The translations under genes were made by a program, and so were the position numbers. DNA of 64,000 bases from a virus (lineage: Duplodnaviria; Caudoviricetes). Position 1 is the first letter of the stretch, and every line of letters starts with the position of its first letter. Below the pieces are notes generated by a model. It worked only from the letters and a program-made list of their open reading frames with translations. It was not told where the DNA came from and did no database searches. The DNA is taken from the IMG/VR virus record IMGVR_UViG_3300028591_000085, positions 64,001-128,000 of that record. One strand, given 5' to 3'. Of the stretch, positions 1 to 64,000 are shown in pieces.

Positions 1-2
1 TT

Positions 3-128
3 ATAATGTCTGATTTTAAAAGTAAAAGCAAAAAAGAGAAAAGAAAAATCCTGATTGAACGTAATCTGTATTATAACGGTATGGATAATAGTGAGATGGA
101 TGAAGTATTTGAGTTGTTTTTACGATAA
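3..128 (+). CDS. 3' end of a CDS truncated by the window edge
   Basis: Open frame IMSDFKSK...ELFLR* ending at TAA 126-128, followed by a palindromic terminator. Confidence 0.6.
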   Translation: MMSDFKSKSKKEKRKILIERNLYYNGMDNSEMDEVFELFLR

Positions 129-130
129 AT

Positions 131-166
131 AAAATGTGTAACGATTTATAAATCGTTACACATTTT
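131..166. terminator. Perfect palindrome / bidirectional intrinsic terminator
   Basis: AAAATGTGTAACGATTTA|TAAATCGTTACACATTTT, flanked by A and T tracts. Confidence 0.7.
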
Positions 167-199
167 TTTAATAAAAAATGAAAGGATAGTTACTTTAAA

Positions 200-961
200 A
201 TGAATTCGAAGATATGGGAAAAAGATCTATATATAAATGATAATATATTTTATTTATTCAATAAAGAGATTATTGAATACGATATGAGAGAAGCAGGTTT
301 TTCTCTCATAAAAGAATATCATTTATTAGATGATAAAACTATAGAAGAATTAAAAAAGATGGGTAAAGACCAACGAAAAATAAAAATAGGAAAAATACAA
401 ATAAAGAATGATAACCTAAAGTCAGGATTAAAAGAAGCATTTAAGAATGCTAGAAGAAGATTCTTTGAAATCAATGACTTATCAGATGATGATATCATTT
501 CTATAAAGAAAGATGCTATATTCGCTACTAAATATTGTAAGACTACAAAGTTTGGCGATTATATAGAATTTAGACCTAAACATGAATATAGTTCATATAT
601 CAGATTAAATAAAAAAGTTGAATTTTATTATAATCCCACCGAGCTTTCGGTAAAAGGTATAGGAAATGATAAAGTTCAGCTTCATTCTGATTATTTAATA
701 AAATTCATTAATTTATATTTTAAAAAGATGGAAACAAGTGATAATAAAGATGTAATTATATTTTTACGTCATTTTATAGATAAGTATAAAAATAGGGAAT
801 TAGACGTTGGTTATTATAGAAATTTTAATCACGAATCTAATTTTACCGTTTTTAATGATGATAATATTTATATGGAATATTGGGATGAGGATAAAATGTC
901 ATTAGATATTTCATATAATTATTTTAATATATTATTAAAATTAATCAAAATACCATTATGA
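200..961 (+). CDS. Hypothetical protein, possibly a degenerate family-B polymerase palm fragment
   Basis: 253 aa with RBS; IIEYDMREAGFS and IKKDAIF loosely resemble PolB motifs A and C. Confidence 0.35.
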   Translation: MNSKIWEKDLYINDNIFYLFNKEIIEYDMREAGFSLIKEYHLLDDKTIEELKKMGKDQRKIKIGKIQIKNDNLKSGLKEAFKNARRRFFEINDLSDDDIISIKKDAIFATKYCKTTKFGDYIEFRPKHEYSSYIRLNKKVEFYYNPTELSVKGIGNDKVQLHSDYLIKFINLYFKKMETSDNKDVIIFLRHFIDKYKNRELDVGYYRNFNHESNFTVFNDDNIYMEYWDEDKMSLDISYNYFNILLKLIKIPL

Positions 962-970
962 AAGGAATTA

Positions 971-1858
971 ATGATTATGAAGCAGTTTAATTTAGTTGAT
1001 GAAAATGGAAATGAGATTAAAGCTGAAGTAATTCCCGAACCCACGGAGGTTACTATCAATCATAGTATATTAAAAAATAAAAACGAAGGTGAAATAGAAA
1101 TAAGTAATACAAACCACTCAATTAGTATTTCTGGAAAACATTATGAAAATGGGGTTGCGGCTGTTGACCCTTACATTCCTGAACCAGATGATGGAGACGC
1201 TGGGGAAGACCTTTCTGACTACTTATTTCCAGCAACTTTAGGTCAACCTGATTGTTACATATATTTTGATATGGAGTTTACTGGGTTAAATCGTAATGCT
1301 GATCCTATTTCTATAGGATTAGTTGATAATATTGGTAGATCATTCTATGCAGTATTTAACGATTATGATGATAATAAGATTACTGATTGGTTGAAAGAAA
1401 ATGTAATTCCTTATCTGGATACTCCCACTGAAAATGTTACAGATGGAAATGATTGGAGAATTACTGGAAACAGGTCTGAAATAAGTGCAGCACTTAATGA
1501 GTGGGTTAAGATTCTCGCCGAGGGAAAAGTTACAGTTCAGTTTGTTGCAGATGTAGGTCATTATGATTTCGTATTATTAATTGACTTACTTCTTAACGAC
1601 CCCAATAAAACAGCACTTGATTTACCTGAATATATTTCACCGTGTTTATATGATATAAACCAGAATATGTCATCATATGTATTTGTCAATCCGAAGGAAC
1701 CAATTGGATTGGTTCCTATAAGAGCTGCATTTGATATTGATAGAGATAAGGCTGTTAAAGATATGGGTGCTACCATGCCCGAAGGTACTCAGCATAATGC
1801 TCTGTTTGATGCTAAGGTAGCTAAAGCAATACACAATCAGTTATGGAATATTAAATAA
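971..1858 (+). CDS. DEDDh 3'-5' exonuclease (RNase T / Rv2179c-like)
   Basis: ExoI YFDMEFTGL, ExoII HYDF, ExoIII HNALFDA. Confidence 0.85.
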   Translation: MIMKQFNLVDENGNEIKAEVIPEPTEVTINHSILKNKNEGEIEISNTNHSISISGKHYENGVAAVDPYIPEPDDGDAGEDLSDYLFPATLGQPDCYIYFDMEFTGLNRNADPISIGLVDNIGRSFYAVFNDYDDNKITDWLKENVIPYLDTPTENVTDGNDWRITGNRSEISAALNEWVKILAEGKVTVQFVADVGHYDFVLLIDLLLNDPNKTALDLPEYISPCLYDINQNMSSYVFVNPKEPIGLVPIRAAFDIDRDKAVKDMGATMPEGTQHNALFDAKVAKAIHNQLWNIK

Positions 1859-1865
1859 ACGACAA

Positions 1866-1910
1866 ATAATCAGACATGGAAACATTTATAGTGTCCATGT
1901 CTGATTATTT
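1866..1910. terminator. Bidirectional intrinsic terminator
   Basis: AATAATCAGACATGGA...TCCATGTCTGATTATT between convergent genes. Confidence 0.8.
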
Positions 1911-1913
1911 ATT

Positions 1914-2426
1914 TCACCCCGTGCTAGCAACTGGCATCTCATTCCTTTTCGCTTCATTTAACCTTAATGCTTGACCTATTAGCTCAATTGTAGTTTGTTG
2001 TGAAATATATTTCATTAGGTATTCATCTTTAAGAAGAATATTCGGATTACCAAATACATTATCTGGATTTAAACCTTCGTATACTGTGGTGGATATATTT
2101 TTTATATCTTCCGTAGCATTTGTAAATTCGTATTTCTGATTTAAGACTATATTAGTTTTCATGGTATTATTACACTCAATCTCTATTAATTTACTTATAA
2201 ATATCAACATATTATTCGTTACTTCAATTTGTTTATCAGTAGTTAATAAATTTTTAGGTTGTAATAATTGATTATATTCAACGAGCGTCTTTTGCTTTAA
2301 TCTTATTCTCATTTGATTAAGTAAAGTCATTATGACTACAAACCCAAACATAATTGTGACTACTCCCAGAGTAGATAATATTAATATCATGATATCTATA
2401 AATTTACTATCGTGTAAAAAATTCAT
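1914..2426 (-). CDS. Hypothetical protein with N-terminal transmembrane helix
   Basis: 170 aa, AAGGAGG RBS, hydrophobic residues ~10-36. Confidence 0.75.
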   Translation of the reverse strand: MNFLHDSKFIDIMILILSTLGVVTIMFGFVVIMTLLNQMRIRLKQKTLVEYNQLLQPKNLLTTDKQIEVTNNMLIFISKLIEIECNNTMKTNIVLNQKYEFTNATEDIKNISTTVYEGLNPDNVFGNPNILLKDEYLMKYISQQTTIELIGQALRLNEAKRNEMPVASTG

Positions 2427-2463
2427 ATGATAACCTCCTTAAAATTCATTGGTTATATATATG

Positions 2464-2494
2464 TGTAAATGATGAAAAATGAATTATACATCAT
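2464..2494 (+). promoter_or_regulatory. Putative early promoter (TGTA-N18-ATACATCAT)
   Basis: Variant of the bipartite motif found before other accessory genes. Confidence 0.5.
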
Positions 2495-2500
2495 TATATT

Positions 2501-2577
2501 GTAATTATTATGAAGTCTACTTATGCATTCCTAATAGAGGAAAGTAAGACATAAGGTGTCGACTTTATAGAATTATA
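2501..2577 (+). ncRNA. Structured 5'-leader, motif 1 copy A
   Basis: GAAGTC-TACTTATG-CA-TTCCT(AATAG)AGGAA-AGTAAGA-CATAAGGTG-TC-GACTTT; covaries with copies at 21704 and 27769. Confidence 0.7.
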
Positions 2578-2603
2578 AATTTTCAAAGAAAGGATCTGAT
2601 TAT

Positions 2604-3464
2604 ATGTATCAGATTATCGAAAAAAATAACACTGCTACCACAATGTCCTCATCCTCGTTGTCGTCGACTGCAATTGTTAAAATTGCAGATAAGATTGGCT
2701 CTGCTAGAACAGCAGAAGCCGCTGAATATAAAGACCGGAGGGTATCTATATACGCCCCATCAATTGGGCGCATAAAAGATGCGCTGACATCAAAAGACAA
2801 ATTTGTCGTGCTCTACGATATGGACGAAGATTTGTATCGGAGACACACTAATGAGGAGGTGATTCGAGCGGTTCACCTCTATTTCCTATCTGTAGATTCA
2901 TCTACTGAGAGGAGGCATCGTGATGCGATGCGACAAGTGGAAATTGCCGTAAGAAATGATTTATCTTACGGCAACGAAAATTATGCCAGGTATTACGAGA
3001 AGTATAAAGAATACTTCAATAAATGCTTGGACAGAGGTATAGAAGCTTTACATATAATCGAGTTTCTTGCGATAGAAAAACAATATCGCAAGAAATTAGT
3101 CCTATACCGAAAAATTAAAATGAGAGTAAAAGTCATATCAATATTGTTATTAACAGTATTGATAGGACTGTTAGTTTTCGGTATAGGACGAGCGATAACT
3201 CGTCCGACTGAAGAACAACGATTACTCTCAGACGGGATGACTGCAGAAATCATTCAGATAAATCCTCGGGATTTAGACCGGGTGTCATTCCCGGGAGTAT
3301 TAGATTACATACGTGTAAAATACCCGTATACCATGAAATATTATTCAGAAAAGGAGGTGATCTCCAATATCGGAGATTTATCCGGAAAGATCAACATTTG
3401 TGCTGAGGTAGAAGAAGGCTCTGTCCAGTACATACCTGTGCGGGTAGTACACCCGATTAAGTAA
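2604..3464 (+). CDS. Membrane-anchored accessory protein, possible degenerate LysM-like C-terminus
   Basis: 286 aa; TM segment VISILLLTVLIGLLVFGIG; C-terminus ...VEEGSVQYIPV. Confidence 0.6.
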   Translation: MYQIIEKNNTATTMSSSSLSSTAIVKIADKIGSARTAEAAEYKDRRVSIYAPSIGRIKDALTSKDKFVVLYDMDEDLYRRHTNEEVIRAVHLYFLSVDSSTERRHRDAMRQVEIAVRNDLSYGNENYARYYEKYKEYFNKCLDRGIEALHIIEFLAIEKQYRKKLVLYRKIKMRVKVISILLLTVLIGLLVFGIGRAITRPTEEQRLLSDGMTAEIIQINPRDLDRVSFPGVLDYIRVKYPYTMKYYSEKEVISNIGDLSGKINICAEVEEGSVQYIPVRVVHPIK

Positions 3465-3470
3465 AAAATC

Positions 3471-3508
3471 AAGCTGTGGCGTTATTTCTAACGCCACAGC
3501 TTTTTTTT
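3471..3508. terminator. Bidirectional intrinsic terminator
   Basis: AAGCTGTGGCGTT-ATTTCT-AACGCCACAGCTT followed by a T tract. Confidence 0.85.
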
Positions 3509-4133
3509 ACATTAATTTTTTATTTAATTCAAGTACACCAAAATCATTTGAATCATATAGTAATGATCTATCAATATACCTATTTAATTGCTCTCTATAT
3601 TCATCACTAATAGCATCTGCATATTTATCAATAAATTCTTCTAAGTTACCATAAGCTTGTCTATAATTTATAAATATATTACCAGCATGTATTTGTTCAT
3701 GAATTGAAGAACTGACCATTACAATCTGTATTCTATTTTTTTGGTGTTCGTCTAAAACCATATCTGCGATTCTTGCTGTACTTATTTTCCATTTTTTTAA
3801 TATAAAATATTCTAATATTATTGCACAATAATCAAACAAATTAAATATTGGTCCATGATGCATTTCAATATCCGCATCTTCATCACTTATATTTTTAAGA
3901 ACTTGACAATGGTCTAGTTTGATTTCTTTTTTTAAATATCTTATATATTTATTATACCTATCATTTTGTCTTACTAATCTTTCACATCCTTTTATGAATC
4001 TAACATAGCTTTCATAATTAGCGAAATAATCAATATTTTTATAATAAGGAATATTATAAAATGAATTATGAGAATCAATTATTATATTATTGGGTGTTTT
4101 ACTATATATAATATCAGGTAAAGATTTAGGCAT
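3507..4133 (-). CDS. HNH-like (beta-beta-alpha metal) protein
   Basis: HCQVL...IEMHHGP...SSIHEQIH spacing. Confidence 0.5.
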   Translation of the reverse strand: MPKSLPDIIYSKTPNNIIIDSHNSFYNIPYYKNIDYFANYESYVRFIKGCERLVRQNDRYNKYIRYLKKEIKLDHCQVLKNISDEDADIEMHHGPIFNLFDYCAIILEYFILKKWKISTARIADMVLDEHQKNRIQIVMVSSSIHEQIHAGNIFINYRQAYGNLEEFIDKYADAISDEYREQLNRYIDRSLLYDSNDFGVLELNKKLM

Positions 4134-4251
4134 TAAAATTCTCCTCTCACTTATAAATTTTATTTATAAATTTGTAAGTCCACAAAAAAGTAAAATACCG
4201 TTGACAATTCTTTAATAAACCTTTTTATTACTCTAGGGAGATGAAAAAAAA

Positions 4252-7200
4252 ATGAGTTTAGATTATTTAAATCCAATGGCAAATTTATATAATGAATTTC
4301 TAAAGATATTAAATAATATAGTTATTAAATACACATCTAAAGCTATAGCATGTGAAACTGAAGAGGAACGAAGAGATGCTGAATCATATATGGATGCTAT
4401 AGAAAAGACTGATACATTTGATACATATGCTGAATTCACTGATGATGAATTAGTTGAAGTTGGTATATATGATTATAATATGAGAAAAAAATGTGTTGCG
4501 GATAAATCAAATATTCCGTTTGATAATTATAATGCTGAAACTGGTGAAGGAACTAGTTATAGACATGATTTAGTAGAACTTCGCCGTAAAGAAATAATTG
4601 AAAATTATGTAGAAAAAAATAAGTACTATAGAACATTGAATGGATTACCTGAGCTAAACACTAATCCTGAGTTTTTTGATTATGTCCCGGGTATGATAGC
4701 AGTTCAATGTGGTATACCTTTTGAAGATTTAATATTCGATACTCCGTTTTTGAGAGAATCCGATCTTGAGAGAATGACCTTTGAAGAATTAACAATACCT
4801 GAAGATATGGATGAATTTAATATGTTGCTTAGTAATTATGCTAAATATCGTACTGATTATACAGATTATGCATATAAATATATAATTGAAGATGGAAGGT
4901 TCGTACCTATTGAAAATCTTCATACACGATATGCTGGTAAAACTGTTAAGTTATTAACAAATCTTGGAGATATGGATTTGAACACAGTGACTAATTCAGT
5001 TTATCCTATTCATGAAATTCAAGACCATTATAATAATTTAGATCCTGATTTTCCTGATATGGGAGATCAGATAATGTCTAAATTAGAAGGTATTGGTTTT
5101 ATTGAAAAATTAAAAAAAAATCCTAAAATGTTTGGCATTACTATAAATCCTGACACGGGTGAAGAAATAGAAGACCCTAATAAAATACTTATATACGGAG
5201 GTGCTCTATCTGGTCCCGCTGTGGCTCTTACAGATAAAGCAAAACGGAGAATTTCTAAAAACTCTGGAGTTACTAATTTTTCAAATGTTATAAGAATATC
5301 TGATGATAATAATCCAATAACAGGATATGGGGATAATATCAATATATATTATTCAGTGTCGATTGCTACTACATTTGCTGGTATGAATTTAATTCCCGGT
5401 GACCATATTATGTCAACTGGAATTGGATGGGAAAAAATTTCTATTGAAGAAAAAAGACGTGATGGAGTTAATAGAGAATATCTTAATTTTTTAGGTTCTC
5501 GAAGAATAAGTATAACAAATGCTAGAAAAGCTAAAAATTTTTCAATTCTGCGCTTGGATAAAAATATTGTCAATACGAATATATATGAAGCGTTTATTTC
5601 GATATATGAAGAGTGCAGAGATTATATGACCGTCGTAGTATATCAATATAATTTTTCTGAGTTTATTGCGTATTACGATAATTTCATCGCAATGTGTATC
5701 ATGTTAATGGCTGAGATGCATTTGATAGTACAACAGATACCGTTTGAAATAAGAAGAAATTTCTTTGATCCTTATGCGATACGTATGCTTTATGAAGCAT
5801 ATGATATTCCTTACGATATATATGTCGATATTGAAACTCAGAATATAATTGCTAAAAATTTGAATCTTATAATTCTTCATAAAGCTACTGATAAAGTATT
5901 TTATGATATTTCGCATTTATTAGGATTCAAGAATATCCAAGTATATAAATATTATTTAGCGAAGCAACATCAGTTTGACCCGTGGGGTAATCCGGTATTT
6001 AGTACTAAACAAAAATTCAATAATGATACCGGTAAACTTGAAACGGTTGATGATTATGATTTAATGTATGATATCTATTTTCAAAAAGAAGAACTTAGAG
6101 AAAAAGATTTTATACGAACTTTTAATACATCAGTAAATAAGGTTGATTATCACAGCGTAACATCTGGTGACCCTTATTGGTGGGAAGATCAACATGTTGT
6201 TGATATGAAGAATAAATCTGAGTATAATTTTGTTGAAAGTAAGTATCTTGGACTTACAATGTCATATAAAATGACTGAAGTAATGTTTGAGAATATAGTT
6301 CTTCTCAAAGCATTATTATATTATAGGAAAGAACTTAGAGAGATAAGTGTGAATCTTTCAAGAATTATGTCAGGCGCGTCAGTATCTATCTTTGATGCGA
6401 TAATATTACTTCTTGCTATGATGAGTAGTGTACATCGTCTTAAAGGTGAGATTATTACAGTACCATCTGATATTGTAAATGTATTAGATTATCTCAATAA
6501 TATGGGAGCAAGTAATCATGTTGGAGAATATGATTCATTTGCTTTTGATTTTGATTTCTTTAAAAAAGATATCAATGGTGAAAGTAAATCTGATGCATTA
6601 GTAGAAAGAGTTAAACGCGCTCTTAGTAAAAGAGTGAAAGGTTATATAGTTGATGATACAACGTTTGAAGAAAAACAACAATATATTCTTGATTATTGCA
6701 TGAGGACTGGTGCAACTCCTCCTGTTGATATGAATAATCGCGAAATTATTGAAGAAGATTATTACGAGATATATCAACCTAATTATTACGTATATGACAA
6801 TCCCCCGTATTATACTTTATATTCGGGTGCTATCAAAACATATAAACGTAATACTTATGGTAATGCTAAAACGAAACAAGTTGTTCCTGATAACTTTAAA
6901 AACTTTGATCCTGAAACGATGGTCCACAAATCCGATGTACGTCAAGATATCTTTGATGTTAGATTATACGAATACGTTTCAGAAAACAAAGAGACAGTTG
7001 TTCAAAGGAATGTAGACGCGTTTAAGGTTGAGAATATGCTTAAACGTGGTGAGCTTAAAGAAATCCAAATAGATCATCATGATATTGATGTAGATACATT
7101 TGAAAAATATCTTTCCGTTCTTTCATTTAGTAGTGAGAAAACTCGTGCTGAAAAAATTGAAACATTCAATCTTATATATAGAAATATAAGAAATCTTTAT

Positions 7201-9063
7201 GAATTTATTAATGCTAAGATGGTAGATGAAAATGATCATGAAAGATATGAAGCATTAAAAGCATTTTATAAAGCTGCATTTTATGCAAAGGAAATGCGGA
7301 ATGTTTTCCAGATATCATATGTTGATAGGAATCTTCATACCACGAGATATAGAACAGCAAGAAATATATTCGAGTATCTATATTATCAAAATATTGCATT
7401 GTATTCAGCTATCTTTCATGTTGATTTAGATGAGGAATATAAAAAGTTCTTATCAAATAGGACGTTTCCAACGTATATACGTAGTTATATTCCGTCGGAT
7501 GATAATCCTGACAACTATCCGAATTCAATATTAGTTGTTGATGATAATGACTTAAGTTCTGATAATAATCCTTCAGTAACGCATAAGATTGCACATAGTA
7601 TTGTGGTTGAGCACATTCCATCAATTCGAGTAGGAGAACGTGTTGAAATATTTGCTATAGAAGAGAATGATACTGATGCTAGTATTAAAGAAAGATTCTT
7701 ATCGAAAGTTGATGAAGGTCTTATAGATATTCCTTATGATAATCTCAAAAACACAACTGACGGTGAGAATAAGAATACTAGTTATTTGTCATCATTGCTA
7801 TATTTCTATATCAACCACATAATTTTTGAACTTAAACGAATAATTGTAGATGTAAACTTTGATCATTTATTAAATAATAGTGCAGTTCTATTACAAGATT
7901 TGCTTATCAAATTTATTGAGTATGCAAAATCATTCACTGTAGATTTTGTAGGTTTAGATATTCTATTTGTATGTGATTTTAAACCTGAAAACTATTTAAG
8001 AATGATAGATGAAGTTTCATATATTGAAAAAACTATTGTTCCTAGAGAGACTATGAACTTTAGTTTCTACGACAGAATGTATACATTTGATAGTATGAAT
8101 ATGAATGAAATGTTACGGATGCATGATCGTATAGCCGAACCATGGTTTACCGATCCTGATAATATTACAACATTACCATCTAAACGTGGAATTGTTGGTT
8201 GGTATGATATATCATCACCAATTGAAGTCATTTCTGGAGTAAATAATATTAAAACAGTTCAAGCATCTCAGTTAGTTGATTCGCCAGCATCTACATTAAC
8301 GTTAGCTGCAAATGTACCAGGTTTAACTAACGATCATTTCTATAATTTACAATATGCAAACACTGATTATTTTAGCAATGGTAATAATTATAAAGGATTA
8401 ATACCTAGATTTTCAGGAGATTCTCATTTAGTAATACCTGATAGTTATGAATATACAATATACATGGTTTGCAGGTCAACTGGAATTGCTGACGTAATCG
8501 GTTTCCCAGTTGCTATTGAAAATGTGGCAAGATTCCATTCTGAGCATGGTGATATCATAGGTTCATCAGAATATAGGGAAGGTCCTAGTATACGCTTCTT
8601 GAATACACCATTGGTTGATATATACACCGGTGTAGGTTCGACCAATATGTGTATAAGAGAGTATGTTCCAACTAGTAGTAGAATTAAGAGAGGTAATTAT
8701 TTTATAGATATAATAACTCCTAAGGATGCGAGAGAATGGCATGTTATTGGAGTAGCTCAAACCAAAAATACTGTACGAGTATATATAGATGGTGAGAGAT
8801 GCTTAGACCATACATTTGCTGAAAATGGAGCTTTTGATGATGGAAGTACCGCAGATTTTAATGTTGCTATAATGCCTAATAAGAATTTTGGTCAAGGATT
8901 CCCTGATGTTAAGGATGGATTCTCATATTATTTATGTGATATGCAATTATTAATGGTTGCTATAGCAAATACAAATCATAATAATGCTGAATTAAAAGAA
9001 AATAGTAAATGGATAGCTAATAGATATGGTATTGATATTACACATAATATTCCAAGACCATAA
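4252..9063 (+). CDS. Large virion structural protein, probably baseplate wedge, with LamG-like C-terminus
   Basis: 1603 aa; C-terminal WHVIGV..VRVYIDG; two copies of the tail-sheath repeat module; GACA-N6-TA promoter variant upstream. Confidence 0.55.
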   Translation: MSLDYLNPMANLYNEFLKILNNIVIKYTSKAIACETEEERRDAESYMDAIEKTDTFDTYAEFTDDELVEVGIYDYNMRKKCVADKSNIPFDNYNAETGEGTSYRHDLVELRRKEIIENYVEKNKYYRTLNGLPELNTNPEFFDYVPGMIAVQCGIPFEDLIFDTPFLRESDLERMTFEELTIPEDMDEFNMLLSNYAKYRTDYTDYAYKYIIEDGRFVPIENLHTRYAGKTVKLLTNLGDMDLNTVTNSVYPIHEIQDHYNNLDPDFPDMGDQIMSKLEGIGFIEKLKKNPKMFGITINPDTGEEIEDPNKILIYGGALSGPAVALTDKAKRRISKNSGVTNFSNVIRISDDNNPITGYGDNINIYYSVSIATTFAGMNLIPGDHIMSTGIGWEKISIEEKRRDGVNREYLNFLGSRRISITNARKAKNFSILRLDKNIVNTNIYEAFISIYEECRDYMTVVVYQYNFSEFIAYYDNFIAMCIMLMAEMHLIVQQIPFEIRRNFFDPYAIRMLYEAYDIPYDIYVDIETQNIIAKNLNLIILHKATDKVFYDISHLLGFKNIQVYKYYLAKQHQFDPWGNPVFSTKQKFNNDTGKLETVDDYDLMYDIYFQKEELREKDFIRTFNTSVNKVDYHSVTSGDPYWWEDQHVVDMKNKSEYNFVESKYLGLTMSYKMTEVMFENIVLLKALLYYRKELREISVNLSRIMSGASVSIFDAIILLLAMMSSVHRLKGEIITVPSDIVNVLDYLNNMGASNHVGEYDSFAFDFDFFKKDINGESKSDALVERVKRALSKRVKGYIVDDTTFEEKQQYILDYCMRTGATPPVDMNNREIIEEDYYEIYQPNYYVYDNPPYYTLYSGAIKTYKRNTYGNAKTKQVVPDNFKNFDPETMVHKSDVRQDIFDVRLYEYVSENKETVVQRNVDAFKVENMLKRGELKEIQIDHHDIDVDTFEKYLSVLSFSSEKTRAEKIETFNLIYRNIRNLYEFINAKMVDENDHERYEALKAFYKAAFYAKEMRNVFQISYVDRNLHTTRYRTARNIFEYLYYQNIALYSAIFHVDLDEEYKKFLSNRTFPTYIRSYIPSDDNPDNYPNSILVVDDNDLSSDNNPSVTHKIAHSIVVEHIPSIRVGERVEIFAIEENDTDASIKERFLSKVDEGLIDIPYDNLKNTTDGENKNTSYLSSLLYFYINHIIFELKRIIVDVNFDHLLNNSAVLLQDLLIKFIEYAKSFTVDFVGLDILFVCDFKPENYLRMIDEVSYIEKTIVPRETMNFSFYDRMYTFDSMNMNEMLRMHDRIAEPWFTDPDNITTLPSKRGIVGWYDISSPIEVISGVNNIKTVQASQLVDSPASTLTLAANVPGLTNDHFYNLQYANTDYFSNGNNYKGLIPRFSGDSHLVIPDSYEYTIYMVCRSTGIADVIGFPVAIENVARFHSEHGDIIGSSEYREGPSIRFLNTPLVDIYTGVGSTNMCIREYVPTSSRIKRGNYFIDIITPKDAREWHVIGVAQTKNTVRVYIDGERCLDHTFAENGAFDDGSTADFNVAIMPNKNFGQGFPDVKDGFSYYLCDMQLLMVAIANTNHNNAELKENSKWIANRYGIDITHNIPRP

Positions 9064-9107
9064 AAACAATATAAGTAATTTCCAAATTAGAATGGAGGAT
9101 AAAGTTA

Positions 9108-10199
9108 ATGGATAAGATTATATCTGATAAGCTTAATATTAGTGATAAGCCCAGGAGAATTCCTATGCCGGATTTTCCTGATGAAATGAAACGAGACCCT
9201 ACATTATGGAGAAAAACAGAAGTTCTCGTTAGTAATGGTGAGGTAATAAACAATCCCAAAGGGAAATCAACATTTGCTCCCGGCGCACCATTTACAGTTT
9301 CTACTAATATGGTTCCCTGGGGCGGAGTTCAGTATGTAATGGAACAGTTATTTGGTATCAAAGGTGATATAGCGATACCAACATTACATGATGTGACAGA
9401 TGAGACTAACGATGGTTTATCTCATTTTGGAACATATGATAATCCAGTTGGACCCCCTAATTCTCAAATACTTACTCTTAATGATACTGAATGTACTTAT
9501 ATCACGCCCGATAGTTATATATCAGGTAAACCCAAAAAACTTATTCCATATAGGAATGGGCATGTTGTTCAGCTTTTTGGAATAGGCGTTACAGGTACAG
9601 CAGAAAATGATATAACAGTATATCCTGTTAACTATAGGGAGTTTTCAATTGATAGTACTATAGCATCTGAAGATGAAACTATGCAGCCCATACAAGGCAC
9701 TATGGTTCCATTTAGATATAGTAATACTCAATTAGCACTTACTGGCGAAAGACCTAAGTATTTTGGTAAAGTAATTGATGGAAATGGTATTATTTCATAC
9801 TATCTTAAGACATTTGAGAATCCACCTGTTATAAAGCATATGTGGAAATTGTCTGAAGATGATGAATTTGAAGAGACTAATAATGATAACTTAGTGTCTG
9901 AAGAAGACTTTCTCATCAATACAAAGAGCTTAAATAATGTAGAAACCTTTACAGAAATTATTCTTAAGATAAGTAAGAAAGACGCTAAGGAATGGTTTGC
10001 TGCAATAGGTCAAGAGGATAGAGCTCGTGTAAATACAATAGCACTATTCTCAGGAAGATATATAACTAATTATGAGGGCTCTATAGATAATGATGGAGAT
10101 TTTGAAGACGTTATGTTGTTCTCAAAACTTAATATTCCTGTAGAATATTTGACGCTTTCAAAAGACTTAAATATAATTTACAGAGTTTATGGAGCATAA
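9108..10199 (+). CDS. Probable virion (baseplate) protein
   Basis: 363 aa, GGAGG RBS, directly after the large structural gene. Confidence 0.45.
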   Translation: MDKIISDKLNISDKPRRIPMPDFPDEMKRDPTLWRKTEVLVSNGEVINNPKGKSTFAPGAPFTVSTNMVPWGGVQYVMEQLFGIKGDIAIPTLHDVTDETNDGLSHFGTYDNPVGPPNSQILTLNDTECTYITPDSYISGKPKKLIPYRNGHVVQLFGIGVTGTAENDITVYPVNYREFSIDSTIASEDETMQPIQGTMVPFRYSNTQLALTGERPKYFGKVIDGNGIISYYLKTFENPPVIKHMWKLSEDDEFEETNNDNLVSEEDFLINTKSLNNVETFTEIILKISKKDAKEWFAAIGQEDRARVNTIALFSGRYITNYEGSIDNDGDFEDVMLFSKLNIPVEYLTLSKDLNIIYRVYGA

Positions 10200-10218
10200 A
10201 CTGAAAGGAGAGTAATAA

Positions 10219-11364
10219 ATGTTACAAGTTGGAGTAATTGGTATCGGTAATACAGGAAATCAGATAGCTACGCTTGCTATGAATGAATTAAAGATACCTG
10301 TGTTGGCAATAAACAGTAGCGAAAAAGATTTGGAGACGGTTCCTGATTCAGTTCCTAAGAAACTTATTTCGAGCACGAAAGGACTTTCTCAGGGTGCTGG
10401 AAAGAACAGATCTCTTGCAAAAAGTTATTTGAAAGAGTCTATAATGAAGGTTCTTTCGAGTGATGAAACTAATAAGTTTTTAAATGATATGGATATAATT
10501 TTTATAGTTAGTTCTACTGGCGGTGGAACCGGTTCAGGAACAGCACCGTTATTAGCGAATATAATTAAGTCTGCTTATGCAGATACTAAAGTTATACTCA
10601 TAGGTGTACTCCCTGTTAACAACGAAGCATTAAGTGCTCATGTCAATACACTTGAATATTTAAATGAACTATACTCAGTTCTGGAAAATCAGACATATAT
10701 GCTCTACGATAATGACAGATATGCTAAGTTACCGTCATATCTTATGATGGAGAAAGTAAATCGTGAAATTGTAGAAGATATCAATGTCATAAGATGTACT
10801 TACAATTTAACAACTCGTTTTGATTCTATTGATGAGCAGGATATGATGCGTTTAGTATCATTCCCTGGACGAATTGTTGTAAGCAGACTTGAAAAAATTC
10901 AAGAAAAGGATATCGATGGTAAATCTATTGAGGATATGCTGATTGATAATCTTAAGACTAATGCTCATGCAGAGCTTCAGAGAGATAGAAAAGTTATTGC
11001 TTCAGGCATTATAACGAACCTTTCACAAACTCTTACTGAAAGTTTTGATAATCATATTCCCAAGGTTAGAGAATTTGTCGGTGATCCTATTCATGATTTT
11101 AATCACATATATATCAATGAAGATAGAAAATTGCCCAATAATGTATTCTTAATCTTATCTGGTCTCGCTAAAGTAAATGATAAGATTAATCGAATAACTG
11201 ACCGAATCAATGAAATTGAAGATAGTCAGAAAGTCGATGATGCCGATGATGCTTTATCTGATGTAGATGTAAATGCTCTTAGTAGTATGGTGTCGTCGAA
11301 TGACTTATCTAAAACAAAGACTGATACGGTTGATATTAAGGGTATTTTTGATAAATTTATGTGA
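10219..11364 (+). CDS. Tubulin/FtsZ-family GTPase (PhuZ/TubZ-like)
   Basis: GVIGIGNTGNQI, GAGKN, signature GGGTGSG, T7-loop-like SIDEQD. Confidence 0.92.
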   Translation: MLQVGVIGIGNTGNQIATLAMNELKIPVLAINSSEKDLETVPDSVPKKLISSTKGLSQGAGKNRSLAKSYLKESIMKVLSSDETNKFLNDMDIIFIVSSTGGGTGSGTAPLLANIIKSAYADTKVILIGVLPVNNEALSAHVNTLEYLNELYSVLENQTYMLYDNDRYAKLPSYLMMEKVNREIVEDINVIRCTYNLTTRFDSIDEQDMMRLVSFPGRIVVSRLEKIQEKDIDGKSIEDMLIDNLKTNAHAELQRDRKVIASGIITNLSQTLTESFDNHIPKVREFVGDPIHDFNHIYINEDRKLPNNVFLILSGLAKVNDKINRITDRINEIEDSQKVDDADDALSDVDVNALSSMVSSNDLSKTKTDTVDIKGIFDKFM

Positions 11365-11394
11365 TTTTAATTGAAGTGATATATTATATTAGTA

Positions 11395-11449
11395 GACTAA
11401 ATGTGAGATGCGTGAATAATAATTTATCACGCATCTCACATTTATCTAA
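11395..11449 (+). other. Long hairpin in the leader of the next gene (or terminator of the tubulin gene)
   Basis: AAATGTGAGATGCGTG...CACGCATCTCACATTT just after ATATATTAT (11379-11387). Confidence 0.55.
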
Positions 11450-11477
11450 TAAAATATTTTTAAGGAGGAACCTTAAT

Positions 11478-12461
11478 ATGTCAAAGAAAAACAAGAATAA
11501 GAAGTCCGAGGTAAAATCTGAGATAAGAATCCCGGAGGACGTGAGAAAGTTTTCTTCGATGACTTTGAAAAAGTTTAAGAAGAAAAATGGTGATCTGTAC
11601 GATGGTAAGAAAGAGCTTCGTAAAGGCTTCTATCAGGAGCTTACAGATTACATGGGTGGAACTATAGAGTTCCTGGTGAAGTTCGGGTATATTAGAAAGC
11701 CCGAGGTAATAGAAACAAAGAACGGCTGTTTGGAAAAGTTCTATGACGAAGACTTTGTTAAGTATCTTATCAAAGAAATTAAAAAGAACGATGATTCGGC
11801 GATAGAGAACATCAAGCTACTGCCGATAGTTCTTAAGGATGTTTTAGCTGAGATACTCTCGGTTAATACGAAGAGACTCGCCGAAGATCCGAATGCAGCT
11901 CAGATGTCGACTGCAGAACTTTGCGACCTGATCAAGGTTATCACGAAGTCGAAGTTCAAAACGTTGACAAAGGCTGGGATTGATGAAGGTCTTGCGTTTG
12001 ATATCGTTATGATAGTTCCGTGTAATAAAGCATGGAAATACTCAAGGACCTTCAGAATAAAATCGTTGGTAAATGTGTTGTATGAACATGCAAAGACTAA
12101 GAAGATTGCATTTGCTGATATAATACAGCATACACTGAAAGAAGAAGATATACCGTATGTAATCACATATTGTTTATCTGAAAAGAAAGAACGGTTTGGG
12201 AATCTTTCCGATTCCCAGAAAGAGTTTTATATGTCAATTACGACATGGTGCTTTGATACCATGGAGAAAATGAATAAGAATGACATAGAAACTATAATTG
12301 ACGGGTTCATTAAGATTCGTCGTAATGATGAAAGTAGGGGTCTTGACGGTAACAGACGTTATGCGCTGTCAGGATTATCTGAAATTGATTATCCGAAGAT
12401 TTCGAAAGTCATAGGTTCGATGCTTTCGGATAATGAAAGTATTCGTAAGTATTTGAATTAA
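11478..12461 (+). CDS. Hypothetical protein (start re-called to ATG 11478)
   Basis: AAGGAGG RBS directly before MSKKNKNKK. Confidence 0.75.
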   Translation: MSKKNKNKKSEVKSEIRIPEDVRKFSSMTLKKFKKKNGDLYDGKKELRKGFYQELTDYMGGTIEFLVKFGYIRKPEVIETKNGCLEKFYDEDFVKYLIKEIKKNDDSAIENIKLLPIVLKDVLAEILSVNTKRLAEDPNAAQMSTAELCDLIKVITKSKFKTLTKAGIDEGLAFDIVMIVPCNKAWKYSRTFRIKSLVNVLYEHAKTKKIAFADIIQHTLKEEDIPYVITYCLSEKKERFGNLSDSQKEFYMSITTWCFDTMEKMNKNDIETIIDGFIKIRRNDESRGLDGNRRYALSGLSEIDYPKISKVIGSMLSDNESIRKYLN

Positions 12462-12495
12462 CGAATTAAAAAAAAATAGTCAATAAACTTATTAT

Positions 12496-12550
12496 TAATC
12501 CCGCAAATGGTGTATATACATTTGCGGGATTAGTGATAATTATTTTTTTC
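12496..12550 (+). terminator. Hairpin / probable terminator
   Basis: TAATCCCGCAAATG...CATTTGCGGGATTA. Confidence 0.55.
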
Positions 12551-12581
12551 ATTATTAATTAAAGAAAGAAGGATAACTACT

Positions 12582-13646
12582 ATGATATGCAGATTTAACA
12601 TTGGTTCGTTTGAGGCTGACAAGTCTAACGATCTTATTATAACCTATGACCAGTATGGTAACAAGTATTTCTCTTTTGAAGATATTGAGCAAAAGATTAA
12701 TATTCGTGCTAATACTAAAGCATTTCGTAACATTGAAACTAGTGACATCACTTGCGCTGCTATGAGCGAGGATGTTGTTATTGAGAAGAATGAAAAGAAT
12801 ATTCCTTATTCTTGGAAGAAATATCAACTTCCTAAGGATCTGGACAAGAAGTATCGGTGGGCTAACAATATAAAGAACCTCAATCCGATGTTTCTTATTA
12901 ATAACTATACTAAATCTGAGGATGGTACTGAAGAGTATTCTCCTGAAAACTATGTTGTGTACATAGCTATAGAATCGCCCAGATATAAGATTCTTGGGTA
13001 CTATACTAAGTATGCAATTCTGAATACATTTACTCACAATGATAAATTCACTGGCGCAACTATTGTATTCACTGAAGATGAACATCTTGCCGCTGATGAT
13101 GATAAAATTATTGAGATTAAGTTTTTTGATAATGTCACCAAGGTATATAGAGTTTGCACTATATCTATTGATGGTAATGGTAATCCTGAAATGGATATGA
13201 GATATGCAGAAGGACCCGAAGTTGGTAAGCTTAAGACTCTGAATAATCGTTACAAGTTCTCTCTTAAGATGAGAATTAGACCTTTAGCAGGTTCTCTTAT
13301 TACTCAGCATTATATATTCCCTGTAACTAACAGTGAATATGAAGCAGGTTCTGATGACCCTGAGAAGTATATTGCTAATAGTGAAGTTGAAAAGTTGGTT
13401 TCTGATCACTTTAACAATAACTTCCCTGAAGGCACCGAATACTACATGTCACCTATTCATATTGATGAAAACGGTGAGCCTAATGTTGAAGAACTGGAGG
13501 CAGCTATTGGTGATATTGTTAACTTCAAGTCTAAGGTATTTACAACATTCGGTGTTAAGATTCCTTATGATCTTATTAAGAAGTATAAGATTAAGAATGT
13601 TTTTAACTATGATCTTGAGACAAATAAGATCACACTTGTTAAGTAA
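12582..13646 (+). CDS. Hypothetical protein
   Basis: 354 aa ORF with RBS. Confidence 0.75.
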   Translation: MICRFNIGSFEADKSNDLIITYDQYGNKYFSFEDIEQKINIRANTKAFRNIETSDITCAAMSEDVVIEKNEKNIPYSWKKYQLPKDLDKKYRWANNIKNLNPMFLINNYTKSEDGTEEYSPENYVVYIAIESPRYKILGYYTKYAILNTFTHNDKFTGATIVFTEDEHLAADDDKIIEIKFFDNVTKVYRVCTISIDGNGNPEMDMRYAEGPEVGKLKTLNNRYKFSLKMRIRPLAGSLITQHYIFPVTNSEYEAGSDDPEKYIANSEVEKLVSDHFNNNFPEGTEYYMSPIHIDENGEPNVEELEAAIGDIVNFKSKVFTTFGVKIPYDLIKKYKIKNVFNYDLETNKITLVK

Positions 13647-13738
13647 AAAACATTTTAGTACTTTATTTATATATCATAAATGTATAAGTCACTAATAATA
13701 TAGTGATTTGTTAAAAATTTAAAAAGGAGATTTTTACC

Positions 13739-14215
13739 ATGAAAAAAATCACAGCAATTTCGAAGACAACTGCTGCCTTGAAAAAGGGTAAAACCTTAAA
13801 GGCAAAGAAGAAGAAGGAAACCGTGGTTCTTAGGGCGGAGTGTCCTCATCATTATTATGATGGGAAGAAGTTGAAGAGCCGAATTAAGAACAATGGCGAT
13901 GGAACCTGCACCTGCAAGTTGTGTAAGGAGCAGTTTAGGACAATTCCATTCACGTTCGATGAGATTGATGAGGCCTATGAGAACGTTAAGGAAATAACTA
14001 ATCAGGCTAAATTCATGGCTGCTCGTCTTGGTATAGCCAACAACTGCGACTACTTATGCAGTGTATCGGGTAATCTCACAAAGTGGCCGAAGGTTGTTGG
14101 TAAAACCATCAAGGCTGCCAAGAAAGAAGACGGCGTGAAAAAGAAGAAGAAGGGCGGTTCTAATTCTGGTATGTCTAACCAGTATGGACAGTGGAGTATT
14201 GGTAGACATCGTTGA
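13739..14215 (+). CDS. Basic Zn-finger-like protein
   Basis: CPHH...CTCKLC, Lys-rich termini; ATATATCAT motif at 13669-13677. Confidence 0.6.
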   Translation: MKKITAISKTTAALKKGKTLKAKKKKETVVLRAECPHHYYDGKKLKSRIKNNGDGTCTCKLCKEQFRTIPFTFDEIDEAYENVKEITNQAKFMAARLGIANNCDYLCSVSGNLTKWPKVVGKTIKAAKKEDGVKKKKKGGSNSGMSNQYGQWSIGRHR

Positions 14216-14248
14216 TGTTCCGAATCTAATCGCTTCTTCAAATGAAAT

Positions 14249-14288
14249 AAAATACCTAAGGGAATGAGATTCCCTTAGGTATTTTTTT
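14249..14288. terminator. Intrinsic terminator
   Basis: AAAATACCTAAGGGAAT-GAG-ATTCCCTTAGGTATTTTTTT. Confidence 0.85.
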
Positions 14289-14343
14289 ATTGCATATTTT
14301 CTATGTTCCTATAATGGTAGGAATAGGATAATATTTTAATAAA

Positions 14344-14356
14344 AACATTAAAATAA
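14344..14356 (+). promoter_or_regulatory. AACA-N6-TAA promoter
   Basis: AACA-TTAAAA-TAA upstream of gyrB. Confidence 0.55.
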
Positions 14357-14408
14357 GCATATTAATAATAATAAATATGCTTATTAAAAAGAAAGGTTGT
14401 GAATAAAA

Positions 14409-16883
14409 ATGGCAAAAGATGTGCAGATGTTCTATATAGAATCTGACATCAAAAAGATTCAAACAAAGACTAATCTGTATATTCAGAAATATGGTCCTGC
14501 TGGTGCATTCCATTTAGCAAGAGAAATTATTCAGAATAATATAGATGAGTGTATTGACCCCGAATCAAATGGGTCTGTTATTCATATCACATATGATAAA
14601 TTAAGTGATATGTTAACTTGTGAAGATAATGGAAGAGGATTCCCTGAAAAGGATTATCCATTAGATATCTTCTGTACAAAAAACCAATCAGGTTCTAAAT
14701 TCTTTAGAGATCAAGGGGGAGATTCTGCCGGTGAATTTGGAGTCGGCCTTACAGTAGTAAATGCTCTCTCTGATAAATTTACAATAGTTAACTATAGAGA
14801 AGAAGAAGGCTATAAGCATACTATTGTATTTGAAGATGGAGAGAAGATAACGGACGAAACTAAGCCGTTAACTAAATCAGATCCTCGGCATGGCTCGTGT
14901 ATATCTTTTATTCCATCAAAGAAATATCTTGGGGGAAACACAGTAATTCCTTATAAAGAAATGATTGAATGGGTAGAAAAGATGTTATTCTTTGTAAGAA
15001 AGAAGAAACTAAAGATAACAGTAGATGTGTTTAAGGGAATGAAATTAAAGGAGTCTTATACATTTAAGCCGAAACCTTTTGATGAACTTCTCGATAAAAT
15101 AGCATCTACTGATAAATATTCTCCCAAGTGTAATTTTTCGGGTGATGATATAATAAAGGAAAACGTTAGAAAATCATCCATGGACTCAACAGGAAAAGTT
15201 GTAACTAAGAATACTGTAATATCGAAAAACATTCACGTTGACGTTGCATTACGTTATGTTCCCGAAACAATTACGTATTATGATAGTTATTGCAATTATA
15301 CTAATACTATAGATGGTGGAATTCATCAAGACACATTTGAGAAGTGTTTCTGCAATTATATGCAGAACAAAACAAAAGCAACAATGACAGAATCTCAAAG
15401 AGATAAGACTCCGATATTATGGGATGATATTAGGTCAGGATTATGCTGCGTTATTAATTTATCTACTAATGCACAAGTTGGGTTTGTTGGTAATGCTAAG
15501 ACTAAAATAGGAAGTGATGAATTAGTTCCGTATCTATCAGCAATATTCTCAAGAGAAATAGAGAAATTCTTTAGCAGTAATCAAACTTGTTTAAATGAGT
15601 TTATTAAAATTATAAAGTTAAATGCTAAAGCTCGTATTGAGGCAAACAAAGTTAAGAGTGCCGTTAAGAAAGAAAGAGTAAATTCATTCGATGAGCATAT
15701 TATGAAGAACTTTATTCGGTGTAATAATACTGGTAAAAAGTTTAAAGAATTATTCTTAGTCGAAGGAAACTCTGCTTCAGGTTCTGCTAGAAATGGTTGT
15801 GACCCTGATACTCAAGCATTCTTTCTGTTTAGGGGTGTCGTAGCTAATTCGTTTAAGTGTTCATTAGCAGAAATTATGCAGAACCGAGAGCTTCATGATT
15901 TAGTTACGGTTATGAGATGTGGGATTGGTCCAACATTCAATATGAACAAACTGTATTTCGACAGAATAAATATCTTTACAGATGCTGATATTGATGGTGC
16001 ATATATTAGTAGTGGAATGCTTGCATTCTTCTATAAATATTATAGACCTCTTATAGAAGCAGGTAAGATATATAAAGTATTCTCACCGTTATATGCATTG
16101 GAAGATAAAGATCATCCATATGTAGCTAATAAAGCAGAGATGGTTGAATTGTATCATAAGAAGTTGGCTAAGAATTATAAGATAAGAATCAAAGGCGAAA
16201 AGAAGTTTATGAATAAGGATGAACTTTATGACTTTTTGATGGATACCTATGATTATCGAGAAAATCTTATAAGGGTAGCTAAAGATATGGGTAATGTTAA
16301 TAAGTTCCTAATAGAATCTATTATAGCATATCTTGTTCTTATGGATGTTGTAAGAAGTTCTGATGATTATGACGATTTAATCAAAGTATTCTCTGATCAA
16401 AACTTTATAAAGGTATTTATGAGTAATCTTCAAATACGTTTTAAAGAAGTAACATTGGAAGATACCACGGTAATCAATGGTATTGTTGACGGTAGGTTCT
16501 GTTCTATTAATGTGACGAGCAGATTCATAAGAAAGAATAATGGAATTATTCCAGTTATATCTGATTATGGTTATATTCTTGAAGTACAAGAGAAAGATAA
16601 ACCTGTTCGTGAAATGACAATAGGAGAATTCCTTGACGATGCTATGAAGTATTCGTTAAAGATAAAGACTAGATTTAAGGGACTTGGTGAACTTTCCGGA
16701 AAACAACTACGGTCTACAACACTTGATATGAATAATCGTGTATCAGTGCAATTTACTGTAGAAGATTTTGAACGAGAACTTGGTATTATGAATATGATTC
16801 ATGGTCCAGGAAAAACTGACTTGGAAAAGAGGAAAGAACTAATGAAACGTTATCAGATAAAACGTGATGATTTGGATAATTAA
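14409..16883 (+). CDS. gyrB: Type IIA topoisomerase subunit B (GyrB/ParE-like)
   Basis: GHKL motifs EIIQNNIDE, DNGRG, GEFGVGLTVVNALS; TOPRIM EGNSA and DADIDG; RFKGLGE. Confidence 0.93.
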   Translation: MAKDVQMFYIESDIKKIQTKTNLYIQKYGPAGAFHLAREIIQNNIDECIDPESNGSVIHITYDKLSDMLTCEDNGRGFPEKDYPLDIFCTKNQSGSKFFRDQGGDSAGEFGVGLTVVNALSDKFTIVNYREEEGYKHTIVFEDGEKITDETKPLTKSDPRHGSCISFIPSKKYLGGNTVIPYKEMIEWVEKMLFFVRKKKLKITVDVFKGMKLKESYTFKPKPFDELLDKIASTDKYSPKCNFSGDDIIKENVRKSSMDSTGKVVTKNTVISKNIHVDVALRYVPETITYYDSYCNYTNTIDGGIHQDTFEKCFCNYMQNKTKATMTESQRDKTPILWDDIRSGLCCVINLSTNAQVGFVGNAKTKIGSDELVPYLSAIFSREIEKFFSSNQTCLNEFIKIIKLNAKARIEANKVKSAVKKERVNSFDEHIMKNFIRCNNTGKKFKELFLVEGNSASGSARNGCDPDTQAFFLFRGVVANSFKCSLAEIMQNRELHDLVTVMRCGIGPTFNMNKLYFDRINIFTDADIDGAYISSGMLAFFYKYYRPLIEAGKIYKVFSPLYALEDKDHPYVANKAEMVELYHKKLAKNYKIRIKGEKKFMNKDELYDFLMDTYDYRENLIRVAKDMGNVNKFLIESIIAYLVLMDVVRSSDDYDDLIKVFSDQNFIKVFMSNLQIRFKEVTLEDTTVINGIVDGRFCSINVTSRFIRKNNGIIPVISDYGYILEVQEKDKPVREMTIGEFLDDAMKYSLKIKTRFKGLGELSGKQLRSTTLDMNNRVSVQFTVEDFERELGIMNMIHGPGKTDLEKRKELMKRYQIKRDDLDN

Positions 16884-16898
16884 TGGAGGTGATGAAAT

Positions 16899-19289
16899 AT
16901 GTCCGAAAAAATAACTCAGCAGAATATTGCTGATGCAGTTCTTGAGTATTCTTGTTTGTTTGGAGCGAATAAGAATGTGTATAGAATAGCCCCATCTATT
17001 CAGGACGGATTAAAACCTGGTAAAAGACGACTTTATTGGTCTTGGTGGTTGAATGAAAAGAAACCTAAAGACACAAGTAAAGAAACTTTGAAAAAATTAA
17101 GGTTTATAAAAGCAGGTACAGTATCTTCAAATGCTATGGCATATCATCCTCATGGCGATATAGCAATGAGCGAATTAATAGTTAGAGAAGGCCAGTATTG
17201 GAATAATAATGTAATGAGTATTGTTCCTCAAGGTTCTTATGGAAACATCAGAGGAGACCAAGCAGCAGCAGGTCGTTATGCTGAAGCTAAGATTGGTGAA
17301 TATATGATTGATTGCTTCTTTGATGATTTTGATAAATATTGTGTGCCGATGAAACTGGCATATGATGGAGAATCTCCTGAACCTGAATATCTACCTGCTA
17401 AGTATCCGCATATACTATTTAACCCTCAAATTTCTGGTATAGGGTTTGCATTGGCATCTAATATACCTCCGTTTAATATAACGGAGGTATTGAAGACTAC
17501 AATTGCTTTAATGAAAGACCCTGATACTAAAGTATTACTCATACCGGATTCACCTACAGGAGCAGATATTATTGATGAGGGTAATTTTAAAGAGATAAAC
17601 AAAACTGGTAAAAGTAAGTTTACATTAAGAGCAACCGCTTCGATTGATTATCAGAATAATGTAATTACTTTTACGAGTCTCCCTCTTCAGATGACTACGA
17701 TGCAAGTAATTGATAAGATTATTTCATTGAAGTTACCTGAGATATATGAGATTAAAGATTATACAAAAGAGGGAGAAGTTAATCTTCAAATTTTCTTGAA
17801 ATCTGATGTTAGACCTGATAAGATTCTTGAAACTCTATACAAGAAAAATACAGGTCTCAAGATGACTTATCCGGTTGGAATCACTGTGATTGATGACTAT
17901 GTATCATTTGAATATGGTGTGAAAGATTTATTATTAGAATGGATTGAATATCGTAGAGATATAGTAAGGTCCATGTTCTTGAATAATCTTCAAATCACTA
18001 TGGAAAAACTTCATATGAATAAGGTACTATTAATGGTATTCAATAAAGACAATATTGAAACTACCATTAAAATAGCCAAGAATAGTTCATCAAGACAAGA
18101 TACTATCAACAAGCTTATGAAGAGATATAAAATAACATCGTTGCAGGCGTCTACTATTGCTGATATGAGAGTATATAACTTTAATGCGGATTCTTATAAT
18201 CGATATAAAGAAGATAAGAAAAAGCTTGATGAAGAACTTAAATATATACAAACGACATTGAAGCATAGTAATAAAATTGACGAGTTTATTATTAGTCAGC
18301 TTGAAGAAGGTATTAAGAAATGGGGTCATCCCAGAAAAAGTAAAGTTGTTAAAGAGAAAGATGATGCAAAGAAAGATATTCCTAATACTGAGCATATTAT
18401 TGGAATCAGCGAAAGCGGATATATTAAGAAGCTTTCTCTTAAAGAGTATAACTCAATAGGGTTAGTTGGTAAAGAGAATGGAAATCTCACGGTGATGCAA
18501 ATTAATAATAAAGAAGATATTATTGTTATTGATAGTTCCGGTAGAGTATCCAGAATCTCAGTATCGGCTATTCCCGATATGAAATTTGAAGATATTGGTG
18601 TTGAGATTAATAGATATTTTACTTCACAAGGAAGAATAGTATCATTAATGAAGTTGCCATCAGTAGATATTTTAAAATCTAAAGATGAAGAACTTTGTAT
18701 AATCTTTGTCACTAAAGATGGATATGCAAAAAAGGTTCCTATATCAGAGTTTAAAAAGATAAGTGATTTTAAAATTGGTATTACTCTTAATCCTGGTGAT
18801 GAAGTTGCTTCAGCATTATTTTCATTTGATAAGAGTTCAAAAGATTGTATAATTTGTACGAACCTGGGTGATGGTATCAGGATAAGTATTAATGATATTA
18901 AAACCTTAAGCAAGAGTGCTAAAGGGGTGCGTCAAATAACTCTTAAAGAAGGTGAGTACGTTGTCAATGCGTGTAAGATAAATCCGAATAAGAAGCTACT
19001 ATTCTATGTAACATCTGCCGGAAAAGTTAAACTTACTGAGACAAAGTATTTTCCGACAATGCAGCGTAAGGATGAACCATTATCATTAATAGGGCTTGAT
19101 AAGAATGAAATTCTTGTTGGTATATCTTCAGTATCTAAAAATGATGTTGTAATGGTATATAGAAAAAATTCAGAACCCGAAGAGATATCTTTAAAAGATA
19201 TAAAGGTAAGTACTAGAATTGCAAAAGGAGAAAAAATAATAAAAACTCCTAAAGGCGATAAAGTAATTGCATATAAAGTATTCGGATAA
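16899..19289 (+). CDS. gyrA: Type IIA topoisomerase subunit A (GyrA/ParC-like) with beta-pinwheel CTD
   Basis: DGLKPGKRR, YHPHGD, catalytic AAGRYAE, NIPPFN, repeated CTD blades. Confidence 0.93.
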   Translation: MSEKITQQNIADAVLEYSCLFGANKNVYRIAPSIQDGLKPGKRRLYWSWWLNEKKPKDTSKETLKKLRFIKAGTVSSNAMAYHPHGDIAMSELIVREGQYWNNNVMSIVPQGSYGNIRGDQAAAGRYAEAKIGEYMIDCFFDDFDKYCVPMKLAYDGESPEPEYLPAKYPHILFNPQISGIGFALASNIPPFNITEVLKTTIALMKDPDTKVLLIPDSPTGADIIDEGNFKEINKTGKSKFTLRATASIDYQNNVITFTSLPLQMTTMQVIDKIISLKLPEIYEIKDYTKEGEVNLQIFLKSDVRPDKILETLYKKNTGLKMTYPVGITVIDDYVSFEYGVKDLLLEWIEYRRDIVRSMFLNNLQITMEKLHMNKVLLMVFNKDNIETTIKIAKNSSSRQDTINKLMKRYKITSLQASTIADMRVYNFNADSYNRYKEDKKKLDEELKYIQTTLKHSNKIDEFIISQLEEGIKKWGHPRKSKVVKEKDDAKKDIPNTEHIIGISESGYIKKLSLKEYNSIGLVGKENGNLTVMQINNKEDIIVIDSSGRVSRISVSAIPDMKFEDIGVEINRYFTSQGRIVSLMKLPSVDILKSKDEELCIIFVTKDGYAKKVPISEFKKISDFKIGITLNPGDEVASALFSFDKSSKDCIICTNLGDGIRISINDIKTLSKSAKGVRQITLKEGEYVVNACKINPNKKLLFYVTSAGKVKLTETKYFPTMQRKDEPLSLIGLDKNEILVGISSVSKNDVVMVYRKNSEPEEISLKDIKVSTRIAKGEKIIKTPKGDKVIAYKVFG

Positions 19290-19293
19290 ATAT

Positions 19294-19338
19294 AAAAAAG
19301 ATACGGCAGCGTCTCGCCCCCGCTGCCGTATCTTTTTT
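19294..19338. terminator. Bidirectional terminator
   Basis: AAAAAAGATACGGCAGCG...CGCTGCCGTATCTTTTTT. Confidence 0.85.
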
Positions 19339-19357
19339 AGATAGAAGTTACTAACCA

Positions 19358-19687
19358 TTAGTAACTTCTCTCTAAACTGAACACCTCCTTGTAATCGAAA
19401 TTTACGTTAAATGCCTTTAAACACGCCCTTAATTCAAAGAGCATATAGCTTAACGCTACCAGCCCATACCCAGAGGGTGGATTATTAGATAACAGCCAAT
19501 TTTTTACATCGGCTGCTATCGTTGTCACTGCTATGAGATCCGCCGTCGATTTGGCGAACGTTCCTCCTTCGTATGCTGCTTTATCTCCGTATGCGTTATC
19601 GCATGCGGTATCTACAGCTTTATCTATAGCACATACGAGTTCATCGATAGTATCAGATGTAAGATCCATGATTATTGAGTATTTCAT
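19358..19687 (-). CDS. Small accessory hypothetical protein
   Basis: 109 aa, AGGAGG RBS, own promoter and structured leader. Confidence 0.75.
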   Translation of the reverse strand: MKYSIIMDLTSDTIDELVCAIDKAVDTACDNAYGDKAAYEGGTFAKSTADLIAVTTIAADVKNWLLSNNPPSGYGLVALSYMLFELRACLKAFNVNFDYKEVFSLERSY

Positions 19688-19706
19688 ACTATTACCTCCT
19701 AGGTAA

Positions 19707-19766
19707 TTTACTTTATTTTTATTGACTAGGGATAATAAAGCCTGGTGACATCCAGTGAAAAACCCT
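19707..19766 (-). ncRNA. Structured leader motif 2 (pseudoknot), copy D
   Basis: AGGG-TTTTTCA-CTGG(ATGTCA)CCAG-G-CTTTATT-AT-CCCT-AGTCAATAAA-AATAAAG; covaries with 63039-63100. Confidence 0.7.
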
Positions 19767-19838
19767 ATAATAATTAACGGTTTGAATACTAATAGTTATT
19801 TTAAACCGACACGCCAGTGTGGTATAACTATTCATATT

Positions 19839-19918
19839 CACAGAGATAGTATATCATTGAAATAATAGACTTTACGGATAAAAGTAGAAGCAAAACAAAT
19901 AATTAAGTTAATAAATTA
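19839..19918. repeat. ~80-bp direct repeat 1: back-to-back early (-) and late (+) promoters
   Basis: Near-identical to 21782-21861; CGTA-N18-ATATACTAT on - and AACA-AATAAT-TAA (19894) on +. Confidence 0.8.
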
Positions 19919-19931
19919 TATAAATGAAAGG

Positions 19932-20846
19932 TTGATGAATATGGATGATAATTTATCACTTTTTCGAGAAGAAACTATTTACAGTGGCACTAATAATAAA
20001 TATCCAGTTTTTATAGTTCTTACATATAGCGATAATCCTATTGGGATAGCTATTCGTAAATTTACTGGAGCTGAATGGAGCCATTGTCTAATTGCGTTTA
20101 ATCCTGAATTAGACCCCATGTATTCATTCGCAACACGTACTCAACTTAGTAATGAAAAATTATCAAAAATGGGTTTTGTATATCAAAATAGTAAAGATAA
20201 TTTTTATGCATTAAAAAAATCTAAATATGTTGTATATGTGATGTTTGTAAATAAAGCTGCAATAACTGCTATGAAAAATCGGTGCCAGTATTTTATGAAT
20301 CATGAAAAAGAAAGTAAATATGATTTTAAAGGATTAATTGATATATTTAGAGGAAAAGATACCGAATCGCACCAGAAATATTTCTGTAGTAGATTTGTAG
20401 CTGAAATATTAGCACAGGGTGTTAAATTGGATAAGTTACCATCATTATATCAACCGGAAGATTTTAAAAATTTTAATAATATATCACTGGTCAATGCTGG
20501 TAATGATTTATATTTTTATAACCCTAATGTGACTAAAAAAAATTTAGAATATATAAAACATAAAAAATTTATAAAGGTTGAACCACAGGGTGAACAAATA
20601 TTTTACAATAATAGAATTATTGGAGAAGGGTCTGATAATACAATGAATGAATTTAATGAAAGAATAATATTTAAAGAATATGCTCGGGGGATAATTGATA
20701 AAAACCATTATGATATGCTAATTGAATCATTATCTACACCTGCTACACCAATAGAAATTCGAGTTAACTCTTCAAAACTTAATGATGATTTTATTGGGAA
20801 AAAGTTTATAGAACTAAAAGATGATTCAACAGTTCTCGTTAAATAA
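19932..20846 (+). CDS. Permuted papain-like NlpC/P60 (YiiX/YebB-like) protein, probably virion-associated
   Basis: His before Cys: WSHCLIAF...YFCSRFVAEIL. Confidence 0.75.
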   Translation: MMNMDDNLSLFREETIYSGTNNKYPVFIVLTYSDNPIGIAIRKFTGAEWSHCLIAFNPELDPMYSFATRTQLSNEKLSKMGFVYQNSKDNFYALKKSKYVVYVMFVNKAAITAMKNRCQYFMNHEKESKYDFKGLIDIFRGKDTESHQKYFCSRFVAEILAQGVKLDKLPSLYQPEDFKNFNNISLVNAGNDLYFYNPNVTKKNLEYIKHKKFIKVEPQGEQIFYNNRIIGEGSDNTMNEFNERIIFKEYARGIIDKNHYDMLIESLSTPATPIEIRVNSSKLNDDFIGKKFIELKDDSTVLVK

Positions 20847-20867
20847 GTAAGGAAGGGTGAATGGTTT

Positions 20868-21416
20868 ATGATAGATATAAACATGTATCAAGTGATGTTT
20901 GAGAAATATATTGATGATAAAATTGACGAAACACATTTCGATAAATTTGTTGAAAGTCTAAGTTCCCCAATTTTTCTTGGATGTAAAGTTAATTTAATTA
21001 GTAGTAAAGTTGAGAAAAAAGTTAATCCAAAAAAAGAAACTGTTGAAAATATTAATAGAGCTATTGGAATATATAATTCTAACTTAGCGATGAAAAAAAG
21101 ACTTGATGATGAGCTTGCAGATTCAGTTTTTCAGATTCTTCAATTAGAAGATAATAAAGACAGTTCTTCTGTATGGAAATATATAAAAATTAAAATGATA
21201 GATAGCTCGATTAAAGATAGTCAATATGTGATATTTACTTGTTATGCTGAACCAACAGCTATTTTTTATAAAACTTTAGCTGAAAAAAAATTAATTAAAA
21301 ATGTTGGTAAAGTTTCTTTTATTATTACTGCTAAAGTTCCATTAGTAAGTGATGCAATAAATGATAATTACCTAAATAGTGAATTCTGTAGTGTAAGTGT
21401 AAAAAAGAAAAAATAA
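20868..21416 (+). CDS. Hypothetical, probable head-associated protein
   Basis: 182 aa; N-terminus resembles the C-terminal motif of the upstream ORF. Confidence 0.6.
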   Translation: MIDINMYQVMFEKYIDDKIDETHFDKFVESLSSPIFLGCKVNLISSKVEKKVNPKKETVENINRAIGIYNSNLAMKKRLDDELADSVFQILQLEDNKDSSSVWKYIKIKMIDSSIKDSQYVIFTCYAEPTAIFYKTLAEKKLIKNVGKVSFIITAKVPLVSDAINDNYLNSEFCSVSVKKKK

Positions 21417-21418
21417 TT

Positions 21419-21457
21419 ATAAAGGCTCCGTATACAATATGTATACGGAGCCTTTAT
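21419..21457. terminator. Bidirectional terminator
   Basis: ATAAAGGCTCCGTATACA-ATA-TGTATACGGAGCCTTTAT. Confidence 0.85.
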
Positions 21458-21469
21458 CTTTCATCGATC

Positions 21470-21649
21470 TCATTTGACGAAAAAGAGCTCGATGAGGTCG
21501 TTGATAAATATCATGACCTCATCGAGCGTTATGGTCTCCTTTCTGTCTCCTTTTAACCATATCATTAATCTCTCGATGGTCATTATCGTCCATACAAAAA
21601 CTATGATGGCTGCAACCGCTGTTGCAAGAATAACGTTGAGTATCGTCAT
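21470..21649 (-). CDS. 59-aa small membrane protein (absent from the ORF track)
   Basis: MTILNVILATAVAAIIVFVWTIMTIERLMIWLKGDRKETITLDEVMIFINDLIELFFVK*, GAAAGGA RBS, own promoter. Confidence 0.75.
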   Translation of the reverse strand: MTILNVILATAVAAIIVFVWTIMTIERLMIWLKGDRKETITLDEVMIFINDLIELFFVK

Positions 21650-21703
21650 AATATGTCCTTTCTCCCCTTGACGCTGGGGATGACGAAATTATATATGTGA
21701 TGA

Positions 21704-21768
21704 ATTCATTATACGAAACCTTACGTCTTACTTTCTTCTATTAGAAATGCGTAAGTTGTATAATGAAT
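21704..21768 (-). ncRNA. Structured 5'-leader, motif 1 copy B
   Basis: TTATAC-AACTTACG-CA-TTTCT(AATAGA)AGAAA-GTAAGA-CGTAAGGTT-TC-GTATAA. Confidence 0.7.
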
Positions 21769-21781
21769 ATTATTCATTATA

Positions 21782-21861
21782 CACGGAGATAGTATATCAT
21801 TGAAGAAATTGAGTTTACGGATAAAAGTATAAGCAAAACAAATAATTAAGTTAATAAATTA
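21782..21861. repeat. ~80-bp direct repeat 2: back-to-back early/late promoters
   Basis: Copy of 19839-19918. Confidence 0.8.
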
Positions 21862-21898
21862 CTTTAATAATATTTTTTTAGATTGGAGTGAATCAAGA

Positions 21899-23731
21899 AT
21901 GTCGTATATAAATAAAGAACGGATTCTTAACGAATCTCCGATTAAAAGATTATTAATCGGATATGACAATTTGAAAGAAAATTATACAAAAGAAAATGCT
22001 GAAGAATATTCTCATTTATACGAGAATCTTCCTCTATCTACAATTTTAGAATACTCTGAGTATATTTTTAAAGAGCCATTTTATGGTTATGAATTTTATT
22101 CGGATATTCTTACTGGGGATGAGGACTATGCGGCATTTCCTAAGTATGAAGTTGAGCTGGATAAAATCAATAGATACATAGATGAGAATCAGGATAAGAT
22201 GAGTTCTGAGCAACTTAATATGTATACTAATTTAAGAGAAAAAATAATCAATAAAATGAATGAAAGCAAGAATACTACAGTAATTACTAAGTGTATAGAC
22301 GAAAAGATTCCTAGGGAAAATGTGGATACATTAACAGCAGTATCTGATGCTCTTTATGATTATAAAAGAGGATTAGTTAATAATGATTATCAAAAGTGTG
22401 CACAAGCAAAAGAAGTTCTTGCAAAGACTATAGGGAATAACGATAAAGAAACATTTTTTGTATATGCACCTTTTGCTGCTAAAGTAATATCAGATTCATC
22501 TATTATAGATGATAATATAAATAAATTCTGTAATGATCATAGTGATACGCAGTCTATAAAGGAGTCTGTTTTATTTACAAATGATATGGAAAATATTGTT
22601 TTGCTAAATAAGCTTTATTCTGATAAGTGTTATAGAGAAGCTGTTTCAAGCATTCCTAATAAATATAGTAAAGTTATTTTTACAGAATTAGCATCATGTG
22701 ATATAGCTCCTAATATCGATGAAATTATAACTGAAAAAGTTGATACTTTGGAGACATACTATACAACTCCACATAATGCAGTTAATGATATTTTTAATGA
22801 TGACTTTGATAGAGTGATGTATCAAGACGAATATGATGATTATCTTAAAACTAACTATGGTGCAAGATTAAATATTTTTGAAAAGATGCGCGATTATATA
22901 ACAAAAGAATATCAAACGTGTGATGATACAAATGCTAATATTGTAGGATATTCTAATTTCTTTAATGAAGGTACTACAATTGAAGAAGCATTTAAAATAA
23001 TAAATGAGAAATGTGAAGAAACTGAACGGATGGTTTATTTATATACTGAAAAACCCATCGATCCTAATGAGGAAGTATCTGACGAAGATATAGATGAGAT
23101 GGATAAAAGTATAAATAATGATGAACCTGATGAAACATCTAATAAATCTGGTGTTGATGTTAAGTCTGATAGTAAATCTATCGAAACGCCAAAAAAACTT
23201 AAAGCCCCTAAGCCGACTGATACTGCAACTGGTATACAGAATAAAGCTATGGATATGGAAGTGCGGCAAAATAAACTCAGAGCTAATATTAAGCAAAAGG
23301 GGCAGACTATCATGAATGCCGCGAAGGCTGTTGCACAGCTTCCTAAGAATATTATTGGTGACATCAAAGAACAGATTAAAATGGTCGATGATAAAGATGA
23401 TGTTCGTAGAGAGAAGTATATGCGAGAGCCGGGATTTAGAAAAAAAGCATTTCGTAATTTAAAACTTGCTTTATTGTATGGTAGTGCTGCTAGAGTTAAT
23501 TTAGGTTTAATTCCGGTAGTTGGTATATGCAGGCATTATAGCAAACAAAAAGACGTAAGAATCAGAAATCAGTTAGTAACTGAAATTGAAACTAATATTA
23601 AGATATGTGAAGAAAAAATCAATGACGCTAATGCTGAAGGTGATAAGAAAGAAAAATATCGTTTAATGCGTATCAGAGATCAGCTTACTACTGAAAGAAA
23701 TCGCGTTAGATATAATAGTAAATATATTTAA
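21899..23731 (+). CDS. Virion (head-associated) protein
   Basis: 610 aa, late promoter, upstream of the capsid cluster, acidic linker. Confidence 0.55.
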   Translation: MSYINKERILNESPIKRLLIGYDNLKENYTKENAEEYSHLYENLPLSTILEYSEYIFKEPFYGYEFYSDILTGDEDYAAFPKYEVELDKINRYIDENQDKMSSEQLNMYTNLREKIINKMNESKNTTVITKCIDEKIPRENVDTLTAVSDALYDYKRGLVNNDYQKCAQAKEVLAKTIGNNDKETFFVYAPFAAKVISDSSIIDDNINKFCNDHSDTQSIKESVLFTNDMENIVLLNKLYSDKCYREAVSSIPNKYSKVIFTELASCDIAPNIDEIITEKVDTLETYYTTPHNAVNDIFNDDFDRVMYQDEYDDYLKTNYGARLNIFEKMRDYITKEYQTCDDTNANIVGYSNFFNEGTTIEEAFKIINEKCEETERMVYLYTEKPIDPNEEVSDEDIDEMDKSINNDEPDETSNKSGVDVKSDSKSIETPKKLKAPKPTDTATGIQNKAMDMEVRQNKLRANIKQKGQTIMNAAKAVAQLPKNIIGDIKEQIKMVDDKDDVRREKYMREPGFRKKAFRNLKLALLYGSAARVNLGLIPVVGICRHYSKQKDVRIRNQLVTEIETNIKICEEKINDANAEGDKKEKYRLMRIRDQLTTERNRVRYNSKYI

Positions 23732-23745
23732 GGGTAGTGATCTAG

Positions 23746-25110
23746 ATGATAGAACAGATACTCCATGAAGAAAAACCAAAGTATGGAAAATATTTTTTAG
23801 CAACTGAGGCTCCAAAAAAGAAGGCTAGTAATTCTAATGTTAAAATTACAAGGAAAAAAAATACCTTTGATAATTTCGCACTTAATGATGCAGAAGATTT
23901 AGCAGTCGATGATATGGATTTTGATGGAACTGATGATTTAGATGATGTTGATTCTTTTGATGGAATGTCATTAGATGATGTTGTTGAACCTGATCCGGTT
24001 GAAATCCCTAATCCTAATAGCCGACAAAAAGTAGTAAATTCAGTTGCAGATATTAAAAAGAAACCCAAAGTAACTGAAAATGATTTAGATAAATTTGATG
24101 GGCCTGATGAAATACCATCACCAATTGAAGCTCCCAGTGAAGACAATGGTCCTGCTCCAATTGAAACACCTAATCCTGGACCTGAGCCAATTGAATCTCC
24201 CAGTGAAGACGATGGTCCTGCTCCGATAGAGTCACCGGATGGTGGTGGGGGAGATGGACCTGCTCCAATTGAAGCTCCCAGTGAAGATGATGGTCCTGCT
24301 CCAATTGAAACACCTGATCAAGGTCCTACTCCAATTGAAGCTCCGTCTGATGTACAAGTAGATACCCCATCAAATAATGAGGAACCTGCTGCAATACCAC
24401 CTCCTGAAGATGGTGGAGATGGTGGTCCTGAGCCAATTGAATCTCCCAGTGAAGATGATGGTCCTGCTCCGATAGAGTCACCGGATGGTGGCGGGGGAGA
24501 TGGACCTGCTCCAATTGAAGCTCCGTCTGATGTACAAGTAGATACCCCATCAAATAATGAGGAACCTGCTGCAATACCACCTCCTGAAGATGGTGGAGAT
24601 GATGGTCCGGCACCTATAGCATCACCTGATAATAATGGTGATCCCAATAATCAGCAGCCTGATAATGGAGATGGTCCGGCACCTATAGCATCACCTGATA
24701 ATAATGGTGATCCCAATAATCAGCAGCCCGATACCAATTTTAATAATCAAACTGATAATCAACAAAATAATCCTAATAATCAAAATCAAAATAATCCTCC
24801 TGGTGCTGAATATGATTCTACCAGAAAGTATTTATTATTTAAAGAATATATGTCTTTATATAATGCTATTGATAATTATATATTTAAATTAGAAGATAGT
24901 ATTAATGATGATTTAAAAGCAAATCAAATTATTAAAACTGCTGTAAATAAATTAAGAGAAATAAAAGAATTAATTTATGACTATATACTAATTAAATTTG
25001 ATAATAATACTTATGTGCAATCTTTACTATTTTATCAAAATCTAATTGTATCTGTGCAGATAGTATTTAGATTTTTAGGTGATATAGAAAGACAAAATAA
25101 ATATGATTAA
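23746..25110 (+). CDS. Acidic Pro-rich repeat protein, probably head-associated
   Basis: About 15 (D)GPxPI(E/A)(S/A/T)P repeats and a helical C-terminal domain. Confidence 0.6.
   Translation: MIEQILHEEKPKYGKYFLATEAPKKKASNSNVKITRKKNTFDNFALNDAEDLAVDDMDFDGTDDLDDVDSFDGMSLDDVVEPDPVEIPNPNSRQKVVNSVADIKKKPKVTENDLDKFDGPDEIPSPIEAPSEDNGPAPIETPNPGPEPIESPSEDDGPAPIESPDGGGGDGPAPIEAPSEDDGPAPIETPDQGPTPIEAPSDVQVDTPSNNEEPAAIPPPEDGGDGGPEPIESPSEDDGPAPIESPDGGGGDGPAPIEAPSDVQVDTPSNNEEPAAIPPPEDGGDDGPAPIASPDNNGDPNNQQPDNGDGPAPIASPDNNGDPNNQQPDTNFNNQTDNQQNNPNNQNQNNPPGAEYDSTRKYLLFKEYMSLYNAIDNYIFKLEDSINDDLKANQIIKTAVNKLREIKELIYDYILIKFDNNTYVQSLLFYQNLIVSVQIVFRFLGDIERQNKYD
24106..24732 (+). repeat. Intragenic repeats encoding GPAPIExP units
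   Basis: Near-exact DNA duplications at offsets of 246, 180 and 69 bp. Confidence 0.9.
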
Positions 25111-25150
25111 AAAAAGTTAATTACCTTGAAAATACGTAGATTAAACAATA

Positions 25151-25163
25151 AACATTAAATTAA
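25151..25163 (+). promoter_or_regulatory. Late promoter AACA-N6-TAA
   Basis: AACA-TTAAAT-TAA upstream of the capsid gene. Confidence 0.6.
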
Positions 25164-25271
25164 TTATAGTTAATTCGAATGGATTAGCTACCGACTTGTG
25201 TTTATACTTGTCGGATTGTACACAATTTTATTTTTACACTAATCTATTTTTTATGAAGGAGTGAATTATAA

Positions 25272-27077
25272 ATGCTTACATTTTTAAGTGAGTCGGCTAA
25301 GGATTTTAAAGAGACTGCTACTGTAGGTGGTTTTACCTCTGGACATTCCAATGGTTTCGACGATATTTTTACTGAGGCCTATGATTCAATGCTCGCAAAT
25401 GGTATTGATGTAATGGTCGACATTAATCCGATGATTCGGAATAAGGCTAAGCTGAATGCATTCAAGGACGCTCTCATTGGTGAGCTTAAAACTGAATGTG
25501 CAAACATGGCTGATACTGAGGGTGAGTTTGGTACTCATGCCCATCTGTATGATCAGGTATCTGATATGTTTGATAACTGTGTGGAGGACTTCTATAAGGA
25601 GTCAACTAAGGTTCCTCAGCTTCTCCCGATTAAGGCTATTGATTTCCCGATTCTGGTAAAGCAGCAGCTTAAGCTTGCTACTAAGGATATTATCCAGACC
25701 GAGGTTACTAAGAGCCCCATTATCAAGAAGCATATTGAGCAGACCTATATCGTTGATAACAATGATAAGACTAGAAGATGGAAGTATCCTCAGTGCTTCT
25801 TCACTGATGATTTCAAGGAGATCTTCAAGGCTGGTAAGGGTCTTCCGATTAAGAATACTCCTGTAAACCTTCCTGTTTCTAATCTTAATGTACCTGCTGT
25901 TCTGACTGATGCGGATGCAGTTGGTTCCAAGACTAATTCAGGTCGTGAGAATTTCACAATGGATCTTAAGATCACTAAGGTTCTTGTAGAGGATCCTGAT
26001 GATGATACTAAGACTATTACTGTAACTCTTCCCCGTCCCATGAGAATCAATCTTTCTGATAATCAGTGGCTCGGCGGTAAGATTGATACTACTGTTATCG
26101 GTTCTAATGGTACAGAAGCTCATATTACTGACCATATTATGGGTGTTGCAGACTTTGTTGCTAATACTACTTCTCTTGCAGCAGTAGAAGGCAATGTAAA
26201 GGCTGTTATCTTTGATGGTTATCTCTCGAATGAGAAGAACGAGAGACACGTAACGTTCGATTATGCACGCGAAGAGATCGAGTGGAAGATCGAAGACGGT
26301 ACTCGTGTAAACGTTCCTTACTCCCTTGAGGAGCTTGAGGACGCTAAGGCTCTTATGGACATCGACCTCTATAAGAAGACTTACAATAATCTGTCTGACT
26401 ACATGACTCAGATGGAGGATTCTACTATTCTCGCATGGCTCGACGATCAGTTCAATCTCTACGATGGTGTTGAGATTTCTCAGGACGATATCCTCGGTTG
26501 GGGTTCGTTTATCACCAAGAGAGTATTTGACTGCGATTCTACTTCGCTGACTACTGCTCTGCCTAATGAGTACATTGAGAAGATGCTCAAGTTTAAGATC
26601 GACAGACTTATCATCGATATCTGCGATAAGGCTAAGCTTGAGGATATGACTTTCGTTATCTACGGTAACCCGAGATTCATTTCTCTCCTCAATCCCGTAG
26701 TTAACTGGATTACCAGACCCGGTTCCACCGCTAATGGTGTTAAGCTTGATTATAGCTATGGCATCATGACTTCCGGTGATGTTAAGGTACAGGTTGTATC
26801 TACTAAGAAGGTTAATGCTTCTTATGATGACGACAAGAAGGAGTTCTCTGGTATCAGAATTATTCCGTTCCCGCTGTCTAATGAGCAGTTTACCTTCAAG
26901 CACTACAAGTACACCACTCATATTCTGACCGCTCAGAATAGTGCGTACCGTGCTCCTGATCTCCCGGGTGGTTCTATGACCAACCTGATGGGTGTATCTC
27001 GTTATACGAATGCTGCTATCCAGGGTATCCAGGCGCAGCTTAAGTTCGCTAACGCTGAGACTTACATCGAGATCTAA
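25272..27077 (+). CDS. Major capsid protein precursor
   Basis: 601 aa; strongest high-expression codon bias in the window; own promoter and terminator; size and context fit a jumbo-phage capsid protein. Confidence 0.75.
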   Translation: MLTFLSESAKDFKETATVGGFTSGHSNGFDDIFTEAYDSMLANGIDVMVDINPMIRNKAKLNAFKDALIGELKTECANMADTEGEFGTHAHLYDQVSDMFDNCVEDFYKESTKVPQLLPIKAIDFPILVKQQLKLATKDIIQTEVTKSPIIKKHIEQTYIVDNNDKTRRWKYPQCFFTDDFKEIFKAGKGLPIKNTPVNLPVSNLNVPAVLTDADAVGSKTNSGRENFTMDLKITKVLVEDPDDDTKTITVTLPRPMRINLSDNQWLGGKIDTTVIGSNGTEAHITDHIMGVADFVANTTSLAAVEGNVKAVIFDGYLSNEKNERHVTFDYAREEIEWKIEDGTRVNVPYSLEELEDAKALMDIDLYKKTYNNLSDYMTQMEDSTILAWLDDQFNLYDGVEISQDDILGWGSFITKRVFDCDSTSLTTALPNEYIEKMLKFKIDRLIIDICDKAKLEDMTFVIYGNPRFISLLNPVVNWITRPGSTANGVKLDYSYGIMTSGDVKVQVVSTKKVNASYDDDKKEFSGIRIIPFPLSNEQFTFKHYKYTTHILTAQNSAYRAPDLPGGSMTNLMGVSRYTNAAIQGIQAQLKFANAETYIEI

Positions 27078-27110
27078 TTAATTTATATTTTAAGAATTTT
27101 ATAACATGAT

Positions 27111-27153
27111 ATCGTGGCTAAATGCAATTAAGCATTTAGCCACGATTTTTTTT
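27111..27153 (+). terminator. Intrinsic terminator of the capsid gene
   Basis: ATCGTGGCTAAATGC-AATTAA-GCATTTAGCCACGAT followed by a T tract. Confidence 0.9.
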
Positions 27154-27167
27154 AATAAAAAAAATAT

Positions 27168-27203
27168 AAAAAAATCCTCCCCCGAAATGTTTCGGGGGAG
27201 GAT
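27168..27203 (-). terminator. Intrinsic terminator for the minus-strand unit
   Basis: A tract then ATCCTCCCCCGAAA-TG-TTTCGGGGGAGGAT. Confidence 0.85.
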
Positions 27204-27245
27204 AATAAATTGAAACTGAAGGTGGATAAAGTAATCTGAATAAAT

Positions 27246-27740
27246 TTAGCTAAGCATAGCAGATAATTTAATTAAAATATTAGTTATCCTATCACCATTA
27301 ACAAGATTTTCACCAAGATACCCTTCATAAGTATCCATATTTAATCTTTCACCATTAAAGGATATCTCACTTATCTTTCTTTCATGAATAAATGACATAG
27401 AGTCACCATCCAATGTTAATGAAACGGTAATAGTCATGCCGAAATCAGAATTAGTTATCCCGATTATAAATACCGAATCAAGATTACTGTATTGGGTGTC
27501 ATTATAGAACGCAGAATATGATACGGTGATCGAGGATTTAGTTCCGTTATTTTCTGTAACAATAAATGGAGCTGACGGAAAATACCTAAAACCGATTAAC
27601 TTTGAGTCGTCACTCAAAAGATCCTTTACTTCACTACACGAATCGTCATTGATCAAAGTTTCAGAACCTTTTTTGTACAGCTTCCATATTGCGAGCCTTA
27701 AAGCCAGCTCAAATTCATCCATCTTCTTTATACCATTCAT
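27246..27740 (-). CDS. Accessory hypothetical protein
   Basis: 164 aa, AAGGAGG RBS, structured leader. Confidence 0.75.
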   Translation of the reverse strand: MNGIKKMDEFELALRLAIWKLYKKGSETLINDDSCSEVKDLLSDDSKLIGFRYFPSAPFIVTENNGTKSSITVSYSAFYNDTQYSNLDSVFIIGITNSDFGMTITVSLTLDGDSMSFIHERKISEISFNGERLNMDTYEGYLGENLVNGDRITNILIKLSAMLS

Positions 27741-27768
27741 TGAATAGTACCTCCTTATAATATTTACT

Positions 27769-27842
27769 TAAAAATATCATTCTGAACTTTACGAGTCTTA
27801 TTATCCACTAATTGGATTGCGTAAATTAAAATAATATTTTTA
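27769..27842 (-). ncRNA. Structured 5'-leader, motif 1 copy C
   Basis: AATTTACG-CA-ATCCA(ATTAG)TGGAT-AATAAGA-CT-CGTAAAGTT within a 15-bp outer stem; ATATATTAT at 27872-27880. Confidence 0.65.
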
Positions 27843-27883
27843 GCATACGTCCTTTATATTAAGACTAAAAAATAATATATAAT

Positions 27884-28612
27884 TTAATTCATATTGTCAT
27901 ATATAAAATCAGGAATTACCGATACATCTTTAATATTATTATTCATTAAATTATATACTTTTAATGTGAAAACGATATGGTGACGATATTCGATTATAAT
28001 GGTAACTCTGACATATCTACACATAATATCTACGTCGCCAAGATAATCTTTATATATATTATATAAAGCAATTCGCCTATCATCATCTTTGTGTTTGTTT
28101 TTAATCCAATTTAAAAAATTTATAGGTAATAATTTACCGTTTATAACTTGGTTTTTAGCGATATCATCCATTGTTGCTGATATATCATTTGCATATATTG
28201 GAAAAGATATTTTTCTAATATTAGGGATTAATATTCTATCATACCCAAGTCCTTTTCTATTAATAATCATTTGATATGTCCACTCATCAGTAAACTCTTC
28301 ACTGATAGATGGAAGTGCTATATTTTGAATTATTTCTTTTTCACATTTATTAGCATTAATGGGAAATAGTCGTTTTATATCATCAATGTCTTGTAGAAAC
28401 GCACTAATTTCATTCATCTTTTCACATAATGTATTGCGGATATCATTTATCATAATTGCAATGCTAGTGCTGTCAGCTTTCATATTTACATTAGGATAAT
28501 TTTCAGCGATTTCACATCCTCTTGTTAACATTTCATTTGCAAGAGTTGCAACAATGTAACATTTTTCAATAGCATCCTTAATGTTTATTCCTTCGTAATT
28601 ATTTTTTTCCAT
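27884..28612 (-). CDS. Hypothetical protein
   Basis: 242 aa, GGAGG RBS. Confidence 0.7.
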   Translation of the reverse strand: MEKNNYEGINIKDAIEKCYIVATLANEMLTRGCEIAENYPNVNMKADSTSIAIMINDIRNTLCEKMNEISAFLQDIDDIKRLFPINANKCEKEIIQNIALPSISEEFTDEWTYQMIINRKGLGYDRILIPNIRKISFPIYANDISATMDDIAKNQVINGKLLPINFLNWIKNKHKDDDRRIALYNIYKDYLGDVDIMCRYVRVTIIIEYRHHIVFTLKVYNLMNNNIKDVSVIPDFIYDNMN

Positions 28613-28742
28613 AATAAAAAACCTCCAGTAATATAAATATTATTTCTTTGTGTAGCAATATTTAAAAATCCATTATAGTAATAGTGATTGATAATATTTT
28701 AATAACGACATTAACATAATAAAATTATTATGAAAGGAGATT

Positions 28743-29996
28743 TTGCGAATGAACTTCAACTTAAATAAAGATAAATTTCTCTCTATAGATGATGCTTTTT
28801 CAGTATTAAAAGAAGATAATATGAATAAAGCTGCATGTGAAATGATAGAAAAATCATTAGAGGGTTGCTTTAAAGGGAAGTTTTCCGTAAGACTTATAGA
28901 TGCTGATTCTAACTTACCACTTTTTATAATGTCTGTATTTCCTGAGATGGATACCGTAATGAAAATAATTACAGCAGTTTCATCTAATGACGAAAAGAAA
29001 GAATCTGTTGTTAGAAAATTGTGGGAACAAAATACATCTTGGATAATTGAAATAGATAAACGAATTTTAACACCTAACCTTAATTTTACTAATAGAGAGC
29101 TTACAGCTCTATTAATGCATGAGATAGGACATACAATATTCTCAAATTCGATTCCTCATAGAATAACTACAATTCTTCAATATGAGATTGCAGTTTCAAA
29201 GATGGAAGATAAAGCATTACTTAAAGATAGATTCTTTAAAAAGTTATTATCTCTTCCTGTATTAAATGCATGTATTGCGGATAACAAAAATAAAGAGTCT
29301 GTAAAAATTGAAATAAAAGCTGATAAATTTGCTCAAAAAATGGGATATACTAAAGAATTAAATTCGGTTCTTACTAAGTTAATTAAGCTCTCGAATAATT
29401 CTAATACCATGGATGAAAATATGAAACAAATGGCTAGATTCTCAATTGATACTGTTGACCAGTTAAGACAACGTCAAGATAAATTAGTTAAAAGAAATCT
29501 TTTAACTATTAGAAGAGAATGTGCTAGCCCATATATTGATGGAATCATAGACGAATTCTATTCTTCAATGTTCGAAGATCATGAAGATAGCTCAGTTACA
29601 GATGGTAAGAAGTTTAATTTCATGGTTGAACGTGCAGATAGAATTATTCAAGATGGAATAATGTCTGAAGCATTTATCTTAGGAACTAAAAAACTTAAAA
29701 GAATTGATCCTGCGATATTTGATTACATCAGGTTGAAGAAAGATAATATTCAAACCGATGGAGATAAAATGATGTTAATATCTTATATTCATAGTAAGCT
29801 TGACATAATAGAATATTATTTATCCATTTTATCAAGTCCAGTGTTATCAAAAAAATATATAGTTCCTGAAAGTGTAGAAGATTTGAATGTGATGAGGGAA
29901 ACATTAAATGTATTGAGAAATGATATTATTAATTATAGGATTCCTCAAAGAGTAAAAGGTATGTATATTGCATGGCCTGATAAATATTATGGATAA
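28743..29996 (+). CDS. Zincin-like (HExxH) virion protein
   Basis: ELTALLMHEIGH...EIKADKFA. Confidence 0.65.
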   Translation: MRMNFNLNKDKFLSIDDAFSVLKEDNMNKAACEMIEKSLEGCFKGKFSVRLIDADSNLPLFIMSVFPEMDTVMKIITAVSSNDEKKESVVRKLWEQNTSWIIEIDKRILTPNLNFTNRELTALLMHEIGHTIFSNSIPHRITTILQYEIAVSKMEDKALLKDRFFKKLLSLPVLNACIADNKNKESVKIEIKADKFAQKMGYTKELNSVLTKLIKLSNNSNTMDENMKQMARFSIDTVDQLRQRQDKLVKRNLLTIRRECASPYIDGIIDEFYSSMFEDHEDSSVTDGKKFNFMVERADRIIQDGIMSEAFILGTKKLKRIDPAIFDYIRLKKDNIQTDGDKMMLISYIHSKLDIIEYYLSILSSPVLSKKYIVPESVEDLNVMRETLNVLRNDIINYRIPQRVKGMYIAWPDKYYG

Positions 29997-30018
29997 ATTA
30001 GAAAGGAATGATTGGTAT

Positions 30019-30909
30019 ATGAATACATTATCTATGGAATATGCTGTTGATATGAAAAGAATTGATAATTTTTTTGAGACATCAATTTCAAATTATATTA
30101 ATGATTTAAACTATGCCTATTTAGTAACAGAAACTAAACATGACGACGATGAATTTAGAATGTTATATATTGAAGCTGAAGGACAATTAATTGGAAAACT
30201 TAAAAAGACATTTGAAGCAATAATTCAAGCAATAAAGTCATGTATAGAAAAAATTAGAAACGCTGCTAATACAGAAGCTCAAAAAATGAAGCTTAAGAGG
30301 ATTGCTAAGAAGATATCATCAAAAAATATCAAATATATTCGTAAAGAATATGCTAATGGTCATGTTACTAAAGATGCTAAAAGAGATGCTATTCAGAGCA
30401 CACAAGCTGATTATAAAAAATATATTGTACTTATTAATCGCGTATGTGGATTAGCGAAAGAAATAAATAAAGCTAAACCTGGTGATGATTTGAGTGAATA
30501 TGAAAAACAACTTGATGAGTGTATTCGTGTATTTAAACTTTCGATAACAGGATGCAACATAGCACTGAAGCTCAATGTTAATGAAAATGTTAATTCTATC
30601 GTTAAAGATGTAAAAGTTCTTGACGAAACACTTTTAAAGATATCAGAAGAATCAAAAAAACGTATTGAGGAAATAGAGAAATACGCAACTGAAGGTAATA
30701 GTGAAAATACTAGTCCTGAAAAAATTAGATTAATGAAACGATGTGCAACATCAATTGGAATAATTTCTAAAACAACTTCTCAGTCAATGGTAACATCTGT
30801 CAATAAACGAATTGATGTGTTGGATAAAGCAATTGATGATGCTATTGCTAATGGAGTTGAATCAGGTCTTAAACAAAAGACTGATGATATCAACGATGAT
30901 GAAGATTAA
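30019..30909 (+). CDS. Probable internal head protein (start re-called)
   Basis: GAAAGGA RBS before MNTLSMEY; xxE sites followed by amphipathic KLKKTFEAIIQAIKSCIEKI. Confidence 0.55.
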   Translation: MNTLSMEYAVDMKRIDNFFETSISNYINDLNYAYLVTETKHDDDEFRMLYIEAEGQLIGKLKKTFEAIIQAIKSCIEKIRNAANTEAQKMKLKRIAKKISSKNIKYIRKEYANGHVTKDAKRDAIQSTQADYKKYIVLINRVCGLAKEINKAKPGDDLSEYEKQLDECIRVFKLSITGCNIALKLNVNENVNSIVKDVKVLDETLLKISEESKKRIEEIEKYATEGNSENTSPEKIRLMKRCATSIGIISKTTSQSMVTSVNKRIDVLDKAIDDAIANGVESGLKQKTDDINDDED

Positions 30910-30926
30910 TATCATTTTTTAAATAT

Positions 30927-30972
30927 AATATAAGCACTATATGCAGTATTGGCATATAGTGCTTATATTTTT
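30927..30972. terminator. Intrinsic terminator
   Basis: AATATAAGCACTATATGC...GCATATAGTGCTTATATTTTT. Confidence 0.8.
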
Positions 30973-31022
30973 ATAGGATAAACTCATTTATAAATTATAA
31001 ATGAAAAGAGGCTGAAAGTATC

Positions 31023-31922
31023 ATGACTGATAATAAATTTTTTGAACGGATTTATTATACTTTACAAGATGAAGGATTAAATAGAGAAAGTGCACTTCAA
31101 ATTTTAAATACAGATGATAAAGTTTTAAAATATTTCAATGCTAAAACTTTTCCAAGTATTGATAATCATAGCAATAAAACAAAAACAGAATTAATATTTT
31201 CTGAATGTAAAAAAAATATATGGTTTTTCTTTAGAGAAATTATTAGAATACCAGTTCCTGGACAACCTCATGCATATGATTCATCAATGTATTTTCCATT
31301 GAATATGACATCTTTAAAAATGATATGGTGTTATAAACACCATATTCCGTTTTTTGTATGTACTAATGGAAATGACTATATTAGAGATATAACTTTAAAA
31401 TTATTATGGGTTTATGATTATATAACTAAAATATCAAATGATAAAGCTTCGTTTTCTATATTATTTACAAATGATAATGATATTAATCTATTTATATCTC
31501 AACTATATGAAATTATTGCAATTAACTCAGAAATATTACCTAGTTTATTTTCATTAGATGTAAATAATATTAAAGAACGAATACAAACTGCAAATAATCA
31601 AATACTTGAATCAAAAATAACAAACGATGTTATATTTGGTTTTAATATGCATAATTATTCTGATATATTCAATATTTTTAAGTTAAACCGAGATTATGAA
31701 AAAAAATCATTTTTTGTATTAGAAGGAGATTATAATAAAATTATAAATAATGATTTACGTATATATCTTTCATCGTTAATGACTAAAATGAAATTATCAT
31801 ATTTAGAATTAAGCGATGAGGATATTTCAGTTTTACAAACTATGATGCTTTATATATACGACGATGAATATTCGCTGGGGTATGATGCAAGATCAATAGA
31901 ATATCGAAAAAAGATATTATAA
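31023..31922 (+). CDS. Degenerate paralog of the terminase N-terminal/ATPase region
   Basis: ECKKNIWFFFREIIRIP versus terminase ECMRNPWYYLRELCRIP; no Walker A. Confidence 0.6.
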   Translation: MTDNKFFERIYYTLQDEGLNRESALQILNTDDKVLKYFNAKTFPSIDNHSNKTKTELIFSECKKNIWFFFREIIRIPVPGQPHAYDSSMYFPLNMTSLKMIWCYKHHIPFFVCTNGNDYIRDITLKLLWVYDYITKISNDKASFSILFTNDNDINLFISQLYEIIAINSEILPSLFSLDVNNIKERIQTANNQILESKITNDVIFGFNMHNYSDIFNIFKLNRDYEKKSFFVLEGDYNKIINNDLRIYLSSLMTKMKLSYLELSDEDISVLQTMMLYIYDDEYSLGYDARSIEYRKKIL

Positions 31923-31944
31923 AAATGAAGGGAGGTTAAATATA

Positions 31945-34068
31945 TTGAAAGGACGAATTGCCCGTATCAATAATCATTTAATTGATTTAGGGACTTACAA
32001 TAAATCATTTCTACAAGTTGCTCAAGACCTAAAAACATTAGGTTTAAAAAATTGGTATTTTATGTTAGAAATATATGATTATAGCTTGGTTAACATTGAT
32101 CCGTATGCACTAGATTCTAATGGACATGCGTCATTATCTCAAGATCAGGTTACTAGAATAATGACTGAATGTATGAGAAATCCGTGGTATTATTTGCGAG
32201 AACTTTGCAGAATTCCTGATCCTGGTGGAACTGCTGTACCGTATATTGCAAATCGTGGGAATATTGCTCAAGCTTGGTGTATTTTTCATGGTTTAGATTC
32301 GTGGTTATGTCTACCGCGTCAGCAAGGAAAGACTCAATCAGCAATTGCAGCTCAAGCATGGATGTATTCATTCGGTACAAGCCAATCACAATTTATATTT
32401 ATAAATAAAAGTGGTGACGACTCTAAAACTAATCTTCGTAGACTTAGGGAACAAATCAAATTCTTACCAGAATATTTAAGATTTGAATCATTTGTAGATG
32501 AAGATGGTAAAGTTACTAAAGCTACACAAAACGCAACTTTAATTCGTCATCCAGTTAATGGAAATTCTATAATAACCCGTTCTAAAGCTACATCTTATGA
32601 TATGGCGTTATCATTAGCTCGTGGTCTTACAGCACCCATTCAGCATTTTGATGAAGCTGAATTTACCAATTTTATTAAAACGATAGTTTCTAACTCAGTA
32701 TCAACATATGAAACTGCTGCATCTAGAGCTAAAGCTAATGGTGCTATGTACGGTCGAATCTTTACATGTACTCCCGGAGATCTTGATTCAAAGCCTGGAC
32801 AAGAAGCACAAGAAATTTTAGATAAAACTGCTAAGTGGACTGAAAAACTTTACGATATGACTCAAGAAGAAATACAAATGTATTTAAATTCTCAGGGTAA
32901 AGATTGTAATAAAATATTATATATAGAGTACAGCTATAGTCAAATAGGTAAGACAGAAGCTTGGCTTAGAGATATATCTGCTAAAATAGGTGATACATTA
33001 GTAGTAAGACGTGAGATTTTATTACAGAGATTACACGGTTCTTCTCTTTCTCCGTTTGATCAAGAGGATATTGAATACATTGTAGAAATAGGTAAGAAAC
33101 CCATTGACGAATTATGGATAATGGAATATTATAAATTTGACGTTTATAAGAAATTAAACCCTAGAACCCCATACATAATAGGGGTTGACTGTTCAACAGG
33201 TACTAATGGAGATAATAATGCAATTACAATATTAAATCCATATACATTAGAACCTGATGCAGAATTTGAATGTTCATATATAGGAGAAACACTGTTTGAA
33301 AGATTATTAACAATGCTTGTTACAGAAATTCTTCCCAGAGGAGTATTATGTATAGAGCGTAATAGTGTTGGTGATAGTATCATCGATCATTTAATGAATG
33401 GACCTGCAAGAGATAGATTGTATTTCGATAAAGCAAAAGATTTAGTAGAAAATAATTCTACTGCTATGGGTACGATTGAATCTGTATTAAAACGACAAGC
33501 TAGTATAAAATCGTACTATGGAGTTTATACTAGCCCTAAATCTCGTGATGATATGGTTGCAATTCTTGCAAGACATGTTAATGAATATAAAGATAAATTT
33601 GTAACTAAGAATATTATACGTGATTTATCTCGTTTAGTAAGAACTTCTTCTGGTAAAATTGAAGCAGGCCCTGGTTTCCATGACGATAGTATAATGTCAT
33701 ATTTGATAGCATTGTATGTTTATTATCATGGTAATAATCTCGCAGTATTTGGCATTATAAAAGGTATACAGGAAGATACTGAAAAAAATAAAGGATTAAA
33801 ACGTGCTGATGAAATAGACCCAACTTTAGTCAGTCCTGATTTAATCGCTGCTGTAAAGAATCAAGAGATGCTAGAAGCTCAACAAAATGAATGGGCTAAC
33901 CTTATGAGAAAAGCAACAATTCAAGCACAGAAGGATACTTATAGACTTCAAAAAGCGGGTGAAGTGCAAAACACTATATTTGAACATACACCTGGTGCCG
34001 TAATAGAAGATATAGAAGATGACGGTCATGTGGATTTATCTATTTTTAATAATCTTAACGGATTTTGA
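31945..34068 (+). CDS. terL: Terminase large subunit
   Basis: Walker A PRQQGKT, Walker B QHFDEAEF, motif III TCTP, nuclease GVDCSTG and HDDSIMS. Confidence 0.92.
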   Translation: MKGRIARINNHLIDLGTYNKSFLQVAQDLKTLGLKNWYFMLEIYDYSLVNIDPYALDSNGHASLSQDQVTRIMTECMRNPWYYLRELCRIPDPGGTAVPYIANRGNIAQAWCIFHGLDSWLCLPRQQGKTQSAIAAQAWMYSFGTSQSQFIFINKSGDDSKTNLRRLREQIKFLPEYLRFESFVDEDGKVTKATQNATLIRHPVNGNSIITRSKATSYDMALSLARGLTAPIQHFDEAEFTNFIKTIVSNSVSTYETAASRAKANGAMYGRIFTCTPGDLDSKPGQEAQEILDKTAKWTEKLYDMTQEEIQMYLNSQGKDCNKILYIEYSYSQIGKTEAWLRDISAKIGDTLVVRREILLQRLHGSSLSPFDQEDIEYIVEIGKKPIDELWIMEYYKFDVYKKLNPRTPYIIGVDCSTGTNGDNNAITILNPYTLEPDAEFECSYIGETLFERLLTMLVTEILPRGVLCIERNSVGDSIIDHLMNGPARDRLYFDKAKDLVENNSTAMGTIESVLKRQASIKSYYGVYTSPKSRDDMVAILARHVNEYKDKFVTKNIIRDLSRLVRTSSGKIEAGPGFHDDSIMSYLIALYVYYHGNNLAVFGIIKGIQEDTEKNKGLKRADEIDPTLVSPDLIAAVKNQEMLEAQQNEWANLMRKATIQAQKDTYRLQKAGEVQNTIFEHTPGAVIEDIEDDGHVDLSIFNNLNGF

Positions 34069-34073
34069 TAAAA

Positions 34074-34106
34074 AAAGAAGACTTACCTTTATGGTAAGTC
34101 TTCTTT
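34074..34106. terminator. Bidirectional terminator
   Basis: AAAGAAGACTTACC-TTTAT-GGTAAGTCTTCTTT. Confidence 0.85.
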
Positions 34107-34144
34107 CTTTTAATTTGACTAATAACAACTCATCTTGTTTGTTA

Positions 34145-34186
34145 TTAGTCATCCCACTCGATGATTACAGTATCATTAGTATCCAT
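34145..34186 (-). CDS. 13-aa micropeptide MDTNDTVIIEWDD
   Basis: AAGGAGGT RBS, CGTA-N18-ATATATTAT promoter (34237-34267) and downstream terminator. Confidence 0.55.
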   Translation of the reverse strand: MDTNDTVIIEWDD

Positions 34187-34324
34187 TATAACACCTCCTT
34201 TCTAGATACTTATATGTCATCGAGCTTATCATATAAATAATATATAATCTATATATTTAAAAATACGTTTTTATATTAGATACAACTGTTATTATAAAAA
34301 ATATATAGTAAAGGAGTCAGTGCT

Positions 34325-35659
34325 ATGACAAATAAAGATTATGAAGTTTCTAATGAAACCTTGGAGTATTCACCCACTGAAAATAGTGAGCCTATATTGG
34401 ATCCTCCTGGACAGATAACTGAAATTTCTGAAGAAATTCCTGATGAACATAATGGAACTAGCGATTATAAATTTATAATCGATATGCTAAAAGAAATGGA
34501 AGAACAGTATAAGTTCCTTAAAGATATTGCAATAACACAGGCAGAGGTTAATTTTAATTTAACTAAGGAAGTTTATACTGGAATAATTCCAATTACAAAA
34601 GCCGACATTAAAACTATGTCAATCGATGATATGAAAGCATTCCTCTCAAAATATCTTATCGAAGATCAGGTATTACCGGTTGATACTGATGATGATATTA
34701 AAGATATGATGAATCAGCTGAAAGATACGTCACTTCAGTTGTTGACATCTAAAAAAGATATTGATGAGATTAAAAGTGAATCTAGTAATATGATGAAAGA
34801 TTATTTTAATTACCTTTCATCTCCTGCAATCCAGGAAAAGCGAGAAAGACAGCTTGCAGCCTTAAAAGATGCAGTTGAAAAAACTGACGATGAGGTTAAG
34901 AAAGCATCTATGATAAGAATGATACATACAATGGAAGATGCGTATTCTTTTGCATTCTTATTCGAGAGATTTAATGCTTTTGGTGACAAAGAGATTAAAT
35001 CTATCGTGGGAAGCTTCTTTGATACTCGAAAGGGTGCATTAGTTGTCGACAGATTCAAGTCTAAAATTAAAAAGTTTGGATTTGATTCAATGCTATATAG
35101 GTACTTCTTTAACTTAGAAGAAAATTTCCTTGATGAGCAGTACCATGCTTTCAATAATTTATTCTTGTTTATTTATATGAGATTTGTTTCACATGCTGAT
35201 CCTTATAATAAAAAGGATGTTATGTTTGTACAATCAGTAACATCAGCTTTAGCAAATCTTGTATATCACAAGTTTAATTCTATAGAGAGTGAAGATAAAT
35301 TTAAAGAGATAATCCTTAGAGTTGTGGATAAATTCATGGAGTATCACGATAAATTTGAAAAGGATAATACTACACATCCTAATCATCCTACAAGAATTGA
35401 GATTGATAACAAGAAACAAAAGGAAAGACGTGAGTCTCTCATAGCTAAGATGAATGAACTTAATATTACTGGGTATGATGAGAATGCTTCTGCTGATGAA
35501 CTTCAGGAGTATTTAAATAATTCCCTCGATTCAATGATTAATTCTCAAATCGAAGCTAATAAGGAAGATGAAGATCAACCTGAAATTATTGAAGAACCTG
35601 CGGGAGATTCTTCTGATGAAAACACCGTTATTGACGTAGTTCCTGTTGAAGATGAATAA
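34325..35659 (+). CDS. Hypothetical acidic protein
   Basis: 444 aa with RBS. Confidence 0.75.
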   Translation: MTNKDYEVSNETLEYSPTENSEPILDPPGQITEISEEIPDEHNGTSDYKFIIDMLKEMEEQYKFLKDIAITQAEVNFNLTKEVYTGIIPITKADIKTMSIDDMKAFLSKYLIEDQVLPVDTDDDIKDMMNQLKDTSLQLLTSKKDIDEIKSESSNMMKDYFNYLSSPAIQEKRERQLAALKDAVEKTDDEVKKASMIRMIHTMEDAYSFAFLFERFNAFGDKEIKSIVGSFFDTRKGALVVDRFKSKIKKFGFDSMLYRYFFNLEENFLDEQYHAFNNLFLFIYMRFVSHADPYNKKDVMFVQSVTSALANLVYHKFNSIESEDKFKEIILRVVDKFMEYHDKFEKDNTTHPNHPTRIEIDNKKQKERRESLIAKMNELNITGYDENASADELQEYLNNSLDSMINSQIEANKEDEDQPEIIEEPAGDSSDENTVIDVVPVEDE

Positions 35660-35678
35660 TTAAACATTTTTATACATA

Positions 35679-35723
35679 AAAAAGTGTATGAACTTAATGC
35701 ATTAAGTTCATACACTTTTTTTT
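35679..35723. terminator. Perfect-palindrome terminator
   Basis: AAAAAGTGTATGAACTTAATG|CATTAAGTTCATACACTTTTT. Confidence 0.8.
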
Positions 35724-35790
35724 ATTGTTTACGAATTATTAGAAAAAACAAACACATAATAAATTTAATGAAGGGGGGTATAACATTGTA

Positions 35791-36516
35791 ATGGCTTATT
35801 TCAAATCGGATGGTAAATATATTTATCTTGAAAAACCCTATTGTGAATTTTATATTCCTATGTCTTTTTTTGAAAATGGTGGATTTGCAGAAGACCAGGG
35901 TCAAATGATTAAGGTATTAGGAATATTTAATATAGGTTTTTTTGAGAATGGTGAATTAAAAGAAACCAAAGTTTTAAATTTACCAACGTTTATAAATGTA
36001 TTAGTATATGATTATGAAATCAGGCGTGTTCAATTACCTGGTGAGTTAGAACCTATTCCTTGTAAAGTGTTAAAATATTTTGAGGGTAATTCTGTAATGG
36101 AGAGTGTTGTGATAGAGGACTCCTCTAATGCAGAGTTATATTTGAAATTTGTATTACAGGGTAAAATTCCTATGTCAGTACCATATGATAAATCCATAAT
36201 TTTATGGAGAAAAAATCAAAAATTAAATGGAATGAGTTTAGGAGTTCCTTCAGTAATTGAGGAGTTAATCCTATCCGCTGCATACAGAGATAAAAACAAC
36301 CCTGCGTTGAAATTTGCATACATTGTAGGTCGAAAACCTGATACATCTATGTACGATTATAAAATGGCATCTGTAAGACAGATTTGCCAATATACATCAA
36401 CGTTTACAGCAATAACATTTGAAGATATAGACAGTATGATTACTGCATCATTAAATCGCGGAAGAGACAAAATTCATGAAGCTCAGTCTCCAATTGAACA
36501 AATTATTAAGTTGTAA
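35791..36516 (+). CDS. Phage multisubunit RNA polymerase, beta' C-terminal fragment
   Basis: IEELILSAAYRD resembles beta' HIEVIVRQM; TSTFTAITFEDIDSMITASLNRG resembles SFISAASFQETTRVLTEAA; late promoter at 35747. Confidence 0.65.
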   Translation: MAYFKSDGKYIYLEKPYCEFYIPMSFFENGGFAEDQGQMIKVLGIFNIGFFENGELKETKVLNLPTFINVLVYDYEIRRVQLPGELEPIPCKVLKYFEGNSVMESVVIEDSSNAELYLKFVLQGKIPMSVPYDKSIILWRKNQKLNGMSLGVPSVIEELILSAAYRDKNNPALKFAYIVGRKPDTSMYDYKMASVRQICQYTSTFTAITFEDIDSMITASLNRGRDKIHEAQSPIEQIIKL

Positions 36517-36556
36517 AATTACTCTTTTCTTATACAGAAAAGTGTTAATTTGTTTT

Positions 36557-36569
36557 AACAAATATATAA
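36557..36569 (+). promoter_or_regulatory. Late promoter AACA-N6-TAA
   Basis: AACA-AATATA-TAA upstream of the sheath gene. Confidence 0.65.
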
Positions 36570-36637
36570 AATCTATAGATAATATAGAGTTACTTTTTTA
36601 AAAACCTATACTAATTTTATAAAGGAGGGTTTAATAT

Positions 36638-39600
36638 ATGCCGCAATCTATACAAATTGTACCTAAGTGGTCGTATCCTTACGTAGAGACAATTATAAAC
36701 GATTATTCACAGGTTGTTGACAAGACTCAAGTATATCCTATTGATCCTGTCGTAACTTATGCATTCCCGTTTGTGTCTCCTAAGGGTGTCGATAATACAT
36801 TTGTAAGGAAATACAGTGTAAGTAGATTTGAAGCTACTTTCGGCAAATCAAATTATAAGAAATATGGTCAACCTCTGATGATGCCTTATGCAGTACTTAA
36901 TAATCCTAATGTATATGTATGGGGTATGCGTGTAATGCCTGTTAATGCAGCTTACTCGAATAATCTTATCACTCTTAAGTATAGAATTGATAAGAAATAT
37001 GATGGGGTTGATCCTAGTCAGAGAAAATTCAGAATTAATTTCACACAGAGAGCACTTGAGGATGTTAATACCAATAAGGAATTTATTGACGTCGCATATG
37101 CTATCTATAAGGATCCTAGCAGAACGCATTTACAGGATGACTTCGACAACCCGCCTGTAGTTGGTGAGTATACTCTTACTCAGTACATTTACATGGCTGG
37201 AAAGGATAATCCTGATGCAATTCGTGAAGCTTTAAAGGATCCTGATGTTAAAATGGTAGTTGATGATTCAGTTGAGAATCTTGATGATAGTCAGGTTCAC
37301 TATTCTGATGTTATTGCTACCGTATATTCTAAGAATGAGTTCGAACTTGTTACTTTACAGAGAGAAGTTGATGAATATAGGAAAGAGCATGAAGGTAACA
37401 TGACTCCCGAAAACATCAACAAGGCTCTGTCAGATAAGCTTGACAGGATTGATGAACTCACTCCTATAGTTGAAAAATATCGCCTTAATGTTGATCCTGA
37501 CGAAGTTGAAAATACCCTGGAGGTTCAGGCTATTAGAAACATTGAAGTCGGAGATTATGTAAAGGCATACGATTGGAAGATTGCTCCGTTAATGGGTGTT
37601 AGATCTGCTGGTCGTGGTGTTTATGGCGATAATTATCGTATAAGAATTAGTCCTAATACTAATTATGAGAAAGAGTATGGTATTAAGATGTTTGACTTCC
37701 AGATTCTTTCTATGGAAGAGGGGCTTCAGACTATAGCATCTTATACTGGTGCACTTTCTTCATCCGATAAGTACGAATCTATCACTCTCATTAACGACAT
37801 TCTTGAGAATGCTGATGAAGGTGATGTTCCTGTATACGTATATGTATCAGAAGAGAATCTTAAGGTTGTTTACGATGAGTACGTTTCATTCCTTAAGGAA
37901 CTCCATCCTGATCTTATCGATGAGAGAGATTATAAGCTTGACAGATATACTGAGGCTTTTCGTATCAATAAGGGTCTTGATGTAGCAACTGCTCAGCTCC
38001 AGATGGATAAGATGATTAAGGGTAAGCAGAGAGCTTATTCTACTGATAGAATCGTTATCGATGACGATGAAGCTTCTAAGTATTTTACTCTCGCTACAAT
38101 GAATGATTTCAGAGCTCTTGAAATCGTTGAGGATAATCGTCTGTATTACGATAATACAACGATGGTAAAACTCTCAGAGGTTCAGGGTAAGATTCCTAAT
38201 TACATCCATGTATCTTCTAAGGCAGAAGGTGCTCGCTTAGTAGTAAGCAATGAGTTCCCCGCTCAGAGCTTTAGAGAGAACAAGATGATTAGAATTGGCT
38301 CTATTGATACTTCTGATAGACCGGTTTCTATCAACGATTATGTTGCTAAGACTGGTGTTGGTAACTTTGTAGTTAGAGGCATTGTTAAGTCTACTTTAGA
38401 GATGGTAAACGAGATCAAGAATCTCAATAATTTAATCAACGCTACGCTTGACAAGAATATTGTTGATTTCGATCAGTTTGACCCGCTCTATGCACAAAAA
38501 GTTGCTTCTTCTGCACTTATTCCTTGTATCTCATTCAGCGATGGAGTAACCACTAATGGTTCTATTCCGATATTCGCAGAGACTTCCGGAATTGCTCTGA
38601 AGAAGGGTAGTGATGGTTACTTTGCTGATCCTCGTTATGTTGAAATCCTTGAGGATGGTGACACTAACGAGCCGTCGATTGTATATCCGTATAAATGGAC
38701 TCATCCGGTAACCACAATGATCGCTCCTGAGCGTATCAAGGTTATCAGATATGAGAAGATTGAATATAGTGTTGTAGATACCAAGAATGTCGATGATAAG
38801 GGTAATCCTGTTGAGAATGGTGTATCTTATCTTGAAATTATTGATAACAATGCTGAAGATAGCAAGAAGGGCCAGATTATGCTGGACGAAGCTAAGGCTA
38901 TGTTAGAGTCTCAGGGTGTTGATCCTGATACTGCAGAAGCTGGCAAGTTCCTCAAGAGTACTCCTGTATACTTCGAGCAAGTTACCAAGAATGAGTATAC
39001 GTTATATGATAGAATGTATACTGGTGGTAAGAATAAACTTCAGGTTATTGACAATGATGATACCAAGAACTATGATATCCAGACTCAAGTTGAGAAGCGT
39101 GATGTTATAGAAGGTCTCAATCTTAAATATACTGAATGTTTAGAAACCGATACAGATACTGGAAAACTTTTAATTGTTCAAGCGGATGCTGAAGATTTCA
39201 ACGAGAGATCTCAGATTAAGGAAAATGATGCGACTCTGATTGCTGATTTATCTGCTGATGGTAAGACTCCTACTGTTGGTAAATTCGTTCGCAAGTGCAA
39301 TTATATGAGATGTGACTCTAGGAGAGATGGTGCTATTGAAGTAATCTCAGAAGAGACTACAGATACAGTTCCTGCTAATAAGATAAAAGAGAATGCTCCC
39401 GGTTTAAGGAGAGACATTCCTGATATCAAGGTTGGTGAACATGTACTTAGAGTTATGAAATCAAGTATCTATGTTGATGACGAAGATCCGTTATATGTAA
39501 TCAAGAAAGTTAACAGTGTACCTGTTCACTATAGAGAGTATACCATTGTATCTGCTGATACTGCTGGTGCTCTTAAGGTAGTTGCTGATGCTGATTTCGT

Positions 39601-41422
39601 TGAAGGAGACGCCACTACCGTTAAGATTAGTGATGTTAATGGATCACATAATAAGCCCAATGGTGTTATCGCTGCTACTCAGAAGTACGTTATCTCTACT
39701 TCTGGTACTACTGGTGCTCTTGAAGTAGTTGCTGCTACTGTTAAGAAGTACGTTATGAGTACTTCTGGTACTACTGGTGCACTTGAAGTAATTAAAGATA
39801 AAGAGTACGCTATGAGTACTTCTGGTACTACTGGTGCTCTTGAAGTAGTTGCCGCTTCTACTATCGATCCTATTGATAGTACTACTCAGATTAAGGAAGA
39901 TGATTCCAATCTGGTCGCAGATCTTCCCTCTGTTCAGGTAGGCGATTATGTAATTCTGCAAGATGTAACGCCGACTTCTACCCAGATTAAAGTTAACAAC
40001 GCAATTCTGAAAGAAGATCTTCCTTCTGTTCAGGTAGGCGATTATGTAATTCAGGAAGACGTTGAAAACATCGTTGACAGCACTACTCAGATTAGGGAAG
40101 ACAATTCCAATCTGTTAGCAGATCTTCCTTCTGTTCAGGTAGGCGATTATGTAATTCAGGCAGAAGTTGCAACGTATGTAACTGTTGAGAATAAGACTGT
40201 TCCTATGTACAAGAAGTATTCTATTGATGAAGAAGAACTTGAGTTCGACGGAAGCAGTGTAGATGACTTACTTGACATATTTAGCAAGGTTGGTACAACA
40301 TATCCTGCTAAGAACTTTACTAAGCCTGCTGTATATATTCCTGTAAATCAGACCGATACGATCTACCTCTATCCTGATGAGGATACTGGTAAGATGCCTG
40401 TCGATGATGATGAGAAGGGTCCTGTTATAAATGTTGATGGTAGTATCAATACTTCCAGGGTTGCCTATACTACTGATGCAATTCAGTGGACACTCCAGCA
40501 GGAAATTGATGAGTGCTTAATTAATGCATTCAACGGCACTTATGACAGAAAGATTCTTTCACCTAGAAGAATCCCTGTTGATGCTTGGTTTGATGCTAAC
40601 TACAGCTTTGCTGTTAAGCAGGCACTCTGTGAACTCGTTACTGCAAGAAATGATGCACCTGTATTCCTTGATACTGGTATTGAGGATAAGGTATATTCAA
40701 CTGAGAGAATGAATGCTCTCATCGATCAGTATAAAGAGTTCACGAATGATACTGCTAAGTACAATACTAAGCTCATCAGTAAGAACCTTCAGCACTATAA
40801 GATTAGAGAAGAAGGTACTATGAAGAGAGTAGATGTATCCATCACTTACTTCTTAGCTAAGAAGTTTGCTGAGCATGTACTTAATTATGGTACTCACTTC
40901 CCGTTCGTTAAGGGTAAGTGCGAGTTAAGTGGTCACCTCCGTGATACGCTTCAGCCTGCTCTTGAAGATTTCGAAGCTGAGAAGAAGGAGTTGTTATACA
41001 ATAACCACTTCAACTACTTCGAGACTCGTGCGGATAATATATTCCAGAGAGCTTCGCAGAGCACATCACAAGCTGAGCTTAGTGACCTTTCTGAGGAGAA
41101 TAATATCTTTACTCTCTATAATCTTAAGAGAATTCTTGAGAATGATATTCATGATAGTCTGTATGATTTTGCTGACGCAAACTCCAGACAGACATTCACT
41201 GCATTCGAGACAGCGAAGTTTGCTCCTTGGATTGGAACGAAAGTTCTGTCACTTAGCATTCACTTCGATGTAAGCGAATGGGAGTTCGATCATTCGATAC
41301 TCCACTGCTATGTAGCCGTAGTATTCCGTGGTCTCCAGAAGAGAGCTATTCTTGAGATTGATATCAACAAGAGAGTTTACGATGGCGAGACTGAGTCTGC
41401 TGCTGGTAATGTAGCTATCTAA
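36638..41422 (+). CDS. Contractile tail sheath protein with a large repeat-containing insertion
   Basis: N-terminal SPKG..FEATFG, RSAGRGVYGDNY, C-terminal FDANY..ARND..LSEENN; followed by the tube gene; high-expression codons. Confidence 0.85.
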   Translation: MPQSIQIVPKWSYPYVETIINDYSQVVDKTQVYPIDPVVTYAFPFVSPKGVDNTFVRKYSVSRFEATFGKSNYKKYGQPLMMPYAVLNNPNVYVWGMRVMPVNAAYSNNLITLKYRIDKKYDGVDPSQRKFRINFTQRALEDVNTNKEFIDVAYAIYKDPSRTHLQDDFDNPPVVGEYTLTQYIYMAGKDNPDAIREALKDPDVKMVVDDSVENLDDSQVHYSDVIATVYSKNEFELVTLQREVDEYRKEHEGNMTPENINKALSDKLDRIDELTPIVEKYRLNVDPDEVENTLEVQAIRNIEVGDYVKAYDWKIAPLMGVRSAGRGVYGDNYRIRISPNTNYEKEYGIKMFDFQILSMEEGLQTIASYTGALSSSDKYESITLINDILENADEGDVPVYVYVSEENLKVVYDEYVSFLKELHPDLIDERDYKLDRYTEAFRINKGLDVATAQLQMDKMIKGKQRAYSTDRIVIDDDEASKYFTLATMNDFRALEIVEDNRLYYDNTTMVKLSEVQGKIPNYIHVSSKAEGARLVVSNEFPAQSFRENKMIRIGSIDTSDRPVSINDYVAKTGVGNFVVRGIVKSTLEMVNEIKNLNNLINATLDKNIVDFDQFDPLYAQKVASSALIPCISFSDGVTTNGSIPIFAETSGIALKKGSDGYFADPRYVEILEDGDTNEPSIVYPYKWTHPVTTMIAPERIKVIRYEKIEYSVVDTKNVDDKGNPVENGVSYLEIIDNNAEDSKKGQIMLDEAKAMLESQGVDPDTAEAGKFLKSTPVYFEQVTKNEYTLYDRMYTGGKNKLQVIDNDDTKNYDIQTQVEKRDVIEGLNLKYTECLETDTDTGKLLIVQADAEDFNERSQIKENDATLIADLSADGKTPTVGKFVRKCNYMRCDSRRDGAIEVISEETTDTVPANKIKENAPGLRRDIPDIKVGEHVLRVMKSSIYVDDEDPLYVIKKVNSVPVHYREYTIVSADTAGALKVVADADFVEGDATTVKISDVNGSHNKPNGVIAATQKYVISTSGTTGALEVVAATVKKYVMSTSGTTGALEVIKDKEYAMSTSGTTGALEVVAASTIDPIDSTTQIKEDDSNLVADLPSVQVGDYVILQDVTPTSTQIKVNNAILKEDLPSVQVGDYVIQEDVENIVDSTTQIREDNSNLLADLPSVQVGDYVIQAEVATYVTVENKTVPMYKKYSIDEEELEFDGSSVDDLLDIFSKVGTTYPAKNFTKPAVYIPVNQTDTIYLYPDEDTGKMPVDDDEKGPVINVDGSINTSRVAYTTDAIQWTLQQEIDECLINAFNGTYDRKILSPRRIPVDAWFDANYSFAVKQALCELVTARNDAPVFLDTGIEDKVYSTERMNALIDQYKEFTNDTAKYNTKLISKNLQHYKIREEGTMKRVDVSITYFLAKKFAEHVLNYGTHFPFVKGKCELSGHLRDTLQPALEDFEAEKKELLYNNHFNYFETRADNIFQRASQSTSQAELSDLSEENNIFTLYNLKRILENDIHDSLYDFADANSRQTFTAFETAKFAPWIGTKVLSLSIHFDVSEWEFDHSILHCYVAVVFRGLQKRAILEIDINKRVYDGETESAAGNVAI
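39680..40174 (+). repeat. Nested A-A-A-B-B-B repeat array
   Basis: Three STSGTTGALEV half-modules followed by three TQI..DLPSVQVGDYVI half-modules with near-identical DNA. Confidence 0.9.
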
Positions 41423-41445
41423 TTAGTAAAGGAGGGTAAATTAAT

Positions 41446-42381
41446 ATGGCTAGCACAGAGAGCAATGGAATTAACCATAATGGTTCGATAATGCAGGGCG
41501 GACCCGCCATGAAGAATTTTAACGATGCTGAGATTACTAAGTATGCGTTATTCCTTGGTGGTACCAACGTTGCACATGATGTACTTGAGAAGTATGATCC
41601 GCTTAAGACTGGCTATGGACGTTTGTTCATGGTTCGTAAGCCGATCTTCGTAGATACGTTATTCAAGCAAAAGGACGGCGGAACTAATTTGATGGATGTG
41701 TTTAAGCACATTCTTGAGTATGGTAACACCGCTGTTTCAGGTCTTAACGATGTTAACGTTGAATTCGAGTCTCTCAAGGGTGGTTATGTAGGTAAATCTT
41801 TTGAGATTCCTACGTATGCCCAGGATAATACTAACTCGTTTAGTGTTAAAGTATATGAGTTCTCAGGTTCTCCGATTCGTGAAGTACTTCACACTTGGAT
41901 CAATGGTACAACTGACCTGCTCACAGGTTTAACAACCTACCATGGTTTAGTTAACAGTGATCTTCAGTCTAAACAGTCTAATCAGACGGCAGAGTTTATC
42001 TATGTTGCTACTGACAATACTGGTGAGAATGTCGAGTATGCTTGCTTCTTAGCTAACTGCTTCCCGAAGCAGATTAATACCGATGTATTTAACTATGAGT
42101 CAGGTTCTCACGGACTTGTTGAGACAACTATTGAGTTTACTTGCACTAAGTACGAGTCTATTCATATTAATAAGGTAGCTTGTGCACTTCTCGAAAGATA
42201 TAAGATGCTTGCCAACTCACTTAACTTCTACAGTGGTATCACTTATCAAGAGATTGGTAATGGTAAGTATTATAACGTAGAGAATGGACAGATTGTAGAT
42301 CGTGGTACAGGTAGCGGAGAATCAAAAGACCTGAAGAAGATTTCAGCTTCTGAAGTTAAACAGGATCATACCTCTGAGTAA
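41446..42381 (+). CDS. Tail tube protein
   Basis: 311 aa directly after the sheath; YEFSGSPI..WI, FLANCFPK, IEFTC. Confidence 0.75.
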   Translation: MASTESNGINHNGSIMQGGPAMKNFNDAEITKYALFLGGTNVAHDVLEKYDPLKTGYGRLFMVRKPIFVDTLFKQKDGGTNLMDVFKHILEYGNTAVSGLNDVNVEFESLKGGYVGKSFEIPTYAQDNTNSFSVKVYEFSGSPIREVLHTWINGTTDLLTGLTTYHGLVNSDLQSKQSNQTAEFIYVATDNTGENVEYACFLANCFPKQINTDVFNYESGSHGLVETTIEFTCTKYESIHINKVACALLERYKMLANSLNFYSGITYQEIGNGKYYNVENGQIVDRGTGSGESKDLKKISASEVKQDHTSE

Positions 42382-42405
42382 TATTAATTAAATTTATTAT
42401 AAAAA

Positions 42406-42447
42406 AAAAGAAAGACTGTGGGTGTAAATCCACAGTCTTTCTTTTTT
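42406..42447. terminator. Bidirectional terminator
   Basis: AAGACTGTGG...CCACAGTCTT with A and T tracts. Confidence 0.85.
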
Positions 42448-43108
42448 ATAATTCAAATCTGTCACTATTGTTCCACAGACTTCTATCATGATGAGTCATC
42501 CACCATGCCGTGAATTCAGGGCCAAGTACAGCCCCGAATTCTTCAATATATTTTATTATCGTGGGACACATAAAATAGTAGTCCCCATACATGTATAAGA
42601 ATGCTTTTATAATGAGGTCGCGGTCAAAACCCCATATGATTTCTTCAGACAGACCGCTTTCAAATTTTTCGAAAAGATGTTTAATGGTTGAATAAAGTTC
42701 ACCCATTAAATTATCTAGTTCATTTAAAGTAAGTCTCTCAAACCAGTCCCAATCCTCATCCTTTGATACCGACCATTCCGGGTCTAATAATCTAACTGCT
42801 GCGGATATCCATGTATCCTCCGCGGCTATAAGTACCTGTATGAGGTCTACTATGGCATTATTGGATAGCCCTGGACCATTTAAACCTATCCAATCTATGG
42901 GCACATTATCTAAATATACCCCATAGTGCTTTATTAACTTGCGAAATGTTTTATAAGAGTTGGTTCCTCTTTTGATATCCATCTCCCTATTTACCTCATA
43001 GATTTGTCTTCGTTTCCTATATTCCTCAAATCTATGAGGCTCAATATCATAGATTTTAATTAACTCCTTTATTTTTTCTTTTAATTCATTATTATTTTTG
43101 ATATCCAT
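42446..43108 (-). CDS. Accessory hypothetical protein
   Basis: 220 aa, AAGGAGG RBS, ATACACTAT motif at 43171-43179. Confidence 0.75.
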   Translation of the reverse strand: MDIKNNNELKEKIKELIKIYDIEPHRFEEYRKRRQIYEVNREMDIKRGTNSYKTFRKLIKHYGVYLDNVPIDWIGLNGPGLSNNAIVDLIQVLIAAEDTWISAAVRLLDPEWSVSKDEDWDWFERLTLNELDNLMGELYSTIKHLFEKFESGLSEEIIWGFDRDLIIKAFLYMYGDYYFMCPTIIKYIEEFGAVLGPEFTAWWMTHHDRSLWNNSDRFEL

Positions 43109-43183
43109 AATGGATTACCTCCTTAAAAAATTTCAGTGAACGTAGTGAACGAACGTATAAGACTATAAATATAGTGTATATAT

Positions 43184-43226
43184 AAAAAAAAGAATAAACG
43201 CTTCAGCATGCGTTTATTCTTTTTTA
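43184..43226. terminator. Terminator of the portal gene
   Basis: AAGAATAAACGC...GCGTTTATTCTT with A and T tracts. Confidence 0.8.
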
Positions 43227-43260
43227 TTTATTTAAGTATTATCGTTGTATTTATTACTAA

Positions 43261-45684
43261 TTATCCAAGGTCAACACCTTCAAGTCCATCGTCTTCTCCA
43301 TCATCACCATTGTTTGCCTTAGGTCTGATTTCATTCTCTTTAACTTCAAATTCAACTTTATCCAATATCTCTTTAATTTTATCCATGTTAAGCATTGGAA
43401 GCTGTTCAGCTGCATAAAGTTCTTTGAATTTGCGAATCTTTTTAGGTGTTAATGGATCTTCCGCTTGACCTGGGTCTTCAAACAGTATTCCTACTAAGAA
43501 ATCAGCTAATTGATTAAATCCATTAATAGCTTCTGACTTAGCATTGGTTGCTACTGTCTTGGGAGGCTGTAATACAAATTCAAAATTATCAATTAACTGT
43601 GGAGGAATATTTGTAGACCATTTTAAAATTTTTTTGTACATATTTGTTATACCTGAATTAAAATCAAGTTGATAGTTTACAACTCTACCATTAAATTTAG
43701 TATTGTTTTGCTCTACAACTTTAGCAAACTCTGCTTCATTTAAATAATTAACAATAGCTGCAGGTACACCTGTTCCTAAGATATAACTATTCTTGAGCAT
43801 TTCAAGTAAGTCGCTATTGAGCTGAACTTCTTGTCCTGATAATATCTCAGTTTCAACAGGTCTCTCACCACTCCTACCTACAGGAACATACATTTCTGAA
43901 CCATTACCAACCTTATTAATTAGAGTTGTATAATTAAATAAATCATACATATTTATCTGGCGTGATTGTTTTATTCTTGCTATTTCTTGAACTTTATTTG
44001 CAACATCTTTATCAATTCCAGATGTTTTAATGTAATTAACTTTTTGGTCATTGCTATTAAGAATAATAGTCATTATCTTAAAAAGAAGAAGCATTAAATA
44101 AAGCTTAGCATAGAATAATGATTTTTTTATCATTGATTGTCCATTACCATATTCATCTTCATCTATCTTAAATTCCTGAATATATTCAACTGGTATAAAC
44201 TGGAATTTTAATCTTTTTTCATTAAGATTATAATAATTAATAGCTTCTACAATAGTACGTTTGAATTTGATATTATCTTTTAAAAAGTCCTTATCAAAAC
44301 ACTCAACTATTCTCTTAGCTATTGAATCAACGATTGTTTGTTGTTTAGCGTGTTCGTCAAATTTGTTAAAATATAAAGTTGATGATATCATACCTGCTAG
44401 AGGAGTTATGTCTTCTTCTTGTACATAATAATACCCAATTACTTGATCCATAATTTTAATAGGTATTATTTTAGTAGGATCAATAAGTCTAATATAGCAG
44501 TCTTTAATATCATCAAAATTATTTTTAGATGATGAACCAGAATCATTTGAATCGTGGGTAAATGTAATACCTTTATCAGTATCTTTATCATTAATTATTT
44601 TATTAAAGAAATTATTTATTTCAGGATGATTTTTATCATCTTCAGTAAGAATCCTATCTCCTGTTTCATTGACATATTCTGACATATATTGATTAATGGT
44701 TGTATGTCCTTCTTCTAAAACAGGGAGAGGTACTGAATCATTACATATTGATATATTCTTAAGAATATTAGACACGTCTTCCATAAATGCATTTTTATCA
44801 ATTTCTTTTAATTCATTTTCTGATAAATTTGATACATATTCTGTATATAAATCAGATAAAAATTTATTAGCATTTTTATCTTTATTTGATGATTTAACTT
44901 TTTTTGTTATTACATCGGGTTCGCTTACACTTTCAAAAAGTGTTGTTTCTCTATAAAAGCGCCTACTTTCTAAATCATTATTTTTATTTCGCATAAAATC
45001 ATTAAATATCTTTGAATATGGGATTATGTATGCATAATATTCGCCATATTCAAGAGTTTTAGGAATTATAAAATTCTTTATTTTTTCAAGTAATTTAAAT
45101 CTTTTTTCAACAGACTCTACGATTGGAGTAGTATTATCTATATCATCTTGGTCAAGTTTATCAAACTTTATAGACCTAGACATTCTTCCCTCAACAACAT
45201 CTGCTGAAATAATTGCATCTCTTGTAATAAGAATAGCTTCACTAAGTTCTATTAACTGAGATGCTACTTCATGTAAATCGTTTTGTTCTAACAAACGATT
45301 TCGGTACATATCATACATAAATCCCTGTAATGATTGTGCCTCACTACCAGTCATACTTAAAAACTGGTTATCTAGCATATTACTATATGCTGTAGATTTT
45401 TTATCATTTGAATATAATCTATTAATAAATGAAGTTATATCAGCTTCATCTTTTTGAGTAAGATTATCTATTTCAGAATGTAATAAAGAACTAAATTTAG
45501 TATTAAGGTCATCTACGGCAGATTTTCTATCTGTACCATATAGGTTTAAATTTGCTTGACTTAAAAGTTTTTCAAGTTGTGATAAATTTTCTTTAGTTGA
45601 TTTTTTATTTAAAATTTCTTTAGCTGTTGTTAAGTCTTGAGTATCAGGCAATTTATCATTTTTATCTTTAGCCAAGATCATCAA
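43261..45684 (-). CDS. Portal protein
   Basis: 807 aa; TLEYGEYY; YVPVGRSGERPVETEILSGQ resembles the T4 gp20 clip region; GTGVP; late promoter at 45705-45716 (-). Confidence 0.75.
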   Translation of the reverse strand: MMILAKDKNDKLPDTQDLTTAKEILNKKSTKENLSQLEKLLSQANLNLYGTDRKSAVDDLNTKFSSLLHSEIDNLTQKDEADITSFINRLYSNDKKSTAYSNMLDNQFLSMTGSEAQSLQGFMYDMYRNRLLEQNDLHEVASQLIELSEAILITRDAIISADVVEGRMSRSIKFDKLDQDDIDNTTPIVESVEKRFKLLEKIKNFIIPKTLEYGEYYAYIIPYSKIFNDFMRNKNNDLESRRFYRETTLFESVSEPDVITKKVKSSNKDKNANKFLSDLYTEYVSNLSENELKEIDKNAFMEDVSNILKNISICNDSVPLPVLEEGHTTINQYMSEYVNETGDRILTEDDKNHPEINNFFNKIINDKDTDKGITFTHDSNDSGSSSKNNFDDIKDCYIRLIDPTKIIPIKIMDQVIGYYYVQEEDITPLAGMISSTLYFNKFDEHAKQQTIVDSIAKRIVECFDKDFLKDNIKFKRTIVEAINYYNLNEKRLKFQFIPVEYIQEFKIDEDEYGNGQSMIKKSLFYAKLYLMLLLFKIMTIILNSNDQKVNYIKTSGIDKDVANKVQEIARIKQSRQINMYDLFNYTTLINKVGNGSEMYVPVGRSGERPVETEILSGQEVQLNSDLLEMLKNSYILGTGVPAAIVNYLNEAEFAKVVEQNNTKFNGRVVNYQLDFNSGITNMYKKILKWSTNIPPQLIDNFEFVLQPPKTVATNAKSEAINGFNQLADFLVGILFEDPGQAEDPLTPKKIRKFKELYAAEQLPMLNMDKIKEILDKVEFEVKENEIRPKANNGDDGEDDGLEGVDLG

Positions 45685-45814
45685 CTCCTTTTACTATTTG
45701 CTATTAAGAAATTGTTTTTCACTGGTCTTTTTACATAATGTTAAATTATATAATATTTTATTATTAAATTATATAATATTTTATTATAATATATTTGTTG
45801 AAAGGAGAAAAAAT

Positions 45815-46441
45815 ATGTCATTAAAGTTTTTAGACATTGAAGAAGAATGTGAACAGAAAAGATTAGAAGGGTATAGGAATTTAATAAGTCTAATGAGTGA
45901 TACTAGTGATGATGATATTAACTCGCTATCCGACTTTGTTCGTAAATGGATTATACGTAATAAATATGATAAAAACCCAATACCTGAAAAATATTCAGAT
46001 ATAATAATGGACACATTTCCACTCATGGAAAAAATGATTCTAGCAGATACTGTAGGGTTAATAACAAAAATTATTTTTGAATATCTATTTTTGTATGAGC
46101 CTTTTTTCAACGAAGAAGAATACTCATTATTTTGGCATAAGGCACATGTTTCACGCATACCAAGTAATGCTCAGTGTATTCGTGAATATATTAGTTTTGC
46201 CGATGATTATCCACTATCACAATTTATGACAGATATAGTTGATTACAAGTTGGTAGCTAAATTTATTCATGACGTTTTATATATGATTCCATCATTCAAT
46301 ACAGCGAAATTTTTCGAAGATATTTCTAAAATAACTGAAGAAAAAAATAGATTAGAAAAAATGGGATTTGTAATTGAATTAAAGATGGAATTAGGAAAAT
46401 TAGCACAACAAAATAATTGCGATGAGCGATTTTCATTATAA
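45815..46441 (+). CDS. Hypothetical protein, paralog family (start re-called)
   Basis: GAAAGGAG RBS before MSLKFLD; similar to the next ORF. Confidence 0.7.
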   Translation: MSLKFLDIEEECEQKRLEGYRNLISLMSDTSDDDINSLSDFVRKWIIRNKYDKNPIPEKYSDIIMDTFPLMEKMILADTVGLITKIIFEYLFLYEPFFNEEEYSLFWHKAHVSRIPSNAQCIREYISFADDYPLSQFMTDIVDYKLVAKFIHDVLYMIPSFNTAKFFEDISKITEEKNRLEKMGFVIELKMELGKLAQQNNCDERFSL

Positions 46442-46516
46442 AATAATAAAGAGAAATTTATATAAATTTCTCTTTATTATTTTATAATATTTTTAATATA
46501 TTTAGGAGGTAATTAA

Positions 46517-47098
46517 ATGAATAAGAAGAAAGCTGCGTATAGGAAACTTGCTAACCTTTTGGGGGTTGGTAAATATTTCAATCTATCTCAGATTAATGTA
46601 GATAAGGCCATTCAATCGTATATTTTTAGAAAGTCGAGTGCTATTCCAAAGTATCGTGATAATATTTATGTATCATGTTGGTTTACCAATAGACTATTTA
46701 AAGAGTATCCTGATGAATTGATCTATCTGGGAATTATTTTAACACTAATGACACAAAAATATTTAGTGTTTAGGGAACCGTTCGTAACAACTGAAAATGA
46801 TATAAATATTATACATGAAAATGATATGTTTATACCAGATGAACAACATAAATTTGAAAATATTAGGTTACCCGATTGGATGATACCATGGCTGATGAAT
46901 GATGCTGACGAATCAGTACTTTCTATTATGAATAAATTCATAATAGAGGTTTTGTGTCAGATGGAGTATACTGATTTGGAGGGATTTCTTAATGAGTTTC
47001 ATTCAGTTATTTCAACAAGTACATCATTGGAAATAATAACTTTGATGCACAAGAATAGTGATGGAACACCTATTAATGATAATAGATTTTTATTATAA
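46517..47098 (+). CDS. Hypothetical protein, paralog of the preceding ORF
   Basis: YRKLANL/YRNLISL, YLVFREPF/YLFLYEPF, DNRFLL/DERFSL. Confidence 0.7.
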   Translation: MNKKKAAYRKLANLLGVGKYFNLSQINVDKAIQSYIFRKSSAIPKYRDNIYVSCWFTNRLFKEYPDELIYLGIILTLMTQKYLVFREPFVTTENDINIIHENDMFIPDEQHKFENIRLPDWMIPWLMNDADESVLSIMNKFIIEVLCQMEYTDLEGFLNEFHSVISTSTSLEIITLMHKNSDGTPINDNRFLL

Positions 47099-47303
47099 TA
47101 TTTAAAAGGAACTTGATATAGAAATATATCAAGTTTTTTTTATATTCGTTAAATTTATTTTTTTATTTATAACCAATAAATTTATTAGTAATATATAAAG
47201 TTATTTTTAATATACGATTTTATCAAGAAAAATTACTGAAAAATTAAAATAAAAATGATAACACACATTAAATTAATCCCTTAATAAATTTAAGAAAGGA
47301 TGA

Positions 47304-47576
47304 ATGATTATGGATTTAAAATTATATAGTACTGGTTGCCCTAAATGCAAAGTACTTAAAGCAAAACTTGATCAAAAAAATCTCGATTACGAGGTAATAA
47401 GTGATGAAGATTTAATGATTGAAAAAGGAATGCTGAGTGTTCCTCAATTAGAAGTAGATGGAAAAATGCTACTTTTTAAAGAAGCTATTGATTGGGTCAA
47501 TGGATATCAAGAGGCTTCTTCAGATGATCAAAATTATGAATGTAGCTCTTGTACAATTGATACTTCTTCAAAATAA
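47304..47576 (+). CDS. nrdH: Glutaredoxin-like protein (NrdH-like)
   Basis: LYSTGCPKC, SVPQLEVDG; adjacent to nrdD. Confidence 0.75.
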   Translation: MIMDLKLYSTGCPKCKVLKAKLDQKNLDYEVISDEDLMIEKGMLSVPQLEVDGKMLLFKEAIDWVNGYQEASSDDQNYECSSCTIDTSSK

Positions 47577-47653
47577 TTTAAATCTATAATCAAAGATTAC
47601 ATAATATATTATGTAATCTTTGATTTTATTCAATAGAAAGGTCGGATATAATC

Positions 47654-50575
47654 ATGGATATTACATTGAATACTAATAGAAATTTTGATTTTGAATTAGA
47701 TGTTTTAAAGCATAAATATGGAGAAGCTTTTGAATATCTTAATGGATTTCATCCTACTCAATTAGATTTTTCTGAATTCATAAATGGATTTATTGATAAG
47801 ACCGTTGCAGATGCAACTATTGATGGAAATGCAAACGCATCTCATAAAGATGTAGTTTCATTAGACTCTGAAAAATGTAAGAGCGAAGATAAGTTATTTT
47901 GCTTTAGTAAAATATACTATGAACTTGAAAAAGCGTACGGGCTTGCCACTGCAAAAGAGTGGCTTGAATATGAATATAATGGAGGATTTTATCTTCATAA
48001 TGCCCCAACATCTACAAAAAAGCCCTATTGTTTTAGAGGAGACACTGAAATTTTAACTGATAAAGGTATCTTTACATTGGAGTCTTTAAACGGACAACAA
48101 ATAAAAGTATTAAATAAAAATCATGGGTGGGAAGATGCTGAAGTTAAATATTTCGGAAAAGATAAAATTTACAAATTAACATTAGAACGATATGGAAATA
48201 TAAAAGATATATATTGTACTGGCAATCATTTATGGTTTGTTAAAAATAAAGGAAAAAAACATAAATTATGTACTACAGATTTACAAAAAGGTGATAAAAT
48301 ACCGTTCAATACGTCTATTGTATGGCGTGCGGTAATACCTTCTCCTTTTGGTGTTGCTCATGGATTTTTTACGGGTGATGGATACAAATGTGACAAACCT
48401 AGAGCTAATTTTTGCGGCGAAAAAACTGCATTAATACCGTATTTCATACCAGGCTCCATTACAGGAAATGAAAGAGAATACACTTCTTTTAGTATACCTA
48501 AGTATTTTAATAATTTACCAAGTTTATCAGAAACACCGTCGTATTTATATGGATGGTTATCTGGATATTTTGCTGCAGATGGTTCTATTGATGAAAAAGG
48601 ACGTTGTGTAATAGCGTCAGTTCAAAGAGAAAATTTAGAGTTTGTTAGGAATGTACTTTGTGTTCTTGGAATGCCGGTAAATGAAATTCGAAGCCAAACG
48701 AGAATAAGTAATCTGACAAATGAAGAATCTACCATTTATATACTAACTTTATCTACCGAATATTTAAAAGACGATTTCTTTATATTACCTAAACATAAAC
48801 AGAGGTTTGAGGATTATATTGATAGAAATAATAGAAAAGATAGAAGCTGGAAAGTAGTTAGTGTAGAAGATACTGGAGAGATAGATGACGTATACTGTGC
48901 AGTTGCTGAAAAGACTCATTCGTTTACATTAAGTGGAAATGTTCTCACACACAATTGTTTCGCTTACGACCTGACTAGACTTGCAACAGAAGGATTATTC
49001 TTCTTAGATAATTATAATAATAAACCTGCTGAGCATTTAACTACATTCTTCGATGATGTTATTGAATTTATTTCATTCTACTGTAATAGAAGTAGTGGTG
49101 CAGTAGGTCTTCCTAATGTATTAATATGGTCATTCTATTTTTGGAAAAAAGATGTATCAGATAATTACTATATCTTGAATCCTGAATATTATATAAGGCA
49201 GAATTTCCAAAAATTTATATATAGATTAAATCAACCTTTTATGAGAGTTGATCAAAGTGCTTTTGTAAACGTATCTATTTTTGATAGAAACTATATAGAA
49301 GCATTATTTGGTGGTGTAGTTTATCCCGATGGTTCAATGGTAATAGACTACGTTGATGAGATAATTGAACACCAAAAAATATTCATGGAAGTAGTATCTA
49401 AAATAAGAGAAGAAAATATGTTTACATTCCCTGTATTAACATATTCACTTCTTTATCAGAATGATAAATTTGTAGATGAAGAATTTGCTAGATGGTGTTC
49501 AGACCATAATATGAAATGGAATGACAGCAATTTCTTCGTATCAGATAATGTTGGGGTATTATCAAATTGCTGTAGATTATTAAGCGATACTACTAAACTT
49601 GACGCTTTTATTAATTCAATTGGTGGGACTGCATTATCAATAGGAAGTGTTCAAGTTAATACTATTAATCTTATGCATATATTTTATGAAACTGCTGAAC
49701 TCGCTGATCATGATGGTTTTATCCAAACCGGCATGAATGATAACATTGAGGATGTTCCTAAACATATTATGGAATCAATATATATAAAGAAATTAACAAA
49801 AGCTACACAATTATGTTGTAAAGTACTTGATGTTATACGACATATTATATTTAGAAATATACAAAAAGGATTACTTGCATCAGTATATACTGATGGTGGA
49901 ATTGAAATGGAAAAACAGTATTGTACAGTTGGTATGCTTGGATTATATGAAGTAATTGAAGCATTTGGATATACACAAGTTGATGATTTTGGTAATATTT
50001 CATATACCGATGATGGTATTAGATTTGCAGAAAAGATATTCGAAACTATTAATAATATTAAGGATAATTTTACGCATGACTATTCATTTAACTTAGAATC
50101 AGTACCTGCTGAACGTGCGGCAGTTATTCTGTGTTCTAAAGACAATTATTTATATAATAAGAAAGATAAATTCATTTATTCTAATCAATGGATACCGCTT
50201 ACTGCTAAATGTACTATTGATGAGAAATTAAGACTATCGTCACTTCTCGATAAGAAGTGTGGTGGTGGAGCTATTGCTCATATTAATATCGAAGCTAACT
50301 TCCCGAATGAAGAAGTTGCTTGGGAAATGTTGAATGAAACTGCTAGGCGTGGAGTTATTTATTTTGCATGGAATACTCGAATAAATGTGTGTGAGAATAG
50401 ACATGCATTTTTAAAATCAAATACTTGCCCGCATTGCGGTAAACCCGTATATGATACATACCAAAGAATTGTAGGATTCTTGGTTCCTTCTAAAGCATAT
50501 AGCAAAGAAAGATTCATGGAATTTTCTGCAAGAAAATGGTATTCATATGCGCAGATGAAAGGTGAAATTTTATAA
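47654..50575 (+). CDS. nrdD: Anaerobic (class III) ribonucleotide reductase with intein
   Basis: PYC/FAY, finger loop SNCCRL, ESVPAE, Zn site C..H..CPHCG, glycyl-radical motif RIVGFL. Confidence 0.93.
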   Translation: MDITLNTNRNFDFELDVLKHKYGEAFEYLNGFHPTQLDFSEFINGFIDKTVADATIDGNANASHKDVVSLDSEKCKSEDKLFCFSKIYYELEKAYGLATAKEWLEYEYNGGFYLHNAPTSTKKPYCFRGDTEILTDKGIFTLESLNGQQIKVLNKNHGWEDAEVKYFGKDKIYKLTLERYGNIKDIYCTGNHLWFVKNKGKKHKLCTTDLQKGDKIPFNTSIVWRAVIPSPFGVAHGFFTGDGYKCDKPRANFCGEKTALIPYFIPGSITGNEREYTSFSIPKYFNNLPSLSETPSYLYGWLSGYFAADGSIDEKGRCVIASVQRENLEFVRNVLCVLGMPVNEIRSQTRISNLTNEESTIYILTLSTEYLKDDFFILPKHKQRFEDYIDRNNRKDRSWKVVSVEDTGEIDDVYCAVAEKTHSFTLSGNVLTHNCFAYDLTRLATEGLFFLDNYNNKPAEHLTTFFDDVIEFISFYCNRSSGAVGLPNVLIWSFYFWKKDVSDNYYILNPEYYIRQNFQKFIYRLNQPFMRVDQSAFVNVSIFDRNYIEALFGGVVYPDGSMVIDYVDEIIEHQKIFMEVVSKIREENMFTFPVLTYSLLYQNDKFVDEEFARWCSDHNMKWNDSNFFVSDNVGVLSNCCRLLSDTTKLDAFINSIGGTALSIGSVQVNTINLMHIFYETAELADHDGFIQTGMNDNIEDVPKHIMESIYIKKLTKATQLCCKVLDVIRHIIFRNIQKGLLASVYTDGGIEMEKQYCTVGMLGLYEVIEAFGYTQVDDFGNISYTDDGIRFAEKIFETINNIKDNFTHDYSFNLESVPAERAAVILCSKDNYLYNKKDKFIYSNQWIPLTAKCTIDEKLRLSSLLDKKCGGGAIAHINIEANFPNEEVAWEMLNETARRGVIYFAWNTRINVCENRHAFLKSNTCPHCGKPVYDTYQRIVGFLVPSKAYSKERFMEFSARKWYSYAQMKGEIL
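48029..48955 (+). mobile_element. Intein (309 aa) with LAGLIDADG homing endonuclease
   Basis: Starts CFRGDTEIL, block B CTGNHLW, GFFTGDG and LSGYFAADGS, ends VLTHN before Cys+1. Confidence 0.93.
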
Positions 50576-51066
50576 TGGAAATACGTACTTTAATAGACGA
50601 GGACTTCGTTAATTACAAGAAGCCTTCAATGTTTATAGGAGTTGGTACTTGTAATTGGAAGTGCTGTAAAGAAGCTGGAATTCCTATTGAAACATGTCAG
50701 AATTCAGAGCTTGCTTCTGCACCAATAAAAAATTTTAGTAACGCATTTTTATACAATAGATATATTAATAATTCAATAAGTAAGGCTATTGTAATAGGAG
50801 GACTTGAACCATTTTCATGTTTTTATCAAGTTTTATCTTTCATTGATTATTTTAGAGGATGTAACTGTGAAGATGACATTGTAATTTATACAGGTTATTA
50901 TCCTGATGAAATTGAAAAATCAAAAATTGAATCGTTGAAAAAATATAATAATATAATTATTAAATTTGGAAGATATAAGCCTAATAGTGAGCAAAAATTT
51001 GATTCTGTATTAGGTGTAAATTTAGCAAGTGAAAATCAATATGCAATTGAAATTTCAAAATTATAA
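50575..51066 (+). CDS. nrdG: Anaerobic RNR activase (radical SAM)
   Basis: CNWKCC..CQN, GGLEP, VIYTGY, KFGRY, LASENQ. Confidence 0.88.
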   Translation: MEIRTLIDEDFVNYKKPSMFIGVGTCNWKCCKEAGIPIETCQNSELASAPIKNFSNAFLYNRYINNSISKAIVIGGLEPFSCFYQVLSFIDYFRGCNCEDDIVIYTGYYPDEIEKSKIESLKKYNNIIIKFGRYKPNSEQKFDSVLGVNLASENQYAIEISKL

Positions 51067-51110
51067 TACAATATATTAATTATGTCCTTTCATTTACATT
51101 TCCTGATCGG

Positions 51111-51158
51111 ACAGGGAACTGGAATACTTTTAATTTAGTATTCCAGTTCCCTGTTTTT
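51111..51158 (+). terminator. Intrinsic terminator
   Basis: ACAGGGAACTGGAATACT...AGTATTCCAGTTCCCTGTTTTT. Confidence 0.9.
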
Positions 51159-51209
51159 CTTTATTGGGAAACATTGTTTTAATTATGATATAGAAAGGAG
51201 TATAGAAAT

Positions 51210-53330
51210 ATGGCTGTTACATCTTATATAAATCAAACCCATGTAATTGATTCTATATCTAATTTAACTTCATCATTAGGTCATGATGGTGATATTTGTT
51301 TTTATATACCTGAAGTTGCCGGAAATATTAGAGGGTTATATTTTAAATTAAAAGGTGCCTGGAATGAGGTAATGATAGAAAATGGTATAAAAACATTTAC
51401 TGGACTTGCAGTAAATGCCACATATGCTGAAAGACTGGATAACATCAATGCCGCTATAAACGCCCATTCTTCTGAAATAACAGATATATTATCGACTATA
51501 AATTACGACGAATCACGTATTAATTTGAATAGTGATCAAATTACTCAACTAAATACAAGACTTACAACAATTCTTGCTGAAATAAATACGGCAATTCAAG
51601 GTGTTGGTAAGTCTGAGTATGGAAATGATGTTACATATACACAACCTGATACCAATGAGAGTGTAACTGTTAATGTAGGTAATGGTGCTGAAATATATAA
51701 TATTCAGGAATCTCCTACATATAGAAATATTGCAGTGAATGAATTTTCTCATGCTGAAGGAAAGAAGACAATTGGTGAAGGAACTGCTAGCCACGCAGAA
51801 GGTGTATATACATATGCTAAAGGAACTGCTAGCCACGCAGAAGGTAATGAAACAATGGCTACTGCAGCACAATCTCATGCTGAAGGTAGTTCTACTCAAG
51901 CTAAAGGTATTAATTCTCATGCTGAAGGCTCAACTAACCAATCTAAGGCTATTAATTCACATACCGAAGGTGTATATAATATAATTGACACTGATGGTCA
52001 TAATGCTCATGCTGAAGGTTCTCAGAATACAGTAAATTCTACAAATGGTCATGCTGAGGGTGGTTCTAATAATGTTACCGGAGATAATGCTCATGCTGAA
52101 GGTTCTTCAAACCGAGCAATAAACACTTCAGCTCACACTGAAGGTTCGTATAACAAATCAGATGGGACCTCATCACATACAGAAGGAACTTTAAACGAAG
52201 CTACTAATAATGCTTCCCATGCTGAGGGAAAAAATACCAGATCTCAAGCTGAGGCATCACACTCTGAAGGAATTAATTCAATCGCATCAGCTTCTGCAGC
52301 TCATGCTGAAGGTAACACCACCACTGCATCCGGAGTAAATTCACATTCATCTGGAGCTAATACTGTTGCAAGTGGTGTAGGTTCATTTGCAGAAGGCTCA
52401 TATACAACCGCAGCTGCTGATTATTCTCATGCTGCAGGTTTATATACAAGAACTAAAGATAACTATTCATTTGTAATAGGTAAATATAATGATTATTCAA
52501 TATTAGCATCTACATTATTTATGGTAGGTAATGGTACTGATGATGATCATAGAAGTAATGCATTATATCTAACATCAAATGGTGAATTACACGTTTCATC
52601 TGATATTGTTGTAAATGGTGTATCGTTTAATTCGTTAAATATAGATACTACATTTTTTGGTTCGCAAGCAGAATATGAACAGGCTGTTTCAAATAATCAA
52701 ATAGGTGATAACGCTACTGTAATTAAATATGATACATCTGTAATCGCAAATTCAATGAACCTTATCACATCTGGTGCTGTATATACAGCTGTGAATAATG
52801 TATCAAATTCAATACCTGTTAATTATTTAGTATCAGTTACTAAAAATTTGCAAAATAATACATATACATTCACACCGTCTGTTGGAGAAGCTGTTACTAT
52901 TGAAGCATCGGCAGGTATTAGTGGCGGGTATTTAAAATCAGCAGCATTAGATAGTGATGCTTCACATTATATGTATACATTCACACGTGATGATACGACT
53001 GAGTTTACTATAACTGTAGATAAAAGCGTCACTGAGAATTCAACAAATCTGGTTACATCAGATGCTGTATATCAAGCAATTGATTCACTGGGTTCTGGTG
53101 GCAGTCCTGTATTTTTTGGAACGGAAGCTCAATATGCAATTGCTGAAAATAATAGTGAAATTAGACCTGAAACGGTTGTTATCAAATACGATAATAATGT
53201 GACTGAACGGAGCAATAATTTAGTCACATCTGGTGCAGTTTATGATGCTATAAATTTAGCAATGCCGTCATTAATACATTCGTTTACACAAGCTGAAATA
53301 ACGTCAGATATTAATGAAATTTGGGAATAA
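51210..53330 (+). CDS. Tail fibre / adhesin with YadA-head-like SHAEG repeats
   Basis: About 17 ~14-aa (S/A)HAEG repeats; LFMVGNG..RSNAL; three NLVTSGAVY-type repeats; late promoter at 51170. Confidence 0.8.
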   Translation: MAVTSYINQTHVIDSISNLTSSLGHDGDICFYIPEVAGNIRGLYFKLKGAWNEVMIENGIKTFTGLAVNATYAERLDNINAAINAHSSEITDILSTINYDESRINLNSDQITQLNTRLTTILAEINTAIQGVGKSEYGNDVTYTQPDTNESVTVNVGNGAEIYNIQESPTYRNIAVNEFSHAEGKKTIGEGTASHAEGVYTYAKGTASHAEGNETMATAAQSHAEGSSTQAKGINSHAEGSTNQSKAINSHTEGVYNIIDTDGHNAHAEGSQNTVNSTNGHAEGGSNNVTGDNAHAEGSSNRAINTSAHTEGSYNKSDGTSSHTEGTLNEATNNASHAEGKNTRSQAEASHSEGINSIASASAAHAEGNTTTASGVNSHSSGANTVASGVGSFAEGSYTTAAADYSHAAGLYTRTKDNYSFVIGKYNDYSILASTLFMVGNGTDDDHRSNALYLTSNGELHVSSDIVVNGVSFNSLNIDTTFFGSQAEYEQAVSNNQIGDNATVIKYDTSVIANSMNLITSGAVYTAVNNVSNSIPVNYLVSVTKNLQNNTYTFTPSVGEAVTIEASAGISGGYLKSAALDSDASHYMYTFTRDDTTEFTITVDKSVTENSTNLVTSDAVYQAIDSLGSGGSPVFFGTEAQYAIAENNSEIRPETVVIKYDNNVTERSNNLVTSGAVYDAINLAMPSLIHSFTQAEITSDINEIWE

Positions 53331-53343
53331 GGAGATGATATAA

Positions 53344-54435
53344 ATGGCAGTAATAAACACATCTCTTGGATGGAAATGTGATGAAGCATTCATAATATCT
53401 GATGCTGATAGAAAATTAGCGTCTATAGGGGTTTCATCACCAGTAACTAAAAAAAATAGTGGTGACGCTATAGGATGTCAGATAATTCTTAGTAATGGTG
53501 ACATGGGACCTGTTTTAATATCCACAGTTGAAGATAATGTTATTATCGATGGATATTCTTCCAGTACCGTATATACTATTACAATATTTGGTAAAGTATG
53601 GTACATTCAACAACCCGAAACATGGGATTCTACTGGGACATATTATATACCAAGTTTAACTTTATCATATTGCAATGATATTGATGCATATCTATCGAGT
53701 GACTCTAACAGAGCTCGCATTGTGAGAGATATTTTAACAGCAGCAATGTATGAATCTCCTAGAGATGCACGATATACTGTTCTAAATCCAAATATACCAT
53801 CAATAGCAGCTGACAGTTCTTACATTGTATCCTCACCGAATAGAATACTGTCAACCCATTCAGGTTCATTTCAAAAAACATATGATGGGAATGCTATAGC
53901 TATTGAATATAAATATAATGATACATATGCTCCACTGCTTATATCAAATATAAGTGAAAATTGTGTTAAATTTACAAATAACGAAACTACTGTATATACA
54001 ATTATAATTTCAGGAATAACGTGGTATATGTCAACATCTGAATATAGAAATAATGTTCCTGATCCAGATAGAAGTATTCCTATTTATGAAGGAAATTATG
54101 ATATAACAACATCAGAAGGTAGATTAGACCTTTTAAATTATATGATATCACATATAACCATAAATAAAGAATTGACAGATATTCCGTCAATTGCTTACTT
54201 TAAATCATATACTAAAGCTTTATTTAAAGCAAATAACCAAAGGATTCGTCAATTAATTCATGATGATATGCAATCTCTCGTATTTATTGGACCTGCTGAT
54301 GAATTTGAATCTGCAAAACTTGCAGGAACTGTAAATGCTAATACTGTAGCAATTATAACAGATCGTGATTCATATGATATAACTGAATTAGTTGATAAAC
54401 TTGACGAGATTCTTGATCAACTTAATAATGGATAA
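53344..54435 (+). CDS. Tail fibre-associated protein with internal duplication
   Basis: Two K..(S/D)G(D/N)AI..P(V/L)LIS..TVYTI.I.G..WY units. Confidence 0.6.
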   Translation: MAVINTSLGWKCDEAFIISDADRKLASIGVSSPVTKKNSGDAIGCQIILSNGDMGPVLISTVEDNVIIDGYSSSTVYTITIFGKVWYIQQPETWDSTGTYYIPSLTLSYCNDIDAYLSSDSNRARIVRDILTAAMYESPRDARYTVLNPNIPSIAADSSYIVSSPNRILSTHSGSFQKTYDGNAIAIEYKYNDTYAPLLISNISENCVKFTNNETTVYTIIISGITWYMSTSEYRNNVPDPDRSIPIYEGNYDITTSEGRLDLLNYMISHITINKELTDIPSIAYFKSYTKALFKANNQRIRQLIHDDMQSLVFIGPADEFESAKLAGTVNANTVAIITDRDSYDITELVDKLDEILDQLNNG

Positions 54436-54453
54436 GATTGAGGGTGATATTAA

Positions 54454-57400
54454 ATGAGTATAAATAGTATATATTCAAAATTATCAACTTTAGTTGAAAC
54501 AAAAAGATTATTGCGCCAAGCAATAATTGATAAAGGTGTACCAGTAAAAAAAGATAGGGATACGTTTAGAGATTACGTTACTAAAATAAATAATATTGTG
54601 CAAGAAAGTCCTCATGGAAAAAATGCACCTTATATAGATGACTCATTAGTTTTTTGCGAAGACTATTCTGAAATACAAGCATCTAAATTAGATCTTGTGA
54701 GTGATTCTTCTATATTAGATATGGAGTGTCCTTTCACAGTAGAATTATCTTTCGTTTTAGATAGCAGTGTTGAACTTACTCAAAGCTTTGAAACGTTTAT
54801 TGATTTCAGTTTTGTAAGAATAGGCACTCAAAGAGTTAGCGATCAACAATTATATTTAATGTATGGCGAGCATCTTCCATCAGATCCGTCATTCTGGAGT
54901 TATACAATGTGGTTAACTGATAATAGTAATCCTACAAGTGATTGTATTTTACCAAAAGACCAGGTTGTTACTATAACTTGTGTGAGATATTCAGACCATG
55001 CTCTTATTTATAAAAATGGAGAATTAATTATTACCAGTGAAGAAAGTTTTACAGAACTTTTCGATACTGCATTTAGTATATATAGACCTTTTGATACAGA
55101 TGCTGCGGGGTACCATTCAGTGATTAATACTACAATAAATAATGTTAGAATATATAATAAAGCTCTTAATGAAAATGAGATTTATTATAATTATAGTATT
55201 GATTTATTAAATAATGGAAATACGCAGTATCTCAATACCAATCATATAAAGAGTGGATTAGTATATGGGATAAATCCAATCCTCCCGTTAACGGGCATTA
55301 ATTCACATGATGATATATCTAATTATAATAATCATTTTGATAATTTATCTATACCAATATCTCTTCAAAATGGGTTTACTATTGAATGGAGAGGGTCTAT
55401 CTCAGATATTATGTCAAATGATAATGAACCGTATGATTATACTGGTAGATTATTTACATTTAAAAATTCAAATGGAACTGATACATTTGAAGTATGTGCT
55501 ACTATAGATTCAGAAGATACTGATATATTTGATATAGGTTTTAAAGCATCTGATGAATATTTAATAGATTCTGAAGATTGGTTAGAAGTATTTTCAGACA
55601 CATTACCATCAATTAAGTTTAGCTCAGATTTTACATTAAGTATTACTGTAAGTAGTACAGCAGTTAATGTATATATTAATGGCGTTCTTGAAGCTTCATC
55701 TAGCACATATCAAAATGAGTTTACAAATGCAAACTTATGGAAGATTTTATATTTATTTACAAATTCATTAGAGTCTCCCCTTCAGGGTACTGACGGATTC
55801 TTATATTCTTTAAGAATATATAATAGAGTTTTAAATGAATATGAAATTAATTATAACTATAAGGTTGATACAAGAAGTGATATAAAAAATCCTGATCCCT
55901 TATATGGAAAAGCTATATTAGGTGAATTAGGAAACATGACTCTTAATGCATCGGGTGTAATCATTCCTAAAGCATTTGATTGTTCAAAACCGTTTGAAAT
56001 CGTTTCATGCTTTAAAATGAAATCTGATGAAAGTGAAAACGATAAAAAATTTGCATTATTTGGTTCATCTGACGTATCAAACTATTCCGCATATCCTAGT
56101 ATTGAAATTCGTCCTTATACTAATAAACTGTGGGTAGGGGTATCTATAAATCCTAATAACTGGACATACACCCAAGAGGTTGATTTATCAGATATTCCTA
56201 TAGTATATGATAATAATGTATTAAATTGGATAAAGATGGATTATGACGGTGATAAGATCTATCTTTCACATAGTATAGATTGTTTATCATGGACACGTTT
56301 CCATACTATAACAGGTATAGTTCCGTATAATCCTGTGACAAATGATTATACTCTTATTTTTGGTGCCAAATTACAAAATTCAGATTTGACATATACTTAC
56401 AAGAGTGATGGTGAAACCTCATTTAGCTTTATGAATAGCTGGGTGAAAAGCTGTAATAAAACTATTTGGGGTAGAGAAATAATGGGACAAGAACTCTATA
56501 CCAATAATAGTACGGTTCTTGTTCCTAATGGTGATGTTAGATATAACGCAGGGTCATTTATAGCATATTCTAATTTAGATATGTCAGATGATTTTGAAGT
56601 TGTTGTATGCCTCGCTATAGATAAAACTGCAATGACTAGCAGTCAGACGTATTATTTAGCTGGAGGTATAACTAGCAGCACTTCTAATTTCAGAATATAT
56701 GCAACTTATTACAATATTGGCTATCAAATATTCTATGGAACTCATACAGTTGCAGAAGATGATGTTTCATGGGAAGATACTGTTAGCAATTTTATATATA
56801 ATGAGGGTGTACAAAATTTCTTAAAGCTTAAAAAACGTGATGGAAAAGTTTCATTCTATCATAGTTTAGATGCAATCAATTGGTCACTTCTTAACGAAGT
56901 TGAAATTGACTCTGAAACATTTACAAATTTACAGGACGATGGTATTCGTTTTGGTAATGCTGGTTCGGATACTTCTACCGCACTTCCTATGACAGATACA
57001 TCATTCATTAATTTACATAATAGCTATGTTAAAGTTAATGGTGAAATTGTATGGGGTAGAGAAATTCGTGAAAAAGCACAAGTGTATGCTCCTGAAATAA
57101 AGAGGGAAACTGTACTGTATCAACCTAATATAGATACATATGACCCTATTGGTAGTTATACACCTATTGATAATTTAGGAGAAGGTAATTGTGTTATTCC
57201 TATTTCTGATATAGGAAAATACCAGAACTATCTAACTTTCAATAAAGTATATAATTCTAAATTAGTAATTCCTGTGAATCCATTTGCATATGATATAACT
57301 AATTTGTCATTCACTATTAATTTCCCATCACCTCGTAATAATGGGTGGAATTCTATATTAGGATTTAATGCTAAAAAAATGTATGTAAATGTATCGGATG

Positions 57401-60400
57401 ATGACATGTTATCTGAAAATTTCATATATCTTTCGTTAGTTACTACTGACAATGTATCAGATGATGATAAATCACTAAGATTATCTGTTGGTAATGTCAA
57501 TGAAATAATTAGAACGAATAATGAATTAGTATATAAGACAACACATGATGGAAGTTCCAACTATAATAATAGTCCATCGGTAGCTCAGATATTTTTCAAT
57601 AAAACTGAATTCCCCTTATCAGGATGGAATAGTGATAAAAAAATTGATTTTATATTTAATAATATTCATAATACATTAACTGTGATGATTAATAATATCG
57701 AGGCTGTCGTACTTGAATTTAATAATACAATACCTTATCAATTTTTACCTATCAGTGCTACATTTGGATTTTTTGATGACGGAAGAGTAAACTCTCCGAG
57801 TACAATATCTATGTATATGAAAGATATTGTATGTAAAATTGAAGGTTCTGTTGTAATGATCAAACCATTAACCGTAACAAAAAATATTAAGGAAAATGGA
57901 GTATATATGGCTACAGATGATAATGCGGATGGGTATTCCAGTGTTACGGTCAACGTGCCGCAGAGGGCGGCAGCGGCGGGTGGATTAACCATTTTGAACA
58001 ATGCATTAAAACTCTCTTCGACAATAGACAGCGCCGATCCATTTGAGGTTGTGATGTGTGTGCGGATAGACCCGGATGATATACCGACCTTGCCAGCATA
58101 TAAATGGATTGCCTCGTGCTTTGAGGGAGTGCGTCAGGCATTTTATTTGCAGATGTACAAAAAAGATGGACATATTATCGTAAATACAACGTTTTGGTGG
58201 GGAACGCATACGGAGACAGAAGGAAACTATTATGAAATCTTTTTGAATACCGCCGAAGATGTACTCAACTGTGACGGGGAAGCATGGAATTATCTCAAAG
58301 TCGTCAAGACTACCGATTTAAAGTATCAGCTTTGGTATTCTACTGATGGCACGGCGTACACGCTTGCGGACGAAACACAGCTGCCGAACAACATGACGAA
58401 TCTGTACACGTTTACGCCGATCATTCCTGCGCCATCAGAAATAGTAAGCGAGCGCAGATGGGATTTACAAGATATTTGTCTGCCGAACTGTTATTTTAAG
58501 TATAACGGCACGGTCGTTTGGGGCAGAGAAATAGGATACGAAAATATAAATACTAATGAATACGCATTACCTAAATCAGATATAACTATTTTAAAATCTA
58601 TAAAGAGTACTGGTAATAGTGTCATACCTACAAATATAATTCCAGATTACGATTGGTCTGTATTCTTAGATGCTAAATTTGAAAACCCACATTCGACGTG
58701 TGATGTTGATATAGTATTTGGAATTTTAAGAAGTGATGAGCATTTCCTCATAGCAATGCAACAAGGACCTGGATGGGCTTCGTATACTGCTATATCAGGA
58801 TATACTGCACAAAGTGGAGATGCATATTCAATCGGAGATGCAACGTCGATTACTAGAAATCTGGGGATACGTCAATGTTGTATTATGAGAAGAGGTACTA
58901 ATAAAAAATGCTCATTTGGAGATTTATCATTCGAGATGACTGTAAAAACTACTGATAGTGTACCGTATAAGCCCATAACGATCATGGGTACAATTGATGA
59001 ATCAACTGAAACTTTAAATCCATATGATCATTATGATGCAACATTATATGGTATACAAATTATGGATGCTTCAGATAAACTTATTCATAATTTTGTACCC
59101 GCATTAAGTAACATAAGCAAAAGAACGGGAATGTATGATTTAATTACTGAAACATTCTATCAGTCTGATAAGAATTTTGATGATTTTGAAATAGAATATA
59201 TAAATGATGAATCAAATAATAATTATTATGATAATATTGTAGCACCTGTTACTTTCCTTAAATCTGTTAAATCTGTAGGAAATAGTGTCGTACAGACGGA
59301 TATAGCTCTTGACTTTGACTGGGAAGTTCATATGTCAGTAATGTTTAGCGGTACAAGAAAGTCTACATCACCAACTTATAGTTTCTTTGGTGTGGGTGGA
59401 TCAGATCCTTGGTTTACAGCAGAATCTGTAGACGGTACATCAGTTGCTTTTTATATAGGATTTGATAATAATAGCAACCCCGCAGTAACTTTCAACGGAA
59501 TAGAACCAAATACAATTATACCAATCGTCGCTCGTCGTAATGGTGATTGTATATGTGGAATTGAGTATGATTCAATAAGCGATTCGGTAACTGGAAATCC
59601 TCATTCATTTGGTGCAGCATTTTTTGGTGTATCAACTGATAGTTCAACTGTATTACCTTTTGCTTATTATGATATGACAATATATAATGTCGATATAGTA
59701 GATTCAACGGGTTCCATTATTCATAAACTAGTTCCTGCGGAAAATAATGTCGGTCGTGGTGGATTATTTGATTTGGTTACTAATAAATTCTATCCAGCTG
59801 ATAATAGATATGATGATTTAATAAAAGAATACGGATCAAATGCGACTAGAAGTCCTTATAACGTATATAAGATTTTGAATCCCCGTGAATATAATCAAAA
59901 TGGAATAGTATTGTCATTATTTGATTTTACTAATAATGAAGATTATTATACGTATACTTTACCAATTGCATCATCTGAAGGTTTTACTTTCGAAATTAAT
60001 CTATCTTTCACTGCCTTTGAAAATAGATCAGGTATATGTACTGCTAAAGAACAACTGTTATTCGATTCAAGAAACGGTTCTAATAGTGACAGATATAGTA
60101 TAAGAATACGTTATGATAGTGAAGGTCAGTATGCTATACAGAATAATAAGAATTCTACATTTAACACTAGTACACGCTATGTTTCAGATAATGAAGTTCA
60201 TACATATACTTTAATGGTATGTGATAATGGTGATACTAAGGTATATGTTGATGGTGAGTTATGGGATACGATAAATAGTACTAACATTGGAGCATTATAC
60301 AGAGAATTTTACTTGTTTACATCTTATGACAAAGCAAACGGATGGACTTTTTATCCATCATACCGAACAGTTAATCGCCTCATGATTTATAACAGAGCTC

Positions 60401-60459
60401 TTTCTGAACAAGAAATTTTAGAAAACAGAAAAGCTGATATAATAAATTTTGGTGAATAA
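54454..60459 (+). CDS. Giant multi-domain receptor-binding/fibre protein (LamG/concanavalin-like)
   Basis: 2001 aa; repeated RIYN(K/R)AL..EI..NY, three WGREI-ending modules, two LIH..VPA..G..DL.T.FY modules. Confidence 0.75.
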   Translation: MSINSIYSKLSTLVETKRLLRQAIIDKGVPVKKDRDTFRDYVTKINNIVQESPHGKNAPYIDDSLVFCEDYSEIQASKLDLVSDSSILDMECPFTVELSFVLDSSVELTQSFETFIDFSFVRIGTQRVSDQQLYLMYGEHLPSDPSFWSYTMWLTDNSNPTSDCILPKDQVVTITCVRYSDHALIYKNGELIITSEESFTELFDTAFSIYRPFDTDAAGYHSVINTTINNVRIYNKALNENEIYYNYSIDLLNNGNTQYLNTNHIKSGLVYGINPILPLTGINSHDDISNYNNHFDNLSIPISLQNGFTIEWRGSISDIMSNDNEPYDYTGRLFTFKNSNGTDTFEVCATIDSEDTDIFDIGFKASDEYLIDSEDWLEVFSDTLPSIKFSSDFTLSITVSSTAVNVYINGVLEASSSTYQNEFTNANLWKILYLFTNSLESPLQGTDGFLYSLRIYNRVLNEYEINYNYKVDTRSDIKNPDPLYGKAILGELGNMTLNASGVIIPKAFDCSKPFEIVSCFKMKSDESENDKKFALFGSSDVSNYSAYPSIEIRPYTNKLWVGVSINPNNWTYTQEVDLSDIPIVYDNNVLNWIKMDYDGDKIYLSHSIDCLSWTRFHTITGIVPYNPVTNDYTLIFGAKLQNSDLTYTYKSDGETSFSFMNSWVKSCNKTIWGREIMGQELYTNNSTVLVPNGDVRYNAGSFIAYSNLDMSDDFEVVVCLAIDKTAMTSSQTYYLAGGITSSTSNFRIYATYYNIGYQIFYGTHTVAEDDVSWEDTVSNFIYNEGVQNFLKLKKRDGKVSFYHSLDAINWSLLNEVEIDSETFTNLQDDGIRFGNAGSDTSTALPMTDTSFINLHNSYVKVNGEIVWGREIREKAQVYAPEIKRETVLYQPNIDTYDPIGSYTPIDNLGEGNCVIPISDIGKYQNYLTFNKVYNSKLVIPVNPFAYDITNLSFTINFPSPRNNGWNSILGFNAKKMYVNVSDDDMLSENFIYLSLVTTDNVSDDDKSLRLSVGNVNEIIRTNNELVYKTTHDGSSNYNNSPSVAQIFFNKTEFPLSGWNSDKKIDFIFNNIHNTLTVMINNIEAVVLEFNNTIPYQFLPISATFGFFDDGRVNSPSTISMYMKDIVCKIEGSVVMIKPLTVTKNIKENGVYMATDDNADGYSSVTVNVPQRAAAAGGLTILNNALKLSSTIDSADPFEVVMCVRIDPDDIPTLPAYKWIASCFEGVRQAFYLQMYKKDGHIIVNTTFWWGTHTETEGNYYEIFLNTAEDVLNCDGEAWNYLKVVKTTDLKYQLWYSTDGTAYTLADETQLPNNMTNLYTFTPIIPAPSEIVSERRWDLQDICLPNCYFKYNGTVVWGREIGYENINTNEYALPKSDITILKSIKSTGNSVIPTNIIPDYDWSVFLDAKFENPHSTCDVDIVFGILRSDEHFLIAMQQGPGWASYTAISGYTAQSGDAYSIGDATSITRNLGIRQCCIMRRGTNKKCSFGDLSFEMTVKTTDSVPYKPITIMGTIDESTETLNPYDHYDATLYGIQIMDASDKLIHNFVPALSNISKRTGMYDLITETFYQSDKNFDDFEIEYINDESNNNYYDNIVAPVTFLKSVKSVGNSVVQTDIALDFDWEVHMSVMFSGTRKSTSPTYSFFGVGGSDPWFTAESVDGTSVAFYIGFDNNSNPAVTFNGIEPNTIIPIVARRNGDCICGIEYDSISDSVTGNPHSFGAAFFGVSTDSSTVLPFAYYDMTIYNVDIVDSTGSIIHKLVPAENNVGRGGLFDLVTNKFYPADNRYDDLIKEYGSNATRSPYNVYKILNPREYNQNGIVLSLFDFTNNEDYYTYTLPIASSEGFTFEINLSFTAFENRSGICTAKEQLLFDSRNGSNSDRYSIRIRYDSEGQYAIQNNKNSTFNTSTRYVSDNEVHTYTLMVCDNGDTKVYVDGELWDTINSTNIGALYREFYLFTSYDKANGWTFYPSYRTVNRLMIYNRALSEQEILENRKADIINFGE

Positions 60460-60476
60460 TTAAATGAATTTATAAA

Positions 60477-60514
60477 AAAAGAAGATGGTATTTATGTAAA
60501 TACCATCTTCTTTT
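60477..60514. terminator. Intrinsic terminator
   Basis: AAAAGAAGATGGTATTTA-TG-TAAATACCATCTTCTTTT. Confidence 0.85.
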
Positions 60515-60564
60515 ATAGAAAAACAAATGTATAAGTAATATATTATAAAGGAGTGATAGTTATC

Positions 60565-61191
60565 ATGGCTAGAACTGCATACATAGGTTCAACTATATTT
60601 GTCACAGATAAGAAATTCTTATTTTCATACATAGGGCAAAATGGTGATACTGCATTTGTTGTTAATCCAAATACAAAAAAAGTACTTGCTGAGTTTACTA
60701 AATATGATAGAGAATGGGTTTCTGTTAATACGGGTGATAGTTCAGGAACTGCATTAGACCTTGATGAACTTGAAAGTGTGGTTACTGCATTACAAAATAA
60801 TGTAGATGTAGTCATCTCCAATTTAAATAGTTTTAGAACTTCTATAAATCAAAAAATTGATAAAATTGAACAAGATATTGAATCTATTAATACCGATATG
60901 GAAAATTTAAATATCGATGAATTGTCTGAGACTAATAATCGAGTAGACACATTAACAACTAAAGTTAATGTAAATATATTAAATATTGCAGAACTGACAG
61001 AACAGTCTTCTGCGGCTAAGTCTGCCATTGAAAATATTCAAGATGAATATCTTAAAAATGTTGAAATTGACACAAACACAGGTCAGTTAGTATTTACTAA
61101 ACAAGATAATAATACAGTCTCTGTTGATTTAGCATCAGGTGGAGCGGGAACACTAACAACTGAAGATTTAAATCAAATGTGGGACTCATAA
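60565..61191 (+). CDS. Coiled-coil fibre-associated protein (start re-called)
   Basis: AAGGAG RBS before MARTAY; heptad region; late promoter at 60522. Confidence 0.6.
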   Translation: MARTAYIGSTIFVTDKKFLFSYIGQNGDTAFVVNPNTKKVLAEFTKYDREWVSVNTGDSSGTALDLDELESVVTALQNNVDVVISNLNSFRTSINQKIDKIEQDIESINTDMENLNIDELSETNNRVDTLTTKVNVNILNIAELTEQSSAAKSAIENIQDEYLKNVEIDTNTGQLVFTKQDNNTVSVDLASGGAGTLTTEDLNQMWDS

Positions 61192-61231
61192 ACGTACAAA
61201 AAAAACATATTGAGAAAGTGAGAGTGATTTT

Positions 61232-62092
61232 ATGTCTCAGATTAAATATTTAGATACTGCTGGAACTCAAACTCTTATTAATGAAATTAAGTCGAGATTA
61301 AGTACTAAGATTACTAGATATGCTACAATGCCGTCTGCTACTGTAAACGATGTTGGTGATATCGTACAGTATATTGGTACTACCAATTCTAATTTTACTA
61401 AAGGTGATTTTTATCTCGGTTCTACCGGAGCGTCTGTTGAAGTATCTACATATGTAGCTTCTTCTAATGGAATAACCGGTGCTCTTGAAGTTGTTGCAGC
61501 TGATGCTGATCCCTTTGACGAGGAAACTCAGATTAAAGTTGATACTGCTAAGCTCGTATCAGATCTTCCCGAGGTTCAGGTTGGAGACTATGTTAAACTT
61601 ACAACTACAACAGTACCTACATATAATTGGGTACAAGTATCTTACAGCAAGGATGAGATTAATGAACTTATTGGTAGAGCTGGTCACTTCGCCGCAGTTA
61701 ATAGCTTGCCTACTACCGATATTGCTACTAACATTATCTATCTCGTACCTAAGAAAAAAACAGTTTCGGGTTATACTGCGACTGACGGATCTTTTTATGT
61801 TCCTAGTGGCAATACTTATATCCATTATGATGCTACGGGTGCTGTTATTACAGGTACAGTAGATGATGAAGCAGTAGCTGCTGCTATTGAAGATGAGACC
61901 TATACTGCAGGTACTAAAGAAGTCCTTAATCCTCAGGATAATAATACTAAAGACGAATATATTAATATTGATGGTACTGTCAATGGTTGGGAAAAAATTG
62001 GCGAAACATTGATGGATCTTTCTAACTATGTTCAATTTGATGATTTAGTTGCAATTACATCAAATGAACTTGATGCTATGTGGGATGTATAA
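61232..62092 (+). CDS. Fibre/decoration protein carrying one copy of the sheath repeat module
   Basis: KYLDTAG, GDIVQYIG, LPT..IIYLVP..WEKIG; GALEVVA..DLPEVQVGDYV. Confidence 0.65.
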   Translation: MSQIKYLDTAGTQTLINEIKSRLSTKITRYATMPSATVNDVGDIVQYIGTTNSNFTKGDFYLGSTGASVEVSTYVASSNGITGALEVVAADADPFDEETQIKVDTAKLVSDLPEVQVGDYVKLTTTTVPTYNWVQVSYSKDEINELIGRAGHFAAVNSLPTTDIATNIIYLVPKKKTVSGYTATDGSFYVPSGNTYIHYDATGAVITGTVDDEAVAAAIEDETYTAGTKEVLNPQDNNTKDEYINIDGTVNGWEKIGETLMDLSNYVQFDDLVAITSNELDAMWDV

Positions 62093-62144
62093 AAAAAATC
62101 GACCCGTAGCATAAACACAGTAATACGAGCCGATTTCATTTTAA

Positions 62145-62192
62145 ATAAGACAGTGTGAAGCATCTAGCTTCACACTGTCTTATTATTTTTTT
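62145..62192. terminator. Bidirectional terminator
   Basis: ATAAGACAGTGTGAAGC-ATCTA-GCTTCACACTGTCTTAT. Confidence 0.85.
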
Positions 62193-62218
62193 AGTCGAAG
62201 TTGGGTGGAGGGATTGTC

Positions 62219-63016
62219 TCAGAATATCTTTTTGACTACTCTCTCCACCCAGCTTCTAAAGATTCTGTCGTCCTTATTCGGGTTAAACCCGTCTCCTATA
62301 CTGAAGGAGACTTCTACTGTCTCCCAGTATACCCTCAGACGGGTTACTAAATTCAGGAGCGTTTCGCTCCCGACTGCACCAATAAGGTGCAGTAGGAGAT
62401 GCTCCTGAGTATTTTTTCCGAGAGCAGGGTTCAAAACCGCTCTCGAAATTTTTGTACTGCCCCAAGAATTTGCCTGTACTGGGGATGAGTCATCCCCAAA
62501 AATTTTAACTATAGTCCCCCTCTGAGAGAGGACTAAATACCAAGACCGCTGCTGACCCCAGCGGTTCTCTCCCTTAGCCTCAATTATGAGGCTAGGGTCA
62601 TCACCCTCAGCTTCGGAGATGTCCCTGAAACTGAGGGTGATTTTGCTACCCTCTTTTTCATGAAGACAACTGAGTGGGCTTCTCAGTGTCTCGAAACCTT
62701 CTTCATGCCCCTTGGGGGCAAAGAGGGTTTCTGTTACGGAGGTGATGTAATTCATCACCTCCTCTAATGTTTCGGTGTCCTGGATGACGTGCTTCATCCA
62801 GGACGTTCCTGCGAATTTCTGGTATTTTGCAGGGTTATTAAGCCTCTGCAAAATACCAGAAGCTTCTGTTATCTTCTTCGTAAGCTGGTCGAGGGCAACC
62901 AGCTTACACTCAAACTCGATATCCTCAGATTTGCTACTGAGGTTACGAGTGGTTTCGACGATCTCGTCGTTGTTGTTAGCAGCGGTGGTGGTAGCGTTGG
63001 TATTAATGTTTTTCAT
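62219..63016 (-). CDS. GC-richer accessory hypothetical protein
   Basis: 265 aa, AAGGAGG RBS, own promoter and two structured leader motifs. Confidence 0.75.
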   Translation of the reverse strand: MKNINTNATTTAANNNDEIVETTRNLSSKSEDIEFECKLVALDQLTKKITEASGILQRLNNPAKYQKFAGTSWMKHVIQDTETLEEVMNYITSVTETLFAPKGHEEGFETLRSPLSCLHEKEGSKITLSFRDISEAEGDDPSLIIEAKGENRWGQQRSWYLVLSQRGTIVKIFGDDSSPVQANSWGSTKISRAVLNPALGKNTQEHLLLHLIGAVGSETLLNLVTRLRVYWETVEVSFSIGDGFNPNKDDRIFRSWVERVVKKIF

Positions 63017-63038
63017 AATCTTTAGCCCCTCCTTGGGC

Positions 63039-63100
63039 TTTACTTTGTTTTGTTGACAAGGGATAACAAAGACCTACCGAATTGCAGGTGAAAAACCCTT
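63039..63100 (-). ncRNA. Structured leader motif 2 (pseudoknot), copy E
   Basis: AAGGG-TTTTTCA-CCTGC(AATTCG)GTAGG-T-CTTTGTT-AT-CCCTT-GTCAACAA-AACAAAG. Confidence 0.7.
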
Positions 63101-63111
63101 TTAAATAAATT

Positions 63112-63210
63112 ATGTATATAATAAGTTCAGTACAGCGACGCCCTGTTTTTCCTCTTTTAGGAACATATAAATTATTCAGGTTGCTGTAATGAATATTATT
63201 CATATACACA
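63112..63210 (-). ncRNA. Divergent copy of leader motif 1
   Basis: TACAGC-AACCTG...TTCCT(AAAAG)AGGAA-AAA-CAGG-GCG-TC-GCTGTA. Confidence 0.5.
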
Positions 63211-63213
63211 TAA

Positions 63214-63293
63214 ATAATGTATATATTAAAAAAACCGAAATACGGATAAAAAAAGATTTTACGGTTTTTATACTAATTTAAACATTATATTAA
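63214..63293. promoter_or_regulatory. Back-to-back early (-) and late (+) promoters
   Basis: CGTA-N18-ATACATTAT on - (63214-63244); AACA-TTATAT-TAA on + (63281). Confidence 0.65.
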
Positions 63294-63318
63294 ATAATCC
63301 AGCATTTAAAGGAGATGG

Positions 63319-63915
63319 TTGAGAATGGAGTCAATGTTTCTTGATTTTTTAGAGAAACTCCTCCCTGGTTTAGGAACAGCTCTGTCTATTTTAATTATAT
63401 GCGGTGGTGCAATTATAATATGTTATAAAAAACTAAAAAAGAAAATTGAAGAGCATGATAGTAAAATTGTACAAACTGCTGAATCTAACACAAACGAAGA
63501 AGAATTTAAAAATGATATGAAAGAATTGGCTAAAACTGTACAAAGTATGGTAGAGCAATTGGACACACTGTCACATCAAGTTAATGATATTAAATCTAAT
63601 AGTGAAGCAATGGATACTTCAATAATAAAGAAAATTGAAAATTATGAGGAATCAAATAATCGTATTAATGTGAAAATTGATACAATTCATGATAATATGA
63701 ACATGCTTATCGATTCAGATAAAGAAAGTATTAGGAGTTTCATAACAATGCAATATTATGAAGCAGTAGATAAAGGCTACATAGAAATATATAAATTGGA
63801 AGCTCTTGAGTGTAGATATGAAAAATATTTAAAAGAAAATGGAGATTCGTTTATAGCAAAATTAGTTGAAGAACTTAGAACTTTACCACACCATTCTTCC
63901 AATAATAATTCTTAA
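63319..63915 (+). CDS. Membrane-anchored coiled-coil protein, possibly lysis/holin-like
   Basis: N-terminal TM helix, coiled coil, C-terminal YEKYLKENGDSFI. Confidence 0.5.
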   Translation: MRMESMFLDFLEKLLPGLGTALSILIICGGAIIICYKKLKKKIEEHDSKIVQTAESNTNEEEFKNDMKELAKTVQSMVEQLDTLSHQVNDIKSNSEAMDTSIIKKIENYEESNNRINVKIDTIHDNMNMLIDSDKESIRSFITMQYYEAVDKGYIEIYKLEALECRYEKYLKENGDSFIAKLVEELRTLPHHSSNNNS

Positions 63916-64000
63916 TAGTAATATGATGGAAGGACGTGACAATCATATAACTATTGAAATGTACATATTGAATAAAAAATAACGAAACGATGTTTGTTTG

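Follow-up and report, generated by a model that had tools for sequence, protein, structure and literature searches.

Early cassettes in the window

The DNA analysed here (hereafter the window) comprises bases 64001-128000, or 64 kb, of one 203,042-bp contig of 31% G+C, a record that IMG/VR classes as a virus with an estimated completeness of 85%. Close to its start, on the plus strand, lies a candidate early promoter (TATACATCAT-N6-G, 2485-2501, predicted +1 G2501; the same element with G at +1 recurs in the relatives L030 and L026), followed by a hairpin (2501-2576), an RBS (AAAGGA) and an ORF of 286 aa (RBS and ORF 2589-3464, ATG at 2604) that has no Pfam or PHROG match. Two further cassettes of this kind are found on the minus strand. 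One has its promoter (GATATACTAT-N6-G) at 21782-21798, with predicted +1 G21782, its hairpin at 21704-21768, and a 59-aa ORF at 21470-21649 with a hydrophobic N-terminus and only a sub-threshold match to PhoR. The other has its promoter (TATATATTAT-N6-G) at 27865-27881, with predicted +1 G27865, its hairpin at 27765-27845, and a 164-aa ORF without a Pfam match at 27246-27740. All three promoters match the AR9 early consensus.

The hairpins are built to one layout: an outer stem of variable sequence (P1), an unpaired 5' AA or UA, a second stem (P2, YUUAYG/CRUAAR), CA, and a third stem of 5 bp (P3) with an AWUAG loop, after which the returning strand carries ARUAAGA, the 3' side of P2, G-N-N-U-C and the 3' arm of P1. 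A first-pass annotation had reported three clear copies with this layout at 2501-2577 (+), 21704-21768 (-) and 27769-27842 (-), and each is present exactly at these coordinates. In copy 1 (77.0 bits, E 2.7e-17 with the covariance model R1 described below; fold z -4.59), P1 has about 18 bp with one bulged A and is followed by UA (2518-2519), P2 (2520-2525/2550-2555), CA (2526-2527) and P3 (2528-2532/2538-2542) with the loop AAUAG (2533-2537), the inner and outer 3' strands being AGUAAGA (2543-2549) and GUGUC (2556-2560). Copy 2, which also folds (79.4 bits, E 6e-18), has an 11-bp P1 (21768-21758/21714-21704), AA (21757-21756), P2 (21755-21750/21725-21720) and GUUUC (21719-21715). Copy 3 (67.4 bits, E 1e-14; fold z -3.65) has a P1 of about 14-18 bp, AA (27827-27826), a P2 of UUUACG (27825-27820) with CGUAAA (27793-27788), and a P3 of AUCCA/UGGAU with the loop AUUAG, followed by AAUAAGACU (27802-27794) and, beyond P2, GUUC (27787-27784).

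The genome to which the contig belongs (G000) encodes a major head protein, a large terminase, topoisomerase II subunits and an NrdD-like reductase. Its head protein is 22-25% identical to those of the Bacillus phages AR9 and PBS1, Staphylococcus jumbo phages and Yersinia phiR1-37, and 62-86% identical to those of nine uncultivated IMG/VR contigs, and the RNA and DNA runs that contain the sequence originate from sheep and bovine gut samples. Taken together, the head protein, the encoded genes and the source of these runs assign the window to an AR9/PBS1-like giant phage of ruminant guts, and G000 belongs to the AR9/PBS1-like clade as judged by its capsid protein at 22-25% identity.

Copies of the hairpin and their distribution

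The pattern GCA-N5-AWTAG-N5-ARTAAGAC matches only the three clear copies in the window, with 0.00 matches expected (100 shuffles), and each copy folds better than 200 of 200 shuffles (z -3.7 to -4.6). A covariance model built from five copies (R1) has ten matches in the whole genome of 203 kb, scoring 44.9-80.5 bits with E-values of 3e-18 to 1e-8; the next-best match has an E-value of 4.9, and all ten copies are sense to the ORF downstream. The copy list of the first-pass annotation was correct for the three window copies, to which the genome adds seven outside the window, at genome positions 42621 (+), 43507 (+), 136221 (-), 141487 (-), 152479 (-), 159170 (+) and 174453 (+). As read from sequence, the hairpin, of 75-90 nt, heads at least ten stand-alone early genes of an uncultivated giant phage of the ruminant gut, and it probably provides the messages concerned with a common point of control.

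Beyond this genome, one metagenome pattern scan returned 18 loci on ruminant-gut contigs, within which R1 has 21 matches, and many of the metagenome matches come from contigs with AUXO and Ga names that bear several copies each. Three pattern scans of IMG/VR gave chance matches only, lacking P3 pairing, and two scans of 185,579 species genomes gave 0 matches and 3 chance matches, none of which folds as the motif. R1 has no significant match in AR9, the Staphylococcus phages Machias and SA1, BpSp, phiR1-37 or SPO1, nor in the nine IMG/VR relatives with capsid identities of 62-86%. A solitary repeat unit mimicking a CRISPR repeat was also considered and discarded, given the lack of core arrays in the 185,579 species genomes and of bacterial copies.

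In four sheep or bovine gut RNA runs, assembled contigs join the leader sequence to its ORF, and one sheep-gut metatranscriptome contig, at 100% identity, spans copy 3 from core to ORF (27498-27831). Metatranscriptome contig ends fall at 27831 and 27840, inside P1; these are ends of assemblies and are not readable as transcript ends.

Promoters, leader geometry and cargo

The position first proposed for the copies, between an early-type promoter and an RBS, holds throughout: TATAYAWTAT-N6-G/A lies upstream of every copy and is present in all 11 leaders. The experimentally mapped early promoter of the AR9 virion RNAP has the consensus AAATATATATTAT-N6-G(+1) (PMC5312081), and the leaders show the corresponding features of an AR9-type early unit, namely a TATATATTAT-like AT-rich element, N6 and G(+1). 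The +1 positions given here are predictions from the promoter consensus of this distant relative, the metatranscriptome data being assembled contigs. Many other candidate early promoters in the genome, as found by a noisy scan, have short leaders lacking the motif, which consequently marks a subset of early genes; with 255 matches in so AT-rich a genome, a simple promoter regex is too unspecific to count early promoters exactly.

The modelled core begins 9-29 nt from the predicted +1 and mostly ends 33-38 nt from the ATG, the distance being 55-111 nt in a few cases. In most predicted folds the hairpin ends 7-15 nt upstream of a strong Shine-Dalgarno sequence (SD), which is itself single-stranded, most copies have a stem that starts between +1 and +3, and 10 of 11 full-leader folds show pairing at the mRNA 5' end, 0-3 nt from the predicted +1. 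Two classes of leader can be told apart. In one, comprising copies 1 and 2, the copies at 136221, 141487 and 174453 and the relatives L028, L031, L033 and L040, P1 starts at +1 to +3. In the other, the transcript start lies 23-29 nt upstream of the core, and the first 9-12 nt pair with the region of the start codon to form a further helix (P0). This pairing is found in at least ten leaders (-9 to -14 kcal/mol), with compensatory partners CAUAAUGAU/AUCAUUAUG, CAUAAUAAU/AUUAUUAUG and AUAACUAAU/AUUAGUUAU; in the folds it covers the AUG and leaves the SD free, and half of the copies are without it. The predicted mRNA 5' end is thus base-paired in both classes. In copy 2, the first 11 transcribed nucleotides (21782-21772) repeat the 3' arm of P1, so a competing 5' hairpin, in which they pair with the 5' arm of P1, is possible, and it is of equal strength in the folds.

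Each cassette consists of promoter, leader, strong RBS, one ORF and terminator, and appears monocistronic. The genes downstream are mutually unrelated, as had been noted for the window: the ORFs encode 59-301 aa, none has a significant Pfam match, and searches against PHROG gave one match only, to a PHROG that itself has no assigned function. Most of them have no counterpart in the close relative G002, and in the relatives L029 and L032 the same leader is followed by additional or other cargo. The marked cassettes are probably devoted to host takeover or counter-defence.

The location of the hairpin directly after the promoter in every copy, together with a phage-specific polymerase, might suggest an RNA that acts on the transcribing virion RNAP and modifies pausing or termination, in the manner of HK022 put. 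The hairpin keeps its distance from the RBS rather than from the promoter, as the core-to-ATG and +1-to-core spacings above indicate, and read-through would have no obvious use in cassettes that appear monocistronic with their own terminators, so that we attach only a slight probability to this explanation.

Covariation and conservation

In predicted folds the full hairpin contains 24-33 bp in P1, P2 and P3 over 72-88 nt, P1 being long and stable (11-18+ bp). Among 24 distinct sequences, paired cells amount to 91.8%, compared with 78.4% in shuffled sequences. Compensatory changes in the stems, first noticed among the window copies, persist in this larger alignment, in which both sides have changed in 13 of 17 pairs (6/6 in P1, 4/6 in P2 and 3/5 in P3). 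None of 500 shuffles reaches any of five covariation measures, and the covariation score is 0.384 in an alignment that was fitted to the covariance model, as against 0.03-0.11 for controls with slid partners. Covariation of P3 is under-sampled, because most metagenome copies were retrieved with a pattern that fixes P3, and the same retrieval pattern makes P3 and its loop look more conserved than they are. G-U pairs are present in the stems and, given the constant sense orientation, they favour an RNA on the sense strand. An alternative helix (P2'), pairing CUUAC with GUAAG of the inner loop, was dropped because covariation does not maintain it, and minimum-free-energy folds of these AU-rich leaders are unstable, several copies lacking the full hairpin as their best fold.

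The loops are indeed conserved, as the first-pass annotation had it. Unpaired core columns have a mean pairwise identity of 0.80, compared with 0.69 for paired columns, whereas P1 columns (0.3-0.4) and the 30-nt flanks (0.36) are far more variable, leaving the core as a conserved island; the identical stretch is only about 40 nt long, and its flanks are at background identity. Greater conservation of the unpaired core than of P1 and flanks is a signature of functional loops, not of recent duplication. We conclude that the element is a strand-specific structured RNA under selection.

These data bear on the idea that the element works at the level of DNA, as a mobile regulatory cassette in which promoter-plus-hairpin repeats supply homology for the shuffling of accessory genes. 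In T4-type phages, PeSLs (promoter-early stem-loops) are repeated regulatory cassettes associated with modular gene shuffling (PMC2839356, PMC4122927), and their stem-loops, in which poly-G and then poly-C tracts are frequent, are terminators located in or upstream of the promoter (PMC2839356). As with PeSLs, a repeated early promoter and stem-loop here stand upstream of ORFans in variable regions; the promoter-leader modules flank ORFan-like genes between core operons, and the cargo mostly missing from G002 or exchanged in L029 and L032 would suit such shuffling. However, the stem-loops of PeSLs are G/C-tract terminators within or beside a sigma-70 promoter, whereas the present hairpin is rich in A and U, has its place after +1 and is followed by no U-run; it is a transcribed part of the 5' UTR that covaries as RNA and has conserved asymmetric loops. 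Compensatory changes and G-U pairs point to selection on RNA pairing, and the brevity of the identical stretch within background flanks also speaks against a role in DNA homology, which we regard as improbable. Recombination may be a by-product.

Versions of the element in related phages

A 250-kb relative, G002, whose capsid protein is 86% identical to that of G000, has in its early leaders, at the same position, a shorter and simpler hairpin with long stem, of the form stem-AA-CUUC-AUAGY-GAAG-GYRUC-stem that starts at +1. Searches with a second covariance model, made for this version (R2), gave nine copies in G002, a single weak variant (loop AUAUC, GCGUU) in G001 and zero matches in G000 and the other relatives. 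Compared with the G000 version, that of G002 has a longer P1, no P3 and no inner loop; shared by both are the 5' AA bulge, a P2 that starts CUU...AAG, an AUAG-type loop and a 3' strand of G-N-N-U-C. From these common features we infer that the window motif and the G002 hairpin are one element, which in the window has an extended P2 and a P3 branch as an insertion, and one metagenome copy (L033:12452) lacks P3 and keeps the remainder. The AA/GNNUC loop persists in G002, G001 and the divergent versions.

Each genome has one version of the core across its copies, and the version differs between close relatives, even between phages whose capsids are both 86% identical to that of G000. The more distant G004 and G005 have different conserved hairpins directly before the SD; neither the G000 nor the G002 version occurs in the more distant relatives, in AR9 or in SPO1. 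Considering the leaders of all five genomes (G000, G002, G001, G004 and G005), structured early leaders are a theme of this phage clade. As an RNA family the element is new, its general kind is familiar, and so far it is confined to one ruminant-gut lineage of giant phages.

That the motif corresponds to no known class of riboswitch or ribozyme, as first suspected, is borne out by Rfam 15, which gives 0 matches at the gathering threshold in the 64-kb window; in a permissive scan of 2400-2650 the best models, of snoRNA and telomerase RNA, score 14-18 bits against thresholds of 50-52 (E >1). The further proposal of a new riboswitch or ribozyme has lost ground, given the lack of an expression platform or terminator, the long stable P1 and a core that differs between relatives. 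On the riboswitch reading, a small molecule bound by the two conserved internal loops would adjust translation, P0 being the platform. Such asymmetric internal loops between covarying stems, matched by no known family, are what this would look like, and closure of P1 would favour hiding of the AUG in the P0 subclass. Nevertheless, in most copies no terminator-like stem with a U-run and no anti-SD platform follows P1, which is long and stable without ligand, and half of the copies have no P0. Riboswitches usually control one pathway, whereas the cargo genes are unrelated, and the proposed pocket is re-modelled between close relatives. We consider a riboswitch very improbable.

A small phage-borne RNA that is conserved, also in its unpaired nucleotides, could likewise suggest a self-cleaving ribozyme of a new class, yet no Rfam ribozyme matches, the G002 homologue does without the inner loop, and the continuous, hinge-free 6-bp helix that separates the loops rules against docking of the hairpin-ribozyme type. 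The probability of this is, in our estimation, minute. Resemblances to sarcin-ricin, hairpin-ribozyme and T-loop motifs were sought by eye in the alignment, and none fits. A kink-turn has a 3-nt bulge followed by tandem sheared G-A and A-G pairs, and an L7Ae-type site of this sort was also rejected: in the inner loop, CA stands opposite A(G)U(A)AGW (2n = C, 2b = A/U, bulge of 4-5 nt), in the outer loop AA stands opposite GNNUC, and neither yields tandem G-A pairs.

What the hairpin may do

To our knowledge, giant phages that encode RNAPs have been studied mostly at the level of promoters, and almost nothing is known of the later fate of their early messages. The simplest function for a 5'-terminal stem would be that of a passive stabiliser or insulator, guarding the scarce transcripts of the virion RNAP against RNase J1, RppH and RNase Y, the agents of 5'-end-dependent decay, and shielding the RBS from upstream sequence, with no partner and with loops kept merely by copying or gene conversion. 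5'-terminal stem-loops are known to stabilise Bacillus subtilis mRNAs, as in the ermC and aprE leaders, and the hairpin resembles these Firmicute stabilisers in that its stem begins no more than a few nucleotides from +1 (between +1 and +3 for most copies), with a strong SD downstream. The cassettes look portable, their cargo genes being absent from relatives, and the persistence of AR9 early transcripts to 30-40 min (PMC5312081) is in keeping with protection. However, ermC and aprE stabilisers need no conserved loops and are not known as a multi-copy family. Protection of this type would require the stem alone, yet it is the stems that vary and the unpaired nucleotides that are most conserved, between flanks at background identity, and the AA/GNNUC loop has survived in the re-modelled versions of G002 and G001 and in the divergent ones. 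We therefore think passive stabilisation an unlikely full account.

A second explanation, that of an RNase III-type site, had been raised by the first-pass annotation with reference to SPO1 and SP82. Here the host enzyme would cut the helix and remove the 5' hairpin, leaving an mRNA that starts shortly before the SD; in P0-type leaders, cleavage would also free the sequestered start codon and so be activating. RNase III recognises the shape of a helix more than the sequence of its loops, requiring about two helical turns (at least 20 bp, with small loops tolerated) and leaving a staggered, rnc-dependent cut with a 2-nt 3' overhang. T7 has ten RNase III sites in its early mRNA, and the early mRNAs of both T7 and SP82 are processed. 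The helix of 24-33 bp exceeds two turns, and its total length is roughly constant between versions, the longer P1 of G002 offsetting the missing P3. Furthermore, multiple copies with a common internal-loop design stand ahead of genes, as at T7 sites, and the strong AAGGAGG SDs might shield the 5'-monophosphate end that cleavage would leave. The B. subtilis enzyme is known to cleave well-paired intramolecular duplexes much like that of Escherichia coli (PMC11780869).

The SP82/SPO1 early-mRNA sites for Bs-RNase III (Panganiban & Whiteley 1983, cited via PMC4838370) share with the T7 sites and with our hairpins a dispersed distribution of irregular hairpins before early genes, in which stems differ, an internal-loop design is shared and the helix is of RNase III length. 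The present hairpins are unlike both in standing at the very 5' end of a monocistronic transcript rather than between cistrons, in having conserved apical loops as well, and in being transcribed by a virion multisubunit RNAP. They also differ from the SP82/SPO1 sites in that sequence and model show no match to SPO1 and that cleavage here is hypothetical. With R1 blank in SPO1 (E up to 1) there is no sequence link to the Bacillus-phage sites, and the connection to SPO1/SP82 is therefore one of analogy only. Recognition by RNase III would moreover leave unexplained why the apical and inner loops are conserved (80-100%) as P1 drifts to background, and why cores differ between close relatives. The RNase III domain PF14622 is absent from G000, G002, G004 and G005, so that the phage genome itself would supply no such enzyme. 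We hold processing by RNase III, which ranks second among our readings, to be conceivable but rather doubtful.

The reading towards which we lean, tentatively, is that of a 5'-capping hairpin with loops to which a sequence-specific protein would bind, so that the messages are controlled together after transcription; a protein-binding operator was among the roles listed by the first-pass annotation. The hairpin would act in cis and after transcription, as the 5'-terminal part of the early-cassette leader. Its long P1 (or, in one subclass, the P0 helix between 5' end and start codon) would bury the first nucleotides of the mRNA and so limit 5'-end-dependent decay, and the AA opposite G-N-N-U-C, the CA opposite A(G)U(A)AGW and the AWUAG loop would present a common recognition surface. 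The presumed reader would be a sequence-specific RNA-binding protein, more likely encoded by the phage than by the host, that may switch the stability or translation of the whole set of cassettes together. Shut-off of early accessory genes appears the most plausible direction of such control, and in P0-type leaders binding of the protein might lock the helix that hides the AUG.

A stem suffices for protection of the 5' end and yet the unpaired nucleotides are the best conserved, which favours a protein that reads the loops. The set also resembles a regulon, with ten copies after AR9-type early promoters, all before unrelated, Pfam-negative ORFs, and the occurrence of one core version per genome, differing between relatives, fits co-evolution with a phage-specific partner. 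The constant placement relative to the translation signals, the compensated pairing between 5' end and start codon, and the paired 5' ends of the predicted leaders also count in favour of this reading. Against protein reading it must be counted that uniformity within a genome could also stem from gene conversion between cassettes. Candidate partners were sought among the 31 ORFs that are common to G000 and G002 only and absent from G004 and G005; the 20 of these 31 scanned with Pfam contain no RNA-binding domain, their matches being to DHFR, glutaredoxin, NrdG-like, LRR and similar domains. A more specific version, in which the hairpin and a dedicated, co-evolving phage protein together make up a post-transcriptional switch, the protein reading AA/GNNUC and the apical loops to toggle the cassettes, is more speculative still, and we put it forward as rather doubtful.

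Joint control through protein binding would have parallels in the T4 RegA targets, where one signal is shared by many early messages, and in the MS2 hairpin, which is bound by a phage protein, although the RegA and MS2 sites are short and overlap the start codon, whereas the hairpin here spans 75-90 nt and ends 7-15 nt before the SD. A possible precedent closer to hand is an unexplained predicted motif noted in the early 5' UTRs of AR9 (Fig. S3 of PMC5312081), likewise a leader motif of virion-RNAP early transcripts in a related giant phage; R1 finds nothing in AR9.

Whatever its mode of action, the early cassettes of a defined subset carry a well-supported RNA structure, which evolves in step within each genome. 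Should it prove to be a protein operator or a processing site, the regulator could be traced through it. Early accessory genes of uncultivated rumen phages would become easier to identify, and Firmicutes could gain a portable module for expression and stability. Control by a dedicated protein, if true, would make these cassettes the first regulon of AR9/phiKZ-like giant phages described as acting after transcription. The narrow distribution, in one ruminant-gut phage lineage, and the putative nature of the function limit the present weight of these implications.

A divergent relative

The first-pass annotation had also listed a divergent copy at 63112-63210 on the minus strand. Its promoter, long P1, AA/GCGUC loop, P2 and UUCCU...AGGAA stem are all present, but its membership in the family did not stand, since R1 does not detect it and the asymmetry of its inner loop is reversed relative to the clear copies; we therefore treat it as a relative and not as a member. 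The element (63114-63223, -) has the promoter TATACATTAT-N6-G with a predicted +1 at 63207, from which the long P1 starts, followed by AA opposite GCGUC, a P2 of CCUG/CAGG and the hairpin UUCCU-AAAAG-AGGAA. Downstream of it lie a pseudoknot-like element ('motif 2', about 63039-63100), an RBS and an ORF of 265 aa (63016-62219).

Leader hairpins of related phages

Each genome carries one uniform version of the leader hairpin, specific to that genome. In G002, a related phage contig whose capsid protein is 86% identical, a shorter homologue of motif 1 (motif 1b; loci L052-L064) occurs nine times, each time beginning at the +1 of an early transcript, with the layout stem-AA-CUUC-AUAGY-GAAG-GYRUC-stem (e.g. 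L057:3398-3437, +). The early leaders of the more distant contigs G004 and G005 possess different, lineage-specific hairpins adjoining the SD, namely AAAGUCCU...AGGCA(G/A)AAGGA in the former (L065-L077) and G(A/U)CCUAUC(G/A)G(C/A)CUUAACGGGGAGAAGGAG in the latter (L078-L089).

A second element, motif 2, is conserved among leaders immediately 5' of the RBS, and shows covariation between genomes. Its layout is GGGUUU...hairpin...CUUUGUU..CCC..AACAAAG, after which comes a small hairpin with the SD displayed in its loop. Motif 2 had no match in Rfam at the gathering threshold. It is found directly before the RBS at window 63039-63100 (-), at a second location in L007 (about 6540-6615, +), and 3' of each motif-1b hairpin, both in G002 and in a further related contig, G001 (e.g. 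L090 150-240, -); all long early leaders seen in G002 carry it after them.

Organisation of the leaders and their cargo

In one subclass, comprising many type-A leaders, P1 has at its base a conserved GUCAAU / (A)UUGAGAC helix that contains a GA bulge (e.g. L003 2614-2619 with 2678-2685, and L006 about 4411-4418), after which follow a spacer, AAAAUAA(A)UUUUAA, and then AAGGAGG. From +1 through the ATG, the entire leader behaves as a single portable unit. The cassette in L003 carries a 117-aa ORF (L003:2713-3066, genome 42713-43066, +; phrog_30542, of unknown function) whose product contains an NLTPH motif, and in L031 and L032 this leader likewise precedes ORFs with related N-termini.

In copy 2 of motif 1, the P1 5' arm has two alternative partners, because transcribed nt 1-11 (window 21772-21782, -) repeat the sequence of the P1 3' arm (21704-21714, -), GUAUAAUGAAU. 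Such alternative pairing may give rise to a two-state leader. A TGnTATAAT-like extended -10 sequence also lies within the copy 2 stretch, at window 21772-21782 (-).

Capsid-gene signal in gut RNA

Contigs from three bovine-gut RNA libraries cover window 25174-27110 (+), representing the capsid gene of a phage related to G000, from which it differs at about 41 positions in 1.6 kb. Summed depth was 12-106 at the capsid gene versus about 0-10 at neighbouring genes. Although depth of contigs is a poor measure, this excess suggests active infection in the three samples.

Follow-up and report, generated by a model that had tools for sequence, protein, structure and literature searches.

A candidate triple-helix pseudoknot in the 5′ leaders of unrelated accessory genes of ruminant-gut jumbo phages

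Introduction

Hoogsteen triples in RNA follow the rule U.A-U and C+.G-C, and to our knowledge the natural RNA triple helices with clear three-way covariation are few, namely those of telomerase RNA, SAM-II, preQ1-II, the ENEs and group II introns. The telomerase RNA pseudoknot of vertebrates, ciliates and yeast is of the H type, with a U-rich loop 1 (L1) that forms U.A-U triples on stem 2 and an A-rich loop 3 (L3) that occupies the minor groove of stem 1. SAM-II (RF00521) and SAM-V (RF01826) are H-type pseudoknots located 5′ of a start codon, with L1 in the major groove of stem 2 (P2) as the third strand of a triplex; P2 includes the Shine-Dalgarno sequence (SD) in these RNAs, and the triplex encloses the ligand. 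The preQ1-I RNA (RF00522) is a small H-type knot just before the ribosome-binding site (RBS), in which stem 1 (P1) has a G-C end, P2 has 3-4 bp, L1 has 2-3 nt beginning with UU(C), L3 has an A-rich tail, and the ligand pairs with a conserved cytidine in the loop that leads to the 3′ strand of P1. The ENEs of KSHV PAN RNA and MALAT1 combine a major-groove stack of U.A-U and C+.G-C layers with A-minor contacts; they protect RNA from exonucleolytic decay, and do so in eukaryotic nuclei by clamping a 3′ A-rich tail against 3′-to-5′ decay.

Among phages, T4 controls translation through gp32 (by way of a leader pseudoknot), RegA and gp43. The gene 32 pseudoknot is an H-type knot in a phage 5′ leader, 5′ of the RBS, through which a phage protein controls translation; it serves the autoregulation of a single gene and no extended major-groove triplex has been reported for it. 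Flavivirus-type viral RNAs with a compact knot (xrRNAs) act as mechanical blocks to 5′-to-3′ exonucleases, and in vitro they also stop RNase J1 of bacteria (PMC5760640). The motif described here could be among the 8,495 candidate structured RNAs that have been catalogued from IMG/VR in a paper that also mentions the T4 gene 32 leader pseudoknot (PMC10690425).

Here we describe a motif that recurs 5′ of unrelated genes in a jumbo phage and its relatives. We put at roughly 0.9 the probability that it is a cis-acting 5′ leader RNA element that folds into an H-type pseudoknot with an L1 triple helix, and it is a previously uncatalogued RNA family. The predicted fold resembles that of the telomerase RNA pseudoknot; however, there is no sequence relation, telomerase RNA belongs to an RNP enzyme whereas the phage knot sits in mRNA leaders, and the phage knot differs further in its covarying C+.G-C layers, in the hairpin at the far end of stem 2 and in an invariant GUCA. 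Unlike SAM-II and SAM-V, it has its SD in a separate hairpin and a predicted triplex that is continuous. Compared with preQ1-I, its P2 (7 bp) and L1 (6 nt plus a hairpin) are longer and its loop 2 (L2) is without the conserved C. The phage knot has the predicted triplex chemistry of the ENEs but is a self-contained 5′ leader, and it has no sequence relation to the T4 gene 32 knot. The xrRNAs, which we propose as a possible functional analogue, differ in fold, being a ring around the 5′ end rather than a triplex H-type knot.

Results

Copies of the motif in the window and in the phage genome

The window, that is, the whole stretch of 64,000 nucleotides that was analysed, corresponds to bases 64001-128000 of a 203-kb IMG/VR virus record (~31% G+C). 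The source is a ruminant-gut jumbo phage whose 203-kb genome encodes a major head protein, a terminase, a gyrase and an anaerobic ribonucleotide reductase. An initial annotation of the window had placed two copies of the motif on its minus strand, and reading of the sequence confirmed both, copy 1 at 19766..19707 and copy 2, with identical layout, at 63099..63039 (Table 1). Two is the right count for the window; the whole genome, however, has four copies rather than two. The divergent fourth copy has insertions in L1 and in the purine strand of P2 alike. Copies 1 and 3 have ~125 nt of upstream sequence in common, which argues that they derive from one duplicated promoter-plus-leader; copy 2 shares just the ~60-nt motif with copies 1 and 3.

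Both window copies have the common order AGGG, UUUUUC(A), a small hairpin, CUUURUU, AU, CCCU, (A/U)GUCAAYAA(A), AAYAAAG and UAAA, followed by a hairpin that overlaps AGGAGG and then by an ATG. Copy 1 reads AGGG-UUUUUC-A-(CUGG AUGUCA CCAG)-G-CUUUAUU-AU-CCCU-AGUCAAUAAA-AAUAAAG-UAAA. In copy 2 the cores of the inserted hairpin and of the SD hairpin are CCUGC/GUAGG and GCCC-AAGGAG-GGGC, respectively. The two small cargo genes, with products of 109 and 265 aa, lie on the minus strand among plus-strand core genes, and a search of IMG/VR returned no close relatives of the 265-aa product.

Table 1 Features of the motif copies. Positions are those of the window, except for copies 3 and 4, which are given on the phage genome (G000).
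Feature	Position	Strand	Basis or remark
Copy 1, P1 5′ strand UAGGG	19763..19767	-	partner 19727-19731; sequence and P1 pairing columns
Copy 1, L1 UUUUUC, proposed Hoogsteen third strand parallel to P2 3′ strand A(U)AAAG	19757..19762	-	L1/P2b covariation
Copy 1, inserted hairpin CUGG-AUGUCA-CCAG, at far end of P2	19742..19755	-	hairpin column pairing
Copy 1, P2 5′ strand CUUUAUU	19734..19740	-	P2 covariation
Copy 1, L2 (AU) and P1 3′ strand CCCUA	19727..19733	-	sequence, P1 pairing
Copy 1, L3 GUCAAUAAA, invariant GUCA and A-rich tail	19718..19726	-	invariant columns, 32 sequences
Copy 1, P2 3′ strand AAUAAAG, purine-rich, proposed triplex center	19711..19717	-	P2 pairing and L1 covariation
Copy 1, SD-presenting hairpin AUUACCU-AGG-AGGUAAU	19691..19707	-	folding; ATG at 19687-19685
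Copy 1, cargo, 109-aa ORF without Pfam or PHROG match	19358..19687	-	profile searches
Copy 1, promoter-like box CCGTAAA, 17 nt, TATACT, then ATCTCTG	19841..19877	-	sequence; putative promoter
Copy 2, P1 5′ strand AAGGG	63096..63100	-	partner 63058-63062; P1 covariation
Copy 2, L1 UUUUUC, proposed triplex third strand	63090..63095	-	L1/P2 covariation
Copy 2, inserted hairpin ACCUGC-AAUUCG-GUAGGU, one G.U pair	63072..63089	-	folding and column pairing
Copy 2, P2 5′ strand CUUUGUU	63065..63071	-	P2 covariation
Copy 2, L2 (AU) and P1 3′ strand CCCUU	63058..63064	-	sequence, P1 covariation
Copy 2, L3 GUCAACAA	63050..63057	-	sequence and conserved columns
Copy 2, P2 3′ strand AACAAAG	63043..63049	-	P2 pairing and L1 covariation
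Copy 2, SD-presenting hairpin AGCCC-AAGGAG-GGGCU	63024..63039	-	folding; ATG at 63016-63014
Copy 2, cargo P0001, 265-aa ORF without Pfam or PHROG match	62219..63016	-	profile searches
Copy 2, promoter-like box (TATACA ... AATAAT)	63195..63223	-	sequence; RNA contig end at 63186
Copy 3, upstream of 87-aa ORF	G000:173980	+	
Copy 4, divergent, upstream of 136-aa ORF	G000:174534	+	covariance model match

The strong AGGAGG sites, the G+C content of ~31% and the relatives of the terminase (whose nearest cultured relatives are those of Bacillus and Staphylococcus jumbo phages, at ~33% identity) suggest that the host is probably of the Bacillota type. (The gyrase A gene, used as a probe of GTDB genomes, gave no indication of the host.)

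The motif recurs within one phage clade

We fetched relatives of the phage by means of the major head protein (62-86% identity) and read four phage records in full. A pairing descriptor gave 18 sites (three in this genome, ten in a complete 250-kb relative, and two and three in two fragments), as against ~0.7 matches on shuffled sequence. A descriptor of structure only, with a P1 of 4 bp, a P2 of 7 bp and at least five of six Hoogsteen matches, and with neither GUCA nor an SD required, returned exactly the same 18 sites in ~1 Mb of phage and relatives and none in shuffled sequence. None of the sites that it picked out in these genomes is linked to a tRNA.

Exact patterns taken from the sequence of the window gave chance matches only in IMG/VR; they missed the relatives because the helices differ, so that a degenerate pattern was needed. 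We therefore scanned IMG/VR, JGI/ENA metagenomes and one genome per GTDB species with an IUPAC pattern that carries no pairing constraint and leaves free the variable positions of the L1/P2 triplex as well as the region of the inserted hairpin. The 76 unique matches fell into two clean groups. In 29 of them all four P1 pairs and all seven P2 pairs are formed, the triplex rule is obeyed throughout and an SD lies within 45 nt, whereas the other 47 scatter at chance level, with the triplex rule obeyed in 2 and an SD present in 4. In all, there are 32 distinct core sequences; the true matches stem from the clade of this phage and from metagenome contigs of the ruminant type. Every copy is in the sense orientation to its gene, directly 5′ of the SD and start codon.

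Beyond the clade the searches were negative. All 24 pattern matches in the GTDB prokaryote genomes (one per species) failed the pairing test, which leaves no prophage or bacterial copy; the pattern scan of IMG/VR found no knot in unrelated viruses; a blastn search with the two loci gave no match among the GenBank phages; and neither a distant relative (G004, 254 kb, complete) nor the partial loci L130-L133 had a convincing match to the covariance model. As judged from the sequence collections, then, the knot is an RNA family confined to one phage clade. The window's own locus was detected in sheep, bovine and goat gut runs. As a side observation, the motif is a break point of the DNA assembly, as dispersed repeats commonly are.

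Compensatory changes in two crossing helices and an inserted hairpin

Pairs were counted on MAFFT alignments that had not been fitted to any structure. (Note that the aligned sequences had been selected for pairing of P1 and P2; the fact that the matches to the unconstrained pattern split into two groups shows that this selection did not create the helix signal.) In P1 and P2 together, 96% of cells were paired, compared with 82% in column shuffles and 48-59% when the strands were slid by 1-3 columns, and 8 of 12 pairs had changed on both sides. The four inner pairs of P1 and all seven pairs of P2 were paired in 100% of cells, the latter over 27 sequences and with four of the seven pairs covarying.

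P1 is 4-5 bp long and P2, which crosses it, is 7 bp long in all copies. Within P1, columns take the pair types AU/GC, UA/GC/AU and GC/AU, and the helix as a whole occurs as AGGG/CCCU, GUGG/CCAC, AUGG/CCAU, AGAG/CUCU, ACGG/CCGU, GAGG/CCUC, AAGG/CCUU and GGGG/CCCU. An outer fifth pair is present in about half of the sequences, and is itself compensatory (UAGGG/CCCUA vs AAGGG/CCCUU). The 5′ strand of P2 occurs as CUUUAUU, CUUUGUU, CUCUGUU, UUCUGUU, UUUUGUU, UUUCGUU and UUUCAUU, each with a matching partner. Thus the crossing of P1 by P2 that defines an H-type pseudoknot, and that had been proposed from the two window copies, is borne out by compensatory changes in each helix across 32 distinct sequences. 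The hairpin that is inserted between L1 and P2, likewise said at the outset to differ in sequence and yet to pair, does so in 91.7% of cells as against 43.5% in shuffles; five of its five pairs have changed on both sides, and most of its positions show four pair types. The nested folding energies, which come from a method that cannot score pseudoknots or triplexes, were not significantly better than those of shuffles (z -0.7 to -1.9).

The G.U pairs in P1, P2 and the inserted hairpin are confined to the sense strand, which fits an RNA structure and does not fit duplex DNA. We considered whether the motif, with its inverted and mirror repeats, might act as DNA, as a protein site or as a promoter on the opposite strand, or might have arisen by chance. 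The complement of L3 is TTGACA or TTGACT, which resembles a -35 element, and the knots often lie in divergent intergenic regions. However, both explanations are hardly credible: aside from the strand bias of the G.U pairs, the motif is always sense to its gene at a fixed distance from the SD, it is present in contigs from an RNA library, tandem copies in the same direction occur in one relative, and shuffled sequence yielded zero matches. The opposite-strand promoter in particular was rejected, as the -35-like complement of L3 is followed by no -10 box at 16-18 nt.

A parallel pyrimidine strand that matches the purine strand of P2

In sequence, L1 mirrors the 5′ strand of P2. When it is placed in parallel register with the purine-rich 3′ strand of P2, A faces U and G faces C throughout, as would be the case in a triplex. 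Three classes of L1/P2 combination were found: L1 UUUUUC with A-Y-AAAG in the P2 3′ strand, UUUCUC with A-C-AGAG, and UUCUUU with A-C-GAAA. These classes require at least three separate triple substitutions, a modest number, each of which is demanding. L1 columns 8, 9 and 11 covary with columns 58, 59 and 61 of the P2 3′ strand as U.A or C.G in 100% of cells, and the Hoogsteen rule fits 108 of 108 cells, compared with 38-62% in slid registers. The same rule is obeyed by 29/29 of the true pattern matches and by 2/47 of the chance matches. The second layer always has U over a C-G inversion (rarely over U-A), and U is the best natural base over such an inversion in triplex chemistry. Antiparallel Watson-Crick pairing of L1 was tried and rejected, in that it does not fit across variants.

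Given that L1 would run parallel to the purine strand in the major groove of stem 2 of an H-type knot, the geometry is right, and the parallel covariation of L1 and P2 is, at the level of sequence, the signature of a major-groove triple helix. The idea that the U-rich loop and A-rich strand form a triplex, first raised by analogy with known RNAs, has in this way gained the backing of a three-way covariation. In the fold that we propose, the L1 pyrimidines would lie in the P2 major groove in six layers (U.A-U, C+.G-C and one U.C-G step); P1 would stack on P2, with its two conserved G-C pairs next to the junction; the small hairpin would be inserted at the turn from L1 back into P2; and the A-rich L3, GUCA first, would return along the minor groove of P1, its A-rich end probably resting against the conserved G-C pairs there.

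Conserved unpaired bases

The GUCA of L3 is invariant in 32 sequences. Also conserved are the two G-C pairs on the junction side of P1, the first two U residues of L1 and the junction end of P2. A second (N)GUCAA is found in the loop of the inserted hairpin in about half of the variants, and is missing from variants C and D. We infer that the GUCA of L3 makes a sharp turn after P1 or is a recognition site. Because AUGUCAA loops look like the anticodon loop of tRNA-Asp, a substrate of tRNA-guanine transglycosylase was entertained and rejected, given that the base before GUC varies (U, A or C) and that many loops have no such motif.

Comparison with known RNA families

A scan with Rfam 15, as the initial annotation had advised, gave no match in the whole window at gathering thresholds, and the element is absent from Rfam. 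In permissive scans of copies 1 and 2 and five other variants, nothing was found over the motif except one match of copy 2 to PreQ1 (RF00522), which scored 11.1 bits where the gathering score is 39 (E=6). Copy 1, the whole window and the five other variants gave no RF00522 match. SAM-II, SAM-V, preQ1-II (RF01054) and preQ1-III (RF02680) gave none at E<=10 in copies 1 and 2 or at E<=1 in the five variants, and Rfam models of self-cleaving ribozymes (pistol, hatchet, twister-sister and hammerhead) matched neither the window nor the variants. Full-text literature searches found no description of such an element.

The suggestion that the motif might be a riboswitch, in which the triplex pseudoknot binds a small molecule and controls translation, was contained in the initial annotation, next to a translational control element and a nuclease-blocking structure, and some features fit it: the general topology is that of SAM-II, SAM-V, preQ1-I and preQ1-II, and the P1/P2 junction and L3 are conserved. 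The weak PreQ1 score of copy 2 also points in this direction, but its alignment uses a different P1 and has no counterpart in copy 1, and no riboswitch family in Rfam reaches its threshold on any variant. L2, where preQ1-I has its ligand-pairing cytidine, is AU, UA or AC among the 32 sequences; the knot is not a member of preQ1-I. Moreover, the predicted triplex is continuous and has no gap for a ligand, and the SD, which in preQ1-I, SAM-II and SAM-V is part of stem 2 and is hidden when the ligand binds, lies outside the knot, 9-14 nt downstream of a P2 3′ strand that reads AAYNRAR; no conserved alternative pairing connects the two, and there is no expression platform. The presence of up to 10 copies per genome before unrelated ORFans also speaks against ligand control, and we regard a riboswitch as very unlikely.

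A hairpin that presents the Shine-Dalgarno sequence

Two to five bases past the knot starts a second hairpin, with the SD in its loop and 3′ arm and the start codon just after it. Such a hairpin is found in 37 of 38 leaders with stems that are very different in sequence, and in copy 3 it is compensatory (AUACCU/AGGUAU). When the range from 14 nt 5′ of the SD to the start codon was folded, the mean was -5.3 kcal/mol for motif-linked genes and -1.2 kcal/mol for the 173 remaining strong-SD genes in those genomes (p=2e-8); values of -4 kcal/mol or better were reached by 94% of the former and 9% of the latter. The SD-overlapping hairpin that had been seen beside both window copies is thus kept by compensatory changes and is specific to knot cassettes.

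The distance from the end of the knot is 9-14 nt to the SD and 22-30 nt to the start codon in all copies, and the SD is displayed mostly in the loop of its hairpin. The folded leader elements of rpsO and thrS dock on the platform of the ribosome at about such a position, and the knot might similarly be a translational enhancer that docks on the 30S platform just 5′ of the SD/anti-SD helix and holds the ribosome while the SD hairpin opens, which would raise initiation. We consider this improbable, since complementarity to rRNA is lacking and both the helices and the triplex covary freely, which means that contact would need to be made through shape or through GUCA.

A repeated expression cassette with unrelated cargo

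The knot is part of a unit that comprises a promoter-like box, an optional upstream hairpin, the knot, the SD hairpin and one small ORF. The box has the form CCGTAAA, 17 nt, TATACT and ATCTnnGTG; as TATACTATCTnnGTG it precedes about a dozen cassettes in this genome as well as the copies of the relatives, and it is a putative promoter. The knot follows four of the dozen or so boxes in this genome. It is located either 12-15 nt past the box or behind another covarying hairpin, and in many cassettes it lies 60-110 nt past the predicted start, with another hairpin before it. The 37 cargo proteins, almost none of which has a Pfam match, form 26 unrelated clusters, in agreement with the original observation that the copies precede unrelated genes. 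The cassette is a repeated, shuffled expression unit for unrelated accessory genes.

These features bear on the possibility that the knot and the SD hairpin are a translational operator, bound by a trans-acting protein of the phage or the host that would shut off or switch on the translation of the accessory genes at a given time in infection, as gp32, RegA and gp43 do in T4. The single-stranded GUCA of L3, which is invariant and of which about half of the variants have a second example, (N)GUCAA, in the loop of the inserted hairpin, is like a recognition sequence; the SD hairpin accompanies the knot specifically; the many unrelated genes that share the knot are reminiscent of a regulon; and the presence of the knot in just some of the cassettes with the same box suggests gene-specific control. 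On the other hand, variants C and D do without the loop GUCAA, the spacing between knot and SD varies (9-14 nt), and GUCA might instead have a structural part, reversing the chain after P1 in the manner of a U-turn. On balance we hold such an operator to be rather doubtful, yet clearly less so than ribosome docking.

A hint of transcription of copy 2

Contigs of a sheep metatranscriptome, all from one RNA library of one sample, cover positions 62248-62918 and 62897-63186 of the window, from the leader of copy 2 into its gene. The RNA contig ends at 63186, at most 25 nt from the predicted start, and the DNA run continues beyond that point. This is a weak hint that the leader of copy 2 is transcribed with its gene. 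An intrinsic terminator made of the inserted hairpin and the U-rich strand of P2 was also considered and rejected, as the stems are just 4-6 bp long and the RNA-library contigs read through.

Discussion

The reading that we tentatively favor, at somewhat below even odds, is that the knot is a constitutively folded leader that shields the mRNA and insulates its RBS. A fixed structural role is suggested by the fact that the whole leader is folded, that the helices are free to change so long as they stay paired, and that the module is portable. The knot would leave almost no single-stranded leader for endonucleases, would stall 5′-to-3′ exonucleolytic decay of the RNase J type before it reaches the RBS, and would insulate the RBS hairpin from upstream sequence; every cargo gene would then receive the same stable, preset level of expression. 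The reading assumes that the host has RNase J.

Several observations argue against a shielding role. To judge from the predicted starts, many cassettes have the knot at some distance from the 5′ end. General expression does not require it, as it is present in only 4 of the dozen or so cassettes of this genome that share the box. A purely mechanical role leaves the invariant GUCA and its loop duplicate unexplained, and translation would be lowered rather than raised by an SD hairpin of about -5 kcal/mol. Control by a protein bound to the knot and the SD hairpin is the main rival, and it explains the GUCA, the loop duplicate and the SD hairpin better than shielding does.

A bolder form of the shield reading, which we consider speculative, is that the knot is the counterpart in a prokaryotic virus of the ENE and xrRNA shields, guarding accessory mRNAs against host RNases or RNA-targeting defences. 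In that case no natural triplex 'armour' of bacterial mRNAs would have been described before it, and engineering would gain a stabilizer that is compact and portable; the stability of the knot could depend on pH through its predicted C+.G-C layers. In Gram-positive hosts the knot may serve as a portable 5′ insulator or stabilizer.

Whatever its role, a self-contained knot of ~60 nt, with a variable sequence that is bound by rules and a defined position in the mRNA, is an easy object for structural work, and it lends itself to tests of mRNA protection, of ribosome docking and of protein-mediated control in bacterial gene expression. The cassettes also show that promoter, leader and RBS are modules which this group of giant phages exchanges freely in building its accessory genes, a view that matters for the reading of many jumbo-phage ORFans.

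Promoter-like boxes and cassette layout

A promoter-like box, CCGTAAA-N17-TATACT-ATCTnnGTG(A/T)A, recurs across the full genome of the phage (G000), ahead of a dozen or so small cassettes, and the leaders that follow it vary, consisting of the pseudoknot, a different hairpin motif, both, or neither. The cassettes of the complete 250-kb relative IMGVR_UViG_3300032038_000001 are arranged in tandem runs of three, spaced about 0.7-1.2 kb apart, at 131691-133646 and 12457-14400 (-), each with its own promoter box, upstream hairpin, pseudoknot and SD hairpin. Five of the proteins encoded after the leaders in this relative belong to one paralogous family.

Coordinates of the promoter-like boxes, leader elements and terminase
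Feature	Position	Strand	Sequence
Promoter-like box	window 19841-19877	-	
Promoter-like box	window 63195-63223	-	
Promoter-like boxes	G000 42581, 85796, 136248, 157528, 171232, 173895, 174421, 181067, 182691		
Second hairpin, between promoter-like box and copy 1	window 19780-19835	-	ACCACAC-UGGC-GUGUCGGU
Second hairpin, between promoter-like box and copy 3	L003:1430-1490 (copy 3 locus)	+	ACCAACC-UGGC-GGUUCGGU
Upstream hairpin, copy 2	window 63112-63150		ACAG-GGCGUCG-CUGU
Divergent fourth pseudoknot copy	G000:C1:174534-174593 = L270:1501-1560	+	
Terminase	window 31945-34068		

The hairpin upstream of copies 1, 2 and 3 appears to form a second leader module, which carries a GGCGU(C) motif; those of copies 1 and 3 are two compensatory swaps apart and have a bulged C in common. 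A linker, UUAUUACAUAA, joins this module to the pseudoknot and is conserved in many cassettes (among relatives, for example, at loci L174, L179, L197 and L270:1480-1500). The linker could be a processing site or a piece of a second promoter.

In several SD hairpins, a short stem with UAC/GUA flanks is closed by a loop that contains GGA (for example GAUUAC-AAGGAG-GUAAUC in the L174:8044-8030 region). The CsrA-binding consensus is RUACARGGAUGU, which these flanked loops resemble; a second GGA site is not conserved.

Of separate note, the region that separates the convergent genes 61232-62092 (+) and 63016-62219 (-) contains, at window 62144-62184, a hairpin with T-runs whose 18-bp palindrome is perfect. 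This palindrome probably acts as a bidirectional terminator at the end of the copy 2 cassette.

Divergence and possible recombination among leader copies

The fourth copy has UUUGUUUC as L1 and AACCACAAAG as the 3' strand of P2; when compared to copy 2, both contain extra bases, and the P2 5' strand is longer by one base only. The SD hairpin and a 136-aa ORF are still in place downstream. The fourth copy may form a variant triplex, or it may be decaying.

A metagenomic locus (L198:600-700, -) is near-identical to the copy 3 cassette but has a chimeric SD hairpin, with a 5' arm from copy 3, a 3' arm from copy 1 and a weakened stem, which suggests that dispersed leader copies recombine. Contigs from the DNA run likewise end at the motif (window 63013-63116).

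Affinity of the phage

The closest cultured relatives of the terminase are those of the Bacillus phages vB_BpuM-BpSp and Goe21 and of Staphylococcus jumbo phages (S6, PALS_2 and MarsHill), at ~32-33% identity, with phiKZ-like phages ranking after them. On the basis of these relatives, the phage may fall within the jumbo-phage group whose members carry multisubunit RNA polymerase genes of their own.

What the first reader, a model, noticed from the sequence alone, without database searches (positions are those of the whole stretch)
39530..40195. Russian-doll protein module nested inside itself four levels deep in the tail sheath
Seen: the sheath has three N-halves (Y..STSGTTGALEV) followed by three C-halves (TQI..DLPSVQVGDYVI), i.e. 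AAABBB rather than tandem ABABAB. An intact A-B unit is visible in the gene at 61232. The order parses as unit 3 (39800-39964) inside the loop of unit 2 (39743-40063), inside unit 1 (39680-40174), inside an older unit (REYTIV..GALKVVAD..VIAAT / YVTVE). Each insert is in frame and flanked by a short duplication (AAGAT..AAGAT; GTT..GTT; Ala-Thr..Ala-Thr), though these could be chance. Inference: a ~50-aa domain with adjacent termini repeatedly inserts into surface loops, building a telescoping or branched protrusion on every sheath subunit. I do not know of a described case of such recursive self-insertion in a virion protein.
Basis: partly seen in the sequence, partly recalled or inferred. Interest (0 to 1): 0.88.

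Follow-up and report, generated by a model that had tools for sequence, protein, structure and literature searches.

The report
Self-nested display module in phage sheath
A giant phage's tail-sheath protein carries an undescribed 50-residue surface module whose copies sit one inside another like Russian dolls; the order is real and varies between related phages, but similar self-nesting is already known in cyanobacterial RNA polymerase.

Summary
In the 1594-aa sheath gene (36638-41422, +), three N-halves (A, a beta-hairpin) are followed by three C-halves (B, strand-helix-strand) of a ~50-aa module. The module has no Pfam, PDB-sequence or clear fold match.

The nested reading is well supported:
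- AlphaFold2 folds residues 960-1195 at pLDDT 95.8.
- The first strand of each A and the last strand of the mirror-position B have matching lengths (11/11, 7/7, 8/8, 6/6).
- Orthologous sheaths carry one unit at this site, or the order A-A-[A-B]-[A-B]-B-B.
- Other sheaths and a small-protein family carry 0, 1, 2, 3 or 4 nested units.
- 25 of 28 nested arrays are balanced.

The proposed mechanism, a mobile domain that inserts itself, is only partly supported. One innermost unit is shared in both halves by two different proteins, which points to gain of a whole cassette. But relatives with orders A3B2 and A1B2, and a chimeric A3B3, show that the A and B arrays also expand and contract separately by unequal recombination. 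The flanking short duplications are at chance level.

Recursive self-nesting is already described for the SBHM domains of cyanobacterial RNA polymerase Si3. I could not read model coordinates, so the pairing is inferred indirectly.

Verdict: a new variant of a known kind, of moderate to high interest.

The parts
36638..41422 (+). Tail sheath gene (1594 aa, P0001). The conserved core is formed by the N- and C-terminal parts. Residues about 480-1190 hold the accreted modules.
   Evidence: phrog_19666 matches aa 1289-1578. tblastn finds the annotated jumbo-phage sheaths. In relatives the next gene carries Phage_TTP_14.
39536..39679 (+). Older, diverged unit (level 1): A half, strand 3 and helix, then a long loop that receives the inserted block.
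   Evidence: The profile hit stops at position 38 of 56. AF2 strands are E2-12, E20-23 and E35-37, with helix H38-42.
39680..39742 (+). A1, the N-half of unit 1 (level 2).
   Evidence: Half-profile hit E 6.7e-7. AF2 strands E55-61 and E69-72.
39743..39799 (+). A2, the N-half of unit 2 (level 3).
   Evidence: Half-profile hit E 1.7e-5. AF2 strands E75-82 and E90-93.
39800..39964 (+). Unit 3 (level 4): contiguous A3, linker and B1, the innermost complete module.
   Evidence: Full-profile hit E 2.4e-21. Folded alone it reaches pLDDT 94.5, with the same secondary-structure elements as inside the array.
39965..40063 (+). B2, the C-half that closes unit 2.
   Evidence: Half-profile hit E 8e-8. The AF2 last strand E177-184 has 8 residues, as does the first strand of A2.
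40064..40174 (+). B3, the C-half that closes unit 1.
   Evidence: Half-profile hit E 7e-10. The AF2 last strand E212-218 has 7 residues, as does the first strand of A1.
40175..40207 (+). Closing strand of the older unit.
   Evidence: AF2 strand E221-231 has 11 residues, as does the first strand E2-12. It is conserved after the single unit in P0005, P0006 and P0007.
39146..39451 (+). Two older contiguous A-B units in tandem, upstream in the same gene.
   Evidence: Profile hits E 1.8e-8 and 8.6e-18.
38084..38350 (+). Two more diverged units in the sheath gene.
   Evidence: Profile hits E 1.4e-5 and 1.1e-6.
61448..61600 (+). Intact A-B unit in the 286-aa ORF 61232-62092.
   Evidence: Profile hit E 1.5e-22. 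The translation is shown.
6838..6978 (+). Diverged A-B unit in the 1603-aa ORF 4252-9063.
   Evidence: Profile hits E 2.4e-7 and E 6e-11.

Best explanation
The region encodes a real nested array of one small module on the outer, non-core part of a jumbo-phage tail sheath. I infer that this part lies away from the tube.

The module has about 50 residues: strand 1, turn, strand 2 (the A half), a 12-residue linker, then strand 3, a short helix and strand 4 (the B half). Strand 1 pairs antiparallel with strand 4, so the two ends of a module lie side by side. A whole module can therefore sit in a loop of another.

In this sheath, unit 3 is contiguous and lies in the strand 2-strand 3 linker of unit 2. 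Unit 2 lies in the same linker of unit 1. Unit 1 lies in the helix-strand 4 loop of an older unit. That gives four domains, each closed by the mirror-position B half.

At the DNA level the array behaves as two linked tandem arrays. Depth changes in two ways. One is gain or loss of a whole A-B cassette at the innermost linker. The other is unequal recombination inside the A array and the B array separately, with selection keeping the two counts equal because an unpaired half cannot form a domain.

The likely role, by inference, is a surface decoration or weak adhesion structure repeated on every sheath subunit.
For: Structure:
- AF2 of aa 960-1195 with a 65-row alignment gives mean pLDDT 95.8 and pTM 0.72.
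- Relative to the single-unit model, strand 1 of A2 is longer by 2 residues at its N end, and strand 4 of B2 is longer by 2 at its C end. A1 and B3 are each longer by 1. A3 and B1 are unchanged. The older first strand and the final strand are both 11 residues long. Only the mirror pairing matches all four.

Grammar:
- Orthologous sheaths carry one unit (P0005, P0006, P0007) or the order A-A-[A-B]-[A-B]-B-B (P0004) at this site.
- Other sheaths carry n=2, 3 or 4 (P0016, P0101-P0109, P0008).
- A small-protein family carries n=0, 1, 2 or 3.
- By my count from those calls, 25 nested arrays are balanced and 3 are not.
- In every array the break lies at the same place in the linker. In the window, the tail of A1 and the head of B3 add up to 11 residues, the length of the uninterrupted A3-B1 linker.

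Cassette gain: the innermost unit of sheath P0105 matches the innermost unit of small protein P0024 in both halves. The A halves are 79% identical and the B halves 71%, against 17-32% to the other halves of that protein.

Separate change of the half-arrays: P0090, P0094, P0098 and P0102.
Against: - I could not read the model's coordinates or its PAE. The A-B pairing is inferred from DSSP strand lengths and chain topology, not from contacts.
- AF2 was given nested relatives in its alignment, and there is no experimental structure.
- Two of the three unbalanced variants are singletons on contigs of about 1 kb and could be collapsed assemblies. That would weaken the case for separate expansion.
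- Within the window, unit 2 differs from units 1 and 3 in both halves. A single simple history by either route does not explain this.
- No function has been tested.
Confidence: 0.72

Rival explanations
1. Pure recursive self-insertion. A mobile A-B cassette copies itself into the linker of an existing copy, once per level. No other process changes the depth.
For: The sheath pair P0105 and P0009, and the small-protein pair P0024 and P0013, each differ by one whole innermost unit of a distinct type in both halves. P0019 and P0095 have near-identical flanks and differ by exactly one 53-aa inner unit. The module is present in five genes of the 203-kb genome.
Against: P0102 gained an exact copy of the outer A together with a B that is a chimera of B2 and B1. 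That matches no existing unit. P0090 has an extra A only, on three contigs. The flanking repeats are at chance level. No transposase-like or homing function is associated with the module.
Confidence: 0.15
2. The nested fold is real, but it was built only by separate tandem duplications of the A half and the B half (slippage or unequal crossover). Selection then restored equal numbers. No cassette ever moved.
For: Both halves form DNA tandem arrays here and in relatives. Unbalanced intermediates exist. P0102 shows both half-gains.
Against: The innermost units of P0105 and P0024 are unlike their neighbouring halves yet like each other across different proteins. The module sits in unrelated host proteins and sites, so whole units do move between genes. 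The first step, from one unit to two A halves, has no repeat to recombine on.
Confidence: 0.2
3. There is no nesting. The A hairpins form their own sheet and the B halves their own repeat, so that A and B are independent structural repeats. Alternatively they pair serially (A1 with B1, and so on).
For: The sequence alone cannot exclude this. Unbalanced variants exist.
Against: A and B always occur together as one contiguous unit in about 80 proteins. 25 of 28 arrays are balanced. The order in P0004 has no natural serial parse. The mirrored strand lengths in the AF2 model fit only the nested pairing. The contiguous A3-B1 folds alone at pLDDT 94.5.
Confidence: 0.07

Closest known systems
SBHM (sandwich-barrel hybrid motif) domains of the Si3 insertion in cyanobacterial RNA polymerase beta-prime
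   Same: Copies of one homologous small beta-rich domain are inserted one into another over several levels. Up to six levels are reported, with some domains built from distant chain segments. Together they make an elongated surface appendage on a large machine (PMC13114784, PMC10895346).
   Different: The fold and family differ, and the host is a cellular enzyme rather than a virion. That nesting is ancient and fixed. Here the DNA copies are still 77-92% identical, the depth varies between close relatives (1, 3 or 4 units at one site), and the same module nests independently in several proteins.
Additional domains of multi-domain (type 3) phage tail sheaths, such as T4 gp18, phage 812 and jumbo phages
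   Same: The conserved core is made of the N- and C-terminal parts and is interrupted by accreted outer domains. Some of these are formed by an outgoing and a returning chain segment. Their proposed roles are adhesion or tail stability (PMC9230969).
   Different: Those inserts are mostly Ig-like or helical domains that are unrelated to each other. Here a single 50-aa module is reused recursively.
Ig-like and other decoration domains of phage structural proteins
   Same: These are small beta domains spread by exchange among virion genes, displayed on the surface and variable in copy number. This rests on established knowledge and on the discussion in PMC9230969.
   Different: The fold here is not Ig-like. 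It has four strands and one short helix. Those domains are usually arranged in tandem rather than nested.
NusA N-terminal domain
   Same: This is the best, though weak, structural resemblance for the single unit. Foldseek gives TM 0.50 by the query, E about 1, over 46 columns. Atlas rows align 45-48 residues at rmsd 2.5-3.6. One unit gives a Pfam NusA_N hit at E 0.035.
   Different: Nothing reaches significance. VIA-align Z is at most 2.4. There is no functional or contextual link.

Membership tests
Contractile tail sheath (PBS1/AR9/phiR1-37-type jumbo-phage sheath) | Conserved C-terminal sheath core domain | tested here: met
   phrog_19666 'tail sheath' matches aa 1289-1578 at E 9e-35. tblastn finds the annotated sheaths of 21 phage records at 23-28% identity.
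Contractile tail sheath (PBS1/AR9/phiR1-37-type jumbo-phage sheath) | Gene followed by the tail tube gene | tested here: met
   The next ORF, 41446-42381, hits virion-protein phrogs and weakly the tail tube phrog_45. In relatives the next gene carries PF23806 Phage_TTP_14.
Nested (recursive) insertion of a homologous domain, as in Si3 SBHM | A domain formed from two chain segments that flank a complete copy of the same domain | tested here: inconclusive
   The AF2 model has pLDDT 95.8 and mirrored strand lengths. Balanced orders are seen in relatives. Coordinates and contacts could not be read.
Nested (recursive) insertion of a homologous domain, as in Si3 SBHM | Relatives that lack exactly the inner copy or copies, with colinear flanks | tested here: met
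   P0005, P0006 and P0007 carry one unit at the same site. P0019 and P0095 differ by one inner unit. P0009 and P0105 likewise.
SBHM domain family | Sequence or fold match to SBHM | tested here: inconclusive
   No Pfam hit. No SBHM chain appears among the fold-search rows.
Mobile element with target-site duplication | Flanking direct repeats beyond chance | tested here: not met
   The AAGAT and GTT flanks exist, but 38% of random window pairs in the same gene give an in-frame 5-nt flank match.
Simple tandem protein repeat | Whole units follow head to tail (A-B-A-B) | tested here: not met
   At 39680-40174 the order is three A halves and then three B halves. True tandem arrays of the same module do exist upstream (39146-39451) and in P0010, P0011 and P0012.

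The most novel reading that the evidence does not exclude
The A-B module is a previously unnamed display domain whose geometry (adjacent ends, a tolerant linker) lets it nest in itself without limit. On this reading, jumbo phages actively vary nesting depth and cassette type on the sheath, fibres and baseplate to tune surface bristles for host or mucus adhesion. The array would then be a natural, still-evolving system in which one can watch recursive domain insertion happen step by step, unbalanced intermediates included.
Probability: 0.3. Interest if true: 0.78.

Novelty: new variant of a known kind. Interest (0 to 1): 0.6.

Why it matters
Domain insertion is a main route to complex proteins, but known deep self-nestings such as the Si3 SBHMs are ancient and frozen. 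Here the same phenomenon is young:
- The DNA repeats are still 77-92% identical.
- Close relatives differ in depth (0 to 4 units).
- Apparent intermediates with one half too many are found in metagenomes.

This makes the mutational paths testable, whether whole-cassette gain or paired expansion of the half-arrays, and likewise the selection for balanced architectures.

The work also defines a rare module family with no Pfam match. Only 82 cluster representatives were found among 1.84 billion. The family decorates sheaths and other proteins in these phage genomes, so it is a candidate adhesion or stabilising element on giant-phage tails.

Tried and rejected
- **Model coordinates.** They were not available to scripts, so I could not compute contacts or PAE.
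- **Range versus aligned length in fold searches.** I tried this as a proxy for discontinuous domains. Only one weak Atlas row was suggestive (70 aligned residues spread over residues 1-236, TM 0.23).
- **Fold searches.** I ran the four-domain model against the PDB representatives, the ESM Atlas and BFVD, and the single-unit model against the PDB representatives and the full PDB by Foldseek. None gave a significant match.
- **Sequence searches of known families.** Pfam on the whole protein and on 11 units and a PDB sequence search found nothing significant.
- **Related phages.** Megablast of the gene against GenBank phages found nothing, and the search for related loci in viral contigs found no relative.
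- **Automated half-profile grammar.** With short HMMs this was too insensitive for diverged halves and flagged false imbalances. I re-read these by eye.
- **DNA identity of the P0005 unit to the window halves.** It favours A1 as the orthologous A (0.77 against 0.67-0.69) but does not discriminate among the B halves.
- **Target-site duplications.** Rejected as chance.
- **Complex prediction.** I did not run it, because any A half can pair with any B half in trans. The result would not discriminate between pairings within one chain.

Full report
**What is there.** The window is part of a 203-kb virus record with 32% G+C. ORF 36638-41422 (+) encodes a 1594-aa protein.
- Its last ~290 residues match the tail-sheath family phrog_19666 at E 9e-35.
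- By tblastn they also match the annotated sheaths of PBS1, AR9, phiR1-37 and Staphylococcus jumbo phages at 23-28% identity.
- The next gene is tube-like. In relatives it carries Phage_TTP_14.

The gene is therefore a sheath with a very large non-core part.

**Check of the observation.** The repeat finder and TRF show three copies of a ~60-nt unit at 39671-39850. Three copies of a ~100-nt unit follow at 39873-40167. I aligned 11 contiguous units (A1) and later built a profile from 91 units. On the six-frame translation of the window:
- The profile matches one full unit at 39803-39961, E 2e-21.
- Two upstream pieces match only the first 20 profile positions (A1, A2).
- Two downstream pieces match only positions 16/21-52 (B2, B3).
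- An older copy at 39536-39646 breaks off at position 38 of 56, just before the block.
- The intact unit in ORF 61232-62092 is confirmed, E 1.5e-22.

The three-A-then-three-B order is real and far beyond chance.

**What the module is.** It matches no Pfam family and no PDB sequence. A profile search of 1.84 billion cluster representatives found only 82 proteins at E<=1e-3. By eye they include sheaths, fibre-like proteins and small proteins.

Folded alone with a 66-row alignment, the unit gives pLDDT 94.5. Its elements are strand 3-8, strand 16-19, a 12-residue linker, strand 32-34, helix 38-43 and strand 52-57. Fold searches gave nothing significant. The best were the NusA N-terminal domain (TM 0.50, E about 1) and CDC48-N (Z 2.4). 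I treat it as an undescribed small domain.

**Is it nested?** AF2 of aa 960-1195 with a 65-row alignment gives mean pLDDT 95.8 and pTM 0.72. I could not obtain coordinates, so I used the DSSP string.
- Every A gives two strands, and every B gives strand, helix, strand, as in the single unit.
- The first strands of the older unit, A1, A2 and A3 are 11, 7, 8 and 6 residues long.
- The last strands of B1, B2, B3 and the final segment are 6, 8, 7 and 11 residues long.
- The extensions relative to the single unit lie at the N end of strand 1 and the C end of strand 4. That is expected if strand 1 of a unit pairs antiparallel with strand 4 of the mirror-position half.
- Only the nested pairing matches all four lengths. 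A serial pairing matches none.
- The connectors between successive A halves are 2 residues long, and those between successive B halves 6-7. Around a child domain whose ends are adjacent, these add up to about the native 12-residue linker.

**Comparative evidence.**
- Orthologous sheaths that are 79-98% identical in the first 700 aa carry different arrays at exactly this site. P0005, P0006 and P0007 carry one unit. P0002 and P0003 carry the same three. P0004 carries A-A-[A-B]-[A-B]-B-B.
- A second sheath clade has arrays of depth 2 or 3 at two other sites (P0016, P0101-P0109, P0009). P0008 has depth 4.
- A small-protein family with conserved flanks has 0 units (P0100), 1 (P0019, P0020), 2 (seven clusters) or 3 (P0096, P0024).
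- In all arrays the break falls at the same place in the linker.
- In the window, the tail of A1 plus the head of B3 is 11 residues, the length of the intact A3-B1 linker.
- By my reading, 25 nested arrays are balanced and 3 are not.

**How depth changes.** Two routes are visible.
1. Whole-cassette gain.
   - Sheath P0105 equals its orthologue P0009 plus a new innermost unit.
   - Both halves of that unit are unlike their neighbours (17-32% identity).
   - Both are 79% and 71% identical to the innermost unit of the unrelated small protein P0024.
   - P0019 and P0095 differ by exactly one inner 53-aa unit.
2. Separate change of the half-arrays.
   - P0090 has an extra A made by a crossover between A1 and A2. 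It is a 78-nt tandem repeat with 92% matches, seen on three contigs.
   - P0094 has lost one A and P0098 one B. Both are singletons on ~1-kb contigs, so assembly collapse is possible.
   - P0102 reached depth 3 with an exact copy of the outer A and a chimeric B, on a 255-kb contig.

The AAGAT, GTT and Ala-Thr flanks are at chance level.

For the window's own array I cannot tell the route. Units 1 and 3 resemble each other in both halves and unit 2 differs.

**Comparison with what is known.**
- Sheath cores interrupted by accreted outer domains, some formed by outgoing and returning chain segments, are described in PMC9230969.
- Recursive nesting of one homologous domain is described for the SBHMs of cyanobacterial RNA polymerase Si3, up to six levels (PMC13114784, PMC10895346).

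The phenomenon is therefore not categorically new. Three things are new:
- the module family itself;
- its occurrence in virion proteins, with five genes of this genome carrying it;
- the youth and polymorphism of the nesting, with apparent intermediates.

**Function.** By inference only, this is an exposed decoration or adhesion array on every sheath subunit. This follows the role proposed for the additional domains of other sheaths.

**Verdict.** The nested architecture is likely (about 0.85). The exclusive self-insertion mechanism is not supported. The target-site duplications are rejected. The finding is a new variant of a known kind, with interest 0.6.

Noticed in passing
G000:C1:14060-15271 (+) and G000:C1:23861-24016 (-), outside the window: Three more copies of the module lie in a 1277-aa ORF (two copies) and a 396-aa ORF of the same 203-kb genome. 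Five genes therefore carry it in all.
   Followed up: partly
window 61232-62092: In the 286-aa protein the unit sits between two short motifs that resemble the flanks of the small-protein family (P0013, P0019, P0100). That family has members with 0, 1, 2 or 3 units. The host hairpin may be homologous.
   Followed up: no
window 39644-39961 (-): A 105-aa ORF lies on the opposite strand inside the A array. It is most likely a by-product of the repeat composition.
   Followed up: no
window 38084-39451: Four older units lie as two tandem pairs upstream in the sheath gene. Another first-stage note claims a wider tree of about 11 nested copies. I confirmed only the profile hits, not the nesting there.
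   Followed up: partly
L004:1992-2458 (P0102 locus, 255-kb contig): This is a second jumbo-phage sheath with an A array (period 69 nt, 2.9 copies) directly followed by a B array (period 87 nt, 2.8 copies). The first two A copies are identical in protein sequence.
   Followed up: yes
P0017, P0043, P0046, P0080: These long repetitive proteins matched the profile only through many short partial stretches. P0017 was read by eye and is a different repeat family; the other three were not inspected.
   Followed up: no
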